DNA from: Oikopleura dioica
Lineage: Eukaryota; Animalia; Chordata
Assembly: GCA_907165135.1 (NCBI GenBank)
Contig: OU015567.1
Coordinates: forward strand, 1,116,001-1,180,000
Direction: 5' to 3'
Length of the DNA: 64,000 nt
The notes under the pieces were generated by a model, which saw only the letters and a list, made by a program, of their open reading frames with translations, was not told where the DNA came from and searched no databases. Positions 1 to 64,000 of this stretch are shown piece by piece (position 1 is the first letter of the stretch; every line of letters starts with the position of its first letter). The translations under genes were made by a program, and so were the position numbers.

Positions 1-43
1 TTCAAGAATATTCAAATTGGATTTTTTTAAAACAAATTTTTAG

Positions 44-174
44 AATTCCTCCGACTGTACATCATCGTCACCATTTGCACCGTCCTCGCTTTTGTTGGAA
101 TCTTGATCGGAATCATCGCTGTTGTCATCAGAAGACGAGCTCAGCAGCAGAAAGAACTTTTTGTTTCTAACTAA
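44..174 (+). CDS. 3' exon (TM helix, short tail, stop) of a type I membrane protein that starts left of the window
   Basis: ttttag acceptor at 43; frame (E)FLRLYIIVTICTVLAFVGILIGIIAVVIRRRAQQQKELFVSN* gives a 23-aa hydrophobic helix followed by RRR; GTGAGT donor at 176. Confidence 0.75.
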
Positions 175-3100
175 GGTGAGTTTCAAAAACGAGCGATTCC
201 GGAAAAACTTATGTAAAAAAATCATCGATCTCCCATCGGATTAAAACACATCGAACCGCGAGGCGATTCCAGCTCAGAATAATGCGCTGTAATGCGGCGT
301 ATAGTAAACCTCCGGAAAGTATTGACTAACATGCAATTTCAGAATCGTGCACTACGACCGATGCTTGCCCCAAGGACGAGCCACCAGCCCCAGAACACCA
401 ACGATATTACAGTAACAACTCTCCCAATCAGCGTCAAGGCATTTTTACATTAGAAAATAGGCTTTTTGTGATAATTTTTTTAAAAGTATCGTAAATTTCC
501 GAGTCGAAAAATCATTTTTTATTTTTTTGGCTTAATTTTGATGAAAAAATCGCTTTTCCGTAATAATTAATTGTAAAACTTATAAAATAATGTCCCAAAT
601 TTTGAAAAAAAAGAAGCCCGATTGTCGAAATAAGGCTATCCCTTTCCCCAAATTACTAACCAAAAAACATCAAAAAAAGACAAAAAAAATACCTGCCTGT
701 CTGAATCGGCACATTCCATTGGTTAAAAACAAGCTTAAAATACATATTTATTAAATTATTAAATGATTATTTGAAAATGGCCCTTTTTTGGGTCTTTGAA
801 ATCATAGAAGAAGAAAAACGAAAACAACCATCGCAGCTCCCGAAAAAACCCACCAATCCGATTGCAGTGCAGTGCTCGTGGCGACTGTAATTGAGGGGAA
901 ACCCTTAACTACTGGCGTCTCGAAAATACGAGTACAATTTTGTTGTAAATATGATCTAACGAATAAATATTTCTATCGCTTATAATTTATAAGTTATAAA
1001 CAAACCTGTTTTTCATTGTCGCAAAAAAATCTTGATTGAGCAAAAGAATTTTAATTCTGATTCTGATTTGTCTTTTCTTTCTTTTTTGATTGATCACGAA
1101 GTTATCTCAACCCACCGGTGCGTCGGTGACAAAAGAACAAAAAATTCTCAGCTTGCAGCTGCATAAATGCATACGTAGTTTTCTTTACCGGTATTGTTTC
1201 ACCAGGTTTACGCTCAGAGATATATTCAAATGCGGATTTTTCGGGCTTTTGACAAAATGAATCTTTAAAAATTTCTAGCTCCGCCCCTGTAATGAGCATA
1301 AAATGCCATCGCGATAAGCGCAGACTTATTGGAAGGTCACCTTTCTCCTGCATCAGTTTCTTGAAAGTGCTGAAACCCTGCCCTACTCTCTCTTTTGATG
1401 ACTCCTTTTTATGGTTCAACCCTCGGTGCTCAATTGCCTCTCCGCAAATTTACAAAAAAAGCGTCGTGAACAATCGCGGGCAAACATACAAATCAGAAGT
1501 AGTACGACGATAATACGATCGATATTGGTGGCGGTTTCCTGCCGAGCTCTTTAATCGATTACTGTTTTACGGCGCCGCGGGAGTGAGAAAATTTTTAGGC
1601 CTTTTAAAGATTTTTTTCTTAAAATTAAAAAAAATATTTTTTCCTTAATTATTTATTTTTTGTCTTAAAAAAGAGCTCTAGTAAAAAATCAAAAATTTTT
1701 ACGAACCAAAAATATTTTTCAGGACAATTTATTGAACACCAGAAAGTGGTTTATCGCAGGCTCATGATTTGTCCTGGGTTGGCTATAATTGCACTCTATA
1801 AAAGCCGCAGAAGAACAAGCCGCAACTTCAGATCACCAATGCGGTACGCCACAAGGACGCACTCGGGCCAGACCGTACACATACTTCCGCGAATATCCAA
1901 AATACCAGAAGTTTTCAAATGAATCCCAATTTTCAATGAATCTTCCAATTAGCCACAAATTTGCAACGCTTCCAGATGCTGTGGAAAATCCCTAGGCTTA
2001 TTGGTTTATTAAAAATTTACAAAGTTTTTGGGCACCAGCGCGTAGAAGAACGTCAAAATCTGTCTCAGTTATATTTCACAGCTGCTGCTCTATCGATTCC
2101 GGTTCGGCTAATTGGCCAAAGTTGAGTCGGGATCGATTTTAACAGTTTTAGCATTTGAAAATTTAGAAAACGCGCGGCGAGAGGGGGGCTTATTTAATTT
2201 TCTCGACAAGTTCTTTTGTTTCGTTTTGTTGAAAAAGTACTCTCGGGGAACAACAAGGGCCCTCGGGGGATCTTGTCGAGACGAAAATGAGGATGAAAAT
2301 GAGTACTTGAGAAGTCATTTGCTTTTCTCATGGGTTTTCCTCCTTGATTTCGATATTTTGGAAAGCAAAATAGAAAGCACCATAAATCGACATTTGAATT
2401 TTCTTTTTGGACTTTTTGTGAGCATATTTGACGAATGATCCTTTCTGTAGATGATTCTCTAATGTATGAAAAGTACAATTTTTCCCCCCGAAATTGATCA
2501 AAAAGCCCTCCCGACACGAGCACCTGTACTGTTCTGCCCGTCGTGTAGCTGAGCGAAAATCGATGAAGCCATTCTTCTTGGTATACAAAAATTTTAATAT
2601 TCCGTCAGAAGCGTGCGGGATGAAAGGCGGAACACTCGCATGGACACCCAACAAGGCCGTATGTCAGTATTTAACAATCGTCGGGAGGATGTATTGACTC
2701 CTACTAAGAATATGAATATCATTGAACGTTTTTAAAAAAAGGTCATACATAGGTCATATATATCGGTGACAGCCTGCTACGAGCATTTTATGATTTCTTT
2801 TAAAAGTCACTTTATTTTGTCCAATTAAACCCAAAAGGAATTATCAGAATTTATATTTATGATCTTCAGAAATTCTTAAAAAAATTGCTAAGAGCAGTAA
2901 CTGACTGCCAAACCTGTTTTAACTGACCTGCCAAAGCCTAAAATACGAAGAATGGTAAAGATTTTTATCAAAATTGTCTTTCCTTGGCCTTTGAAAATGG
3001 TGCAACTTCCATGAAATTCGCCTCCCTCAGATAATATGAAATCAATATCCCCACAGCGCAGCGGGAATTGATCCTACCGCCAGGAAGAGCTTCAATTTCG

Positions 3101-3307
3101 CGCACTCGGCGTTTGTCGAAACGCAGCGCCACCACGTGAGAGGCAGTAAAATTTTGAAAAGATCGCCGCGGGGATGAGCCCGGAAAATATATCACTTTCA
3201 TATCGAGAGCCGAAGGCGTCACAGCAAAGGTATAAAACCGAAAAAAGCGTCGCAGCTATTTTTATAACAACAATTTAAAATACGAAAAAGAAAAGAGAGA
3301 TAGAGGG

Positions 3308-6300
3308 ATGAAAATTTCGAAGAGTTTATTGCCTATTTTGGGCACACAAGGTAAGATAATGTTCAAAATAAAAAAAAAATTGGTCGAAAAATTCAAGCGG
3401 TTTTTTGTCAATTTCAAAGAAACTTTCCCTTTATATTACATTTCTAGCCGTCAAAGTCATCCCTTCCGACAAGCGATTGGTCAAGCAACTCCATGACAAC
3501 CTCTTCCTTTCCTGCTTCGGCACAGATCTTGAATGGGTCAACCCAAAAGGCCATGTCATCGCAACAAAGCAACGCTCGGACAGCATTTACGTCGAGACCC
3601 GCAGCGGTCAGCTTCGACTTTGGATCAAAAACTTGAAAATGGAAGATATCGGCGACTACACTTGCCGAAGCACGAGCGAAGAGGATGGCGATTTTGAAGT
3701 GAGAAATGTGATGGTTCGGCCAGAAGTCGACTTTCAAACTCAAGAGCAACAAACATTCATTGAAGGCACCAACGCCGAGATTGCATGTGACTTCTCCGCC
3801 AACGGCTTGGACACGATCGTCGAGTGGTACGCCCCTGGAAACCCAACACCACTCATTCCTCAAAACGGCAACAATCTTTTCGTCGACGACATCACCCGCG
3901 ACAATGGAGGCATTTACCGCTGCACTGTCATCACCACCGACACTGGCGATGTCGACGACGTCGACATTTTGGTCGAAGTTGAGTACCCTCCTGAGATTGA
4001 AGACTTCATCAATGTCCCCGAAGATAACGAAGTCTGGTTGACTGAAGGTCAAAATTTCTCCGTCCCCTGCGAGGCCTTTGCTGTTCCAGAGCCAGAAATG
4101 ACTTGGAGTCGAGAGACAGCGGAAGGGAATTATGATGTGATTGGGACGGAGAACAACTTGATGTTTACAGATATTCGGTTGGAGAACTCTGGGAAATACA
4201 TTTGCTCGGCGAAAAATGACCATGGAACTGTTTCAAAAAGGTATTTTTGCCAAATGGGTCGTCCATTAGCCAACACTCTAGGATTTAAAGATTTTTAATC
4301 GTATTTACGATGAATAAAAAATTAAAATACACTGAAATTCAAGGTATTTTATGGTTTTCATTATTTATTTCTAGTTTCAATCTTGTTGTCCTTCCTCCAC
4401 CTACGACCATCGTCAACGACCAACTCGTCGATGGAATCGACTTTCCCTACTTTGTCAATCTTGGTGATCCGATGAAATTCGTCTGCGAGAACATGTACCC
4501 TGCTGATTTCGTCTGGACCACCCCCGACGGATCTCAAGCAGCGATGGATCAACTCAATCGAATCGCCGAAACGACCGATTCCGGATTCTACACTTGCACT
4601 TCGACGATCAAAAGAGGGAGGACGAAAGAGATGATCGAGGTCTCATCGTCAGTGAATGTCCAGGTTCGATATCCGCCAATGATCGCGACGGAAGAATTGG
4701 AAATCTTCTCCTACCCTGGTCTAGAAACAAATATCCCTTGCTCTTTCGTCGCCAATCCTGTTGGTTTCACCGCCATCTCCGGCCCTCAAATTGAAGAAGA
4801 GCTTCTCTTGAACGAAGTAAATTATGTTTTCAAAGCTGAAGAGAAGGACTTTCCCTCGACTTACCAGTGCACTTCTCGAAACGATCTTGGCAACGAAGAA
4901 TACGAAGTGAGACTACTCAAGGCGGAGAAACCCAAAGAATTGAGACTTTTGAAGGTGGTTCAAAAGAGGCCGGACAGAGTCGTTATTTCTTACAGGTTAA
5001 TTGATAGACTAAAATTGATCTATTTTCGAAAGGATTTCTTATGACATTATCATCAAACAATCTTTAGCCGGGACTATTCAAGAGGCCAGATTGACCTCTC
5101 CGACGTCGTTGTTCACTTGACTTCCCCACACTGGCCAAATCTCATTCGAACCATTCCTGTCGACAACCAAAATCACGTGACCATCGACGACCTTGATCCA
5201 GAGCGAACATACACCCTCCGACTTCAAGGAATCAACGCCGTCGGTGAAAGCCCAGTCTCTAAAAAGCTCGAGTTCACAACTGAACCTCTAGGTATTTTAT
5301 TTTTTCTTTATATAAAAATCAATACGCCATATAAAAAACTATAAAAATCGCCTAACAACAAAATCGCCTTATCGCCGATTAACCGACTAACCGACTAACG
5401 ACTTCTACTTCAGATTCACGTAAGTCAAAGCCCAATTAATCGATCATATTTGAGGAGATAATTGCCATATTAAAAATGAACCGAACAATTAAGCTAATCC
5501 ACGGTTTTTTTCAGGAGCACCTGTCGTCCAAATCAATCGGGTATCCACGGAGAATGGACAGTATTACGTCGAATGGGAAATTACCAACAATGGTGGTGGA
5601 AAAATGCGAGAATTGAAGCTTGAATACGGAATCGTAAGCTTCTTTCTTGTTAGAATATGGTTGTTATAGTGAATTTTAACTCATTTTTTCCGATCACGCT
5701 GAAGCTTTAAATAATTATAAAGTTTAGTGGATATCTTTGAATTCTTTTTAAGGAAAAAATAAAAATCCAGAGACTAAATAAAACTAATATGGTTCTCTTT
5801 CAAAACCTTTTTTCTAGTACAAAGACGCCGAAATGATCAAAATCGCCGACATCTCCGACTTCCCCAAATCCAACTCTGGCAAAATCAAGATCGCCAACCT
5901 CGTCAAAAACGAAAACTACTGGGTCTTGCTCCAAGCCAAGAACGAAGAGCTTCCCTCGAAGACTGTCAGATGCGATGTCAAAGCTAAAGACTCTTCGCGT
6001 AAGTTGTTTTTCAAAATCAATAAAGTAATCAATCCCTCAGCGTGATATTCTTCCTTGATCGCTGATCGGGCTCAGAAAAAAAGGGAGAGAAGGAGGTTAA
6101 TTCCCTGCTGGGGGGAATCAATAAAACTTTCAAGTCCCGACCAGGACATTTTCTCTTTTCGCTCGGGGGGATAAGGCTTACAGACAATCCTTCACAAGAT
6201 TGTCTACTAGACATCAACTCATTTTTCTTTCAGAAAATCGCGTTCTCTTCCTTGCTATCGGCTCCTCCGTCTTCCTTCTTATCATCGGCCTCGCCATCGA

Positions 6301-6584
6301 TGTCACGTGCTACTTTACCAAGCAAAAAGGGCTTCTGAACCGAATCGTCTCTAGAAAAATTCCCGCTGGAGCTCAGCCGATCGGCGCGACTTCCTCCGAA
6401 GAAGCAAGTTCGACAGATGAATCCGAAGAGAAATGTTTAAAAAGGTAAAGAAAAAATAGCTCGAATCGATTGTTAATCAAAAATTCAAAGCAAGCTCGAC
6501 GAGGATTCCGAGGATCAGGGAATGGGATCTCTAACCGAAAGTGCAACGAGACTTGAAACTGTGAAAGAAGCAGAAGAATTATAA
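3308..6584 (+). CDS. NCAM: NCAM/fasciclin II-like adhesion molecule (signal peptide, 5 Ig, 2 FN3, TM, acidic tail), multi-exon
   Basis: Exons joined by GT-AG (3308-3350, 3448-4240, 4375-4995, 5068-5291, 5515-5633, ~5818-5998, ~6234-6444, ~6491-6584). Ig motifs (DIGDYTC, DNGGIYRC, ENSGKYIC), FN3 motif (YTLRLQGINAVGES) and NCAM-type juxtamembrane IDVTCYFTKQKGLL. AATAAA follows the stop. Confidence 0.9.
5414..5419 (+). other. Candidate 6-nt microexon (ATTCAC) in NCAM between FN3-1 and FN3-2
   Basis: cttctacttcAG-ATTCAC-GTAAGT; frame-preserving (phase 1/1); tandem ACTAAC at 5386-5391 and 5394-5399. Confidence 0.65.
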
Positions 6585-7040
6585 ATCACATGTAAAATCA
6601 CTGAAAACAAAAATAAATCTGTAAATTTATGTTCAAATAAAGCAAATTTCAAAAAACCAATCCGACCATTTTTATCTTTTGGCAAAAAAATCGGGGAAAA
6701 CGGGCAATTTATTGTTTATGGTAAAAGAGGATCTTTAAGAGGAATCCTCTTAGAGGATCTTAATGAAGGTCCTGCAGTTCAGATGCAAGGAGAAGAGGGC
6801 TTCGCTGATTTTTTTTAATAAAAAGAAAAAGTAACCAGTTTTGCCCCATAACTCCACTAGTTCACCATAATCGATCTATATAAAATCAGATATTGCAGCG
6901 CTGTGACGTAAGTGCGCGAAAATTCACATTGGCCGCATGCCAGTACGCGCCCATTAGCCCTGTTTTTCATTTTCGGGTCAAAGAAAACTCACAAGGTTAC
7001 TCACTTTTACGCACGAAAAGGTCGACTCAAAGAGAAAACA

Positions 7041-7790
7041 ATGCTGAGAAATATAGGAAGAATAATCGCGAGAACATCTGCAGTTCAGATCGAAGCAGAA
7101 AGAATACAGGTTCAAATACAGTAAATAACGAGCCCTTTGTTATTTTTTTAGTACATAAGAGAAGTTCTGTTCAATTCCGTCTCTACCTCAACTCGACAAA
7201 AATTCGAAGCGCACGATAAATTCGATGATGGCCAAGTTCCTATCAGAGGTAAAACTTTTTCGAATAATTTTTGAAGTCATTATTTGATAGATTTGTACAA
7301 AATCTTCTCCGAAGACACAAAAGGACTTGAAAACTTCGTGGAGAACCTTGTTGGTCAAGTGCAGGTCAACACACAAAACATGACCTTTCCAGATTTTCTC
7401 ATTTTGATGAGTCAGCGAAAAGGAGTCAGCTCCCCTCTTCACCCCGTCAGGGACTTATTCAAGGTCAGCAACATTGATCGATCACCTTCTTATTTCTTTC
7501 TAGAGCTATGATATTGAAGAAAACGGCGCGATCAATGCCGCAGAATTGAAGGAGTGGATGTGGTCACATGGAAAATTACTAACACAAAATCAAGCCCAAG
7601 CGCTTATCGACAAAATCGACCAAAAAGAGGATGGAGTTATCGATTATACAGAGTTCTTACTCGTCGTTGCAAGGTTCAACTAACCAAAAAGAAACTGAAT
7701 AACGCTTTTTTCAGAAAAATCCTGACATCTGAAATCATCCTAAACGTCGAAAAACAAGACCAAGAAGCCTCAAAAATCGACCAAAACTGA
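7041..7790 (+). CDS. Calmodulin-like EF-hand protein
   Basis: Spliced frame ...FEAHDKFDDGQVPIRDL...MTFPDFLILMS...RDLFKSYDIEENGAINAAELKEWM...LIDKIDQKEDGVIDYTEFLLVV; short GT-AG introns. Confidence 0.8.
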
Positions 7791-7878
7791 CCAAAAATTT
7801 ACCTGATGTCTCAGTTTCCCTGCACGAGATTGTTTAATAAATGCGATTTACGAATCTATCCTTATTTATTGAAAGTGT

Positions 7879-8834
7879 TTAGCAGGCCTGGTTTTGGTAG
7901 TACAGAGTGTTCCATTTCGATGGGTTTCGGCCGTTCAAGTAGTCGTCGATGTGGACGGGATCGTTGAACATTTGTCCCCAGTCGAGGACGGAATCGGCCT
8001 TGATCTTGTTAGTGAAGCACTAGAAATCGAGATATGGAGAGAAAAAATATGCAAAAGACTTACTCTAGCGTAGGAGTTGGTCTCCCAGTCCAAGCAGTCA
8101 CCGTTGCACCATCCAGAAGGGGTCTGGAGGTTGAAGTCGATGGCATGACCAACCAAGTGGTTCGAGTTGCTCGCTGGTGGGACGACAGTGCCTCCGATGT
8201 TCTGACCTTCCTTTCGGAAAGCATGCGTGACGTAGATGGTGACGTTGCAGTCCTTTGCGTATCGGTTCATCTTGTCCATTTCGCCCTTGAAGCCAGCGTC
8301 GACCTCGACTCGAAGGCCGTTGTAGCCCTTCAAGTGGGTGTTGGTGTAAGTGACCAAGTTGCAGTTTCCTCCACCGCCGCCGGAGCCAGAAGCGCCGCAG
8401 CACTGTCGTTCGCTGCTACCGCCGCACATGCCACCCTGGTACGAGCCGGAGCAGTAGTTGGTGTTGTGCTGGCACTTGCCGCCAGCGTTTTCGCACTTTG
8501 AGTCGCCCTTGGCGTCCTGGCTCTCTTGCCATTGGCAGGTGCTGTTGCAGTTCTTGCAGCACTTTCGGTTGTTGTCGCCGGAGCAGAGGCCGGACTCGTA
8601 ACCGGCGGTGCACTTTTTGAAGTTGAAATCAAGGAAGAGAAATTGATAACTATTTTTTGACTGTATATAATTTCAGATAGAAATATCAACCTTGTAGTAT
8701 CTCCAGTCAAGGCATTGACCGTTGATTCGATCACAACCTAAACTCTTTTACAAAAAAGATAGCCAATCCTTCTCACCTGAATCAGTCAGCTGGGCCGAAG
8801 CAAAAGATCCAAGGCAAAGTGCTGAAAGCTTCAT
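7879..8834 (-). CDS. Secreted Zn peptidase of the M15 (Hedgehog/DD-peptidase fold) family with two N-terminal six-Cys modules
   Basis: Four exons give MKLSALCLGSFASA signal, CDRINGQC...CC and CENAGGKC...CC modules, a Gly linker, then HAFR...SNHLVGHAID...WGQMFNDPVHID. Confidence 0.85.
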
Positions 8835-9053
8835 CTTTTTTTTTTCTTATTTTAAGAATGACCCCATCCGGTTCAGAATTTCGAGCAGCAACCTCACCAG
8901 ATGCTCTTTTTCTCAGCGCATATGAAGACTTCCACATGACGGAAAATCGAAATAGGCGTTTCAGATGCTGTATTCGCACAACAAAAGAAATGGCGAAAAA
9001 GAAGTTATGCAAGAAAAAGGCCTGTAGTCTCTAGAATCGGGGAACAAAATGCA

Positions 9054-9135
9054 CGCGAGCTACAGGATTCGAACCTGTGCGGGCAGAGCCCATCTGATTT
9101 CGAGTCAGACTCCTTAACCACTCGGACAAACTCGC
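9054..9135 (-). tRNA. tRNA-Ser, anticodon CGA
   Basis: 82 nt GCGAGTTTGTCCGAGTGGTTAAGGAGTCTGACTCGAAATCAGATGGGCTCTGCCCGCACAGGTTCGAATCCTGTAGCTCGCG; paired acceptor stem, long variable arm, GTTCGAATCC T-loop. Confidence 0.95.
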
Positions 9136-9353
9136 CTGAGGAAGTGACAAAATTCATGCTACAGATTCGCAGCACCCATTTAACGGACAAAATCGTCATT
9201 TTGGATTGAGAAAAACCTGAAAAGGAAGCATTGCGAACAGTCTCGAAAATATGTCAAGAAGCGACAGATTATGAAAATCCACTGAAATATCAAAGTCGTT
9301 AAAAATCAACACTTGCTCTTGTTGATCGGTGCCATATCCGAACTTCTGAAAAA

Positions 9354-10989
9354 ATGAGAGCACTGTTTTTCAAAATTTGTCTTTTCGGAAAGTCCATCTT
9401 CGGAGACGACTCATACAAATATGACCGTAAGTAAACGGAAGATAAAAAGCCTCATAGTAACGAATTTCCTTAGATCCTTGTTTTCATCCACTTCAACTAA
9501 CTTATCCCTGTCAAGTCTCTCCGAACTATGAATATTGCTTACCAGAGGGTCAGATGCTCTATCAGTGCTGCCACTGGCAGAGTAACATACTCAACTGCCG
9601 AGAGGGTACAAGTAAGTTCAAAAAACCAGCTTCGAAAAAAGAGCATTCAAAATCATTTTCAAATAGAGCATCCCTGCATTGACAACAAACACACCTGCGG
9701 GGACAAGTTCTGCCACCGGAAGGTCAAGCCAAACGAATTCTCTCAAGCCTACGAGTGCATCGACGAGGATGAAGAATGCTTAGGAATCGTCATGTGTGAA
9801 GAGTATTTCTTTGGACACTGCGCTTGGGGATATAACATCAATAACGCAACTCAAGCTATTTCAGTTACTTCCCTCGACGATTGCTACAATCATTGCAAGA
9901 ACATAGAGGAAACGGTCAAGAGTCTCTCGATAAGTTTTCTCGGCCAAAACTGAGCTCGGCAACCTGAGTAGAAAAACTGAGTCAGGGTTTTAAAAAGGTA
10001 AAATGTAAAGCCGCGTAGCGGCTTTTTTTTAAACGAAGCCGCGAAGCGGCTTTGTAAGTTAAAATAATTCATTGAGTTGGTAACTGGCGAAGCCGCTTTG
10101 CGGCTTCGTTTTAAAAAAAGCCGCTACGCGGCTTTTCATTTTATTCTTTTAGAACCCTGAATCAGGCTTTCTACTCAGGTTTCCGAGCCTAGGGCCAAAG
10201 AGTACATCTTGATCGCTTAAAAAAGGGTTGTACTGGGTTCGATTTGGACGAAAAGGGGATCTGCATTCCGACAATGAACGAATGTACAAAAGAAGATGTT
10301 GTCGACTTTGCCGGGCTTCAAAATTATACCCACAGTAGCTGGGCAAATCCATACCACAAACTAAAGAGAGTTCAGTCCATTCATTATCCCATGAAAGGCT
10401 GCAAAACACCAAGTAAGAATCGCTAAAAATCAAATTTTTCGTTAAAAATGATTTTCAGAAAGAAGCCCCGACTGCGATAAAAAGCTAGCAGATACTGTTC
10501 GCGAGCATTTTGTCGACATCAACGACATTCTTTCCCGTTTTGAAGACAAGTTTGACGAAGTGACTTCAAACCAGGAGAACATGATTCTCGACCTCGCTCT
10601 CACGGGAGACACGGCAAAAACACTCTTTCCCGTCATCATTGGACTTGTTGTCGTCCTCCTCGTCGTGAGAATAATTATGCTAGTCTGGCAAATTATCCAA
10701 TGGAAGACCGGCTCAAACACGGCCACTCTAGATACAGGCAATGAAATGCGAGTCAGATCATCTCCAAGAAGAACGAATCCGGATGTGGAAATGAACTCTT
10801 CACCGACAAACCCTGGGATCGATACTCTAGCCACGGAAAATCGTAAGTTTTCTCTGGCAAATCTCGCAGTGCAGAATAATTTTAGAGCAAAACGGGCAAA
10901 CTGTGGCAGAAAACATTTATGAAACTCCAAAAGCGAAAGAAGCTGGAAAAGAAAAAGAAGCAGCTGAAGCTGAAAAACTTGAGAAATAA
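9354..10989 (+). CDS. Cys-rich type I membrane protein with a PAN/apple-like module
   Basis: Signal-like MRALFFKICLFGKSIFG; Cys-rich exons; VTSLDDCYNHCKNIE-GCTGFDL PAN-like motif; TM LFPVIIGLVVVLLVVRIIMLVW; tail with NIYETP; stop at 10987-10989. Confidence 0.7.
9950..10192. mobile_element. Intronic MITE-like element (GCTCGGCAACCTG...CTGAGTCAGGG TIR family) with internal hairpins
   Basis: ~36-bp imperfect TIRs; interior with four AAGCCGC-N-GCGGCTT hairpins arranged as an inverted pair. Confidence 0.75.
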
Positions 10990-11045
10990 CTTTGATTTTC
11001 ATTCTATCACATTTTCCTATTAGTTTCTCGTGATTTTTAGGGACG

Positions 11046-11450
11046 CACTGACTATGTCGCCGAATGTCCCCGAATGTCGCCATTTTGTTGAAAATAGCCT
11101 CAAAATAAAAAAAACGTCCCGGTATCAAAATAAATTCGTTCTACTAGTAGAAAATGACGGAGGCGCAAAAATTGACAGACTCACTCTTTGAGTTTCCTTC
11201 TATCCAGGCGCGAAGCGCACAAAGATTTCTTGACGAGATGTTTAGTTTAGGTTTCTTATGACTAGTTTTATGCTAATTTCTGTTAAAATTACATTTTTAA
11301 CGATCATAATAGTATTTTCTATAAGAAAACGATTTTATGACAAGGAATCGAAGTTTTCTAGAACATGGTGTTTTTGTTTTTTTTGGCGAAATTCGGCGAC
11401 ATTCGGCGACATTCGGCGACATTCAGCGACATTCGGCGACAAAGTCAGTG
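11046..11450. mobile_element. MITE-like element with CACTGACT termini and subterminal 10-bp repeats
   Basis: Left CACTGACTATGTCGCCGAATGTC, right GACATTCGGCGACAAAGTCAGTG; (ATTCGGCGAC)x~5 at 11391-11440; no TSD found. Confidence 0.65.
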
Positions 11451-11539
11451 TCAGCCGATTTTTAATCAACCGTTTTTGCTTTTCGGAATAAACTATTTTA
11501 TTTCATCTTTTTCTGTTTTATCAGGCAGGAAGAGAGAAC

Positions 11540-12475
11540 TCATAATTCGGCATTTCCATATTTCATGACTCGGGCCAATTCCTTGTAATCTGAAAGAAAT
11601 TATGAGGGTTTGAAGAAACCATAAAATCAGGAAATCTCAAAATCATTTAATTTTTATGATTTGGTTAATATTGACTAGAATTTATAAGAATAACCATCAT
11701 AGTATTTAGCAAAGCCAACTACTCGAAACGCATCAAAACTCGATTGACTATCGTATTCATTACCAAAAGTCCCATCTTCAGCAACTTCAACATCTCTGAG
11801 AAGATCATCAAACTGTTGCTGATTGTAGCGATCTCCAATATTCATCATCATAAATTCAAAGTCAGATCGATGAAGTCTCCCAGTTCCGTTCTCATCTAAA
11901 CAAAGTCATCTCAAACCTTGGGGACAAAATTTCGCCTTACCAAGACAAGAAAACGCCTGTTCAAGCGTGTCGAGTGGATCGGTCTCTCGCATCTTTTGGC
12001 CAAGAAGGGTCAAGAACATTGTGAAATTGATGGGACCGGGGGCTTCTTCGACCATTTTCTGAACTTCATCTTCGCTCAGTTCTTTTCCAAGGGAGAGGAA
12101 GATTTCCCGCACATCTTCGAAGCTGATTATTCCATCATTGTCCTTCGAAACTCATTTTTTTTTCTTCGTGAATAGAATAGCCTACCTGATCGATGAACTT
12201 GAAGGCTTCATTGAATTCCTGAATCTGTTGCTGGTTAAACATGTTGAAGACATTTGAAGTCATTCTGTGACCCCGGTTGCGGCTTTTCTTTGATCTTCTC
12301 ATCGAGCTTTTTCGAGGATCAATAATTTTCTCTCCTTATTCTAGAGTTTTCTCTAGGGAAGATTTTTAATCCCTTTTCTTGCTCTTGTTGACGAAATGCT
12401 TGCTGATTTAGGCGGCTTCTGAGCCGCTATTTCAATTTGTGCGTCACTCGCTTTTTCATTGATCTGGGATCTCAT
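11540..12475 (-). CDS. Myosin regulatory light chain-like protein, probably with an N-terminal extension
   Basis: [47 protein letters not shown]...APGPINFTMFLTLLGQKM...D-YKELARVMKYG. Core start at ATG 12302; the upstream ATG at 12475 needs a 38-nt GG-AG intron. Confidence 0.85.
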
Positions 12476-12641
12476 CTCTTTCTTTTTTTCCAATACGTTT
12501 CTCTTTTTTCTGATATGAAAAAAATGTTTATTTCTCTTTGAAATGGAGATATTCTCTTCTGAATCGTTGCTCTTGCTCTTGAATCATGGAAAAAGGGATC
12601 AACACCTGTTCGACTCTTTTACAGAAATTTACAGAATTTAT

Positions 12642-15600
12642 TCACGGCTCAATTAGCATAGCGCTGATAATATAGGACTGATGAACTTGTCTCTTTTCAA
12701 TGAAAATTGGAGTCATCGTTCCAGCTTCTTTTATCGAGCAGTATGGATCTGCTTCGATCGTTATCTTCGCTAGAATCTCATTTTGGTCAACGGCGCCAAT
12801 TGCTTTTTGAATTTCGCCAACTTTTGAATGACCAACGACTTCGATGATTTCTGTTGGAGATGATGATTTGAAGAATATTGCATTTTCGGAATCAAATCGT
12901 CTAAAAGAGGGGCTAATGTAAATGGCTAAGGGCTAGGGTTAGGGTTAGAGTCACGCTAACTTCCCCAAGACGCTAACTTCCCCAGACGCTGACTTCCCCA
13001 GACGCTAACTTCCCCAAGGTTGTGCAAATTAGCGTTTTGGGCAAGTTAGCGTCTTGGGCAAGTTAGCGTCTAAAGTGCGTGGGCGATCCGTAGAGCGTTG
13101 AATGGCTCTTTCAGCATGTCTTAGTCTGGTAGACAGTCAATCCCCTCTTAGAGTCTAACCTCGACCTTTCCGTGTGTAAAGCGGTCATATTTTCCATTTC
13201 TTTTGAGCAAATTTAGTTTAACGTTTTGAAATAATATTTTTGTACTCCGAGAGTACACTCATTTCGACAGTCGATTTCAAAATTTCTAAGCTCTTATTAT
13301 TTGAAATTAAATATTTTTGATTATTTCGAAGCGTTATTATTAGAACATTTATCCCAAAAAATGCCTGAATTCTCAAACATCTGTCTAAATAACTTAAAAA
13401 TAATGGCTCCTATACTTTCTGAATACTGTTTTCAGTGTTCGATATAAAAATTTCGAGAAAAAAAAATTATTTTTTATAACCGGCAACTTTGACGCTAACT
13501 TGCCAAGACGCTAACTTGCCCAGACGCTAACTTCCACAAGGTTGGGCAAGTAAGTGTTTTGGGGAAGTTAGCGTCTGGGGAAGTTAGCGTCTTGGGCAAG
13601 TTAGCGTGACTCTTAGGGTTAGTGTAAGGGTTTTTACCTTTTCGCGATATATTCGAGAGGTATAAGGTGCGAAGAATCGACTTGTTCTTCCTCAATCTCT
13701 TCGTACTTTTTGAACTTTCGTCTTAGCGGTATTTGACGAAAAGTACCAGAAAAATTTTCATCGATGTTTTCCCTAAGAATCTCAAGAAACGACCAAAAAT
13801 AACTCGGTTTCTTTTCTTTTTTCTGAAGACTGTCGAAAGTTTCCCAAAAAATATTTGCTTTGTTTTCGTAGATTTCTCGTTCGGCGATTCTTTTACCAAT
13901 TTGCCGTTCATTTTCCGGCAAGTCCTCGACTGTCACTTTTTTCACTTCGAACCAAATTCTTTCCAAAACTCCGAGGTTTTCCATCCTGATGAAAGACCTC
14001 TGTATATCGCTTTCGGCCACATTTGTGCCGATTGTTCGTTTATTTCCTCTTCTATCGCCGCAAATGAAGGGCAAGAAGTTCTCTTTCCCGTGCCATTCCA
14101 AAACAAAAGGCCAGCTGTATCGAAGAAAAACGAAAAAGCTCAAAATTGTCCAAATTCCCATAAGCGAAAATGTCATAAAAGAGTTCTCCGTATCATTCAA
14201 ACAATTTGCCGAAAAAGGATCTGGATAAGAAGATGTTTTATAATCGTCGCCAATTTCTGTCAAGACGCATTTGTTCGCCCGCGGTCGGTAAAGAGTCGTA
14301 TTGAAAGTCTTTCTGACAAAGTTCCCCAAATCGGAGATGTTTCGTTTTTGTTCACCGTAGCTGTTGTTTCGTGCAAGGAATTCCATGTCACCATTGTCGA
14401 GAATTCCGTCGATTTTTAGGGCTTTTGGGTCGTAGGAGGTCCATTCTAGCTCGTTTATCACTCAATTTTGAGGATCTTACCGAAAAAACTTCGCAACAAC
14501 TGGCTTAATTTCGATCCCTTCCCTGTTGCGACCATAGTTTGAAAAGTTGCTAAAAACTTCATCGTAGGAATAAACGCTAGAAATGGAAAAATAGCGCAAC
14601 CTCCGATGATGAAATGCCGTCTTCTATACCTTCTTCTTTCGATTCCTATTTTGTCTTTACCAATAGTACCCACAAATTTACGGAACTCATAAATCTGCGA
14701 GAATGCGATGAACAATGCAAGAACTACTTGAAGAACAACATCGATGACAGCTTTTTAGAGCTTCTTTTTATCGATTTCTAAAGCATTTTTCTAGATAAGC
14801 TCTTTCCTGAAATACGGATGTCGAAGTTTGGCGGCTTAAATCTCGTCATATAGAAGTAGGTGACGAATAAATGAGGAATCTCCAGCGTCAAACTTTGCAA
14901 AACAACAATACACATCGTCAACGGAAAAAGAACCATAATCGGGGCTCCCTTGCTTTCGAAGGTTAAAACGACCACCCACTTGACTGCCAGGGCGAAGAGG
15001 CCGAGAAAAGGGTTCGCGAAGAAATACCCTTGAACGAAGATGTTGGGCTGGTAGAGAAGGCCGTCAGATGTGCCGTAGGAAATGGCGACGTTGAGCTTGT
15101 TGTAGTTTGTGTACAGTCCAACGATTAGAATGACGAGCTGAAATAATTTTTATTAAGAAATTTGGATGATCGAACCTTGAGAAGCTTCCACCAATGCGGC
15201 TGAAAGGTCTGCTGCGCGTAGAGCGTCAAAACCGACATGAACGTCATAAATGTCACCACCGCTATCAATCCATTTTTGATCCCGTCATACTTTCTTTTCG
15301 TTTGCGGTTCCGTAAATTTAATCGCAGTTGCTATAACAATAAAGAATAACGATAGACTTGATTTCTAACCTTTAAACTTCCGATCAATTGCTGGCGCGCT
15401 ACGTCTTGTTCTTTGTGGTTGGTTTATTTGTAGAATTTTATGTTGTATTTCGTCTTCTTGTTTGATAAAAGTGATGTTGTTTTCAGCGATAAACTTGTCC
15501 ATCACGGGTCCGAAGGAGTTAACGGTTTTGTTGAAGAGTCCCTCGAAGTCGGCAGTTTCAGTATCGGAGTAGAGTGTTATGACGATATCAGAAACCTGAC

Positions 15601-17417
15601 CTTTACCATAATTCTCCGAGTATCCCTTATTAGAGAAAGTCGGCTTGGATTGTCGAAGCCCTGTATATTCAATATTATTGATTTGTAGCCCGTTAAAGGC
15701 GTCTTTTATAGCATTGGTGAGAAGCTCAATAAAATACTTCATCAATTTCTTATTTTGTTCAAGAAGATCCTGTCGTTCATCATCATCAAAAGCCGCCAGC
15801 TCGTCGGGGTAGTAGAAAATCTTCGAATGCAAAATTGGCAAGTTGACGTTTCTCAAGTCCTGTCGATCCGCGAGACTTTCGCTGGCCTTTTCTTCCGCTG
15901 CGAGACAGTCTTCTTTCGTCAGCTCGGCAATGACTGTCACGCTTTCTGCTCGCTCTTCTCCAAGTTTCTCCAGCTCGGATTCGAGTCGGATGTCATCGAC
16001 GTAAATGAAGAAGAATTTCAAATAAGTCTTCATCCAGACCTCGTCTACGTTTGAAAGGGTAATTTCCATGTTGTCCGTTACAGGATTTACAATAATATTG
16101 ATGCTCTTCTCCATCCCGTGTCCCTGAATAACATCAGGTGTCGACTTGATATTCGTCAGAAGAAGCGGAATATTCGTATGCACTTTGTCGTTTTCTTTGA
16201 ATCACAAATCCAAGGTGATTGTATTGCCGCTGGAAGAAATCGTATTGAAGATTTTCTGCTGCTGTTTTTGTTCAATCAAAGTTGAGAAAATATTGACAAG
16301 TTCTTGTTGAGCGGTTTCGTCGTTGACGTCGTTGTTTTTGTCGAAAAGGTCGTTGTCTTTGATGTTTTGATCGGCAAGGACTACGCCGAGAGCAGACAGA
16401 ATTGGGGCTCAAAAATCAAAATTAGAAAAAATATATTTTTTTTTTAATTTGATTAAGTCATTTGAGCCCCGTTTTGAAACGGCTGAATTGGTGATAAGAT
16501 CTTTGCCCCTATCATCAATATTCGCCACGGCATCTGTCAAAGCTTGAGTTCCAAAGAAGCAGTTTTTGCCATATTTAACCAGTGTTTTGTCATAAAAACT
16601 CTTTATCTTTTCGTTCAGGCAGTTAAATTTACTGATCAGCTCTTTTTCAGGAGAAATCAAACATCTGTTCGGCTCGGGAGAACCAGAATAGCTCGGAAAG
16701 TACAGAATAAAATCGCCTTTGAAAGTTCCAAATTGCTCTAGAATCGAAATGGTGGCTTCTTCATAGTCGCAATAAAACTCGAGATTATTTCTAAGAACCT
16801 AGGGTGGGCAAAATTTTCCCTTGATCCTAACCAGGCTAACCCTAACCCCGACAATTGATTTTACCGACCCTAGCTTGGAGCGTATCGAATTCTTTCCCAA
16901 ATTTCTTCCGGGGTCAGTTGCATCACAAGCGCCGAAAAACATATCTTTTGTATTAAAACGAGCAATCTCATAAACAAATATTTGATAATTTTTTTTCTCT
17001 AATAGGTAAATCTCAGATATAATATCTGGCAAGCGGCTAGTTTAAGATCGGTAGAGGAAAGTATTATAACACGAAATTTTATATTCTCAAAACCTCAAGT
17101 CGTTAAATTCAACTAGAACAGCTTCAACTCAGAATTGCTGACCTTTCCAAAGCTAGCAGATTCATGACGCAGGGACAAAATTATTTATCGACTTTCCCAG
17201 AAAATTAAATGACCAATTATTAGCTCAGAAAAAAGGCTGAGAATAAGAGTTTCAGGAGGAAAACAGAGCGCAGGGGGAAAATAGGGTCGGGTTCTAGTAG
17301 ATTATTTTGATTTATATTCAACATGTTGCCTCCATAAACATTTAGTCTGGCCGCCAAAACGAGATTAAAATTAATGAGACTAATATATTTTATATGATCA
17401 AGCTGGTCAAGGTTCAT
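12642..17417 (-). CDS. Large orphan multi-pass (7TM-like) membrane protein with long ectodomain; 5' exons uncertain
   Basis: ORFs 16409-16660, 15365-16183, 14778-15350, 14458-14750, 13634-14461 and a last exon ~12642-12900 join in frame through short introns; seven hydrophobic segments; RTRR site before TM1. Confidence 0.6.
12948..13612. mobile_element. MITE with TTA target-site duplication (PIF/Harbinger-like) in an intron of the 7TM gene
   Basis: TTA-GAGTCACGCTAACTT...AAGTTAGCGTGACTC-TTA; subterminal arrays of a ~19-20 bp GACGCTAACTTCCCCA unit in both orientations; flanks are TTAGGG-like. Confidence 0.8.
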
Positions 17418-17526
17418 TTCAAATTATCCATAACTCTTGCTTCCTACAAATTTTGACGAAAATATTTGGCGTGTTTTTAGTGGTGAATTTATTGATGGAA
17501 AAAATGTGTGGCAAAAGATGTGAGGA

Positions 17527-18593
17527 CTATTGAGGCATGGAAAAGGATATTTCAGAAAAAGAAACTCCATCGGCATCGTGAGTGTGGTTGGAAATCGTGA
17601 TTTGTGGAGGGATCAGATGTTTGAAACCGCTTCGGTCGAGCATCTTGTCGCGCTTTCGTTGAATGTAGTAGACCATCAAATGGACTTTTCAAAGGTTTCG
17701 AAACGAGAACGACTTGAATAAGAAGTCTGAAAATTGAAACCTTTCCTAGAGGAATAGCAAAAAGAAGAACAACGATTGCCAGCAGCAGCGATCGCTGTGG
17801 ATAGTTCCCCCAATCCAACGTCTCTTCGTAAATTATCTGATAATCAACGCGATCAGAGACGAAATACAGCATCAACGAGTGGATCAAAAAGCAGCAGCCG
17901 ATCCCGATCGTCCAAATAAATTGATAAAGCTTCACTAAAAAGGCCGGTTATTTTGGAAAATTCTGATGAGGTTAGTACCTTGTGTGTCGGTCACGACTAG
18001 GTCAACAATGATTGAAACAGAGTTGATGAGATGACAATGCCAGGAATATGCGTTCAGATCTGTCCGAAGAAGAATCTATAAGAAAATTCTAGATTTTCTG
18101 AGAAGAAAAAAGACTCACCCAGTAAGCAAGAGAGAGCATTATCCCAACATCCCAGCTGAAAATCCGAAATAGCTCGCAAATCCACATTGTTATCTTTACC
18201 ATTCCTTTTTGGGGCCTCTCTACTTCCTTGAATACGAAGTTTATTGCGTGAAAAATGAAGAAATTGAAGGTACCTCTCGGAAGATATAGAAATAAATGCT
18301 CAAGCCGAAAGCGGATGTAAAGTAGATATTGAGCAGGGTCTCGCCCCACGTGGTCAAGTAAATATAATGCTTGGGCAATTCCACGGCTGTGTTCTGAGTG
18401 ATGAACCAGATCAAGAAGTAAGTTGACAATGCGGCGCGATAGAAGAGAAATTTTCGTGTTGAGCGAATTAATCTTCGCGAAAATAAGTAAAAAAGTTAGA
18501 AAGAGCCTACCTTGATCTGTGGTAGGTTTCATTTTTTTGCACTTCGATAGTCGCTTGCTCTGCGATTGATTTGCACATTCTCTGTCTTGGCAT
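17527..18593 (-). CDS. Rolling-stone / FAR-17a-AIG1-like multi-pass membrane protein
   Basis: FLFYRAALSTYFLIW, HYIYLTTWG, HCHLINSV, IYEETLDWGNYP, VHLMVYYIQRKRD; last intron is GA-AG (17685-17745). Confidence 0.75.
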
Positions 18594-18796
18594 TTTCTCT
18601 CTTTTCCTGCTTGTATCTCCAAGTGCTCGAAATGAGCTTTTTCTTTCTGAGGGAAAATAAATCTAGAGACTTTTTCGCGAGATTTTTTTTTGATGTTTCT
18701 TTATTTTTTTCAGAACACAAATAAGAAAAACAGCCATGCAAGGGTAGAATCTGAGAGAATCTTATTTTTCTTATTCGCGGATGTATTGATGTCTTG

Positions 18797-19275
18797 TTAC
18801 TCGAGATCGTCTCGGCGAACGAATTGAGATGGTCGGTGTTGAGCTGAAAGAAAGTCTAGTTACCAGTAGTTGAACTTTTGCGCGAAAAATCGGCTTACGT
18901 AAAAGAGAGCTCAGGAATTTAGAGTAGTCGAGGGGCATTGGGGATGCGTAGCGTTTTGTTAAGTAGTCTGACATCGGGCCGTACTCGGGATCCATTTCAG
19001 CGATCTCAGGAGATCTTTTCTTGCCACCTAAAAGGAGATATAAAAAGGGGCTTTGCTCGGCAACCTGTGGAATAAATCTGACTCAGGCTCTAAATGATCG
19101 CTTTGAACAAAGTTGAACTACGCTTTTGCGATCCTTCAAAGCCTGACTCAGATTTTTTGCACAGGTTTCTCTCACCAGGAAAAAAGCCTGGCTTGGAAAT
19201 CTTACTTGGGTTGAAACCAAAGCTCCAATGCTGAGCCGAAACTCCCGCTGCAAATAAAATTTTCAACAACTTCAT
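18797..19275 (-). CDS. GnRH: GnRH-type neuropeptide precursor (3 exons)
   Basis: Exon 1 19275-19206 and exon 2 19027-18899 give MKLLKILFAAGVSA-QHWSFGFNPS-G-KKR-SPEIAEMDPEY...; signal peptide, QHWS decapeptide, amidation and cleavage site. Confidence 0.85.
19055..19173. mobile_element. Short copy of the GCTCGGCAACCTG...CTGAGTCAGG TIR family in GnRH intron 1
   Basis: Left GCTCGGCAACCTGTGGAATAAATCTGACTCAGGCT; right AGCCTGACTCAGATTTTTTGCACAGGTTT. Confidence 0.6.
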
Positions 19276-19530
19276 TTTTTTTCCTTATTTTTCCTATGAC
19301 TCTCTTTACTTGCCTTTTTATTTCCAAAAAACAAATTTATAATCTGTCTATAAAGCGTCGTTTGGTCCTGTTATTTGTGCGTGATTAACGGATCCGTACC
19401 ATGAATTCATTATTTATTGAGCGCGCGTCAAGCCGGATAAATGCTAAATTGGGAATTGTTTTGTACTAGGAAGTCGTTTGTTAAAATGGAACGAGGTTTC
19501 AAGAGGCTAGAAAAGATCGTTTTTTATTGT

Positions 19531-21520
19531 TTATAAAAAAGTTTCTTGGTGTTTAACAAAAGTGCCGTGGAAAGAGACAGAAATATCATAATCATCTGGA
19601 AGCCAAATTCTAGCGATCTCTGTCATTTCAACTGGCTCTAGAATCAGCATGAACGGTCGAAGATCAGAATGTCCTTCGAAGGCCGAAACAAGAGAGAGTA
19701 GGACACCGTCGGTTTCGGATTCGGCACCAGGGCGGGAGACGAAGAAGGGCTCGGATGGGGAGTAACCAGCCTGAAATTTAATAAATGAGGGTTAAAGAAG
19801 ATGAAAAATAGCGGACCTCTCTCCAAACGAATCGTTCCTTGGTTGATATTTGCGAGTGATAAAGCCTGTCGGCCATGATATTGCCCATTCCAACGGACCA
19901 AAAGTGATCGTACTTTACCCCGACGTAATCGAAATTGATCATTGGGAAGTCAGTTCCAGCGGCGGTGTACATTGGCCAATTGACCATGTCAGGCTCGTAT
20001 AGGACCTAAAGTAATGGTTTATCACTGTCTATTTTTTCGTGACGTACAGTTGGCTCGACGTATTCGTCCGATTTGGCCATCAAACCGTCCATGCCAAATT
20101 CGTATCTAACGGGAATGCCAATTGGGAGCATGCTTTCATGGACTTCTTGGAGCGCTTGGCCAGTAGCGTTGACTGTATCCAGGTAATATGCTGAATATTG
20201 TTAGGTTTCGCTTTGAAATTTATCTCTTACCCATCATGATATCCCCCTTGGGAGTTTCGCAAGTATCCAAGATGATTTTATCCCCATCTTGGTAAGCTTG
20301 AATCATGTGAATCTGCATGAAGGCCTCTGTTGAAAACGTCTTAGGGAACCACCTCATGTTTTTCTTGTCGAAGATTTTGAAGTATCCGGGCTTTTCTTCG
20401 TTGTAAAACATCATGTCCATCGGTGGCTCTCCTGCTTTACACGCATCGGCCATTTTGAATGGGTCGAGTTCAATGCTGAAAAATGGGTATTTTATTTTAT
20501 TCTTTAGGCAAATATCTACCTTGTTACTGGGAGGACGAGGAAGTCGGTGGTCTGGACGAACATGTGGAAGTATCTGACGGTCTTGTCTCGCTCATCTTCA
20601 TTGTACAAAAAGTCGCCGAATTCGACAGATGCGAGAAATTCTTCCGGAGTTGCTTGGTAGGCAAAGGGGTTTTCAACATCACGAACAGCGTTTTTGATCT
20701 TCAGCGTTCCATATGCGGCTAAAAACTCATGCTAGCTTCTTTGATGTTTTTTTTCTTACTTTTTGGGACAAACGCAAAGGGTTCGTTGTAGACTCCTACG
20801 CTCATCGTCCAGAAATCTCCGTTGGCATCGAGAGAACCATGGGCAAGAACAGTGACAATGAAGTAGCCCTCTGGTTTGACATCGCCCAAGTCCAAAATGT
20901 GTTTTGTTTCCAAAGTAACAGGATCGTTGAGAGTGATCATTCGGGACTCAGTGAAGCCGACCATCCAGCCGTGGATCGGGTAGAGCGAGACGATCGTGTT
21001 ATCTGAGGGGAAGGATTCGTAGAGATGGTAGCATCGGGCTTTTGAAAGTTCTTCGTCGGCGAGATCTTCACAGCCTTCCGGCTCTGCCCAGGTGCCCATT
21101 TCGGTGTAGACGATGGCGTCTTTTTCGACATTGGCGAGGCGATGAGTGGACTCGATGTATTTGCTCTTGAATGAAAGTTTTAAGCCAAATCGAAAAATCA
21201 TCGGCAAATGTAGAAATTTTTTATTTGAAGATTACCTGATAATGAACATCTCCATTGTCAAACTCAATCTTTTGGATGATCGCCGAGGGATCGAAAATAT
21301 GCTTGAAGTGATCCTGTCCGTATTCGTATTGTCCGGGTCCGTTTCGGAACATTGATCCTTTCAGCCAGCTCGGGACCTCTCCATCAATTTTGTCCAATTT
21401 TACACGTTCAGGATGCTCCTGCATCGTCCTAAACAGACCTCCAGCATCTTCAGTATAAGAAGCTTGATCGTCAGCAAATGCTAGGCCAAGCAGAAGGGCC
21501 TTTCTTAAAAACGATACCAT
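19531..21520 (-). CDS. Carotenoid cleavage oxygenase (BCO/RPE65 family) with N-terminal signal peptide
   Basis: GEVPSWLKGSMFRNGPG, DFPMINFDY, SEPFFVSRPGAESETDGVLLS; four Fe-ligand His (VLAHG, YFHMF, QIHMI, SFHGTF); N-terminus MVSFLRKALLLGLAFA-DD. Confidence 0.9.
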
Positions 21521-21754
21521 TTTCTTGTGAGTGAAAATTTTCAACTGAGAATGTCCATGGTTAACCTGGTTTAAATAACTTCGATTTTGTCTTGACATTT
21601 GCGTATCAACAGCATAACGATCAGAGCGCAGTTGAGTTCAATCTAGCAGAAATTGCAGGGGTTAACAATATAAAAGACCAACGTAAGAAAAACGTAAGAA
21701 GAATGATAAAAGTTTGATCAAGAAACTTGTTAACCTAACAATTAGGTTAGGTTA

Positions 21755-21855
21755 TTGGCAAGCTTTCGGCATTTCGCCATCATCAGGCCAGGTGAAACGG
21801 GACGAGAAACGGGATGAAGAAACGGGATGATGGCGAAATGCCGAAAGCTTGCCAA
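21755..21855. mobile_element. 101-bp MITE with TA TSD (Tc1/mariner-like)
   Basis: TA-TTGGCAAGCTTTCGGCATTTCGCCATCATC...GATGATGGCGAAATGCCGAAAGCTTGCCAA-TA: perfect ~30-bp TIRs; interior GAAACGGGA x3. Confidence 0.75.
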
Positions 21856-22546
21856 TAAACTATGGCGAAAAACAATATTATAAAACATCAACTTCAATTA
21901 CAAATTAGGTAAGGGTAAGGGGATCAAGTTATTGAAGTGATTTTATCTTTTTATTATTTTGATTGGTCGGTAAACCAAATACAGCAATCTTATTGGTAAT
22001 CAAAGAATACACTTCCATAAATTGTTTTACTCAAAAATCGTCAGAATCAGAATCTTTTCTTCTGAATTTTTTTTAAATCGATAGCGAAGTTGATAGACCC
22101 ACTCCCGAAAATCCCTTCTCCTGCTCCGTCAAACTGGGACCCGACAGGGATTTAAACATCCCGAAGTTCGGACCCGAACTCCTCAACCTTGAGTTTGTAG
22201 ATTTTTTTTATTTCAATTACCAAATTTGTATTTTCGGCTCGGTCACCTTGAATTCACCTTGAAATTGTTGCAAAACTGCATTTTCCGAAAGTTACGCAAG
22301 AAAAACGTAAAATATGAACTAAAACTCTATAACCTGCAATTTGACAAACTATGAAACTTTTATTTCTGCGATAAAAACAGTCACTCTTATCGTCATTCCA
22401 TGGAAAAATAAATGAAGTGTTTTTGAATTCCCCTGAACTCATTTAGTCCTGCATCCTTGACATTCAAATTTTCTCAAGAAAAGCAAGAAAAAAAATAGAC
22501 TTTTGCCAAGAAATCATTGTATTCTGTTTCATTTAAAAAAATAAAT

Positions 22547-24990
22547 TCAGATGGCGTTTGAATTTCCGACTTTTTGAATGAGTTTTCCACAGCCTTGAAG
22601 GCATTCTAGAACTTGAGCTCTAGAACGAAATTCGCAAATATTCGTATAGGTTCCTAAAAAAGCATTGGCTATCATTTCAATTAATTTCGATCAACCTTCA
22701 AGATGGCGGACTCCTCCATTGAGCTGAAACTCCTTTCTTCCATGCAGCATCCGTCGGTTATTAAAAACTAAAACAACGACCCTTTTGACGAGATAGAACT
22801 TGTCATCCTACCAAGGCATTCTCCTGGCTCCAGTCTTCGAACCATACTCGTTTTTGACCCTTCTATTTCCTTCAAAAACCTTCTGTAGGCCTTCAAATAC
22901 TGATCCGTCATTGAGTTACTGTCAGAAACCCCCTCAAAACTAGGTGCCCAGTTCACCCTTAAAACTTTCTCCTCCTTGTTTTTTCATTAATTTTCTACCT
23001 GGAAATATCGCCACTGGAATCTAACACAATATGAGGTTGCTCCCACTCGAGGTAAACCGGGTTTTCGCGCTCCCAGTGAATTTTCTGGAATCGAACGGGA
23101 ACTGTCGACAAAATTTCGAAATCATCCGGGTAAGCTCGTTTTACATGCTCAGCGACTTCGAACGCGTCGATCAAAGTTGACTCGCCGCCTTGAGAAATTA
23201 TTTGTTCTGAATGATTTTGCGTCAGATTACCTTTTACAACATGATCGTTTCTCCTACAGAGCAGGTACTGAAGCCCAGGAGGACTTTCAAAGTAAACCAG
23301 ATCCATGTGCGGATCGAGGCCAGCGCTAGAATAGGCGATATTGTTCGGATTCGGCAAGCTGACGACGTCGAAGGTCAGCCCATAAACGCTAGGAATTGGC
23401 TCGGAAATCTTCCTAGCAACTTCAAGGACGCCATTTTTCATCGTTGAGCAATTCTTGACGATGCAATATCCATGGGTGGCGATTTTTGTGGTCAACTCGT
23501 ATTGTCCAGCTTCGTGGAGAGTTTTTGAAAAGTCGATTTCAGGCACCCAGTCGTTTGGGAATCGGTGGTAGGTCATGTTTGTCGAGCCATTTAAGCGGAG
23601 ATTTTCGTCTCTTTCGACAGTTTTTTGAGAATGCATAATTTCAATATTTATATATATATATAGCCAATAATTTATGGACTAATCTATCTGATCCCGTAAG
23701 TGGATGCCTTCGCCCTGAATCAGGGCCCCTGATCCTCAAATGATATTTGTACCTCGATACTCTAGATTCTAGAGTCTAGACCTGGGCGAGCAGCGCTGAG
23801 CGAAACTTCACCCGCTCGCCGTTTCTGTTAGAAATAAGATTTTTTGAAATTTCTTTTTGTAAATTTTATCTCCAAATCTTCAGCTTTCTGTTCCGATTCT
23901 TAGTTTTTCTCTATCATTTTTGGTTGATGAGCTAGCGAGAAAAAGAGAAGCCCAACTTCAAAAGGCATCAAGTCTTGCAAACTTTATTTTTTCTTCATGA
24001 AACTAGCACCATTGAAAAGCGCGTTAAATTCTGAACAGATTCCACCCAATCAGCTAAAGTAAATCGGTACTCATTGACGTTTAAGGTCAGATAAACAAGA
24101 TAACTTAGCGCCCGCCCAGCGGGAATCATGTCCAGGAAGCCCAAAATAGCTAAATCGGAGCGTCCAGCCGTGCCGCGACCAGCTGCGCGCGCTAAGCAGT
24201 TTTCTTTATCTGGCCTTACACGCCAATGAGTACCCATTTACTTTAGCTGATTGGGTGGAATCTATTCAGAATTTAACGCGCTTATCAATGGTGCTAGTTT
24301 CATGAAGAAAAAATAAAATTTGCAAGACTTGATGCCTTTTGAAGTTGGGCTCCTCTTTTTCTCGCTAGCTCATCAACCAAAAATGATAGAGAAAAACTAA
24401 GAATCGGAACAGAAAGCTGAATATTGGAAGATATAATTTACAAAAAGAAATTTCAAAAAATCTTATTTCTAATAGAAACGGCGAGCGGGTGAAGTTTCGC
24501 TCAGCGCTGCTCGCCCAGGTCCCTTCAGGGAGTCAATTTAAGGTCATTTTTGAAAATCGTTTTCCCAAAATTTTAGCAACATTTATGGTTTTTGTCAAAA
24601 AAGTTTTTGATCAAATAAAACTTTTCCTGAGATATTTTCTTAGCATCTCACCAGGAATCATCCCTTCGTGATCTTCTCCTTCGATTCGAAATTTGAAAAA
24701 GTCCCCTTCGAACGCCGCGTATTCTAGCTTTATTTCTTCGGGCCAGTCTGAGGGAGAAATTGTTTTCTGCCCCGATCCTTCTTGTTTGCAATCCGGGCAA
24801 TGGCAGTTAAAACTAAAATTTTATGTTAGAAACTTTTTGAGAGAGATTTTTTTTACCGCAGCCAGATGGCCGAAAAGTCAAAGTTTTCGATTTTTCCATT
24901 AATTTCTAGCGCCAGATTTGCGGAACTTGAAGAAAATGAGTCTACCCTTAGACATCTTTGAAATATATTCGAGCGTAATCTTCTCAGCAT
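22547..24990 (-). CDS. Gamma-butyrobetaine/trimethyllysine dioxygenase-like 2OG-Fe(II) enzyme
   Basis: N-domain WLR-FNCHCPDC...DHEG; catalytic NIAYSSAGLDPHMDLVYFESPPGLQYLLC, GGESTLIDAF, FNNRRMLHGR; Arg-rich N-terminus MLRRLRSNIFQRCLR. Confidence 0.88.
23779..24521. mobile_element. 743-bp foldback element with ~330-bp inverted arms, inside a dioxygenase intron
   Basis: GACCTGGGCGAGCAGCGCTGAGCGAAAC... matches ...GTTTCGCTCAGCGCTGCTCGCCCAGGTC; arms ~23779-24111 and ~24189-24521; no clear TSD. Confidence 0.85.
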
Positions 24991-25393
24991 TCTTTCCTTC
25001 TCGTTTATTTTTTCTTTACGATTTTGGCCGAAATCGTAAAAAAATCGAAAGGCGTTCACATTCTCATACGACCTTTGACCTCCTATGCAAATTCTCCGAG
25101 AAGATGTGTTTGCTCAAAGATTTTTCTTACGAAAAAATTGGATTTTCAATAATTTCTTATAACATAATTATAATCATTTTCGAGAAGCGTATGACCCCCA
25201 TCGAAACGCGTGGTGCGGAAAACGTGGCCCGAGACAATCATCGGACGCGGCCGTTCTGAACGCTCAAGCGTCTCCGCGGACTTACGATATCAAATGTCGT
25301 CCATCGTGACGAAGGGCACGTTCTGCGTGCGAAAGAAATTTTTCATCTTTGGTCAAAAAGAAATTAACATTTAAGATTTGAAGGTCTATTTGA

Positions 25394-26640
25394 CTATCTT
25401 TTGCAGGAGATAAGATTCAGAGCTGAAACACGAGCGAGTAGTTTTTCGATGAGGACGGTTTTTTCATCCTTTTCAAATACCTTCAATGCTGTTATCGACT
25501 GAATTTTTAAGATGAATTACCTCAGACTGTGATAAAAGTCGCTGCTCCTTCATTTTCAATTTTATCCCAAGTTTCTGAAGCGCCAGATGAAATCTTCTTG
25601 AATCAAGTTTTCCTCGCTTCAACTTGTCAAAACCGTGAAAAATTCTTCGAACAAGCATTTGATCTGCTAAAGCCAATTCTGTGATGATTTTCGATGCAAC
25701 CTCTTCAGGAGAACTCTGCCCCCTCGTCTCAAGATCAATCGAGGTACAAGTTGAGCCCGGGTTGATATGGTTGCTTAGCTTTTTCCAGACGATATTTGTC
25801 CTAGAAAAATTTGAAGTCCTTATTTGAAAAACCTGAAAACCTCGAAATTCGCTGCCCATCGCTCAAGAAATCCCAAAGCTCATCGAAATCTTTGTCACCG
25901 AAATAGATCCCAAATTTCTCCAACAAAAACTTTCTCAGCGAACTTTTCTCTATCACTTCATCCACAAATTCATTCTCGAGCAGCTCTCTGAATTTCCCCC
26001 AATTTCTGCTCAAAAAAGAAAGCGCTCGATCTTTCGTCCACGAATCTTCGTCCGAAATGATAAAAGTGTGATCCCGTTTCAGCCATCGTGGCATTCCAAG
26101 TTCGACAGTTCGTGATTTTATGAAACCGGCGAGGTCGGAAAAATGAAGAAATTGGCGAACACCGTTTGTGAGGAGATAACTGAAGGACTTGACTTGTTGG
26201 TCCCCGATTGTTGGAGGTAAAGTTGCGTGGCTCTTTGGCTTGAAAATCGATGTTGACACCCTTAAGAAAAAAAATTGAAGCCGTTCCTAGCTAAAAGCTT
26301 GTGAAATGTCCTGCAGCTAATTCCCTTGTTGTCTTTATCCGCAGCTTTCCAGGAGTTTTTCAGATCTTCAAGCTAAAAATTCTCTCCCGCGCCATTCCTT
26401 TCATGAAACCTTACTTTTTGGCCGTGAAATTCCCTGAGAATCAATTCCGTGAGCTCTGAAAAGTCCGTCATCTCGTCGACACCCTCTGATTTTAGCGGAG
26501 AAACCGTCGCGAATAGAGCTCCTGGATAATCTCTTTCACAAAGTTCTCAATGGAAAAATGGAGAAATCAGTGGTGAAATGGAGAACCTTGCTTATTCCTT
26601 GATTTGAGTCTGTGGTCAATTTTCTCAAGCCAACTTTTGC
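25394..26640 (-). CDS. Degenerate multi-EF-hand protein (EFCAB-like); ends uncertain
   Basis: Spliceable segments LEDLKNSWKAADKDNKG, FGDKDFDELWDFLSDG, RRIFHGFDKLKRGKLDSRRFHLALQKLGIKL. Confidence 0.55.
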
Positions 26641-27868
26641 CGACCACTGACGAACTCTATTTTTCACCTTTTTCCAGATTTTTGAAGACATGATTTTTAA
26701 TTTAAAAAGTTTTCAAAATGCGGAAATTCAAATAGAAAGATAAACGGAGAAGATTTCAAGAGCACTTCATCTTCAAGATTAATTCTTCCAATTTTTGTAT
26801 CGACAGAATTTTCCCAAGAAGATATTTTTTCATTGCGTTTTTGGCAAATTAAACAGAGTCTGAACTTCTTTGTCAGTTTTGGCACCCTGACAGATGTTGA
26901 AATTTTTCCACTCTATTGAGTCATTATCGCCTCTGGGCCTCGCGTCACGTGGAAATTTTTCTCGAGAGGCTTACGACTGCGCATTTCGTTTTGTCAACTT
27001 ATTTTTGGAAAATTTTCGAATTTTTCAAAATGAAGGCATTCTAGAGATTTCAAAAGGGCTTTTTTAAAAAGGGTCAAGATGGCGTTTGCTTTTGCATTGG
27101 AAGAAAGACTTCAACGAATAAGATCTAATTCTATAAGGTAAGAAAAACAACAAGAAATTTTCTGAAATTTTGAGCCGCATGCGGCTTCTTGAGCAAAAAA
27201 TTGATCATATTTTTTAAGCCGCAAGCGGCTTCGAGTTATTTATCCGGTTTAAAATAGGTTTTTTCTAGAACATCGTTGATTTTGAATGGAAATTTCCACT
27301 ACGGCGATGTCGCCAGAGAGCAAAATCTAACCGCCAACTTTTTTGCGCGCGCTGTTTAAAAACTCACTGTGAGAGAGTTGCAGCAGATCATCATATCTTC
27401 AGCATTTTTTGCCTCAGGTTTATTTCTGATGAGCGCAAATCTACATAATTGACCCAAAGTGCGTAATATTACCGTATGATTGTACAGTCACTCTCTCCCG
27501 GAAAATTGCCCGCGAGTTTTTCTGGAAAAAACCGGTTCTCAGATCTCGAGCGACGCTCTTTTTCCGGGAACGGGTGGTTATAAAAGCTCGTTTTCGGATC
27601 TAAAAATTATAACTTAAATATTTATTTAAAAGAAATATTATTTAAATCAACCAAAAAGTCATCTCCAAACGGTTATTTCTTGTGAAAAAACAAACTACTA
27701 ACAATTTTTTTAGTTTCAAAAAGAAGAGGATTCGTATAGACTAGCATCAACTCAACTCAGAAAAAACGACCAACAAAACAGAATCAACAAGAACCAACGA
27801 AAAAAGCAACATTCAAACACGAAAGGATCAAAAACAACAATAGATCGAATCAAACAAAAATTGGAATA

Positions 27869-28503
27869 ATGGCGAAAATAGCGATAATTCTTGCTCTTCT
27901 GAGCGGAATTCTTGGCTCTCCCCATTCTCGAGGGAGAACTGTTTGTGACAGAAAAAAATCAGAAATAATCAGAGGAATCAAGCGAAAAGACAAAGAGGTA
28001 GGGTATCCTTAATCAACTCGATTCTTAAATTTGGCGCTAGACCTTGAGCAACTTCAAAATCAACGAAATTGGCGAGCCAGAGCGAATTTGCGGCGACGGA
28101 TACGAGCTAACAAAGGATGTATTCTTCTGCTTGGACGTATGTCTCCTCAAAACAGGAGATACTTGCTCGAAAGAAGTCGAAGCTGGAGTAGATTTATGCG
28201 GAAGAGATAGGGATGGGAACGAGTTGGAATGTGCTGGAGACGATTTTCGACCAGACTTGCCGTTTACTTGTCAACCAATGGTTTTATACGACGGTAATTC
28301 CTTGAGATAACAAGTCTAGGGTCGGAAACCTTAAAAGAAAACCTGAGTCAGGGTCTGACAAGTCTCTATGGGAAGCCGTTTTGAGGCCCTTACTCAGGTT
28401 TTCTTCTCAGGTGGCCGAGGTCTGAGAGAAGACAAAAGGGTTAATTTTATTTTCAGGTTCTATCTTCGACTCTTCATTCTCATCCGTTTACTTTTCCTAC
28501 TAA
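27869..28503 (+). CDS. Small secreted Cys-rich protein resembling an IGFBP N-terminal (IB) domain
   Basis: MAKIAIILALLSGILG signal; CGDG...CLDVCLLKTGDTC...CGR...LECAG...TCQP; 3 exons; TATAAAA at 27579. Confidence 0.65.
28316..28424. mobile_element. Short copy of the CTGAGTCAGG TIR family, intronic
   Basis: CTAGGGTCGGAAACCTTAAAAGAAAACCTGAGTCAGGG ... CCCTTACTCAGGTTTTCTTCTCAGGTGGCCGAG. Confidence 0.6.
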
Positions 28504-28682
28504 AAAGAAAATGGCTGCATGAAATAATTATTTATGAATTTGCTTCCTGCGAAAATTTCAAAATTTGAAAGTCAAAATGTAGTTTTTAAAATTATTTTAT
28601 GTTTTACTATCTTACTGTATCTAGATCTGGTGTGATTGAAATATATGCGACTGGTGGTTTGCTTTTTTATATAAAAAAAACT

Positions 28683-30390
28683 CTAGTTTTGAAGTTTCTT
28701 TTTTGAGCTGTGAAAAAAGGGCAGGCAGGACGAACTGTAGTTTTCTTCGTTGATTTCAGCGATGATTTGGATGTTATTGTAATTTTCATTCTTTCCGTCG
28801 ATCAGACGATCGATCAAGACATTTGAGCTCCATGAGCTGAAGCAAGAATAGATGAAGATGTCAGAAAGTCGGGCGAGTTCCTGCTCGATTTGAGAGAAGT
28901 AATCGTCAAAATTCCCGCAAAAATCGGGACAGGAAAAGACCGTTTTCTTGACAAATGTCTCGAGCGAAGATGCTTTAACAAATTCAACGCCACGAAGTCC
29001 AGCTGTTATTTTCTTGATGAATGGCCAATCGTTTCGAGGAGAAGCGAAATATATGTATTCGATCGCATTTTCTTCAGAAATCATCGACAGTCTTTTCGCT
29101 AGAAGCCGCGGATCGTTCCGAATCTGATCGATGAATTTCATCGAAGAATTCTTCTTATCGTGGACTCCAGGGTTGTTGAGATAGTCCCACTTGTCATATC
29201 GCCAGTGAAATAGAAGAGTTTTTCCGGGCATGGTTTTTCGCATGAAATCCTGAGCGATTTGCCGAATAAATTTTGGGCGGCGGGTTTGGGAGATTATTTC
29301 GACGATTTTTTCGTATGAATGATCTTTTCGGGCTCTTTGATGAATCTCAAAGTAAAAGAAATCTTTTGTGAGCCCATGTCCTTATTGTTTCCACTAAGGA
29401 AGTTGACAATTTTTACGGGGCTGATTGAACCCCAAGGATTTTCCAGCAAAACGCAATTTTCATCCGTGTCGTAAAGCTCTTGGATAATTGTTTCATTGAT
29501 CGCATCGACAACTGGAAGTTGTTTCGGGATAATATTGTCCGTTAGGTTCATAAACAGCCCTGAAAAGAAGGGCTCGTTACAACGCTTATCTTCAATAGCC
29601 TTCAATTGAACATGATTTTATCATTGAAACTTATAAGGGCATGTTCATTGATAATTGTCAAAAATTTTCCAGCCCTTCGATCAGTTGTTTTTTGCATCTT
29701 TAAATAATTACTCGGTCTCGTTCGGAAAATTAAAGACTGAATTTCTCAAAGAAAATACAGTTTTCTGGTCTTTCTCGCTCACCATAGTAGGATGCAAGAT
29801 TTGCCCATTCTAGAATTTTCGTTTTCTTCTTTTTCTCATACCCGTAGCTTTTCGTGAAGAGCATCGTCCGGACAGACCCGCCACAGAAATCACCAACTAC
29901 TGATGCCTCTTACTTTGTTCTCAAAAATAAGTGTTTCCTTTCTCATTTCATTATCTAAGATCTAAGATAATTTATCTTGAAGAACTTTCCCTATCATCTC
30001 AAATTTCTGCAGAAAGAACTCAACATCAAAACGAGCATCAGGCCTCAGGTCATTTGCTCCTTTTTGGGTGAAGTGAGGATGAAAAACCGGTTCAGCAATT
30101 TTTCTCCCCAAAGAACTCGCGATGAACACTGCTTCAAGAAAAGCCTGCAGTTGATTGTTTGGTCCCCAGTCGAGAATAGGAATTAATATCTTGTCGTTTT
30201 CTTTAGGCATTGATAACTTTGATGGTTCTCCGCAAAATTGGTCATTTTCATCGAACGAAAAATTGTCCAAAATCACTTTCTGTTGATTCCAAAAAATGAA
30301 TAAAATCGTAAGGGAAAAGATTATTAGATAAATTGAACATCTTGAAAAGAAATCTCTCATCGAATCTGTGGCCAATGAATAAATATCCAT
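28683..30390 (-). CDS. Type II Golgi glycosyltransferase, O-fucosyltransferase-like family
   Basis: N-terminal TM; WGPNNQLQAFLEAVFIASSLGRKIAEP; LFHWRYD; YIYFASP; CFSSWS. Confidence 0.75.
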
Positions 30391-30718
30391 CAGGAAACGA
30401 CAGCTTATGCAATGAACTTTTGACCAATTCCCGAATTTCTAATCAGCCGGAACTCTTATTGACGCTCAAGTATTACAAGAATTAAGTGAGGACGAGAGTA
30501 CTTGATCATTATTCGTTGTTCATTGAAGATTCATCATTTGAAATCATCATTTTTTAGGAATTTTTTTATCAAAAAGTGCGATTTAACCTTCCCCGAGTTT
30601 GTGCCGCAAAATTTTTGCAAATCTTGATAAATACACCGGAAATGAATTAAACAGGAAATTAATTTCGTGAAATATCACCATTTAACCAAGCTCAGAAAAG
30701 ATATTGTTCAAAGCGAAA

Positions 30719-31705
30719 ATGCCGGAAAAACTCACTTTTACAATACCAAGGATTGATTTTCAGCTCCTCAAAAACAGAGATGAAGAGACGACCAAAGCTT
30801 TTCTAGCGGCTATCACAGATGTTGGCTTCTTCTTCGTCAAAAATCACGACGTCCCGAAAGATCTAAGCGATAGATTGGAGCATCTTTCTGAGAATTTTTA
30901 CAACACAACATCGGAAGAAAGGAACAAAGTAAAGGAGTTTGACGGGAAGTTGAAGACCGAGGGCTCTGTTTTCAATGAGAAACCATTTCTGAATTCACCA
31001 TTAGTAGATTTACAGTATATCATATACTGCAGAAAACTTTTATTCATCATCTTTTTCAGGAACGATGGATCAATCGAACTGAACGGTAGCGAAATCGACA
31101 ATGTCTTCCACGATTATTTCGATGAGATTTGCACTTTGGGTCTCTTTCTACTTGAGAAATGCGAAGAGGTTCTTGATCTACCTACCGGTTCTTTGTTGAA
31201 TGAAATTGATCCGAAAAGGGCGATTATGGATGCTCTTTTCAACGAGAAAACTCCAGTTGACAAGTTGGGCATTGATGCTCACCGGGATAACTCAATGATA
31301 ACGATTCTAAAGGGGGCTGGCGGGGATTTGGATATATATTTCAGGGTTGCAAATTTTACGAGTTTTTTTTCTGACTCAAACCTTGAAGCAAATTTGCAAC
31401 TCTGATTTAGTACAAAGACGTCTGGTATCCAGTAGAAGAGGAAATTGAAGGCTGCCTTTCTGTCAATATTGGAAAGATGATGGAAAATCTTTTGGACGGA
31501 AAAGTTAAAGGTGACCTTTTGTTTCCCGAAGTCGAAACTGACAATATAAACTTCAGCCGTCCTTCATCGAGTGAAGCCAAGTCCCGATCACACTCGCTAT
31601 TGCTGGCCTGTTTTTCTAGGGCCTGATCAAAATCGCCGCACAACCACTGTCGTCAGATTTCTCCGGTTCACTCACCGGGGAGTTTACAACCAAGAAGATC
31701 ATTGA
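30719..31705 (+). CDS. 2OG-Fe(II) oxygenase, IPNS/flavonol-synthase-like
   Basis: IPRIDF, VGFFFVKNHDVP, AHRDNSMITIL (HxD), KAVLHRV, RYCWPVF. Confidence 0.85.
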
Positions 31706-32107
31706 AAAGAAAAAAGCTTTGAAATAAACTCTTATTAGAAAAAAATCATGAAAATGTTCAAGAGAGTTCAAGTGTTATTAGTCATTATTAAGTTTCAACT
31801 TGTAATAAATCAAAAATGATTCTTTCGCGCAATTTCAGCAAATTGGGGTTTCGGGAAAATTGGGCCTTTTTAGCTCTTTTTTCTGGATCGAGCGTCGCGT
31901 AGGGCGCTCTCCTCCAATCAGCGCGCTTTATCGAATAGTTGCTCCAAGATCTGCAGAAGAGAACGAACGGCGAAGCTCCTCAAATTTATCTGCCATCTCC
32001 TTAGTCTCTTTCTAGAGCCCTCACTATTTCAGTTTGATTTGCATTCCTTCTTTACTCCGAAAGAGAAATCGACAAATTTGTACTTTTAGAAATTAATTTG
32101 AGCTGAA

Positions 32108-36536
<4,429 letters not shown>

Positions 36537-36694
36537 GAAAACGCAACGAGAAGAAACAAGATGAAAAAGAATCTTTCCCCGCCGCTGACTGTTTTTTATG
36601 AAATTTCATTGTCCGATTTCTCCCAATCTCAGAAATATTCTATTTTATTGTCCTCTTTTTTCCGAATTTCACGAATCTGTTGGATTCTACTGTG

Positions 36695-36761
36695 CTTGGC
36701 TCGGCAACCTGTTTGAAAACCTCAGTCAGTCTCAGGTTTCTGAACAGTTTGCTGAGCCAAG
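36695..36761. mobile_element. Minimal 67-bp palindromic copy of the same TIR family
   Basis: CTTGGCTCGGCAACCTGTTTGAAAACCT...CTCAGGTTTCTGAACAGTTTGCTGAGCCAAG. Confidence 0.6.
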
Positions 36762-38462
36762 CCACCGTGAAAAGCATGTATCTTCATTTTTTTTGATTTC
36801 AAGTTCAAAAATTTTAATTGACTGTTCCATTTCAAATTTCAACCCAAATAAATTCAAATTCGTTGTTTCCTGATATCTTGAATTTGTATTTAGATTCTTC
36901 GATATTATTCAAAGTCGAGTTCTTTTTTGACTCCGACAAGCGTAAAAAACGAGAACGAATAAATAGAGATTGTAGATTTGTGCAAATTGTTAGCGGGGGT
37001 GAGATTTGAATAATTTTTGTCGTCAAGATTTGTGGGGTGGGATTTGAACTGACATCAATTCTCAGGTGTACTCCACGTTTAGGGGTATATTATTCGCCAT
37101 TCAAGCACATTATTCTTTTGAGAAGACGAGCTCTTTTCCTTCCAAGGAAGAAGCAAGTGCTTCTTTTTCGAAGCTTGTTGCAAAGGCTATGCTGCATTTG
37201 CATCATCGCTTTAGCGTAATTCATTTGCTTTGCCATTTTTTGTGAGTCTTGAGTAGAAGTCATTTGTGTAAACCTGAGTGAGAACCTTATTCAAAAGCCG
37301 TGTCACGCGTTTTCGAAAACCAAATTGCGAAACAGCTTCGAGTCATTACCGTTTCCATCTATTCGCTGTAACTAGAAAATCCTGACTCAGTTTTTCTACC
37401 TCTTTTGCTGAGCCTAGGATCAAATTTTCTTTCGCTGTCTATTGTTACTAGACTAGAGTCGTCAGACTGTCGACGTCAGAATATTCCGCCTCCAAGATTC
37501 TTTCTTTCTTTCTTTTGATTTTGAAAAGTAATGAATGCGTTCCAGTTGAACTCGAAAGAATATGCCGTCAAGGCCGTTGAAATAAAATGACGCCCTCTCG
37601 TTCTTCTTTTTGGCTGATTCTTTATCTTCCGGCCATTTGTAGAGCTGGCAAATTTGCGCGTTCAAAAATGATCTTGCTCGGCAAACACGCTTCTTTAAAC
37701 GTCGCGCAAACTCTCGGTCGTCCCGGAACAACGCTTGAGCCTCTGAGAAACATATTTTGGGCATTTTTACGAGGAAAATTCGAAAAACAGATACGGTTTC
37801 TTCTTCTTTTTAACGCCTTAGATACAGCTGAAGTTTAACTTTTTCACAGAAGAAAACGACTCTTTGCTTTTACGAAAATACCGGTAAGCAAAATGTTATT
37901 AATAATTTATTTATAATCATAAAAGATGATATCTTGAGACAAAAAAGGAAGACCGGGAGTTTATTTCTGTCGTTTAGAAAATTTAATTGATAAAGGATGA
38001 TTTAGACGATCCTATTGTTTTCTGCTCTAAAATTAGATTACTGAAGTATATTTAACAACAAGTTCCTATGTTAACTTTCATTTTTTATCAATTGTTCTTT
38101 TTTTCATTTCATTTTGATTAAAATTTTCCGCGAATTCGCCTGTTTTCTACCTCGCAAGCGCTTGGTGTCGGCACTAGAAACTTTGGTGAGTCATTGTTAA
38201 CTGGCGAACAGTCTGACCTGGTGGTGGAGCCCTGATCCTGTGGCAGGGCGGTAGCACCACCACAATTTCAAACCGTCATATTCTTGGGTTCAAATTCGCA
38301 GTTTGTCCCTTAGCGCCACTTTTTTCAACTAAAGTCAGCCAAAGAAAGTCAAGCTTTTTTCAACTTTCAGGTTTCTCAAACAACCCGAAACTCAACCAGA
38401 AACAGCCGTTTTCGTATTTACGAGCAAAAAGAGAATTTTTCGTTTCCTGAAAATCAACGAAA

Positions 38463-41400
38463 ATGGACGATTTTATCAAAAAGATGATTCCTTCCATGCC
38501 AAATGCTTCAAAGGTAAATTAGTGGGAGACAGTTATTCTAGTGCATGTGGCGCATGGTACTCTTGTTCAAAAAGAGGTTTCGTTTAGCCAGAGGCGCTTA
38601 TTCCTTTTGCCGGAGTGATAGGATAGACCATCGTTGCTTTAGTCTTTTCGCGAAATTTTGTCAAAGTTGATCAAAAATGACTTCAGTTGACTAAATTTAT
38701 ATCTTATCATCATTTAAATTTCAGCAAGACCTGCAAGACCTGTACAACCACGAGCGACTAAAGCGCAAAATTCACCGCAAAGGGCCTGCTCCAAAGCTTC
38801 TCGGCGACGAAGAGTGCGAGATTTGTGGCCAAACAGCGAATGGCTATCACTACAATGTACTATCGTGCGAGGGTTGCAAAGGTTCGTTTTTGTATGAAAT
38901 GTTGATCATTAAAACTCGACCGTCGCTTTAACTTGATTTGGCGGCTAGTCTGCTCGTATTAAATTATTTGGATAATCAAATATTCTTTCATTGCTTGAAC
39001 TTCAAGTTTTTACCTCAAATACGGTGTTTTTCTTCTGATACTTGCTACCCGAAATTTATAAATAATCAATAGCTGCTTCACTTGGGCTCTGAAACCTGTG
39101 TAGAAAACATAAGTTAGGGCTTATCATTCCAATCAATTTTCCAAAACTTTCGAGGCCGCTTCCTTTATCAGAGGTCTTCCAGACACTGCCTTAGGTTTCC
39201 TACACAGGTCGCCGAGACCTATTTCCATAGTTTTCATTATATAATCTCCTACCTAGATGTTTCGAAATGGTTCCTTTCTATTCGTTTTTTTCTTGGAAAA
39301 GGTTAACAACCATCTCCTCCTAGAATGTCACGGATTTCCATCAAATCCTTTTTTGACACTTGCAGTATTAAAAAATGTCTGGTTCAGGATTCTTCCGACG
39401 AACGATCATTAACGGCATCAAGTACACCTGTCGCACGGGCGTCAACAACTGCGATCTACAAACTGCCATGGCGAGACAACGCTGCCAAAAATGCAGAATC
39501 ATGCGCTGCTTGAAGGTAAATCGAGATCACCAAACACCAAGGCGTAACAACAGTCGTTCTTCGACTTGTCCGTCTGATTGCCGGGCGGGAGTTCAGTTGC
39601 AAAAAAGTACTTGTTTAAAATGGATAAGAGGGGCTAATCCGCCTTTATACGTTTAGGTCTTCTTTCTCTTATTTCGACATGTCTGGAGTCTTATTTTTTC
39701 AGCAGCTATTAAACAGATTAGCGAAATATATCGAGTTGCACAACCGTTCTTAAAAGTAGGACAAACTCAAGGTTACTGGGGAAGAAACAAATAATAAGGA
39801 ACGCCAATATTAAGCTTTGCGGCTTCGTTTTAAAGAAAGCCGCAATAGAATCAGGACCCTGACTCAGGCTGTGAAGCCCAACTTGCAATGATTTTAGAGA
39901 AACGCTAGATTAAAGACTTTGAGTTACAAATTTGGACGTCCTAAACTTTGGTTGACCGTATTCCAAACAATCTATTTTCAGGCGGGCATGAATCCAGCCT
40001 TTGTCCGAAAGCGCAAAAACGACGCCGTTTCCAGCCCATATGAAAATGTTACGGCGAGCCGGCCAAGCGTGATTGTGAACAAGCTTCCAAAGGTACAATT
40101 TATTTTCGGACCCATTAGCGATATTAATTTTTATTTTTAGGACGACGAGGATCTAATTCAGGCGACGATGATGCCTTGGAGAATCAGCCTTTGTACTCCT
40201 GTCGATTTTCTGGACGCCTCTTCTTCTTCTCAAAATCTCTTTTACCGTAAGTATTCTAATTTTCATAAGGACACCGCTTTTCAGAACCTAGAAAGGGTTG
40301 CCCTTCTCATCATAATAGTTTCTATCAATTAACAAGAAATTATTCAAGGTGCCATCTCGTCTCTTCAACTACATATCAAGAAGATCTTCATTGCCGAGCT
40401 CCCCTTGGTCGATCGTTTCTCCGAAGATCTACTTGACATCATCAGCGAAAGCGCAATAAACGAACTGGTAAGACCCCTTCATCCTGTCAGCCAGATCATA
40501 AAACCGCGAAAGTGCAAGTTAGAAACTTTTTATTTAAAACCGCAGGACGTCTGCGCATCAGAACAATTTATGTTTCGAAGGTGATAAGATCAACTTTGAA
40601 GTACCACTTTAAGGGTAATGGTATACATCGGCGCGGCGCCGCTCGCTCGATCCGCGCTCCGCAAGAACCTATTTCTCACGAGGCCGTAAAATCTGAACGG
40701 ATCGAGATTTTCGAGATTTAAACAGATTTGGAATCCTCAAAGTCTCTTCTATAAACTGATCGAAAATTAAAACAATTTTCAAAGAGGAACAATGTGAAAA
40801 GTGCCAGTTTGCTTCAAATGACATTTTCTCCATAATTTCTCATCCAAATTTTTGAAAATTAGACTGTCTTGTAGAGAATCGTCAGCTCTACAATTCCTGT
40901 GTTTCAGATTTTTCATTTGGGCTTTCAAAAATTATGTGCGCTCTTTTGAAAAGAGAGTTATTCTCGCCCGCGCCTCTCCGCTTCCTATTTCTCGCGGCGC
41001 GCTCCCGCTGCGCTCTTTACAAATTGCGATGTAAAATTAATGAAAGCTTAAAACAAAAATCTGAAACACAGGAATTGTAGAGCTGACGATTCTCTACAAG
41101 ACAGTCTAATTTTCAAAAATTTGGATGAGAAATTATGGAGAAAATGTCATTTGAAGCAAACTGGCACTTTTCACATTGTTCCTCTTGAAAATTGTTTTAA
41201 TTTTCGATCAGTTTATAGAAGAGACTTTGAGGATTCCAAATCTGTTTAAATCTCGAAAAAATCTCGATCCGTTCAGATTTTACGGCCTCGTGAGAAATAG
41301 GTTCTTGCGGAGCGCGGATAGATCGAGCGGCGCCGCGCCGATGTATACCATTACCCTTAATAAAGCTCGTGATCACAAAGCTAGCAGACAACATTCTACG

Positions 41401-42652
41401 AGTCGTCTGCCCAACAGCAGTGGCGCGCAGACGCCCGTTTCGGAAGCATATCATAATAAATAATGTGGCCATACTTTAAAATTTTGATAAAAAATGAAGC
41501 AGCAACGATAGCGGATATCTAACTGTTTGGGATGAGGAAGAAACTTCTTACCAGGGTTTGGAAAGCCTGACCACTTTACTGACAGCGGCTAGGCTCGGCA
41601 TGCTGTCTTGAAAACCTGAGTCAGGGCCAGAAAGATCTTAAATGGTTGCCGGGACCCTTATAAGTCCCCTGTCGTTGAGCCATTTTTCCACTTACAATTA
41701 AATGATACCAATCGAATTAACTTCCAATCAAAATATGTCTCAATGCCAGTGGCGCTTATCAGCAACTGGAAACAGGTCAGTCTGGCAGCCAATCTCTCCT
41801 GAATTGACTCTTGGACGTTTCGTTTCGAATTGCAGCAAACTCTTAGCCGGCTGATAATGCCCAAGTGCCCGAGATTATACTGTATCTTTGAGTTCCTTTA
41901 GCTGTCAACGTTCGATTAAAGATTTCAAAATAATTTTCAGATATTCCTCCACATCGCAAATTCTTACGACCCAGTTTCAAAAGCGATTCGATTCACGGAC
42001 GAGCTCATTTTCACTGCCGACGATTTGCTCAACAAATTCACCGTCAATCTCGGCATTGTTCGACGACTCTTTCACTTCATGGAAAAATTCCAGCAAATCA
42101 TCGGTAAGTCATCGTTTTTAGCGCTTCTTACTGTAACTTTTTTCTTTCAGATACTAATTTCGATATCTCCATCATCGGCCTAATTGCCGGTTCCATTTTC
42201 TTCAAGCCAGATCGAGGATCGTCCCTGGTCGACGAAGAAAACCTCGCAGAATTGTCCAAAATTCACGAAAAATATATTTCGACTCTTCGATCTTACATTG
42301 AGCGATACAGAAGCTTCAACAAGACGCTTCTTACAGAGGTAACAATTATCCAGAGTGTGATTGATTCTAATTGCTTATTCTAGGTTCTTCTTATGTTCAC
42401 GACTCTGCGAGAACTCAGCATCGAATACAAGGTAAAAAGATGCCAAATCTCAACCCCTACTTCTGTATCCCCTTGATTTACCTTATCTAACGCAAATTCT
42501 AGCATCAACAGGTCAGTCAAGGCCTCCTCGGTGCGCTCATCAAATCAATGTCAAACCAATGCGAAATCTCTCCCGAGCAGCTCCAACAGCTCGCCCTCAA
42601 TCACCGATTCTACCATGAACAAGCACATCACATGCAACTCTTTGAAAACTGA
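38463..42652 (+). CDS. NR1H: LXR-like nuclear receptor (NR1H group)
   Basis: [40 protein letters not shown] matches the LXR DBD; LBD exons ~40141-42652 ([31 protein letters not shown]). Confidence 0.88.
40613..41356. mobile_element. 744-bp foldback MITE with TTAA TSD and GG...CC termini (Kolobok-like)
   Basis: TTAA-GGGTAATGGTATACATCGGCGCGG ... CCGCGCCGATGTATACCATTACCC-TTAA; ~290-bp near-perfect arms; in an NR1H intron. Confidence 0.85.
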
Positions 42653-42942
42653 AGCTTCTCTTTTCTACGCGTATTTCTGTTTATCTCAAGATTTGCCCTC
42701 TCGGAGAAGGTGTCTCCCGGGGAGACTCTCCACTTTGATCGATAGATCGAGAAACAAGGTGTAAACTATTTGCTTATGATGAGTTCAAAGAACAAATATT
42801 ATTTATTAATGTATTTCCTGTGTCTTTTTTAAATAAAAACATGTTTCGAAAAGAAGATTTATTTAGATAATCAGGGAATGAAGGTGAAAATTGCAGAAGT
42901 CTCGAGCTTTTTTGAGCTCTTCTTTTTTGGCAGAATTTTTTT

Positions 42943-45231
42943 CTAGAGCTGGAACCCGTAGTAAAGACAGAGGGAGATGAACACAGCATAAACACACATA
43001 TTGAAGATACCTAGCATTTTGTTTGTTCGATAATTTGTCATCTAAATATCCCTATTATAGGTGGCGTTAGGGAAGAAAGTACCGGTAAAATCAGCAGAAG
43101 AGCGAGAAGAATGGCAGTTCCACCGGCGACGAGGGAAACTTCGGTTGGCCCAAACTAAAAACATCATTTTCGTCTCCTGAATTTTTCATATTACGTCAAG
43201 AGGGATGAATTCTTTTGAAGAAGAAGTAGCAATGGTGACGGTGCAACCGAATCCAACACCGACAAGGAGGTTCAAAAGTGGAGCCCCAAAGCAGGCAGCG
43301 ATCTGAAACCAACCGTCATCATGTAATATTGATAATCTGTCTTACCGCAGTTCTAGCTCGACCAGCCTTGGCCAACGAATAATCCGCCACAAAATCACCG
43401 ATCGAGTTTGCCCATGACAGCAGTGACAAGCCCATCACGACGTTATTGATGTTCCAAAAGTACCCCAAGCATGTCAGAACGCCGACAAGCTCTTTGGTCA
43501 ATAAGTTGTCGAAATAGCCCTTCCGATGTCAATATTGTCAATAGATTTGTGATTTCGGCTAACTCTTCCTGTAGCGATAACGTAAATCCACACGATGCAT
43601 CCGAGAAAGCCCATGATTGTCGAGAGGAAGTACCATTTTGGCGGCTTGTTTAGGGGCAGCTTCATTGTCGTGAGGAAAACGACTGAAATGAAATTTGAAA
43701 TTGGCATTTCTACTAATCAACTTACAGGCAAATAGGACAACACTTATAATAGCAGGAATAACCGCTCGGTTGAGTGGGCCAAAATCATCTTCAGCGTATT
43801 GCTTCAGAAGCAAGTAGAAAGACCAGGGAAACATGACTGCTTGAATGAGCATCAAAGGCTTGTTCCAGCTATCTTTCTCGTTTGGAGCAACGATTGGAAT
43901 CGACCATTTGCACAGAAGATACAGTGGAGCTAAATGTTGTCACGCTTTTTCTTTTCAGTGACGACTTACAGAAGCAAATAGAGAAGATCTTTCCTCCGAG
44001 TCCAAATTCTTCGAACTCAACTGGATCCCATGGTATGCAAGCTTGTTTCAAGTACCATTTTAGGTCTTTGACGAAGTGTTCTTCCTTTGCCTGGACTTCG
44101 AGTTTGTTTTCTACGGTGCTGAGATTTGAAAATGCACGGGCACGCTGACCGGAAACTGGATTCAGGCCAACTTCGGCTGTAGATTGGACGGTGTTTCGTT
44201 TGTTTGTTGTGCTCAGGCTGGAGATTGCTCGAGCACGAGTACTCATGACGGTATTTCTAGGGAAGAATAGAGGAAGAAATCGATGAAAAAGCGTACCTGG
44301 CTGGCTCTACCGGTGGGTACATCTTTTCCGGCTTCATAACGAGGCCGATTTTACTGCCGTATCTGCTTCCCAAAGCAACCATGGTTACGTAAAACGCGTA
44401 GAAAACCAGAAATCCGATGGAATCTGAGATTTGATAAACATGATTTTAGAGAAAAATTACCAAAGAGTGTAATCTTCTGAGCCCAAAGACAGTGAAGCAG
44501 CCAGTAAAGCGACCAGAGGTAAAATATCATGTCTCGTAAAAGAGGTCTTAGTCGGGCTTTAGTATTTGCTCAGGGAAATAAAGAATGACTTGGTGTCTTT
44601 ATTTCCCCAGATTGAAGAGATAAGACTGAAGAATCAAGCCTGTTTCCTTGCAGCGGGGGTAAAGTCAACGGCAATCATGCAGGCACCGGCAACGATCATG
44701 ATCACAAACATGCCGGCTCCGAGGAGGGATCCAATCGCCAGCTTTGCTACTTCAGGATCTGGATTGGTAAAAGCGACGATTGATGCGAAGATATCAGCAG
44801 CTCCACCACCGAAGGCAACCAAAGTGACGCCGGCAACGCTGTCTGATAGACGAAGCTGAGTGGCAATCTTCGTCAGTGTCGGAACAAAGAATGCATCTGC
44901 AGCGAGACCAAGGCAGAAGCAGAGATAGAGGCACCAGATTGTATACATAACATTGAAGAAAATAAACGACCCATCGAAGGTTTCCGGATTCGTCCAGCTT
45001 TCATGACACAGTGCTTTTTGAGTGTACTCGATGAAGCAACCGACCGCTCCACAGCCATTTGTCTCATCCAATGAAAATGCACAGTGCTTAGATGGATCTG
45101 AAGTTGTCTTTTGAAATCTTTGGAAAATACGCCCTTTATTGACCCACAGATCTTATTTCCGGTCGATAATTTTTGGGAGGGGTACTGTCATTGCCAGGAA
45201 AAGCATCTTGACTATCATGTTGACACAGCAT
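42943..45231 (-). CDS. SLC8B1: Na(Li)/Ca exchanger NCLX-like (CCX family)
   Basis: ADAFFVPTLTKIATQLRLSDSVAGVTLVAFGGGAADIFAS (alpha-1) and GLSLLSWANSIGDFVADYSLAKAG...ACFGAPLLNLLVGVG (alpha-2). Confidence 0.85.
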
Positions 45232-45786
45232 TTTCGCGAAAATTGATAAATCAAGGTCGATCCTGCCAGACTTAGTTTGCTAAAGATTGAGAGCTTGACA
45301 GCATCGACAGCAAAATAACGCTGATTTTGACATATTTAACTAACTACTTGCTATCTAGGAACACCGAAAAATTTTATAACGCTTCTTGATATTTGCAAAT
45401 GAGACCGAATTGAAGAAATTTTTTTCAGTTTTTTTTTTGTGAAACTCACCGGATAAGTTATGAAACGCCTTGCATCCTTCTTTGTTGTAAATTATATCTT
45501 CGAAGGGTTTACTCTGTAGAAATGTCATTATTTCTTTCGGAAAGCGGTCGGGAAAACGACTATCCTTCTCTTTTCTTTTCAATTGCTCCTGCCCGAAAAA
45601 GTTTTCATAAATTTTGGACTCTTGAGAGTTCTGGGCGACCGGGCGCGCTAGTTGTGATAACCATGTTTGCTCAAATCCGAGAGGAAATTCCCGATTTACA
45701 TTTGGCGGACTTGGCAAATTTTCGAAATACGATGGCCAGGGATAAATTTCAGATTCGATCTATTCTAGCGCTTTATTGGAATGTTT

Positions 45787-48438
45787 CTATACAAAAAATA
45801 TTAAGATGGCAATCAAAGAAATGAAAATTCGAGCTGCAGAAGAGGGGGAATCCTTCTTTTTATCTTTCTTCTTCTTTTTCTCTTCTTCGCTATCTTCAAT
45901 GTCTGGCTCTGGTTCTGGCTCCGGAGTCGTCTCGAATTCTTCGCTTGGATTTGGTGTCACTAGTAAGCCATCGATATCAGCCTCGGTTACTAAAGAATGG
46001 GTCACGAAGAGATATTTACCGCGAGAATTCACCTTCTTTTTCCCATTGCGCGAAAGGATTTGCCTCAGTCGTGGTTGACTTTGTCGTATCCGTCCTTGTC
46101 AATCCATCAGATGAAGTTGATGTCGATGAAACAGAACTTCCAGCGTCTGCAGCTGCAACATTGAACTTTGGCCCTTGGTAAACAGAAACGGTAGTTGTGG
46201 TCGTTGTCGTTGTAGTTGTCGTTGTTCGAGTAGTAAATCGAGAGTCTTCGGAGACGAAAGCTTTGAGAACTTCTTCTTTGACTTCTTTTGCTTCTTCCGT
46301 CTCTTGGACGCTGAAAAATCGATTGAAATCATGTTTCACTTTGGAAAACTTACATTTTATCGATGGTCTTTTCCAGCTCGATCTCAAATTCTTTCTTGTC
46401 TTCTATCAATTCTACTGTTACTTTTTCACAGCCAACCATGTCCGGTCTTAAAATTTCATACTTTTCGGGCAGGAAAAAATTCTTACCTGACAACGTCATT
46501 GACGTAAAGATCTTCAACTTTTGGGACAGATTGTCTGTAATGAATCGTCTCATTCGTTCGTTTCACTCCTGCCAGCCAAAAAAGAGGACTTCCATCGCGC
46601 GGAGCAACTCCTGAGCAAAAGATTTCCGACGATTGATTTGGCAATTTGCTTCGATAACCAGGCAAGCACTGGAGATGAAGATTATGTCATTTTATTTTCA
46701 TAGTACCTGAAGATCACAAATTTCTCCTCTCCCGAGTGTCGCCAAATCAGGATCGTCGGCTGGACTGAAACTCCGGGTGCACTCGAATGATTCAACTCCT
46801 TCCGAAGTTGTGATATTCACAGCCTTGGACTCTGATGCTCGAAATTTTGTAGGATAGATACAGTATTCAGGAATACATTGAAGAGGATCAGTAGGTTCTT
46901 TCCAGCCTCCTCGTTCACATCTATTTTCGTAGTTTCTCTTTTCACTGTTTTCAAGTTTGATTTCTCACCAAAATAAGGGAATCATCTTTGAAAACATTCA
47001 TGAGGTTCAGGCATAAATCCCGGTCGGCAGAATAACCTACAATCAGACCCGACAAGATACCCATTTTTGCACAACCACCTCCCGGTCGTTAATCGCCCCC
47101 ACTTTGGCGTTACCAATTCTGTCCCATCGCACATCGAGAAATCCATCGGATGACACCGTGAGTTGTAAAAATTAACTTCATCAATGAGAACATCTGTCTG
47201 ATCTTGTGTGCCTCTTTCTGCGACGACGAAAATTTGGAGCCATTCGCCTTCTCGGTGGTTGACTTCAGTTTGGACGGGGCGGAAGATACCGTCGACGTCG
47301 AATGTTTCATTGACAGGAATGCTCAGGACTTCTTTTAGCTGACCGCCTTGGAAAGATCGCGAATTTCTGTCGAATCGAGTAAAGGCCGTGTAAATTTTCA
47401 CTTCGCCGAAGTCCTCCCGCGTCAGATTTTCAGGATTGTTTCGCGCCATTTTCATCTCGAAGCAGTATGGCTCTGGCTGCTCTGTATTGATCTTCATGTA
47501 TTTCGTAGCAATCACTCCTGTTTTCAATTTGTTACTTGGAAATCTGAGGAATCCGCCATTGCTCAGTCCCTCGGAATCGTTTCTCGGAATGCCAGGGTCG
47601 TACGAGTCTCCAGAGACGTATTCAAAAGAACCCATCGTTTCAGGCCGACCAAGCTGAATCGGTTGCGCTCCTTGTTTTCCTCTTGGCCAGGTTTGGTCGA
47701 ACCAAGTCGGCATTCCAAGATCAAAGTTTGCCGATAATTTCTTGGTCCTCTCAGTCCTCATAATGTAAGCGAAATCATCCTTTTGATCTTCTCGATTTAT
47801 AAACGACAATTGTTTCGGCTGAAACGCTCCAAATCGTATCATGAAGCCGCGCCGGTTGTCCGAATCATCGGAAACGAAATGAAACTTTAGGTGAGAGCCC
47901 TTTTGTGAAATTGCTTGAAGACCTTTGGGAAAATAGGTGCCGCAGTAGCGCGTCTGTTCTTTTTCTGGACCTTTCCATGGTACCCATTGGCCGGCTTTTG
48001 GTCCAGTTGGGGGTTTGACGAAGAGTTCCAAGTAGTCGAAGGGGCAGGAGGGTGGGCCTGGCTCGATGTCGATGGCGATCACTTGGAATTGGATGATCAT
48101 TCCAGCGGCTTTTCGGGGTCTCAAACATTTTTGGTAAGAAATGAAAAATATAAGAAAATTTTTTTAAAAATGTCTAGGAGACTGTTTCCTATGCTTATTT
48201 CCCACTCACAGTCTGAGTTATTCGGATAAGCTCCATTCTCATAATTGCGCGAAATAATTAATCCCTTGGAGTCAAAATATTGCAGGTCAAACTTCTCATT
48301 GCAGCTTCCATTTCCGGCCAGGCCATATCGCGGGTCTTGGTAAAAACTCTCTATTGTCGAACCTCGGGCATCTTTCTTGTCGGGATATTTACGATTTAGG
48401 GCGAGAGAAAGGTTGATAAAAAGAAAAAGAAGAATCAT
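45787..48438 (-). CDS. CUB - MAM - sushi(CCP) - Thr-rich stalk - GPI-signal surface protein
   Basis: Signal MILLFLFINLSLA; YPNNSDCEW and CPFDYLELF (CUB); YCFEMKM...VLIDEVNFYNSRC (MAM); CRPGF and CLPGY...C...W (CCP); poly-Thr; hydrophobic C-terminus SSAARIFISLIAILIFFV*. Confidence 0.8.
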
Positions 48439-48899
48439 GGCGATTTATTTCATAAGGAAGCCGGATAAATATCTTGGAGGAAGAAGTTTTGCGATTGCCC
48501 AGAGTCCCGCGCAGGTGATATTTTCATTTTGGGGTGCGGGTCTGCCGCAGAATTGAGCATTCGAGAAGACTTTTTTCAAGCCGGAGCCAAAAGAGGAAGA
48601 ATCAAAAGTGAAGACATTTATGTTTTGGTCAGAGTTTTTTCTAGCCCCTTCTTTTTTTAACTCTGAGCTGAGTCCTAAAAATGTTTCAATGAGTAATTTT
48701 ATAAGATTTCTGAATGTCAATAAATGATAAGTGAGTCAAGAAATTATTGAAGAATGAGCTCGCATACGAAAACATGCAATGACTCTCAGTCTTTCTCTTC
48801 TTATCAGTTGAACCGTCAGCCATTTAGCTTTCCCTTTAGTCGTATCTTAGAACATATAAACTGAGCGTTTTCACCCTTTCTTCCTCAAAAAACTAGACG

Positions 48900-51394
48900 A
48901 TGGAAAAAAAATATTTGTTGAGAGTGATCCTTTTATTATTTATTACCCTTTTTGCATGCACCGCTTTGGTATTTGGTTGGATAAAGCCTAAAAGCCCTTC
49001 CGAAAATCCGCAAAATTTCCCTGAAGTTTCCGAAAGAGTGTTGATTTCCACAATCGAAAGTAAATCCATTCCAGAGACGACGGCCACGACAACAACAGAG
49101 AAAAATCAAGAAACGACAACAGATACCAGTCAGATCAATCGGTCAAAAGTAGCTAGGGACACCAGTAGGAGCAGTAGAATCGAATGTAGAGAAGGCGAAC
49201 TTTTCGAGGGAACTTGTGAAGATCTGCAAGTTTGTATTGATCAAGGACTGTGCGATCACGGAGAAGATCCTTTGGAAAATGCGATTTGTGTCAGTTACTA
49301 CGGCGAATTGATGTGTTATTATCATTCCGATTTAGTCCTCTTTACAACCGATTATTTTTTCAAATATTTTCCTATTTGTGCTAAAGGTATTTAATCCTTA
49401 CAACTTGCATGAAAGTGACGATTTTTTAAGGAAGAAAAACAAGTTGGCTAATTGGCGATGATTCATTTAATACCTTCCGAGAATGTGAGGACATAGATGA
49501 GTGTCTATCAAATCCTTGCACTGGGAATTCAACCTGTCGTAATTTTGATGGTGGATTTGAATGCGATTGCCCATTGGGTTACATCTATGATGAAGGAAAA
49601 AGCACATGTGTGGATTATGACGAATGTAGCAGTCTTAAAATCTATTGTACGTTTCATCAAATCTGCACAAATACAATTGGTTCTTACGATTGCTCGTGTA
49701 AACTTTATAAAAGATGCTGTTCCAAGTTTGTTGACATTTTTTCGCGGAAAGAAAAAAAAATAGACAATTTTTTTTTGTATTGAGATCTATTCTTGCTTAT
49801 CAAGATCGCGTTGTTCATTTTTTACGAAAAAAAGACAAAATTGAAGGTTGAACTAGAGACACAGGGGCCTTTGTCAGTCTTTCAGGAGCATACATGCAAA
49901 GTCTAGAAAACTATTCGGCGTACTCAAATCTCGAAAAAAAATTTAAGCGATTTCGATGGGACATTTTTTCGGAAGACGTTGCCCAAGTTTGTGGACATTT
50001 TTCGAAAATTTTGGGACAAAAAATGTCCACAAAAGAGGAAAAGAACTGTAATTATATCATTGCTTGTGATAAAAATCAAAATTTCGTATAAGGTTTTCTC
50101 CCTACTGTTCACGTGAATGATGGATGGATTTCTGGTGAACAAGGATCTACGATTGTGAAAAAAGAGTGCAGAAACATCGATGAATGCGAGTATGGCTTAG
50201 ATGACTGTGGAGGAAGCTCAAGATGTGTGGACACTGATGGAAGCTACGAATGCGACTGCAACTATGATAACGAGGTATTCTTCATTATGAATCATTACGC
50301 TTTAATTTTTTTCAAAACAATCTTTAAGTGGAAATATTTACGCCCAAATTCGTACAATGAGACAACACGAACTTGTCAGAAATACGATGACTGCGCGAGT
50401 TCGCCATGCGATCAAGTTTGCACAAATACTGATTCCGACATTTGGCCTTTTTACGAGTGTTCGTGTTTGCCTGGCTACCTTATGGAGAAAACATCAGAAA
50501 ATTACGATTTTCATTGGTGCAGGATTGATGAAACACTGCCGAAGATTTGCGATAGTGATGGACGAGGTCAGTAAACATAACAAATCATGCACTAGGCTTA
50601 TATTTTTAGAGTGTCAATACAAATGCGTCGATGATAATCTAAATGGATCCAAATGTCTGTGTCCCCATGGATACACCGAAGTCAACGGAACTTGTGAAGA
50701 TATTAACGAATGCGATTATGAATTCCTTGACCGCGATCCCGGAGAAATATGTGTCAATCTTCATGGTTCATATCAACTTTTCATAATGTTTGATGAAGAA
50801 AACAGCTTATGCCTTCCTGATTATAGACTATCTAATTATAGGCAATTTGATTCTTGTAAGGTTCTCGATCAAGAATTTTCAACCGAGTATAATTTAAGCC
50901 GATTTTTCGTGTGATTTGCTGACTGACGAGTGCCCAACTGATCTTCCAGATTGCCCAGAGTAAGAACCATATCATTGTTTTGAATTAATAACATGTTTAG
51001 TCGCGCTTCATATTTCACTAAAGAACTTCTGAATTTCACGTCGCCGCATGAGCAATTTGTGGGTGAAATTGCTCCTCTAGCGAGTGAGGGTGATTCTCTT
51101 GAACACAGCTTCGACATTTATAAGAACAAGGACGCACCAGCTGAATATTTGGAAAACATCGACAATTTCTTTATCCATCGCCGGAACGACACTTTTGCCG
51201 AGCTTTATTTCAATGGGACAATTCCTGAATCAGACAGCGTAAGCAGTTCTCTTATCAAAGACTTCAATTTTGTTCAGAATATGTGGAGATACGGTGCAAC
51301 CGTCATTTACACTGCTAAGGGTCAGAACGACTCAGATGTTATTCGAAAAGAAGCATTCTTATATTTTATTTTTACGTCAAAATATGATTTCTGA
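48900..51394 (+). CDS. Calcium-binding EGF repeat protein (fibulin/fibrillin-like) with an N-terminal hydrophobic anchor; 3' end uncertain
   Basis: EDIDECLSNPC...CRNFDGGFECDCPLGY, DYDECS...CTNTIGSYDCSC, NIDECEYGLDDC...DTDGSYECDC, EDINECDYEF; C-terminal globular domain 50993-51394. Confidence 0.8.
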
Positions 51395-51798
51395 AATTTT
51401 CTTCTGGAAAAAATTAAACGAATTCTGCATATTTTGAAAAAAATAAAAAAAACCAAGTCAGCTGAAATTTGATTTTATTTTGAAAAGTAAAAAGTGTGTG
51501 TTTGTATTTATTGTATGTTTGAGTGGTGGGTAGTGTTTGTGAAAGAGTTGGTACATACAGAATGAGGTACCGGTACCTGTAAAAAGTTGGTTGGGAGCTC
51601 GAGTTGGTAGATATCTACTACAGTAAGAAAAGTGTTACGAAACGAATCATAAATATTTATCAGCGTAAGATAGATAAAGAGATAGATAGTACAAAAGAGG
51701 GTTCGACTCAGCAGGGAGTGCAACTAGAGCTTCTCTAGCGCAGTTCTCTGTTGAATCAGCCCGAAAGAGGCTAAAGGGGTTGAAAGGAAGCTAGGCAT

Positions 51799-52493
51799 TT
51801 ATTCCTTCTCCTTCATGAGCTCCTTGATGAAGTTCTCGTAGTGGATCTGACCGTCGGCATCCTCAGCACCTGAATTGTTTGTAAGTAAATTTTTATAGAA
51901 AAAAGTTTTTTGTTTTTTTCGAAAATCGACAAGTTTTTTTCAATTTTCGAAGGAAAAACTTACCTTCGAAGATGATTTCGACTTCCTCGACGGTGAGCTT
52001 CTCACCAAGGGTGGCGAGAATGTGTCGGACTTCAGCGCCCATAACGGTGCCGTTGCCTTCCTTGTCGAAGACTCGGAGACCCTCGACGAAATCCTCGAAG
52101 GTACCGTCCTGCTGCTTCTCGGCGCAGAATTTGACGTGGTTGACGAATTCGTCGAAGTTGCAGGTCTAGAAATGAATGAAAAAAGAAGCGGAGGGAGATT
52201 CGCTTACCTTGGTGTTCATTTCTTCCTTCTTGGGGTTGCCGAGAGCTTCAGCGACATTGGCATTGGTGGGCTTGAAGCCGAGACCTCGGATGAGATCGCC
52301 AACCTGGTTGTAAAAGAGCTTGCCCTCTCCAGTTCGGTCGTAGAGTTCGAAACCGTCCTTGATATCTTCGAGCTGATCCTCAGTAAAGTCGACCTAGTGA
52401 AAAATTTTTGATTCTCAAGAAAAAAATTTCCTCGATAAATGATTCTGTGAGTTCTTTTTCTCTTTGGATCTCGTTTTTTCTCGAACTTACCAT
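51799..52493 (-). CDS. Myosin essential (alkali) light chain
   Basis: ATG-only first coding exon; [85 protein letters not shown]. Confidence 0.93.
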
Positions 52494-54174
52494 TTTGAAA
52501 ATCTGTGTGGCTGGAATAGGACCTTGGAGTCTATTGAAACCGCTGGCAAGGGACGGGAGGGCTCGATTTAGCAAAGAGGGAGACAACTGTGCAAGAGGCA
52601 GCGCAGTTGACTCTTTTTGACACTATAAATGGGTACCGCTGCGGGGGAGAGAGCAGATGACTGATATCGTTGATGAGTCAAGTTAAAAAGCTTTGCCAAA
52701 AGTTCAAAGGCTAGAGCTGAATGATAAATTATTATTTAATAATTCAGTATTTTCAATCGTAAAGAAAGGATTATGCAAGGATGATTTTTATCTGATAACT
52801 AAACTCTCGATGAAACAAAAGAAAAAGTACTGCATCCGAAAGTGAACTCAGAATGGAGACATTACAATGATGTGATTGCGCAAAACATATGGTTTTCGAA
52901 TAATCTAACCCAGTTCTCATGAATTTTTTCCCTGAAAAATATGGACTTATTATTCTGAAAGTCTGATTATCTTTAGTATAAAAGAAGGTTCTCCTAAGTT
53001 TTGGCACCGCAAAAATAAAGATGCAAATAATTTTTACTCTCTTTTTACTTCAATTTGGAACAGCTCAAATGTTTTTGACACGAAAATGGAAGAGAAGCTT
53101 CATGCAAGACTACCTGAACAACCGGAATGAAGCCGTCGAATTTCAAAAGAAGCAGCTCCATGACAATGGAATGTCATGGTTTTGACGTTATCTTCTCTCA
53201 AAAAGACTTTGATTGAATAAAAAATATCAAAAATCTCGTTATCACCGTGAAATGGTAAAAAGTCAAGCCCTAAAAAGGGCTAAGTAATTCTCAATTTTTT
53301 TTATTAATCCCTTGGTTTAGGAAAAATATCCGTCGACCTCTTTCCTCATAATAACTCGTGCGAAAGCAGATTGCTTTTTTTATCTAAAAATATTTTTTTA
53401 ATAAGAGTAGAAGGTAAAGCCAACTGTACTTACCACATCGGAAGAGCTTCCCCAAAAACTCACAAATCGCATATGAAGCACTCCCGCTCTTCCTGCCGTT
53501 TAAATATGCCAAGGTGAGAAGCACAACGAAATTTTCTTTCTAGACCTTCGCTTCTGCAAACTGCTGCGCCGCTTCTCCAAAAGATCGCCTTTTTTCTCTA
53601 GATATGCCCGAGCTTCTCACCAAAGCGTATAAAAACGGAGGTAAAGTGGGAATCAACCATACTGAAGATTTCCTCTTCGGGAGGAGGATTTCCCCAGAAA
53701 CACGCCGTGAAGTCGGTGCAGAGCGAATTTCCCCTCAAAGCGCAGGGACACAAGAAAAGTCCCAAGAAGAAAGCCCTTATCAGGGCTACAAATTTCAATA
53801 AGAACTGCCGCTCCAGTTCTCGTTCGGCGTATTTTCGGTAGAATTCCTATTTGCAATATTTATTGAGTGTTTTTTCAAAACAAGATAATTCGATAATAGA
53901 GTCAAAAACTCCATTATCGAAAAACTACAAGTAACGAAAGGGATATTATTCCAACAAGTCCATCTTTTTTGAAATGTCGTCATTTTAAGATCAACATCTA
54001 CTCAGGATGTGCATAATTAACTAAAACGGCCCTCAATGTTAATCAAGTGACTCCCGGTTTTGCGGAGAGTTTTCGTTAGTATAATACATTTTAGCTAATT
54101 CATAATTAACAGCCACTCTCTCTACTGATCTCATTTGACTAACCACATTATTCTTCAAAACGCGCTGGTCGCCG

Positions 54175-54182
54175 TATATAAA
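54175..54182 (+). promoter_or_regulatory. TATA box of the neuropeptide-like gene
   Basis: TATATAAA about 100 nt upstream of ATG 54277. Confidence 0.5.
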
Positions 54183-54276
54183 AACGGATCAGGCGAAACT
54201 TCGAAATAAGACATCATCAGATCGAAATTGACACTTTCGCATATCGACGCTTCATATTTTTTTCAAAAAAGAGAAG

Positions 54277-54812
54277 ATGTTGCTTAAATTATTTTATTTC
54301 TTCTCAGTCGCTGTTTTTAGTGTCACGTGAGTAAGAAACAATTGTTTAACATCCGAGAATTTTACGTAAGGGGGAATTATTGGTAAAAAAAATTTTTGAT
54401 TTGGAAACCATAAATTCTTGATAAAAAGGAAAATATGATTTTTTGAAAGAAGTTACAGTTGAATAAAAATTTTTAAATTCTATAATTGCTTCATGCATAT
54501 TTTGTGATTTTTCTTTATGGGATAGGATATATTTGCATAGGAATAATGCAAGTTATTCAATAGCAACAGCAATAAAATAAAAGAGCTTACAAAACTTTCA
54601 GAAAAGCCAGCTACGTCTACGATGATCTGATGGAAAAGCGCCAGTACTTCAACAACATGCTTCCAGAAATGTCTGTAATGGAGGTAACAATGCCCCTTTG
54701 ATCTTTCAAAATTCATTTTTCTTACTTTCAGCCAGTGTTTGGCCGAAGAAAAGCCACCCTGAGAAGACGACTTCAAAACTACATCCGAGCAAATCGCCGT
54801 TCAAGTGTCTAA
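54277..54812 (+). CDS. Putative amidated neuropeptide precursor (3 exons)
   Basis: Exons 54277-54326, 54602-54683 and 54732-54812 give MLLKLFYFFSVAVFSVTKA-SYVYDDLME-KR-QYFNNMLPEMSVMEPVF-G-RRK-ATLRRRLQNYIRANRRSSV*. Confidence 0.7.
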
Positions 54813-54971
54813 CTCCTGTTAGAAATGAAATAAAAGAAGATTTTAAAAGAATAAATTTTGTAAGGGATTGTTTGTTAATTTGATACCGATCACGCGCCAA
54901 GCCAGAGCTCCGGCGGCGCTCGCGGAGACTCAGATTCCTGAAAGATAAAAAATCAGAGAAAACGAGAAAAA

Positions 54972-56899
54972 ATGATCATGGAAAGCGACGAGGTAGATTC
55001 TTTTGATGAAAGTATTTTAATAAAATAAGTTGATCGAAACGAACAAGCCGTCAAAATCAATCAAATCAATCAATGAAAATGGAGCCTCTGGTTTTCAACG
55101 ATTTTGGGCTCAAGAAGCTAATCGGCTGATTGTTTTCACTCTTGCCGGTGTGATTTTTGGAGTGAGTCTTGGAATACTGCTGATTAGTGTTGCTGATTTG
55201 TCGGAAGATGTCATCGGATACATTGAATATCCGGGGGAGATAATGATGAGGAACGGGGCTCTAGAATTTATAAGAAAAATATGTTTTTTTTCTTTAGATT
55301 TTTTGACAACAAAAGGTGTCTTTTATTGAAGAATTTGACATTTAGTAGGCCGTTTTCTCCGAATTCCTTAGTCTGAGAGCAGCTCGAGTCCAAGTTTAAT
55401 TGCCCTCTCGATCAAAATTTAAAAAAAGAAGCCCTGATTAAAGAGCGCTGAAATGCGTAGTCATGCCGTTGATAATAACCTCCTTGATTTCGGGCTTGGC
55501 GAGCATGGACCCAAAAACGTCGGGAAAGCTCGGAATTAGGGCGATGACGTATTATTTGTCGACGACGATGTGTGCGACTATTTTGGGTATGATCCTCGTC
55601 AGCATCAGTAAACCTGGATCATACGCGGAAAAACAACTTTGCTCGGAAAACATCACGGCCAATTGTGTCGTTTACGAGCCCAGTCACGTGTCAACCGTCG
55701 ATACTTTCCTGGACATCGGCCGAAATCTCTGCCCCGACAACGTCTTCGCCGCTACTTTTCAACTCGACAAGACGGTAATTGAAGAAACTAAAGAAGGAGC
55801 AGTTCAGAAGAAACGGATCAAGACGGCTTCTCCCAACGTTCTTGGCTTAATTTCCTGCGCGCTGCTGATCGGGATTTGTATGCAGTTGCAACAAACGGAC
55901 GAAAACGTTGTTTTGGTCATCAAACTTGTGGACGGTATGAACAAGTTGCTAATGAAGGCCGTGAAAATGATTATTTGGGGATGGGTTGCCAAAGCTATCA
56001 TTGAAATTATTTAATTGCCAGCCTAGGACTTCTATCGCTTAAAATTTAGTTTCAACCTTTTTAAAGACCACTCCAATCGGAATCGGCTCGTTGATTTGCG
56101 GCTCTATCGTCAAATACGCTGGTGCTTCGACGATTTCCACGATGATCGGAATCTACACTGTGACAATTCTCGGCGGCCTCGCTTTCCATGCTCTGGTCAT
56201 CTTGCCTTTGGCTTATTTTTTCTTTACACGGAACAATCCTTTCAGAATCTACAGTGGCCTCGCTTCAGCTGTTGTTACTGCTTTTGGCACGTCAAGTTCG
56301 GCGGCTACTTTGCCTCAGACTATGTCTTGTCTTGAAGGTAAGATCATCGCATTTTTCAATTTCGTGATATTTCTCCTAGAAAACCTGAAAATGGACATCC
56401 GAGTGACCCGATTTATGCTCCCTCTTGGCGCAACAATGAACATGGACGGAACTGCTCTTCTAGAAGGCGTCGCGGCCATCACAATCTCTCAAATTTACTC
56501 CTCAAATTTGCAGTTTTCCGATTACTTTACAATTTCGCTGACTGGTAAGAATCGCATGTTAATATCATTTGGCTTATTTTGCTTTGGCTAGCAACACTGG
56601 CCTCGGTCGGAGCGGCTTCGATTCCGTCCGCGGGCTTGGTGACGCTCGTTCTCGTCGTTTCCGCGCTTGGCTTGCCCACAACAGGTTAATTTAATTTTCT
56701 TTGGAAACAACTTTGTCGAAACTGCAAAAGTTTGGATTTGAAATCGACAAGTTCAAATTTCAAATTATCTTTAGACATTGGAATCCTGTTCAGCGTAGAA
56801 TGGGTGCTCGACCGATGCCGTACCGTTGTGAACGTTTTAGGCGACTCCATCGGCGTTGGAATAATAAACCATTTGTCACGTGACGACTTACTTCAATGA
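54972..56899 (+). CDS. SLC1A: SLC1 excitatory amino-acid transporter (EAAT-like)
   Basis: [87 protein letters not shown] (Arg specificity residue of acidic-substrate members). Confidence 0.93.
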
Positions 56900-56941
56900 C
56901 CATCATAACAAATCCGAACATTCCGCCGAACTTTGTGAACA

Positions 56942-57333
56942 TAGTAGGGGGGTTATTCTTCGAGCTATCCATGACGGTTAGGGTTAGGGTTATCCCCTGA
57001 ACCCCGTAGAGGGAAGGGTTAGGGTTAGGGTTAGGGTTTTTTTCTGCCGCTGATTTTCGGCATTTTGAGCCAAAAAGTCCCTTATCTTGGTGTCCCTTAT
57101 TTCGGTATCCGACTGGAATAGGGCTCAGAATGCGCTCCGCGTCTGAGTTTATAGAGAAACTCATTTGGGAAGAGGGGTTATCATTCGAGCCATCAAATGT
57201 CTCTAGAATCTTGGCAAGTGGTAAGGGTTAGGGACTAGAAAGTCTTAGTTAGGGGTCAAGGGGGCGAAGCCCCCTTTTTTAGGCCTTAGGTTGGGTTAGG
57301 GTTAGGTTCAGCTCGAATGATAACCCCCTACTA
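56942..57333. mobile_element. MITE-like element with TAGTAGGGGG termini carrying internal TTAGGG arrays
   Basis: Left TAGTAGGGGGGTTATTCTTCGAGCT, right AGCTCGAATGATAACCCCCTACTA; internal (TTAGGG)2-3 tracts and a GGGGCGAAGCCCC hairpin. Confidence 0.65.
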
Positions 57334-58649
57334 CCCTGAACTCTTACCAAAACCAGTCGCCCTCGTCCCCCTGACCTTTCACTCCCTCCCCTCCCCCCCG
57401 TTAAGAGTTCCCATTCTGTCACCATAAACACAAGCCCAAATTCTAGAGAGATCGGATGGTAAGAAGGATAATCCCTCTCTAACTCTTTGAATAAAAATAA
57501 TAAACTTTGATTGTCTCTTAATCTGATTCTCTTGCTCCATTCAAACTGAAAAATAAAAGCATGATATCCTCATTCCTTTTAAAGCGCTTGAAACTCTTAT
57601 GTTCATGAAAAAGCTGATCCAAATATAAACCAGCTGGGCCGTCAAAAAAGGGGTTAATTCTACGTCGCGTTGTATATTTTCATCAGCCGGGGAGCAATGA
57701 AAATGATTTCGTTGAACAATCTTGACATTAATACAAACAGATGGATGAAAAAAAAGAATCTCTTTATTTTGAGTTAAACTTCCGGTATCAACCCTTTTTT
57801 CGGCAAAATCAATTGATTTTCATCGGATATTTTTGTAGTCTATTTTGAGTAAATATCAGCGCAAGTTTGGCCTCGCGAAATGGGTTGGGTTTGCATTTTC
57901 CGTAAAATTGTTGCGATGCAATTATCGGAAAATGGTATTTTCCGAATACTCGTTTGTTGTGACTCGCAATACGCCGTCAGAGGAAAATCGAATATCAAAT
58001 TGAGTCATGTTAACTTTACGAAGGTCGAATTTGTTTATGCCGCTTTTCGAATTCACTTCGGTGAGCATTTTTCTCTCTAATTAAATTCTCTCTTGCTGAT
58101 AAAGATTTTTTTTTTGCTCTCATAAAAGCTAGATTTTCTGGTGAAATCTTCCTGAATAACCCCATTCTCGAAGTTTAGGAGCATGATTTTGTCATGATGA
58201 TCGAACTTTTTTTACAGCATGATGAAAGTTTTCATCAAAAAAAAGTTCGACTCACAGACGATATTATGACTGAAGGTTGCATTGGAACAGACCAATTCTT
58301 CTAAAATATAAAGCTTGAATTGGTCCCACCCTTTTTTATCGATTTGGGATTAGGGTTAGGGGCTGGGCAGGGTTTGAAAAGTCACAAATTTTGACTGAGC
58401 ATGAGCACGGCTGAGCACGGAGAGCTCAAATCTTGACTGAGCATGAGCACGGCTGAGCACGAAGAGCTCAAATTTTGGCTGAGCCTGAGCACGATTGAGC
58501 ATTTGCGTGCTCAAATTAAGCTGAGCCTGAGCATGATTGAGCATTTGCGTGCTCAAATTAAGCTGAGCCTGAGCATGATTGAGCATGCTCAATGCTCATG
58601 CTCAGTGCTCACAGCATGCTCAAGCAATCTTGCTTCATAAAAGAACACA

Positions 58650-59395
58650 AAAAATCAAGGAACGGGGCTGTCAAGCCCCTTAAATTCAAAAATCAAGGAA
58701 CGGGGCTGTCAAGCCCCTTAAATTCAAAAATCAAGGAACGGGGCTGTCAAGCCCCTTAAATTCAAAAATCAAGGAACGGGGCTGTCAAGCCCCTTAAACT
58801 CAAAAATCAAGGAACGGGGCTGTCAAGCCCCTTAAATTCAAAAATCAAGGAACGGGGCTGAGAGGGTGACGGCTGAAACCATTCTTTATAAAGAATGGTT
58901 CTTTTCGCAAAGAATGGTATCCGCCGTAATTAGCGCGGTGACGGCGGAAACCATTCTTTGTTCTAGAAACAATTTGTTTACCGAAAATGAATTTTTTATT
59001 GAAATTTATTGTAAAAAAATTATTTTTTTATTTAAATATTGGTTTTTTATGAACTGGTTTAGTCACAGAGTTTCCTCAAAGACAGGCGCGGAGCGCACAC
59101 CCGCTCGTTGACTGAATTTCACATCGGCTGCTTAGCCCAATTCTGATTCCCGAAAAGAACCATTCTTTATTTTTCGAAAGAAAAAGAACCATTCTTTGAT
59201 TTTCAAAGAATAGTTCTTTTGCAAAGAACCATTCTTCATAAAGAATGGTTTCCGCCGTCAACCGGCTGAGACGGCCCGAAGGGCCGTCAAGCCCCTTAAA
59301 TTCAAAAACCAAGGAACGGGGCTGAGACGGCCCGAAGGGCCGTCAAGCCCCTTAAATTCAAAAATCAAGGAACGGCGCTGAGACGGCCCGAAGTT
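58650..59395. repeat. Tandem array of a 38-bp unit (~5.5 copies) and a 56-bp hairpin-bearing variant (~2.5 copies), split by an insertion
   Basis: AAAAATCAAGGAACGGGGCTGTCAAGCCCCTTAAATTC at 58650-58860; variant with GAGACGGCCCGAAGGGCC at 59264-59395. Confidence 0.9.
58864..59263. mobile_element. 400-bp MITE with 8-bp TSD and GG termini (Merlin-like)
   Basis: GGCTGAGA-GGGTGACGGCTGAAACCATTCTT ... AAGAATGGTTTCCGCCGTCAACC-GGCTGAGA. Confidence 0.8.
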
Positions 59396-61767
59396 TAAAA
59401 ATAAAGAAAAGAAGAAAAATTTTGCTCAAACGTGCTCAGAGCATTTGAGCACGGATTTCAGAGACTCGTGAGCATGAGCACGGTTGAGCACGCGAATGCT
59501 CAGATTTTATTGAGCTTGAGCGCGGCTGAGCACGCGAATGCTCAGATTTTATTGAGCTTGAGCACGGCTGAGCACGACATGCTGGAATTTCCGTTGAGCT
59601 TGAGCACGCTGAGCATGCTCAGTGCTCATGCTCAGTGCTCTGAGCATGCTCATGCTCAGACTTTTCAAACCCTGGGGCTGGGAGTGCCTACTGTTAGGGT
59701 TTTTGGGGGGGGGTCCCGGGGGCTTAGTCCCCTAGGCTAGGCTTTAGGGTTAGGGGGTCATACTAATTTTAGCCTAATTATAGAATAATTGGTCCTTGAC
59801 CAACTCTTATTGAATACTTCCATTAGGACAAACCTCGGTTAATTGCTTCAAATTTGATTGACTGAAAATGGCAATTTTGAAAAAAATTCTTCAAAAAAAA
59901 ATTTTTTCTTAGGAAAATTTTGTGTTTGGATAATTTCTTGTTTTCTACTTTTTGACAAGATGTTGGATTTGTCCCCTTTCCGATTTGATTTTTGGTATGA
60001 TGTTTATAATAGGTCTTGCAAACGCTGTTCTATTTTTGCCCGATCTGGCTGACAAGAAAACAAGAAGCAAGTATCCGCCTGATCAACGTGGCGCCTCGAT
60101 TAGATTAAAACGTTTTTAGATTGCTGAATTCTCGTGTAGTCTCGTATTATGCCGATTCGAATGGCTTTCAATAAGGAAAACGAGACGATTTGTTTTGCCA
60201 GAAAACACGCGACCGGGTGTTGCCGCTTGTTTCCACCAGAAAACTGCCATGTTTGCTCCTTCCACTTAGATGAACCCTTTTTAGCCTCATTACCAGGATG
60301 AGAAAGAAGGATATGACATCAAATTTTGGTTGTGTCACAGTTAATTACAGATTTCTTTTAATGACCTTCTATGAGGATGATTCGGCAAACAAGCTGAGTT
60401 TTGAGATGGTGTCACGAATCAACAAAAATCTTGACAAATTTTCCTGGGCGACTAATCTGCTGCTGATTCGCTGGTGAGCCGTATCTAGGGTTTTGATTGG
60501 GTAAAAATTTTAACGCAAAATTTGTCGGGATTTTTGTCGGTTCCTAACATCTCTCCTTAGTTTCGGCTAAATTTCTGTTTTATCAACAAAAGTTTGATTT
60601 TATGGTCACTGATTGGACAAGGCGGGTATTTTTCGTGACAAAAATGATTGAATAGCGCCGCTTTCCGCCGTCCAGTGCCGCCCGAAATCGCTGTTTCCGA
60701 AGATATCTGGCCTTTTAAAATAAGGGTGTCACTATGTTAGCCTTCGGGGAATTTGGAGAAGCCCTGATTCATCGTCTTGCCAATAAATTATCATTTACCA
60801 AAGTCGTCATTTTCCAGTTCTCACCTCCTGTTGATGCCCAATTTTCAAGTTTAGCCCCGCCTTCGTTTTATAAATAATAAAATACTCAAACGCGGTTGAA
60901 AAGCAAAATTTAAAGCGATTAACTCTTTGCGGATTCAAGTCGAGTATTTATCCCTCAAACAGGCCCGGGATGGCTAAAACGGTCGGGAAGCGCTGAAAAT
61001 GTTCTTTTTAAATGCCGAGACCCGGCAAACTTCAAGTTGACTTTATTTTCGTGAACCTCAGCGCTTTGAAACCGAAGTAACTCTCTCTTTTGTGTTCACA
61101 AGATTCGAGCATCTGATACAACGAGAATTCCAATGTTCCCAAAATTAGATACCGCTGAAAGAGCAGTTTTTCGATAAGCATAAATCCGCCCAATGAGCCC
61201 TATGCGATGCAGTTTATCGTGTTTTTACAAAACACTTTTCCATATTTTTGGCTACAAATCTTCCTTCGTTTTTTCATTCCTTTCCGGGTAAAAGAAACAT
61301 CTGCTCAACTCGTGACTTTTCCAGTAGTTCAATAAAAATCCAGAAATAGAAATTTCGCTGCGAAAATGCTACCGCTCAGCTCAACTCAGCAATTTTAAGG
61401 TCAGCTCAGCTCGATGTTTCTTTAAAAGAAGCCAGCTCAGCTCAATTTTGACCTCAGCTCAGGTCAGAAAATTTTTCGAAAATTTGCAGTTCTGAGTTGA
61501 ATGATTGGTTGACCTTCTTTTCATCTTACCAAAGATTGTCACAAGATTTGTTTTTGATCAAATTAATCCATGATCCTTTCATTTGAACTTTCCTTCGTCT
61601 CGTGAGATCAGAGTTTGGATCTTATCAAAAATTGGCTCTGGAATGGGGGAGCGGCCTTGCCACAGCGCCACTCGCGGCCGCAAACGCCGATCGAATAAAA
61701 CTCTGCATCCGTCTGATTCGAGGCATCATTGCTTTTAGGTCGTCCTCACGGAAAGATCTAAAGCACG

Positions 61768-64000
61768 ATGAAGCTTTTTAATGCACTTATCGTAGCCACC
61801 CTCGCGGGGAAGGGAGGCAAGAAGAAGGCTGGTAAGTACAGAAACAGAGAAAAAGAGAAATTGAAAAAACGAACGAAGAAATATTTTTATTGGGCGATTC
61901 GATTATAATTTTTGTTTAAAAAGATGATTATTTATATTTCTAGAAAAAATATTTTTAGACAAAATAAATTTACGTTCAGTAAAAATATCATCTAGTTTTC
62001 GTGCCAAATGAACATCATTTTTAAGAGCGTGAAGCCGCCAAGGCCGCTGCCAAGGCTGCCGCCGAAGCTGCCGAAGCCGCTGCTGCTGCCGCCGCGGCTG
62101 CTGCTGCTGAAGCCGAGCGACTTGCTTTCGAGCCCGAGGATGACCACATCTACCCCGGTGGTATCATCCAGGTCGATGCCTACGGTGACAACGAAGAACT
62201 CGAGTGGACCGTTCTTGCAAACGACGCTGATTTTAACTCGCTCACCTTCCAGTTCACCGAGATGAACATTGACTGGCGAAAAGACGGTTGTGACGACTAC
62301 GTCAAAATTCAGCCATACTCTGAATTGGGCGAAGAGTTGACTCCAGCTATCTTCTGCGGCCCCAACGGCCAGGAAACCCCATTTATGGTCATGGAAGACC
62401 CCATCTTCCCATACCAGAAGGGACGTGGACAAAAGGGATGGAACTTCCAGTGGGACACCTACGGTGCCCGAGCTATCGTCACTTTCGTCTCTGATGACGC
62501 TGGTAACGGCGGTAGCTTCACCCTCAAGGTCAACGAGGTGAAACGAGAGAACCCATGCCGAACTCGAGCCGATTGCATCCACGTCGGAGACGAGAAGCAC
62601 ATTTGCGACTTCAACGAACTCACCAAGGAGAAGGTCTGCACTGAAGTCGACTGCACCAACCACCGACACTGCAAGGACGGTTCCGGCCCAGACGGTATCG
62701 TCGAGACTTGCCGAGACAACAAGTGCGGTATTGTTGAATGTACTTCCCGAGACCATTGTGGAGATCAACAGGTCTGTGAGAACACTGCTTGCGTTGATGT
62801 CGAATGCCGAAGCCACTCTCACTGCCCACGACATGCTGATGGCCGACCTCAGCGATGTAACGCCACCAAGTGCGAGCCTGTTGAGTGCCTTGGCAAGAGC
62901 GATTGCGGCGACACTGGCATCTGTGACGCAAACGTATGCACCAACCACGAATGCCTCGGTCACGCTTCCTGCGAGGACGACTTCCCAGGCAAATGTGCTG
63001 ATGGTATCTGCAAGTGCGAGGGACGCAAGTGTATTGTTAAGGAGTGCACCAAGCACGCTCACTGCCCCGATGGCGGTCTTTGCGACAACAACCCTAACAA
63101 CAACCCAACCTTCGAGTGCTACAACGAACACCCTGATGGAGCCAAGACTTGCCGATCGCACGCTCAGTGTGGTGCCAAGGCCAAATGCGAGAACAAAAAG
63201 TGTGTCGCTGTCGAGTGCCGAACCAACGGTGATTGCTTGGGCAAAACTGGAGCCAACGCCTGGCGATGTGCTGACGAATCTTTCCCTGAGGAAGAACAGA
63301 ACAAGTGCTACGCCGTCGGATGTAACAAGCACGACCAGTGCGGTTCCAAATCTGTCTGCATCGATAACGAATGTGTTCCAACTGAATGCCGAACTAACGC
63401 TGATTGCGATGGAAACGCTCTTTGCGATCGACCAGACAAAGCTGATCCAACCAAGAACTCTTGCAAGCCTGTCGATTGTGTTGGCCACAAGGCCTGTTTG
63501 ACGCACAGCAATGCTGATTGCCAGGCCGGTAAATGTCTCTGCCTCCAGAACCAGTGCAAGCCACAGACTTGTGTTACCTCTGCCCACTGTGGCGCCAAAG
63601 AGCGATGCCACAACAACCAGTGCGTTGAAGCTCAATGCTCCGGTCATGGTCACTGTGCTGAGGCTATCCCCGACGGAAATGGTGGATTCAAGCCAGCCAA
63701 GTGCTTCCCCAACTGTGAAACCATCAAGGGCCGAAAGTACTGTCTTCCAGAGTGCCGAGCAGTTGAATGCCGAGTCGAAGCTGATTGCGACCCAAGTGTC
63801 CCAGAAATTTGCGATAAGAAAACCAATACTTGCAAGAAGGTTGGATGCCGAGGACACTCCTTCTGCCAAGACCAAGAACTTTGCCAAAACAACGAGTGTG
63901 TCTTGCAGGAGTGCACCACCAACGCCCACTGCGATGCCAGCAACAGCGAGGTCTGCAAGGACAACAAGTGCGAAAAGGTTGGCTGCATTGGTCACGCCGC
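61768..64000 (+). CDS. Secreted protein: signal peptide, Lys/Ala-rich helix, CUB-like domain, long array of 4-Cys repeats; runs off the window end
   Basis: Exon 1 61768-61831 (MKLFNALIVATLAGKGGKKKA); exon 2 open from 62026 to 64000: EAAKAAAKAAAEAAE..., YGDNEELEW...GCDDYVKI...FCG...VTFVSDDAG, then repeats like ECRTNADCDGNALC. Absent from the supplied ORF track, probably because it has no stop in the window. Confidence 0.88.

What the first reader, a model, noticed from the sequence alone, without database searches (positions are those of the whole stretch)
18797..19275. GnRH precursor whose decapeptide would end in Ser-amide: pQHWSFGFNPS-NH2
Seen: the signal peptide is directly followed by QHWSFGFNP; codon 10 is split by the intron (A at 19206 plus GT at 19027-19026 = AGT, Ser), followed by G-KKR. 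Established: vertebrate and ascidian GnRH decapeptides are pQHWS....PG-amide, and Ciona precursors carry tandem copies. Inference: a single-copy larvacean GnRH with a non-canonical C-terminus, implying a co-evolved receptor. I do not know whether it has been reported. A single A/G change would restore Gly, so polymorphism or sequencing error must be excluded.
Basis: partly seen in the sequence, partly recalled or inferred. Interest (0 to 1): 0.85.

Follow-up and report, generated by a model that had tools for sequence, protein, structure and literature searches.

The report
Larvacean GnRH ending in serine-amide
A small, conserved gene of the planktonic tunicate Oikopleura dioica encodes a GnRH-type hormone precursor whose ten-residue peptide should end in serine-amide instead of the glycine-amide kept by vertebrate and sea-squirt GnRHs; the serine is real and under selection, but the gene is already in databases as 'gonadoliberin' and a canonical sister gene sits elsewhere in the genome.

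Summary
On the minus strand, 19275-18797, a three-exon gene encodes an 81-aa secreted precursor. A signal peptide is followed directly by QHWSFGFNP, then a split codon A|GT (Ser), then G-KKR. The deposited model g4169 of the Okinawa O. dioica assembly is identical.

Ser10 is not an error or a polymorphism:
- Three other Okinawa-type assemblies list no change there.
- The distant Bergen lineage (CBY23477/E4X209, named 'Gonadoliberin' in UniRef) and a wild metagenome contig have the same intron and AGC (Ser), a synonymous difference.
- Across peptide+GKKR, Okinawa and Bergen differ by 7 synonymous codons and 1 residue (F5Y).

The genome also holds a paralog (C4:8736103) with the same intron and canonical QHWSYGWHPG-GKKR. 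So the precursor carries one peptide copy, but it is not the only GnRH gene. A co-evolved receptor is not required and was not found.

No RNA run, cDNA or peptide data could be reached, so the mature form pQHWSFGFNPS-NH2 is inferred. I found no paper reporting either peptide. A 2020 review states that all ascidian GnRHs keep Pro9-Gly10-amide.

Verdict: a real GnRH-family gene and a new variant of a known kind, of moderate interest.

The parts
19234..19275 (-). Signal peptide, 14 codons (MKLLKILFAAGVSA); predicted cleavage after V-S-A
   Evidence: Cleavage site judged by inspection (-3 Val, -1 Ala). The signal varies between lineages (6 of 14 residues; 3-nt deletion and G>A change in run X2).
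19207..19233 (-). Codons for residues 1-9 of the predicted hormone, QHWSFGFNP
   Evidence: Pfam GnRH PF00446 aligns here, profile positions 1-9 of 10. No variant listed in X2, X5, X6.
19206..19206 (-). First base (A) of split codon 10; with GT at 19027-19026 it gives AGT = Ser
   Evidence: Bergen and metagenome: A|GC = AGC Ser. Paralog: G|GA or G|GC = Gly.
19028..19205 (-). Intron 1, 178 nt, phase 1, GTAAGA...TAG
   Evidence: Same position and phase in Bergen (367-430 nt) and in the paralog (40-46 nt). Polymorphism resumes at 19199 and at acceptor -3 (19030) but spares GT and AG.
19062..19167 (.). Hairpin MITE-like repeat inside intron 1 (arms 19062-19101 and 19128-19167)
   Evidence: 40-nt arms, 85% complementary; other copies in the genome; contig depth in the thousands over both arms.
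18899..19027 (-). Exon 2: GT of Ser10, Gly amide donor plus KKR (19025-19014), then the associated peptide with a DPEY motif and an internal KR
   Evidence: GKKRSP and DPEY are invariant between Okinawa and Bergen. Homologous to exon 2 of the paralog (E 3e-4).
18844..18898 (-). Intron 2, 55 nt, phase 1, GTAAGC...CAG
   Evidence: annotated model P0001. Variants 18891, 18866, 18864 fall here.
18797..18843 (-). Exon 3 with stop TAA 18799-18797
   Evidence: The two variants seen here (18842, 18809) are synonymous in the spliced frame (my reading).
19379..19413 (-). Conserved upstream blocks ATAATGAATT (19413-19404) and GATCCGTTAATCACGC (19394-19379)
   Evidence: Invariant between Okinawa, two Bergen haplotypes and a metagenome contig, although the flanks are unalignable. 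A regulatory role is inferred.
19347..19356 (-). TATA-like box (GCTTTATAGA) about 75 nt before the ATG
   Evidence: Conserved in all four sequences.
18700..18739 (-). 3'UTR: conserved GCATGGCTGTTTTT (18739-18726) and AATAAA (18705-18700)

Best explanation
This is a functional GnRH-family neuropeptide gene of Oikopleura dioica (Okinawa lineage), one of two paralogs. Shown: an intact three-exon reading frame; a hydrophobic leader followed at once by QHWSFGFNP-S-G-KKR; Ser at position 10 fixed in two deeply diverged lineages with a synonymous third-base difference; and purifying selection concentrated on the peptide and its processing site. Inferred from the standard route of amidated peptides: signal peptidase cuts after Ala14; a prohormone convertase cuts after KKR; a carboxypeptidase removes the basic residues; peptidylglycine alpha-amidating monooxygenase uses Gly25 to leave Ser-amide; and Gln1 cyclises. 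The product would be pQHWSFGFNPS-NH2 (calculated [M+H]+ 1188.522) in Okinawa and pQHWSYGFNPS-NH2 in Bergen. It most likely signals through a class-A peptide receptor alongside the canonical paralog pQHWSYGWHPG-NH2. Ser10 arose after a larvacean gene duplication, by a G-to-A change of the last base of exon 1.
For: Sequence and splice sites. Identical deposited model P0001. The annotation pipeline used RNA-Seq hints (PMC8008620). No variant in the peptide block in X2, X5, X6, with variation immediately outside it. Bergen orthologs P0004 and P0008 carry QHWSYGFNPS-GKKR and are named Gonadoliberin by UniRef. Bergen DNA and JGI contig L020 show the same intron with AGC Ser. Codon count for peptide+GKKR: 6 identical, 7 synonymous-only, 1 replacement, against 6 of 14 replacements in the signal peptide. 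Paralog with the same intron phase, a similar leader, GKKR-xP and DPEY. Pfam GnRH is the only family hit. The nearest other proteins are tunicate multi-copy GnRH precursors. Conserved promoter, TATA, 3'UTR and poly(A) blocks. Partial microsynteny. PHM-like and proprotein-convertase domains are present in the genome.
Against: There are no peptide data. Pfam GnRH scores 14.9 bits, below the 18.5 cut-off, and does not align position 10. No GnRH-receptor-type gene was recognised. Some differences of the X2 and X5 contigs are not listed, so those two runs are not airtight at 19206.
Confidence: 0.8

Rival explanations
1. Ser10 is a sequencing error or a rare allele of a canonical Gly10 (GGT) gene.
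For: One A/G change would give Gly. The window's own assembly is long-read based. The X2 and X5 contig differences are not fully listed.
Against: The X6 contig over 19109-19222 has one difference only, at 19173. Two Bergen haplotypes and a wild metagenome contig all have A at this base, with AGC instead of AGT. The paper on the assembly reports 99.14% agreement between RNA-Seq reads and the genome (PMC8008620).
Confidence: 0.01
2. The gene is spliced otherwise (for example to the CACAG acceptor inside the intronic MITE, near 19064), is not expressed, or is decaying, so no Ser-amide peptide is made.
For: No RNA evidence could be obtained. A MITE sits in intron 1 and offers an AG|GT. O. dioica has many unusual introns (my knowledge).
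Against: The alternative acceptor gives a frame without GKKR that stops after 19 codons (my reading). The G-KKR-S-P codons behind the annotated acceptor are kept through 5 synonymous changes between lineages. Donor GT and acceptor AG are untouched while neighbouring bases vary. The paralog uses the same junction. Promoter and 3'UTR blocks are conserved.
Confidence: 0.05
3. The peptide is made but is not an ordinary agonist of the same receptor as the canonical paralog. It may be a selective ligand of a second receptor, or an endogenous partial antagonist or modulator in the manner of Ciona Ci-GnRH-X.
For: Two paralogs with different residues 7, 8 and 10 are both kept under selection in diverged lineages. 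[quoted passage not shown]
Against: There are no receptor data at all and no GnRH-receptor-type gene was identified here. Non-cephalopod protostome GnRHs lack the Gly-amide (PMC7697785).
Confidence: 0.25
4. Chance resemblance: a short secreted protein that happens to begin with QHWS, not a GnRH homolog.
For: The Pfam score is below the gathering cut-off. In the whole-genome scan the E-value is 1.2. A chance QHWSHGGLP exists at L012.
Against: The motif sits exactly at the predicted signal cleavage site and is followed by P-x-G-KKR at the right distance. It is paralogous to a gene that passes the Pfam cut-off (19.2 bits) and shares the intron position and downstream motifs. An exhaustive phmmer search returns tunicate GnRH precursors among its 7 hits; the exception is one repetitive 2071-aa metagenome protein, P0002, which I did not examine.
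Confidence: 0.02

Closest known systems
Bergen O. dioica CBY23477.1 / UniProt E4X209_OIKDI and CBY35534.1 / E4YJ73_OIKDI ('Gonadoliberin', automatic name)
   Same: Ortholog: same three-part layout, same phase-1 intron in codon 10, Ser10, GKKRSP, DPEY, and conserved promoter and 3'UTR blocks.
   Different: Tyr5 instead of Phe5; AGC instead of AGT; 75 aa against 81 aa; 54-57% identity overall, with a diverged C-terminal part.
Paralog in the same genome, G000:C4:8736103-8736393 (predicted pQHWSYGWHPG-NH2)
   Same: Signal peptide ending VSA, QHWS, Gly6, Pro9, G-KKR, intron in codon 10 at the same phase, and DPEY downstream.
   Different: Gly10 (canonical), Trp7-His8, two exons instead of three. 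Its peptide differs from vertebrate GnRH3 (pQHWSYGWLPGa, table in PMC7697785) at one position only.
Halocynthia roretzi tGnRH-10 and tGnRH-11 (pQHWSYGFSPGa, pQHWSYGFLPGa)
   Same: The Bergen peptide shares 8 of 10 residues with tGnRH-10, and the Okinawa peptide 7 of 10; QHWS-x-GF-x-P is shared.
   Different: The ascidian peptides end in Gly-amide, and their genes encode several copies per precursor (PMC7697785). Here there is one copy ending in Ser.
Ciona Ci-GnRH-X
   Same: A tunicate GnRH-family peptide with a non-standard C-terminal part.
   Different: 16 residues, keeps Pro9-Gly10 and ends in Gly-amide; shown to be a partial antagonist. Nothing is known of the activity of the Ser10 peptide.
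Non-cephalopod protostome GnRHs (e.g. oyster pQNYHFSNGWQPa)
   Same: Members of the GnRH family that lack the terminal Gly-amide.
   Different: 11 residues with a two-residue N-terminal insertion, and no QHWS.

Membership tests
Chordate GnRH decapeptide precursors | Signal peptide directly followed by Gln1 of the hormone | tested here: met
   MKLLKILFAAGVSA|QHWS. Cleavage site by inspection, not by a predictor.
Chordate GnRH decapeptide precursors | pGlu1-His2-Trp3-Ser4 (encoded QHWS) | tested here: met
   Conserved in Bergen and in the paralog. Consensus as stated in PMC7697785.
Chordate GnRH decapeptide precursors | Ten residues followed by Gly plus a basic cleavage site (amidation signal) | tested here: met
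   Residue 10 is followed by G-K-K-R. These codons are kept through synonymous changes.
Chordate GnRH decapeptide precursors | Pro9-Gly10-amide | tested here: not met
   Pro9 is present. Residue 10 is Ser (AGT in Okinawa; AGC in Bergen and the metagenome contig). This is the one deviation, so I file the gene as a variant, not a standard member.
Pfam PF00446 GnRH | Score at or above the gathering cut-off of 18.5 bits | tested here: not met
   P0001 scores 14.9 bits over profile positions 1-9 of 10. The paralog reaches 19.2 bits in the genome scan.
GnRH gene family by descent | Demonstrable homology to a canonical GnRH gene beyond the short motif | tested here: met
   Paralog: exon 1 E 4e-8 and exon 2 E 3e-4 in pairwise BLASTP, with identical intron position and phase. 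phmmer hits to tunicate GnRH precursors.
GnRH gene family, vertebrate-type versus ascidian-type organisation | One hormone copy per precursor (vertebrate-type) as against tandem copies (ascidian-type) | tested here: met
   There is a single QHWS unit in P0001, P0004 and the paralog. Ascidian-type hits carry 3-7 copies.
GnRH signalling system | Mature amidated peptide present in vivo and activating a GnRH-receptor-type GPCR | not testable with these tools
   There are no RNA or peptide data. The receptor screen was inconclusive.

The most novel reading that the evidence does not exclude
Larvaceans keep a two-ligand GnRH system in which the Ser10-amide peptide has its own pharmacology, either a dedicated receptor or an antagonist/biased action on the receptor of the canonical paralog. 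This would be the first natural QHWS-type chordate GnRH to escape the Pro9-Gly10-amide rule, in an animal where gene knock-down and a five-day life cycle make its role directly testable.
Probability: 0.25. Interest if true: 0.65.

Novelty: new variant of a known kind. Interest (0 to 1): 0.5.

Why it matters
[quoted passage not shown] Here a selected, lineage-wide Ser10 sits next to a canonical, almost fish-like paralog in the same genome. That gives a natural experiment on how much the C-terminal glycinamide matters. Both larvacean genes also carry one hormone copy per precursor, like vertebrates and unlike ascidians. This bears on whether the multi-copy ascidian genes are derived. The value is limited because the protein has been public since 2010 under an automatic 'gonadoliberin' name, the change is a single residue, and neither expression nor activity is shown.

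Tried and rejected
- RNA evidence: the look-up of sequencing runs (kind any) returned DNA contig runs only. Read laying therefore shows alleles, not transcripts.
- Two word-based protein searches returned only P0001 itself. The ortholog appeared only in the exhaustive phmmer search.
- A third PF00446 hit, L012 (QHWSHGGLP), was rejected. It has stops three residues upstream, no leader and no GKR, and a Cys-rich ORF lies on the other strand.
- Hits L002 and L004-L007 fall on the intron read-through part of the query. L002 is a copy of the intronic MITE; the others I did not inspect. None is treated as a paralog.
- Receptor hunt: the pattern for C-W-T-P-Y-[FY], a motif recalled from memory, gave 0 hits. 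There were 53 7tm_1 matches. Two loci with DPxxY in TM7 were tested against the PDB. L028 matches somatostatin and galanin receptors best, with GnRHR only 7th (atlas uninformative). L056 is NPY2R-like. The CWTP[YF]H loci L040, L043 and L055 were judged by eye not to look GnRHR-like and were not searched against the PDB. This shallow screen is no evidence of absence.
- Papers: no hit for either Ser10 decapeptide string or for the paralog's. None of the 11 papers listed (of 12) with both 'Oikopleura' and 'GnRH' appears, from titles, abstracts and three spot checks, to report a larvacean GnRH. Roch et al. 2014 (Gen Comp Endocrinol) is not held, so a report in subscription journals cannot be excluded.
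- The bacterial promoter/terminator scan is irrelevant here.
- The joined protein of the paralog was not sent to any search tool; only its exons were, by reference.

Full report
**What is there.** Read on the minus strand, the stretch holds an ATG at 19275 and a 14-residue hydrophobic leader (MKLLKILFAAGVSA). The leader is followed immediately by QHWSFGFNP (19233-19207). The next base, A at 19206, is followed by GTAAGA. At 19029-19028 there is a TAG acceptor, then GT GGC AAG AAA AGA. So the split codon is AGT (Ser) and is followed by G-K-K-R. A second phase-1 intron (18898-18844) leads to a short third exon ending in TAA at 18799-18797. The three exons add up to 81 codons. The coding pattern QHWS-x5-P occurs once in the window against 0.01 expected by chance.

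**Whose genome, and what the record says.** The assembly has 64.28 Mb in 19 pieces. This matches the Okinawa Oikopleura dioica assembly OKI2018_I69 (PMC8008620). The public annotation contains exactly this protein as g4169.t1, 81 aa (P0001). That annotation was made by AUGUSTUS with RNA-Seq hints. This is compatible with transcript support for the gene but does not prove it.

- Within the Okinawa type, contigs of three other runs cover base 19206. They list no difference in the peptide codons or in G-KKR. They do differ just outside: at intron bases 19199, 19196 and 19195, at acceptor -3 (19030), in the signal peptide (19244 and a 3-nt deletion), and in the associated peptide (19005 E>D; 18971 and 18969 S>P).
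- For run X6 this is firm: its contig 19109-19222 has one difference, at 19173. For X2 and X5 some contig differences are not listed.
- The stronger evidence comes from a distant lineage. An exhaustive phmmer search found the Bergen proteins CBY23477.1 and CBY35534.1, with QHWSYGFNPS-GKKR.
- Their DNA has the intron at the same base and phase, and the codon is A|GC = AGC, still Ser.
- A JGI marine metagenome contig shows the same.
- Over the 14 codons of peptide plus GKKR, Okinawa and Bergen have 6 identical codons, 7 that differ only synonymously, and one replacement (Phe5/Tyr5). In the 14 signal-peptide codons, 6 residues differ.

Ser10 is therefore fixed and maintained by selection.

**A canonical sister gene.** Searching the same genome with the exon found a second gene at C4:8736103.
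- It has a leader ending VSA, then QHWSYGWHP, then G|GTAAGA...AG|GA GGA AAA AAG AGA. That is Gly10 followed by G-KKR, with the intron at the same position and phase.
- Two relatives in marine metagenomes keep the peptide without any replacement. Their split codon reads GGA or GGC.
- The two paralogs are alike in the leader and peptide (E 4e-8) and in the GKKR-xP...DPEY part (E 3e-4).
- The difference between Ser10 and Gly10 is the last base of exon 1, A against G.
- By the table in PMC7697785, the canonical peptide differs from vertebrate GnRH3 at one residue.

**Family.**
- Pfam GnRH is the only family that hits P0001. It scores 14.9 bits against a cut-off of 18.5 and stops at profile position 9. 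The paralog passes, with 19.2 bits.
- Most of the other phmmer hits are tunicate precursors with three to seven tandem QHWS...PG-GKR units, among them an uncharacterised Styela clava protein. One repetitive 2071-aa metagenome protein was also hit and was not examined.
- A 2020 review states that all ascidian GnRHs keep pGlu-His-Trp-Ser and Pro9-Gly10-amide, and that ascidian genes are multi-copy. It also notes that non-cephalopod protostome GnRHs lack the Gly-amide. Its table has no larvacean peptide (PMC7697785).
- I therefore treat the gene as a GnRH-family member by descent that fails one feature of the chordate decapeptide consensus.

**How it most likely works.** The following route is inferred from the standard processing of amidated peptides:
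1. Signal peptide cleavage after Ala14.
2. Convertase cleavage after KKR.
3. Trimming of the basic residues.
4. Amidation at the expense of Gly25, leaving Ser-amide.
5. Cyclisation of Gln1.

The predicted product is pQHWSFGFNPS-NH2, calculated [M+H]+ 1188.522. Copper monooxygenase (PHM-type) and proprotein-convertase P domains are present in the genome. None of the processing steps is shown for this peptide.

**Signs of a working gene without RNA.** Introns and flanks are unalignable between Okinawa and Bergen. Yet a 16-nt block (GATCCGTTAATCACGC, 19394-19379), an ATAATGAATT block and a TATA-like box upstream are invariant. So are a GCATGRCTGTTTTT block and an AATAAA signal in the 3'UTR. One neighbouring gene is also shared. 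No RNA run holding the stretch was found, so transcription and the junctions remain unproven.

**Receptor.** The canonical paralog removes the need for that inference. My limited screen did not find a GnRH-receptor-type gene. A motif pattern gave nothing. Of 53 rhodopsin-type matches, the two with DPxxY in helix 7 match somatostatin/galanin and NPY receptors best in the PDB. Three CWTP[YF]H loci did not look GnRHR-like by eye and were not searched further. This is inconclusive and is no evidence of absence.

**Novelty.**
- The Bergen ortholog has been public since the 2010 genome and carries the automatic name 'Gonadoliberin'. The gene as such is therefore known to databases.
- I found no paper with any of the three peptide strings.
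- None of the 11 listed papers that mention both Oikopleura and GnRH appears, from titles, abstracts and three spot checks, to report a larvacean GnRH.
- Subscription journals are mostly not held.

I rate it a new variant of a known kind, of moderate interest.

**Other remarks.** Intron 1 holds a hairpin MITE-like element (19062-19167) with further copies in the genome. It offers an alternative CACAG|GT acceptor. That reading lacks GKKR and stops early.

Noticed in passing
G000:C4:8736103-8736393 (L003 1483-1773, + strand): Second GnRH gene with two exons, predicted to give pQHWSYGWHPG-NH2. That is one residue from vertebrate GnRH3 and has the same GWHPG end as octopus GnRH. The peptide is unchanged in two marine metagenome relatives (L015, L016). 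No annotated protein for it turned up in the protein search; only metagenome ORFs did.
   Followed up: partly
window 19062-19167: Hairpin MITE-like element (40-nt arms, 85% complementary) inside intron 1, with other copies in the genome and very high contig depth. The Bergen intron at the same place holds a different inverted repeat.
   Followed up: partly
window 19379-19413 and 18726-18739: Short non-coding blocks that are invariant between the Okinawa and Bergen lineages: GATCCGTTAATCACGC and ATAATGAATT upstream, and a GCATG-containing block in the 3'UTR. They are candidate regulatory sites of the GnRH gene.
   Followed up: partly
P0005 (Styela clava XP_039266993), P0003 (Logan contig), P0006/P0007 (ENA ERZ27291330; NCBI GCA_024449705.1 JAANSU010843600.1): Unnamed or 'uncharacterized' multi-copy GnRH precursors: 4-7 copies of QHWSYGFAPG-GKR, or three different copies (QHWS[YH]GFAPG; QHWSNSWQPG; and QHWSFGYGPG or QHWSYGFGPG). 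The Styela protein ends with a degenerate fifth unit, SVWNYGWAPN. The organisms of three of them are unknown to me.
   Followed up: partly
G000:C5:3690468-3691423 (L028 1010-2133): Peptide-receptor-like GPCR with Asn in the TM2 'LAxAD' position and DPxxY in TM7. From memory this is the reciprocal swap known from mammalian GnRH receptors. Its best PDB matches are somatostatin and galanin receptors, not GnRHR.
   Followed up: partly
L013 6218-6635 versus window 17530-17914: A neighbour gene of the Bergen GnRH gene lies about 1 kb from the Okinawa gene but in the opposite relative orientation. The two other Bergen neighbours are absent from the window. This points to local rearrangement around a retained pair.
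   Followed up: no

Follow-up and report, generated by a model that had tools for sequence, protein, structure and literature searches.

A conserved, prohormone-type peptide precursor gene without a known family in Oikopleura dioica: a candidate from sequence comparison

Background

Is a very short, three-exon reading frame in the genome of Oikopleura dioica a real gene and, if so, does it encode the precursor of a signalling peptide? The question is relevant for this animal, which has the most compact chordate genome, the smallest of a free-living chordate, has lost many genes and possesses a tiny nervous system that can be mapped. To our knowledge hardly anything of its peptide signalling repertoire has been described, and its neuropeptide set is much reduced. 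Searches of the literature found no inventory of this repertoire, no report of the peptide string described here and no work on neuropeptides or peptidergic systems of Oikopleura. The frame lies in a stretch of 64,000 nt, called here the window, and an earlier note had read it as an unrecognised neuropeptide precursor.

Results and discussion

Gene model and public record

When the three exons listed in Table 1 were joined by script, they formed a single frame of 213 nt encoding 70 amino acids and a stop, with both introns bounded by GT-AG. In order, the product has a hydrophobic N-terminus, an acidic spacer, Lys-Arg (KR), Gln followed by 16 residues, Gly-Arg-Arg-Lys (G-RRK) and a basic tail. 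The TATA box, the three GT-AG exons, the KR site, the 17-mer, the F-G-RRK end and the basic tail described in the earlier note were thus all found (Table 1). A polyadenylation signal follows the stop, and GAAATAAAA is found at a similar spacing 3' of the stop in two orthologous contigs (L008 and L010, see below).

The description of the gene as unrecognised was right for its function and wrong for its CDS, which is already deposited, together with a second isoform lacking the leader. Searching with the stop-free open frame of exon 2 (window positions 54576-54698) retrieved a protein (P0001, GenBank CAG5109669.1) that a script comparison found identical, letter for letter, to the 70-residue product. 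This entry, present in GenBank and UniRef, is the unnamed AUGUSTUS model Oidioi.mRNA.OKI2018_I69.chr2.g4183 (g4183.t1), which places the window in the Okinawa O. dioica genome of PMC8008620. The CDS is therefore public, without a functional name, and its reading as a conserved peptide precursor belonging to no known family appears to be new. An exact-match look-up of the protein in public assemblies returned no record, so no transcript-derived copy was found.

Table 1. Positions in the window of the g4183 features and of neighbouring elements
Feature	Positions	Strand	Remarks
Upstream block AATTCATAATTAAC	54097-54110	+	contains a TAATTA homeodomain-type core; 14/14 identical between window and L010
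TATA box TATATAAA	54175-54182	+	about 95 nt 5' of the ATG
Start ATG	54277	+	read from the sequence
Exon 1	54277-54326	+	ATG plus the greater part of the hydrophobic leader; 16 codons + 2 bases, phase 2
Exon 1 donor	after 54326	+	AC/GTGAGT
Intron 1	54327-54601	+	275 nt, GT-AG
Exon 2	54602-54683	+	82 nt; acceptor TTTCAG/, donor GAG/GTAACA; end of leader with TKA/S cleavage context, then acidic spacer
KR	54636-54641	+	convertase site, exon 2
Gln and peptide residues 1-14	54642-54683	+	exon 2
Intron 2	54684-54731	+	48 nt, GTAACA...TTTCAG; in-frame TGA inside
Exon 3	54732-54812	+	acceptor TTTCAG/, stop TAA
PVF	54732-54740	+	exon 3
Gly-Arg-Arg-Lys	54741-54752	+	exon 3; spacer ATL next
RRR	54762-54770	+	exon 3
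LQNYIRAN, second conserved peptide	54771-54794	+	exon 3
RR	54795-54800	+	exon 3; SSV, then stop
AATAAA poly(A) signal	54829-54834	+	17 nt past the stop
g4183.t2 upstream exons	53604-53640, 53741-53837	+	from mapping of the t2 protein (P0002) onto the window
54-aa ORF	53021-53185	+	unannotated, single exon
TATA-like GTATAAAAG of 54-aa ORF	~52976-52985
AATAAA of 54-aa ORF	near 53217
Non-coding block GGGATTGTTTGTTAATTTGATAC	54864-54886		23 nt
First exon of next gene	54972-54992		conserved in L010

Orthologues in two further lineages

An exhaustive HMMER search of 1.84 billion protein representatives gave three matches, namely the two isoforms of the Okinawa (OKI) genome and P0003 (E 2.9e-8), a 110-aa ORF that reads through intron 2 on a 519-nt ENA metagenome contig (L008); no relative outside Oikopleura appeared in this search. 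Scanning JGI metagenome contigs with a two-sequence alignment added L009 and L010, and a word search found P0004 on the ENA contig L011. The four contigs represent two further lineages, one being L008 and the other L009/L010/L011, which come from three samples, are 99.5-99.9% identical to each other and are 79% identical to L008. A word-index protein search from the window returned the two OKI isoforms only, and its blanks are uninformative because it missed P0003, which HMMER later found. Queries with DNA, exon 2 and exon 3 against the animal's own genome (64.28 Mb in 19 contigs) found no paralogue beyond the locus. By these searches, g4183 is a single-copy gene confined to Oikopleura-type lineages.

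From the tiny introns, the synteny and the shape of the tree we infer that the metagenome contigs derive from Oikopleura-type organisms. The tree places OKI outside and L008 together with L010. This fits the published topology of Okinawa versus Osaka plus Barcelona/Bergen, with separations of about 25 and 7 million years (PMC11067885). The L008 contig has a k-mer coverage of 0.64, which makes its details less certain, and its positions 1-90 are unusually G-rich precisely where L010 has the TATA region; this 5' end looks like a read-end sequencing error. For both reasons L008 was given less weight.

Exon structure and purifying selection

All relatives share with the window its three exons, intron phases and GT-AG sites. 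The L008 and L010 orthologues were analysed exon by exon. Exon 1 has 50 nt in L010 and 47 nt in L008, with phase 2 and a GTGAG donor; exon 2 has exactly 82 nt in every lineage; and exon 3 of the relatives has 84 nt. Intron 2 of the relatives (42-44 nt) interrupts the same codon boundary. The acceptor near 54540, proposed earlier as a possible alternative splice site, is not needed, as the short first introns of the relatives stop at the same exon-2 boundary.

As a separate observation, intron 1 measures 275 nt in the Okinawa lineage, compared with 47-49 nt in each of the two other lineages. Its additional DNA does not recur in the animal's own genome.

Nei-Gojobori counts, summed exon by exon, gave pS 0.69 and pN 0.22 for OKI versus L010, pS 0.70 and pN 0.25 for OKI versus L008, and pS 0.55 and pN 0.13 for L008 versus L010, synonymous sites being saturated between OKI and the relatives. 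Most differences fall on third codon positions (16/14/36, 18/17/36 and 11/6/29 for the three codon positions in the same pairs). Constraint is strongest in a core of 17 codons, MEKRQ[Y/F]FNNMLPEMSVM, where pN is 0.00-0.023 versus a pS of 0.5-1.0, with pS at 0.78 or more where pN is 0.023, and a single replacement (Tyr/Phe) stands against 6-9 synonymous changes. The tail RRLxNYxRANRR follows; its pN is 0.08-0.10 when OKI is compared with either relative and 0 when the relatives are compared with each other. The annotated frame is stop-free, and it is the sole frame with a ratio below 1 (pN/pS 0.13-0.35). The other two frames of the same alignments, used as a control, carry 2-4 stops and have pN/pS of 1.25-8.55. 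Fisher's test gave p of 3e-6 to 2e-5. In comparisons of OKI with the relatives, the first intron is unalignable (16-17% identity) and the second has about 60% identity. Judged by these substitution counts, g4183 is under strong purifying selection.

These data bear on the simplest alternative, in which there is no gene at all and the model is a chance spliced ORF upstream of a transporter gene of the SLC1 family, or an annotation artefact. The ORF is indeed very short and the public model is an automated prediction. However, chance and non-coding conservation are excluded, because only the annotated frame is constrained and because the exon-intron boundaries and the promoter are kept in three lineages. 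We give this alternative next to no credence, and the comparison of lineages indicates that g4183 is, almost beyond doubt, a genuine protein-coding gene.

Processing signals and the predicted products

A hydrophobic leader is found in all three lineages, with maximal 10-aa Kyte-Doolittle means of 1.9-2.5, and all three keep Ala at -1 and a small residue (Thr or Ser) at -3. The leader was called from hydrophobicity and the -3/-1 rule, so that its cleavage is a prediction; the context is T-K-A/S in OKI and S-S-A/N in both L009/L010/L011 and L008. The spacer reads SYVYDDLME in OKI and NVFTDAMME in the two other lineages. The sulfation-like context that had been seen in YVYDD is therefore without support, because the relatives have NVFTDA, with no Tyr, and the spacer tyrosines are not conserved. 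The KR-Gln junction is present in all lineages, and residues 1-13 of the peptide are fixed except for Tyr/Phe at position 2. The view that the frame follows prohormone grammar was thus borne out: leader, KR-Gln junction and peptide core are kept under strong purifying selection.

The C-terminal end of the peptide drifts. Residue 14 is Glu in OKI and Arg before Pro in both other lineages; for convertases, an Arg that precedes Pro is an unfavourable site. After PVF the sequence continues as G-RRK in OKI, A-S-G-RK in L009/L010/L011 and A-G-QSR in L008, giving a predicted Phe-amide in the first, a Ser-amide in the second and no usable site before the next RR in the third. Two of the three lineages have a dibasic site directly after Gly; L008 has no basic site right after Gly, and its difference after PVF spans many bases rather than one. 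Amidation is plausible in two of the three lineages, to judge from these sites, and the amidated residue is not conserved. For the product pQYFNNMLPEMSVMEPVF-amide, proposed earlier, the KR-Gln junction and the core are conserved, and the predicted Phe-amide end is specific to the OKI lineage, the relatives having FAS-G-RK and FA-G-QSR. By this comparison the constrained part is the core next to the predicted pGlu, the N-terminal 13 residues Q[Y/F]FNNMLPEMSVM. Conservation in many amidated neuropeptides is highest around the C-terminal amide; here the amide end is the least conserved region of the peptide, which weakens the prohormone reading.

The basic tail is present as described earlier, and that description overlooked a second conserved, dibasic-flanked peptide inside it. 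This is the octapeptide LQNYIRAN in OKI and LRNYMRAN in the relatives, flanked by RRR or SRR on one side and RR on the other; from these flanks, L[Q/R]NY[I/M]RAN may be a second released product. As for the enzymes, the animal's own genome has about six loci with a convertase P domain, and at three loci the domains Cu2_monooxygen and Cu2_monoox_C, of PHM type or DBH type, occur together.

On balance we favour, with some reserve, the reading of g4183 as a lineage-restricted, secretory, prohormone-type precursor of 70 residues for an extracellular signalling peptide. The route proposed here, every step of which comes from sequence grammar and conservation, would start with transcription at the conserved TATA promoter. 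The leader would be cut after Thr-Lys-Ala (Ser-Ser-Ala in the relatives) and a convertase would then cut the invariant Lys-Arg, exposing a Gln that could cyclise to pGlu. In the Okinawa lineage, cutting at Gly-Arg-Arg-Lys, trimming by a carboxypeptidase and amidation would yield a 17-residue peptide running from pGlu to Phe-amide, and the octapeptide, boxed by Arg-Arg sites, may also be released. The peptide would probably serve as an extracellular signal acting on a receptor. That its source is neuronal or endocrine is a guess from its class and from the conserved TAATTA block of the promoter.

The same layout could serve a secreted precursor whose active product is not a neuropeptide, being either a cationic host-defence tail or a non-neural signal (of gonad, gut or oikoplastic epithelium). 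In the host-defence version the Arg-rich C-terminal 19-23 residues would be active, and the acidic spacer and the 17-mer would form a neutralising propiece. A leader, an anionic segment and a cationic C-terminus are the layout of many antimicrobial-peptide precursors, and the g4183 product matches it, with a tail net charge of about +7; moreover, conservation is often higher in the propiece than in the mature defence peptide. However, the core of the tail is itself conserved (see the pN values above), and the tail is broken by RRR and RR and has few hydrophobic residues, unlike the fast-evolving amphipathic defence peptides. In a mere propiece, neither the invariant KR-Gln junction nor the Gly-dibasic site would serve a purpose. 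Furthermore, the leader lies in the least conserved exon here, whereas it is the most conserved part in frog-type defence-peptide genes, and g4183 is single-copy, whereas defence-peptide genes are usually multi-copy. We regard a non-neuropeptide product of this kind as unlikely.

Promoter and the leaderless isoform

Three upstream blocks are kept between OKI and L010: AATTCATAATTAAC; ACATTATT followed by TCAAA and CGCGC; and the TATA box. The latter, TATATAAA, is also found 5' of the ATG in L009, L010 and L011, and blastn gave 78% identity over 54 nt between L009 and the promoter part of the window at 54131-54182. Its perfect conservation suggests that AATTCATAATTAAC is a cis-regulatory element. 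Because these upstream blocks survive while the introns diverge, the leader-containing isoform t1 is supported as the conserved unit.

The second annotated isoform, g4183.t2 (P0002), has 98 residues and starts at 53604, about 670 nt upstream. Its splicing skips the TATA promoter together with exon 1 and uses the same exon-2 acceptor, so that the leader is replaced by a basic, low-complexity N-terminus of 45 residues. A tblastx comparison found nothing similar to its upstream exons within 4 kb 5' of the L010 orthologue, and this N-terminus was therefore treated as unconserved. The isoform is probably an upstream-start or read-through transcript and not a second protein. The OKI2018_I69 annotation was made with AUGUSTUS using RNA-seq intron and exon hints, and it lists 18,794 isoforms for 17,260 genes, an excess of only about 1,500 (PMC8008620). 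Because this hint-based annotation gives few extra isoforms, and yet has two here, the g4183 locus probably has transcript support, a deduction from the annotation method.

The t2 model also bears on another reading, that of a membrane-anchored or intracellular microprotein. The leader would be an uncleaved signal anchor, or missing, and both the conserved core and the basic tail would have an intracellular role. The annotated leaderless isoform agrees with this, as does the shortness of the hydrophobic stretch (about 13-16 residues). However, the stretch is also too short for a typical transmembrane helix, and the t2 N-terminus lacks a counterpart upstream of the L010 orthologue. Exon 1, its phase and the TATA promoter are conserved, and so are the small residue at -3 and Ala at -1. 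The dibasic sites, also conserved, are consistent with processing in the lumen. We consider a microprotein quite improbable, and a secreted precursor remains our preferred reading.

Comparison with known peptide families

No Pfam match was found by hmmscan at E up to 10 for exon 2, exon 3, the exon-2 open frame or the full protein. Together with the lack of relatives outside Oikopleura in the HMMER search, this agrees with the earlier statement that the peptide could not be assigned to a known family.

Several families were considered and rejected. The CCK/gastrin/cionin family was rejected since the peptide ends in E-P-V-F here, with a variable end in the relatives, and since Pfam Gastrin is absent at E up to 10. 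In form, gastrin-17 is a striking counterpart, a 17-mer that begins with pGlu and ends in Phe-amide, with Gly-Arg-Arg after it, although its pharmacophore is missing from the g4183 peptide. The resemblance lies in the 17-mer after a dibasic site, the Gln that can become pGlu, the Phe before Gly-Arg-Arg and the small precursor with a single main peptide. Unlike these peptides, the g4183 product has no W-M-D-F end (E-P-V-F here, F-A-S or V-F-A in the relatives) and no Tyr in an acidic context inside the peptide, the Tyr residues of the spacer being unconserved. RFamide peptides (NPFF, PrRP, QRFP, kisspeptin and GnIH) were rejected on the penultimate Val, which leaves no Arg-Phe, and on the relatives, which do not end in Phe. 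The F-x-G-L-M motif of tachykinins is absent from the OKI protein and its relatives.

The named clusters nearest to the protein in the ESM Atlas are mostly neuropeptide precursors (PDH, DH31, NPF, NPS, PrRP, galanin and spexin), the PDH score of 0.90 being within the reach of chance, as 4-10% of shuffled proteins have it. The PDH cluster shares 140 of 256 features, where the tool's benchmark for true family members is mostly at least 170, and of the ten best family-bearing matches only one falls in the family or clan of the top match. The layout of g4183 is like that of the PDH/PDF precursors, in which a leader and a spacer are followed by KR, some 18 peptide residues, Gly with basic residues and a short tail. 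Membership of PDH/PDF (PF06324) was nevertheless rejected, with no profile match at E up to 10 and ESM features below the same-family benchmark, and we know of no convincing alignment of the peptide to the PDH consensus. The ESM Atlas likeness to neuropeptide precursors is a class-level resemblance and serves as a lead only.

A parallel in kind is offered by the orphan neuropeptides Ci-LF, Ci-YFV/L and Ci-NTLP of Ciona, which likewise come from predicted or identified small secretory precursors of a tunicate, have no recognisable homologue beyond a narrow lineage and call for deorphanisation of their receptors. They are reportedly mostly non-amidated, in multi-copy families on one precursor. 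Unlike them, and without sequence similarity to them, g4183 would carry one pGlu peptide and one unrelated octapeptide.

Genomic neighbourhood

The downstream neighbour of g4183 is an SLC1/SDF transporter gene (PF00375, E 5e-21 and 8e-31), whose first exon is conserved in L010. The order g4183 to SLC1 transporter is kept between lineages, and the pair is still adjacent despite the extreme genome scrambling reported among O. dioica lineages (PMC11067885). On the other side, the 4 kb 5' of the L010 orthologue have no similarity to the window. The block GGGATTGTTTGTTAATTTGATAC, non-coding and kept in L010 and L011, sits in the interval from the g4183 poly(A) signal to the start of the transporter gene's first exon; by its position it is probably part of the transporter promoter.

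An unannotated ORF of 54 codons was also noticed 1.1 kb upstream of g4183. Its product starts with a hydrophobic leader and contains the cluster RKWKR, and the ORF is accompanied by a TATA-like element and AATAAA (Table 1). The exact sequence is absent from the protein collection searched, and it has no Pfam match. An intact paralogue, 52% identical, lies on contig C5 at 10573204-10573365 (L013, E 3.5e-10); a further copy, at C5:10439108, has decayed and is interrupted by two stops. Judged by these copies, the ORF may belong to a family of small secreted proteins.

Conclusions

Lineage-specific neuropeptides are common, so g4183 is unsurprising in kind. Its short name-free model does imply that the unnamed short models of OKI2018_I69 include real signalling genes, if the preferred reading of a secreted signalling precursor is correct. 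The predicted product is a concrete ligand that can be synthesised for receptor deorphanisation, and the compact promoter, which has conserved blocks and spans less than 200 bp, could be used to express reporters where the peptide is made; both would be useful for tunicate neurobiology. The gene also offers a test case for the evolution of peptide ends, with Phe-amide, Ser-amide and no amide predicted among cryptic species separated by about 7-25 million years (PMC11067885).

A more specific proposal, possible on the pattern of conservation and offered tentatively, is that g4183 encodes a larvacean-restricted peptide system with two products acting on orphan receptors, a pGlu peptide of 17-19 residues and the octapeptide L[Q/R]NY[I/M]RAN. 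The N-terminal 13 residues would carry the activity, and the amide end would be free to vary between cryptic species. If true, such a system would add a new family to the neuropeptide set of O. dioica.
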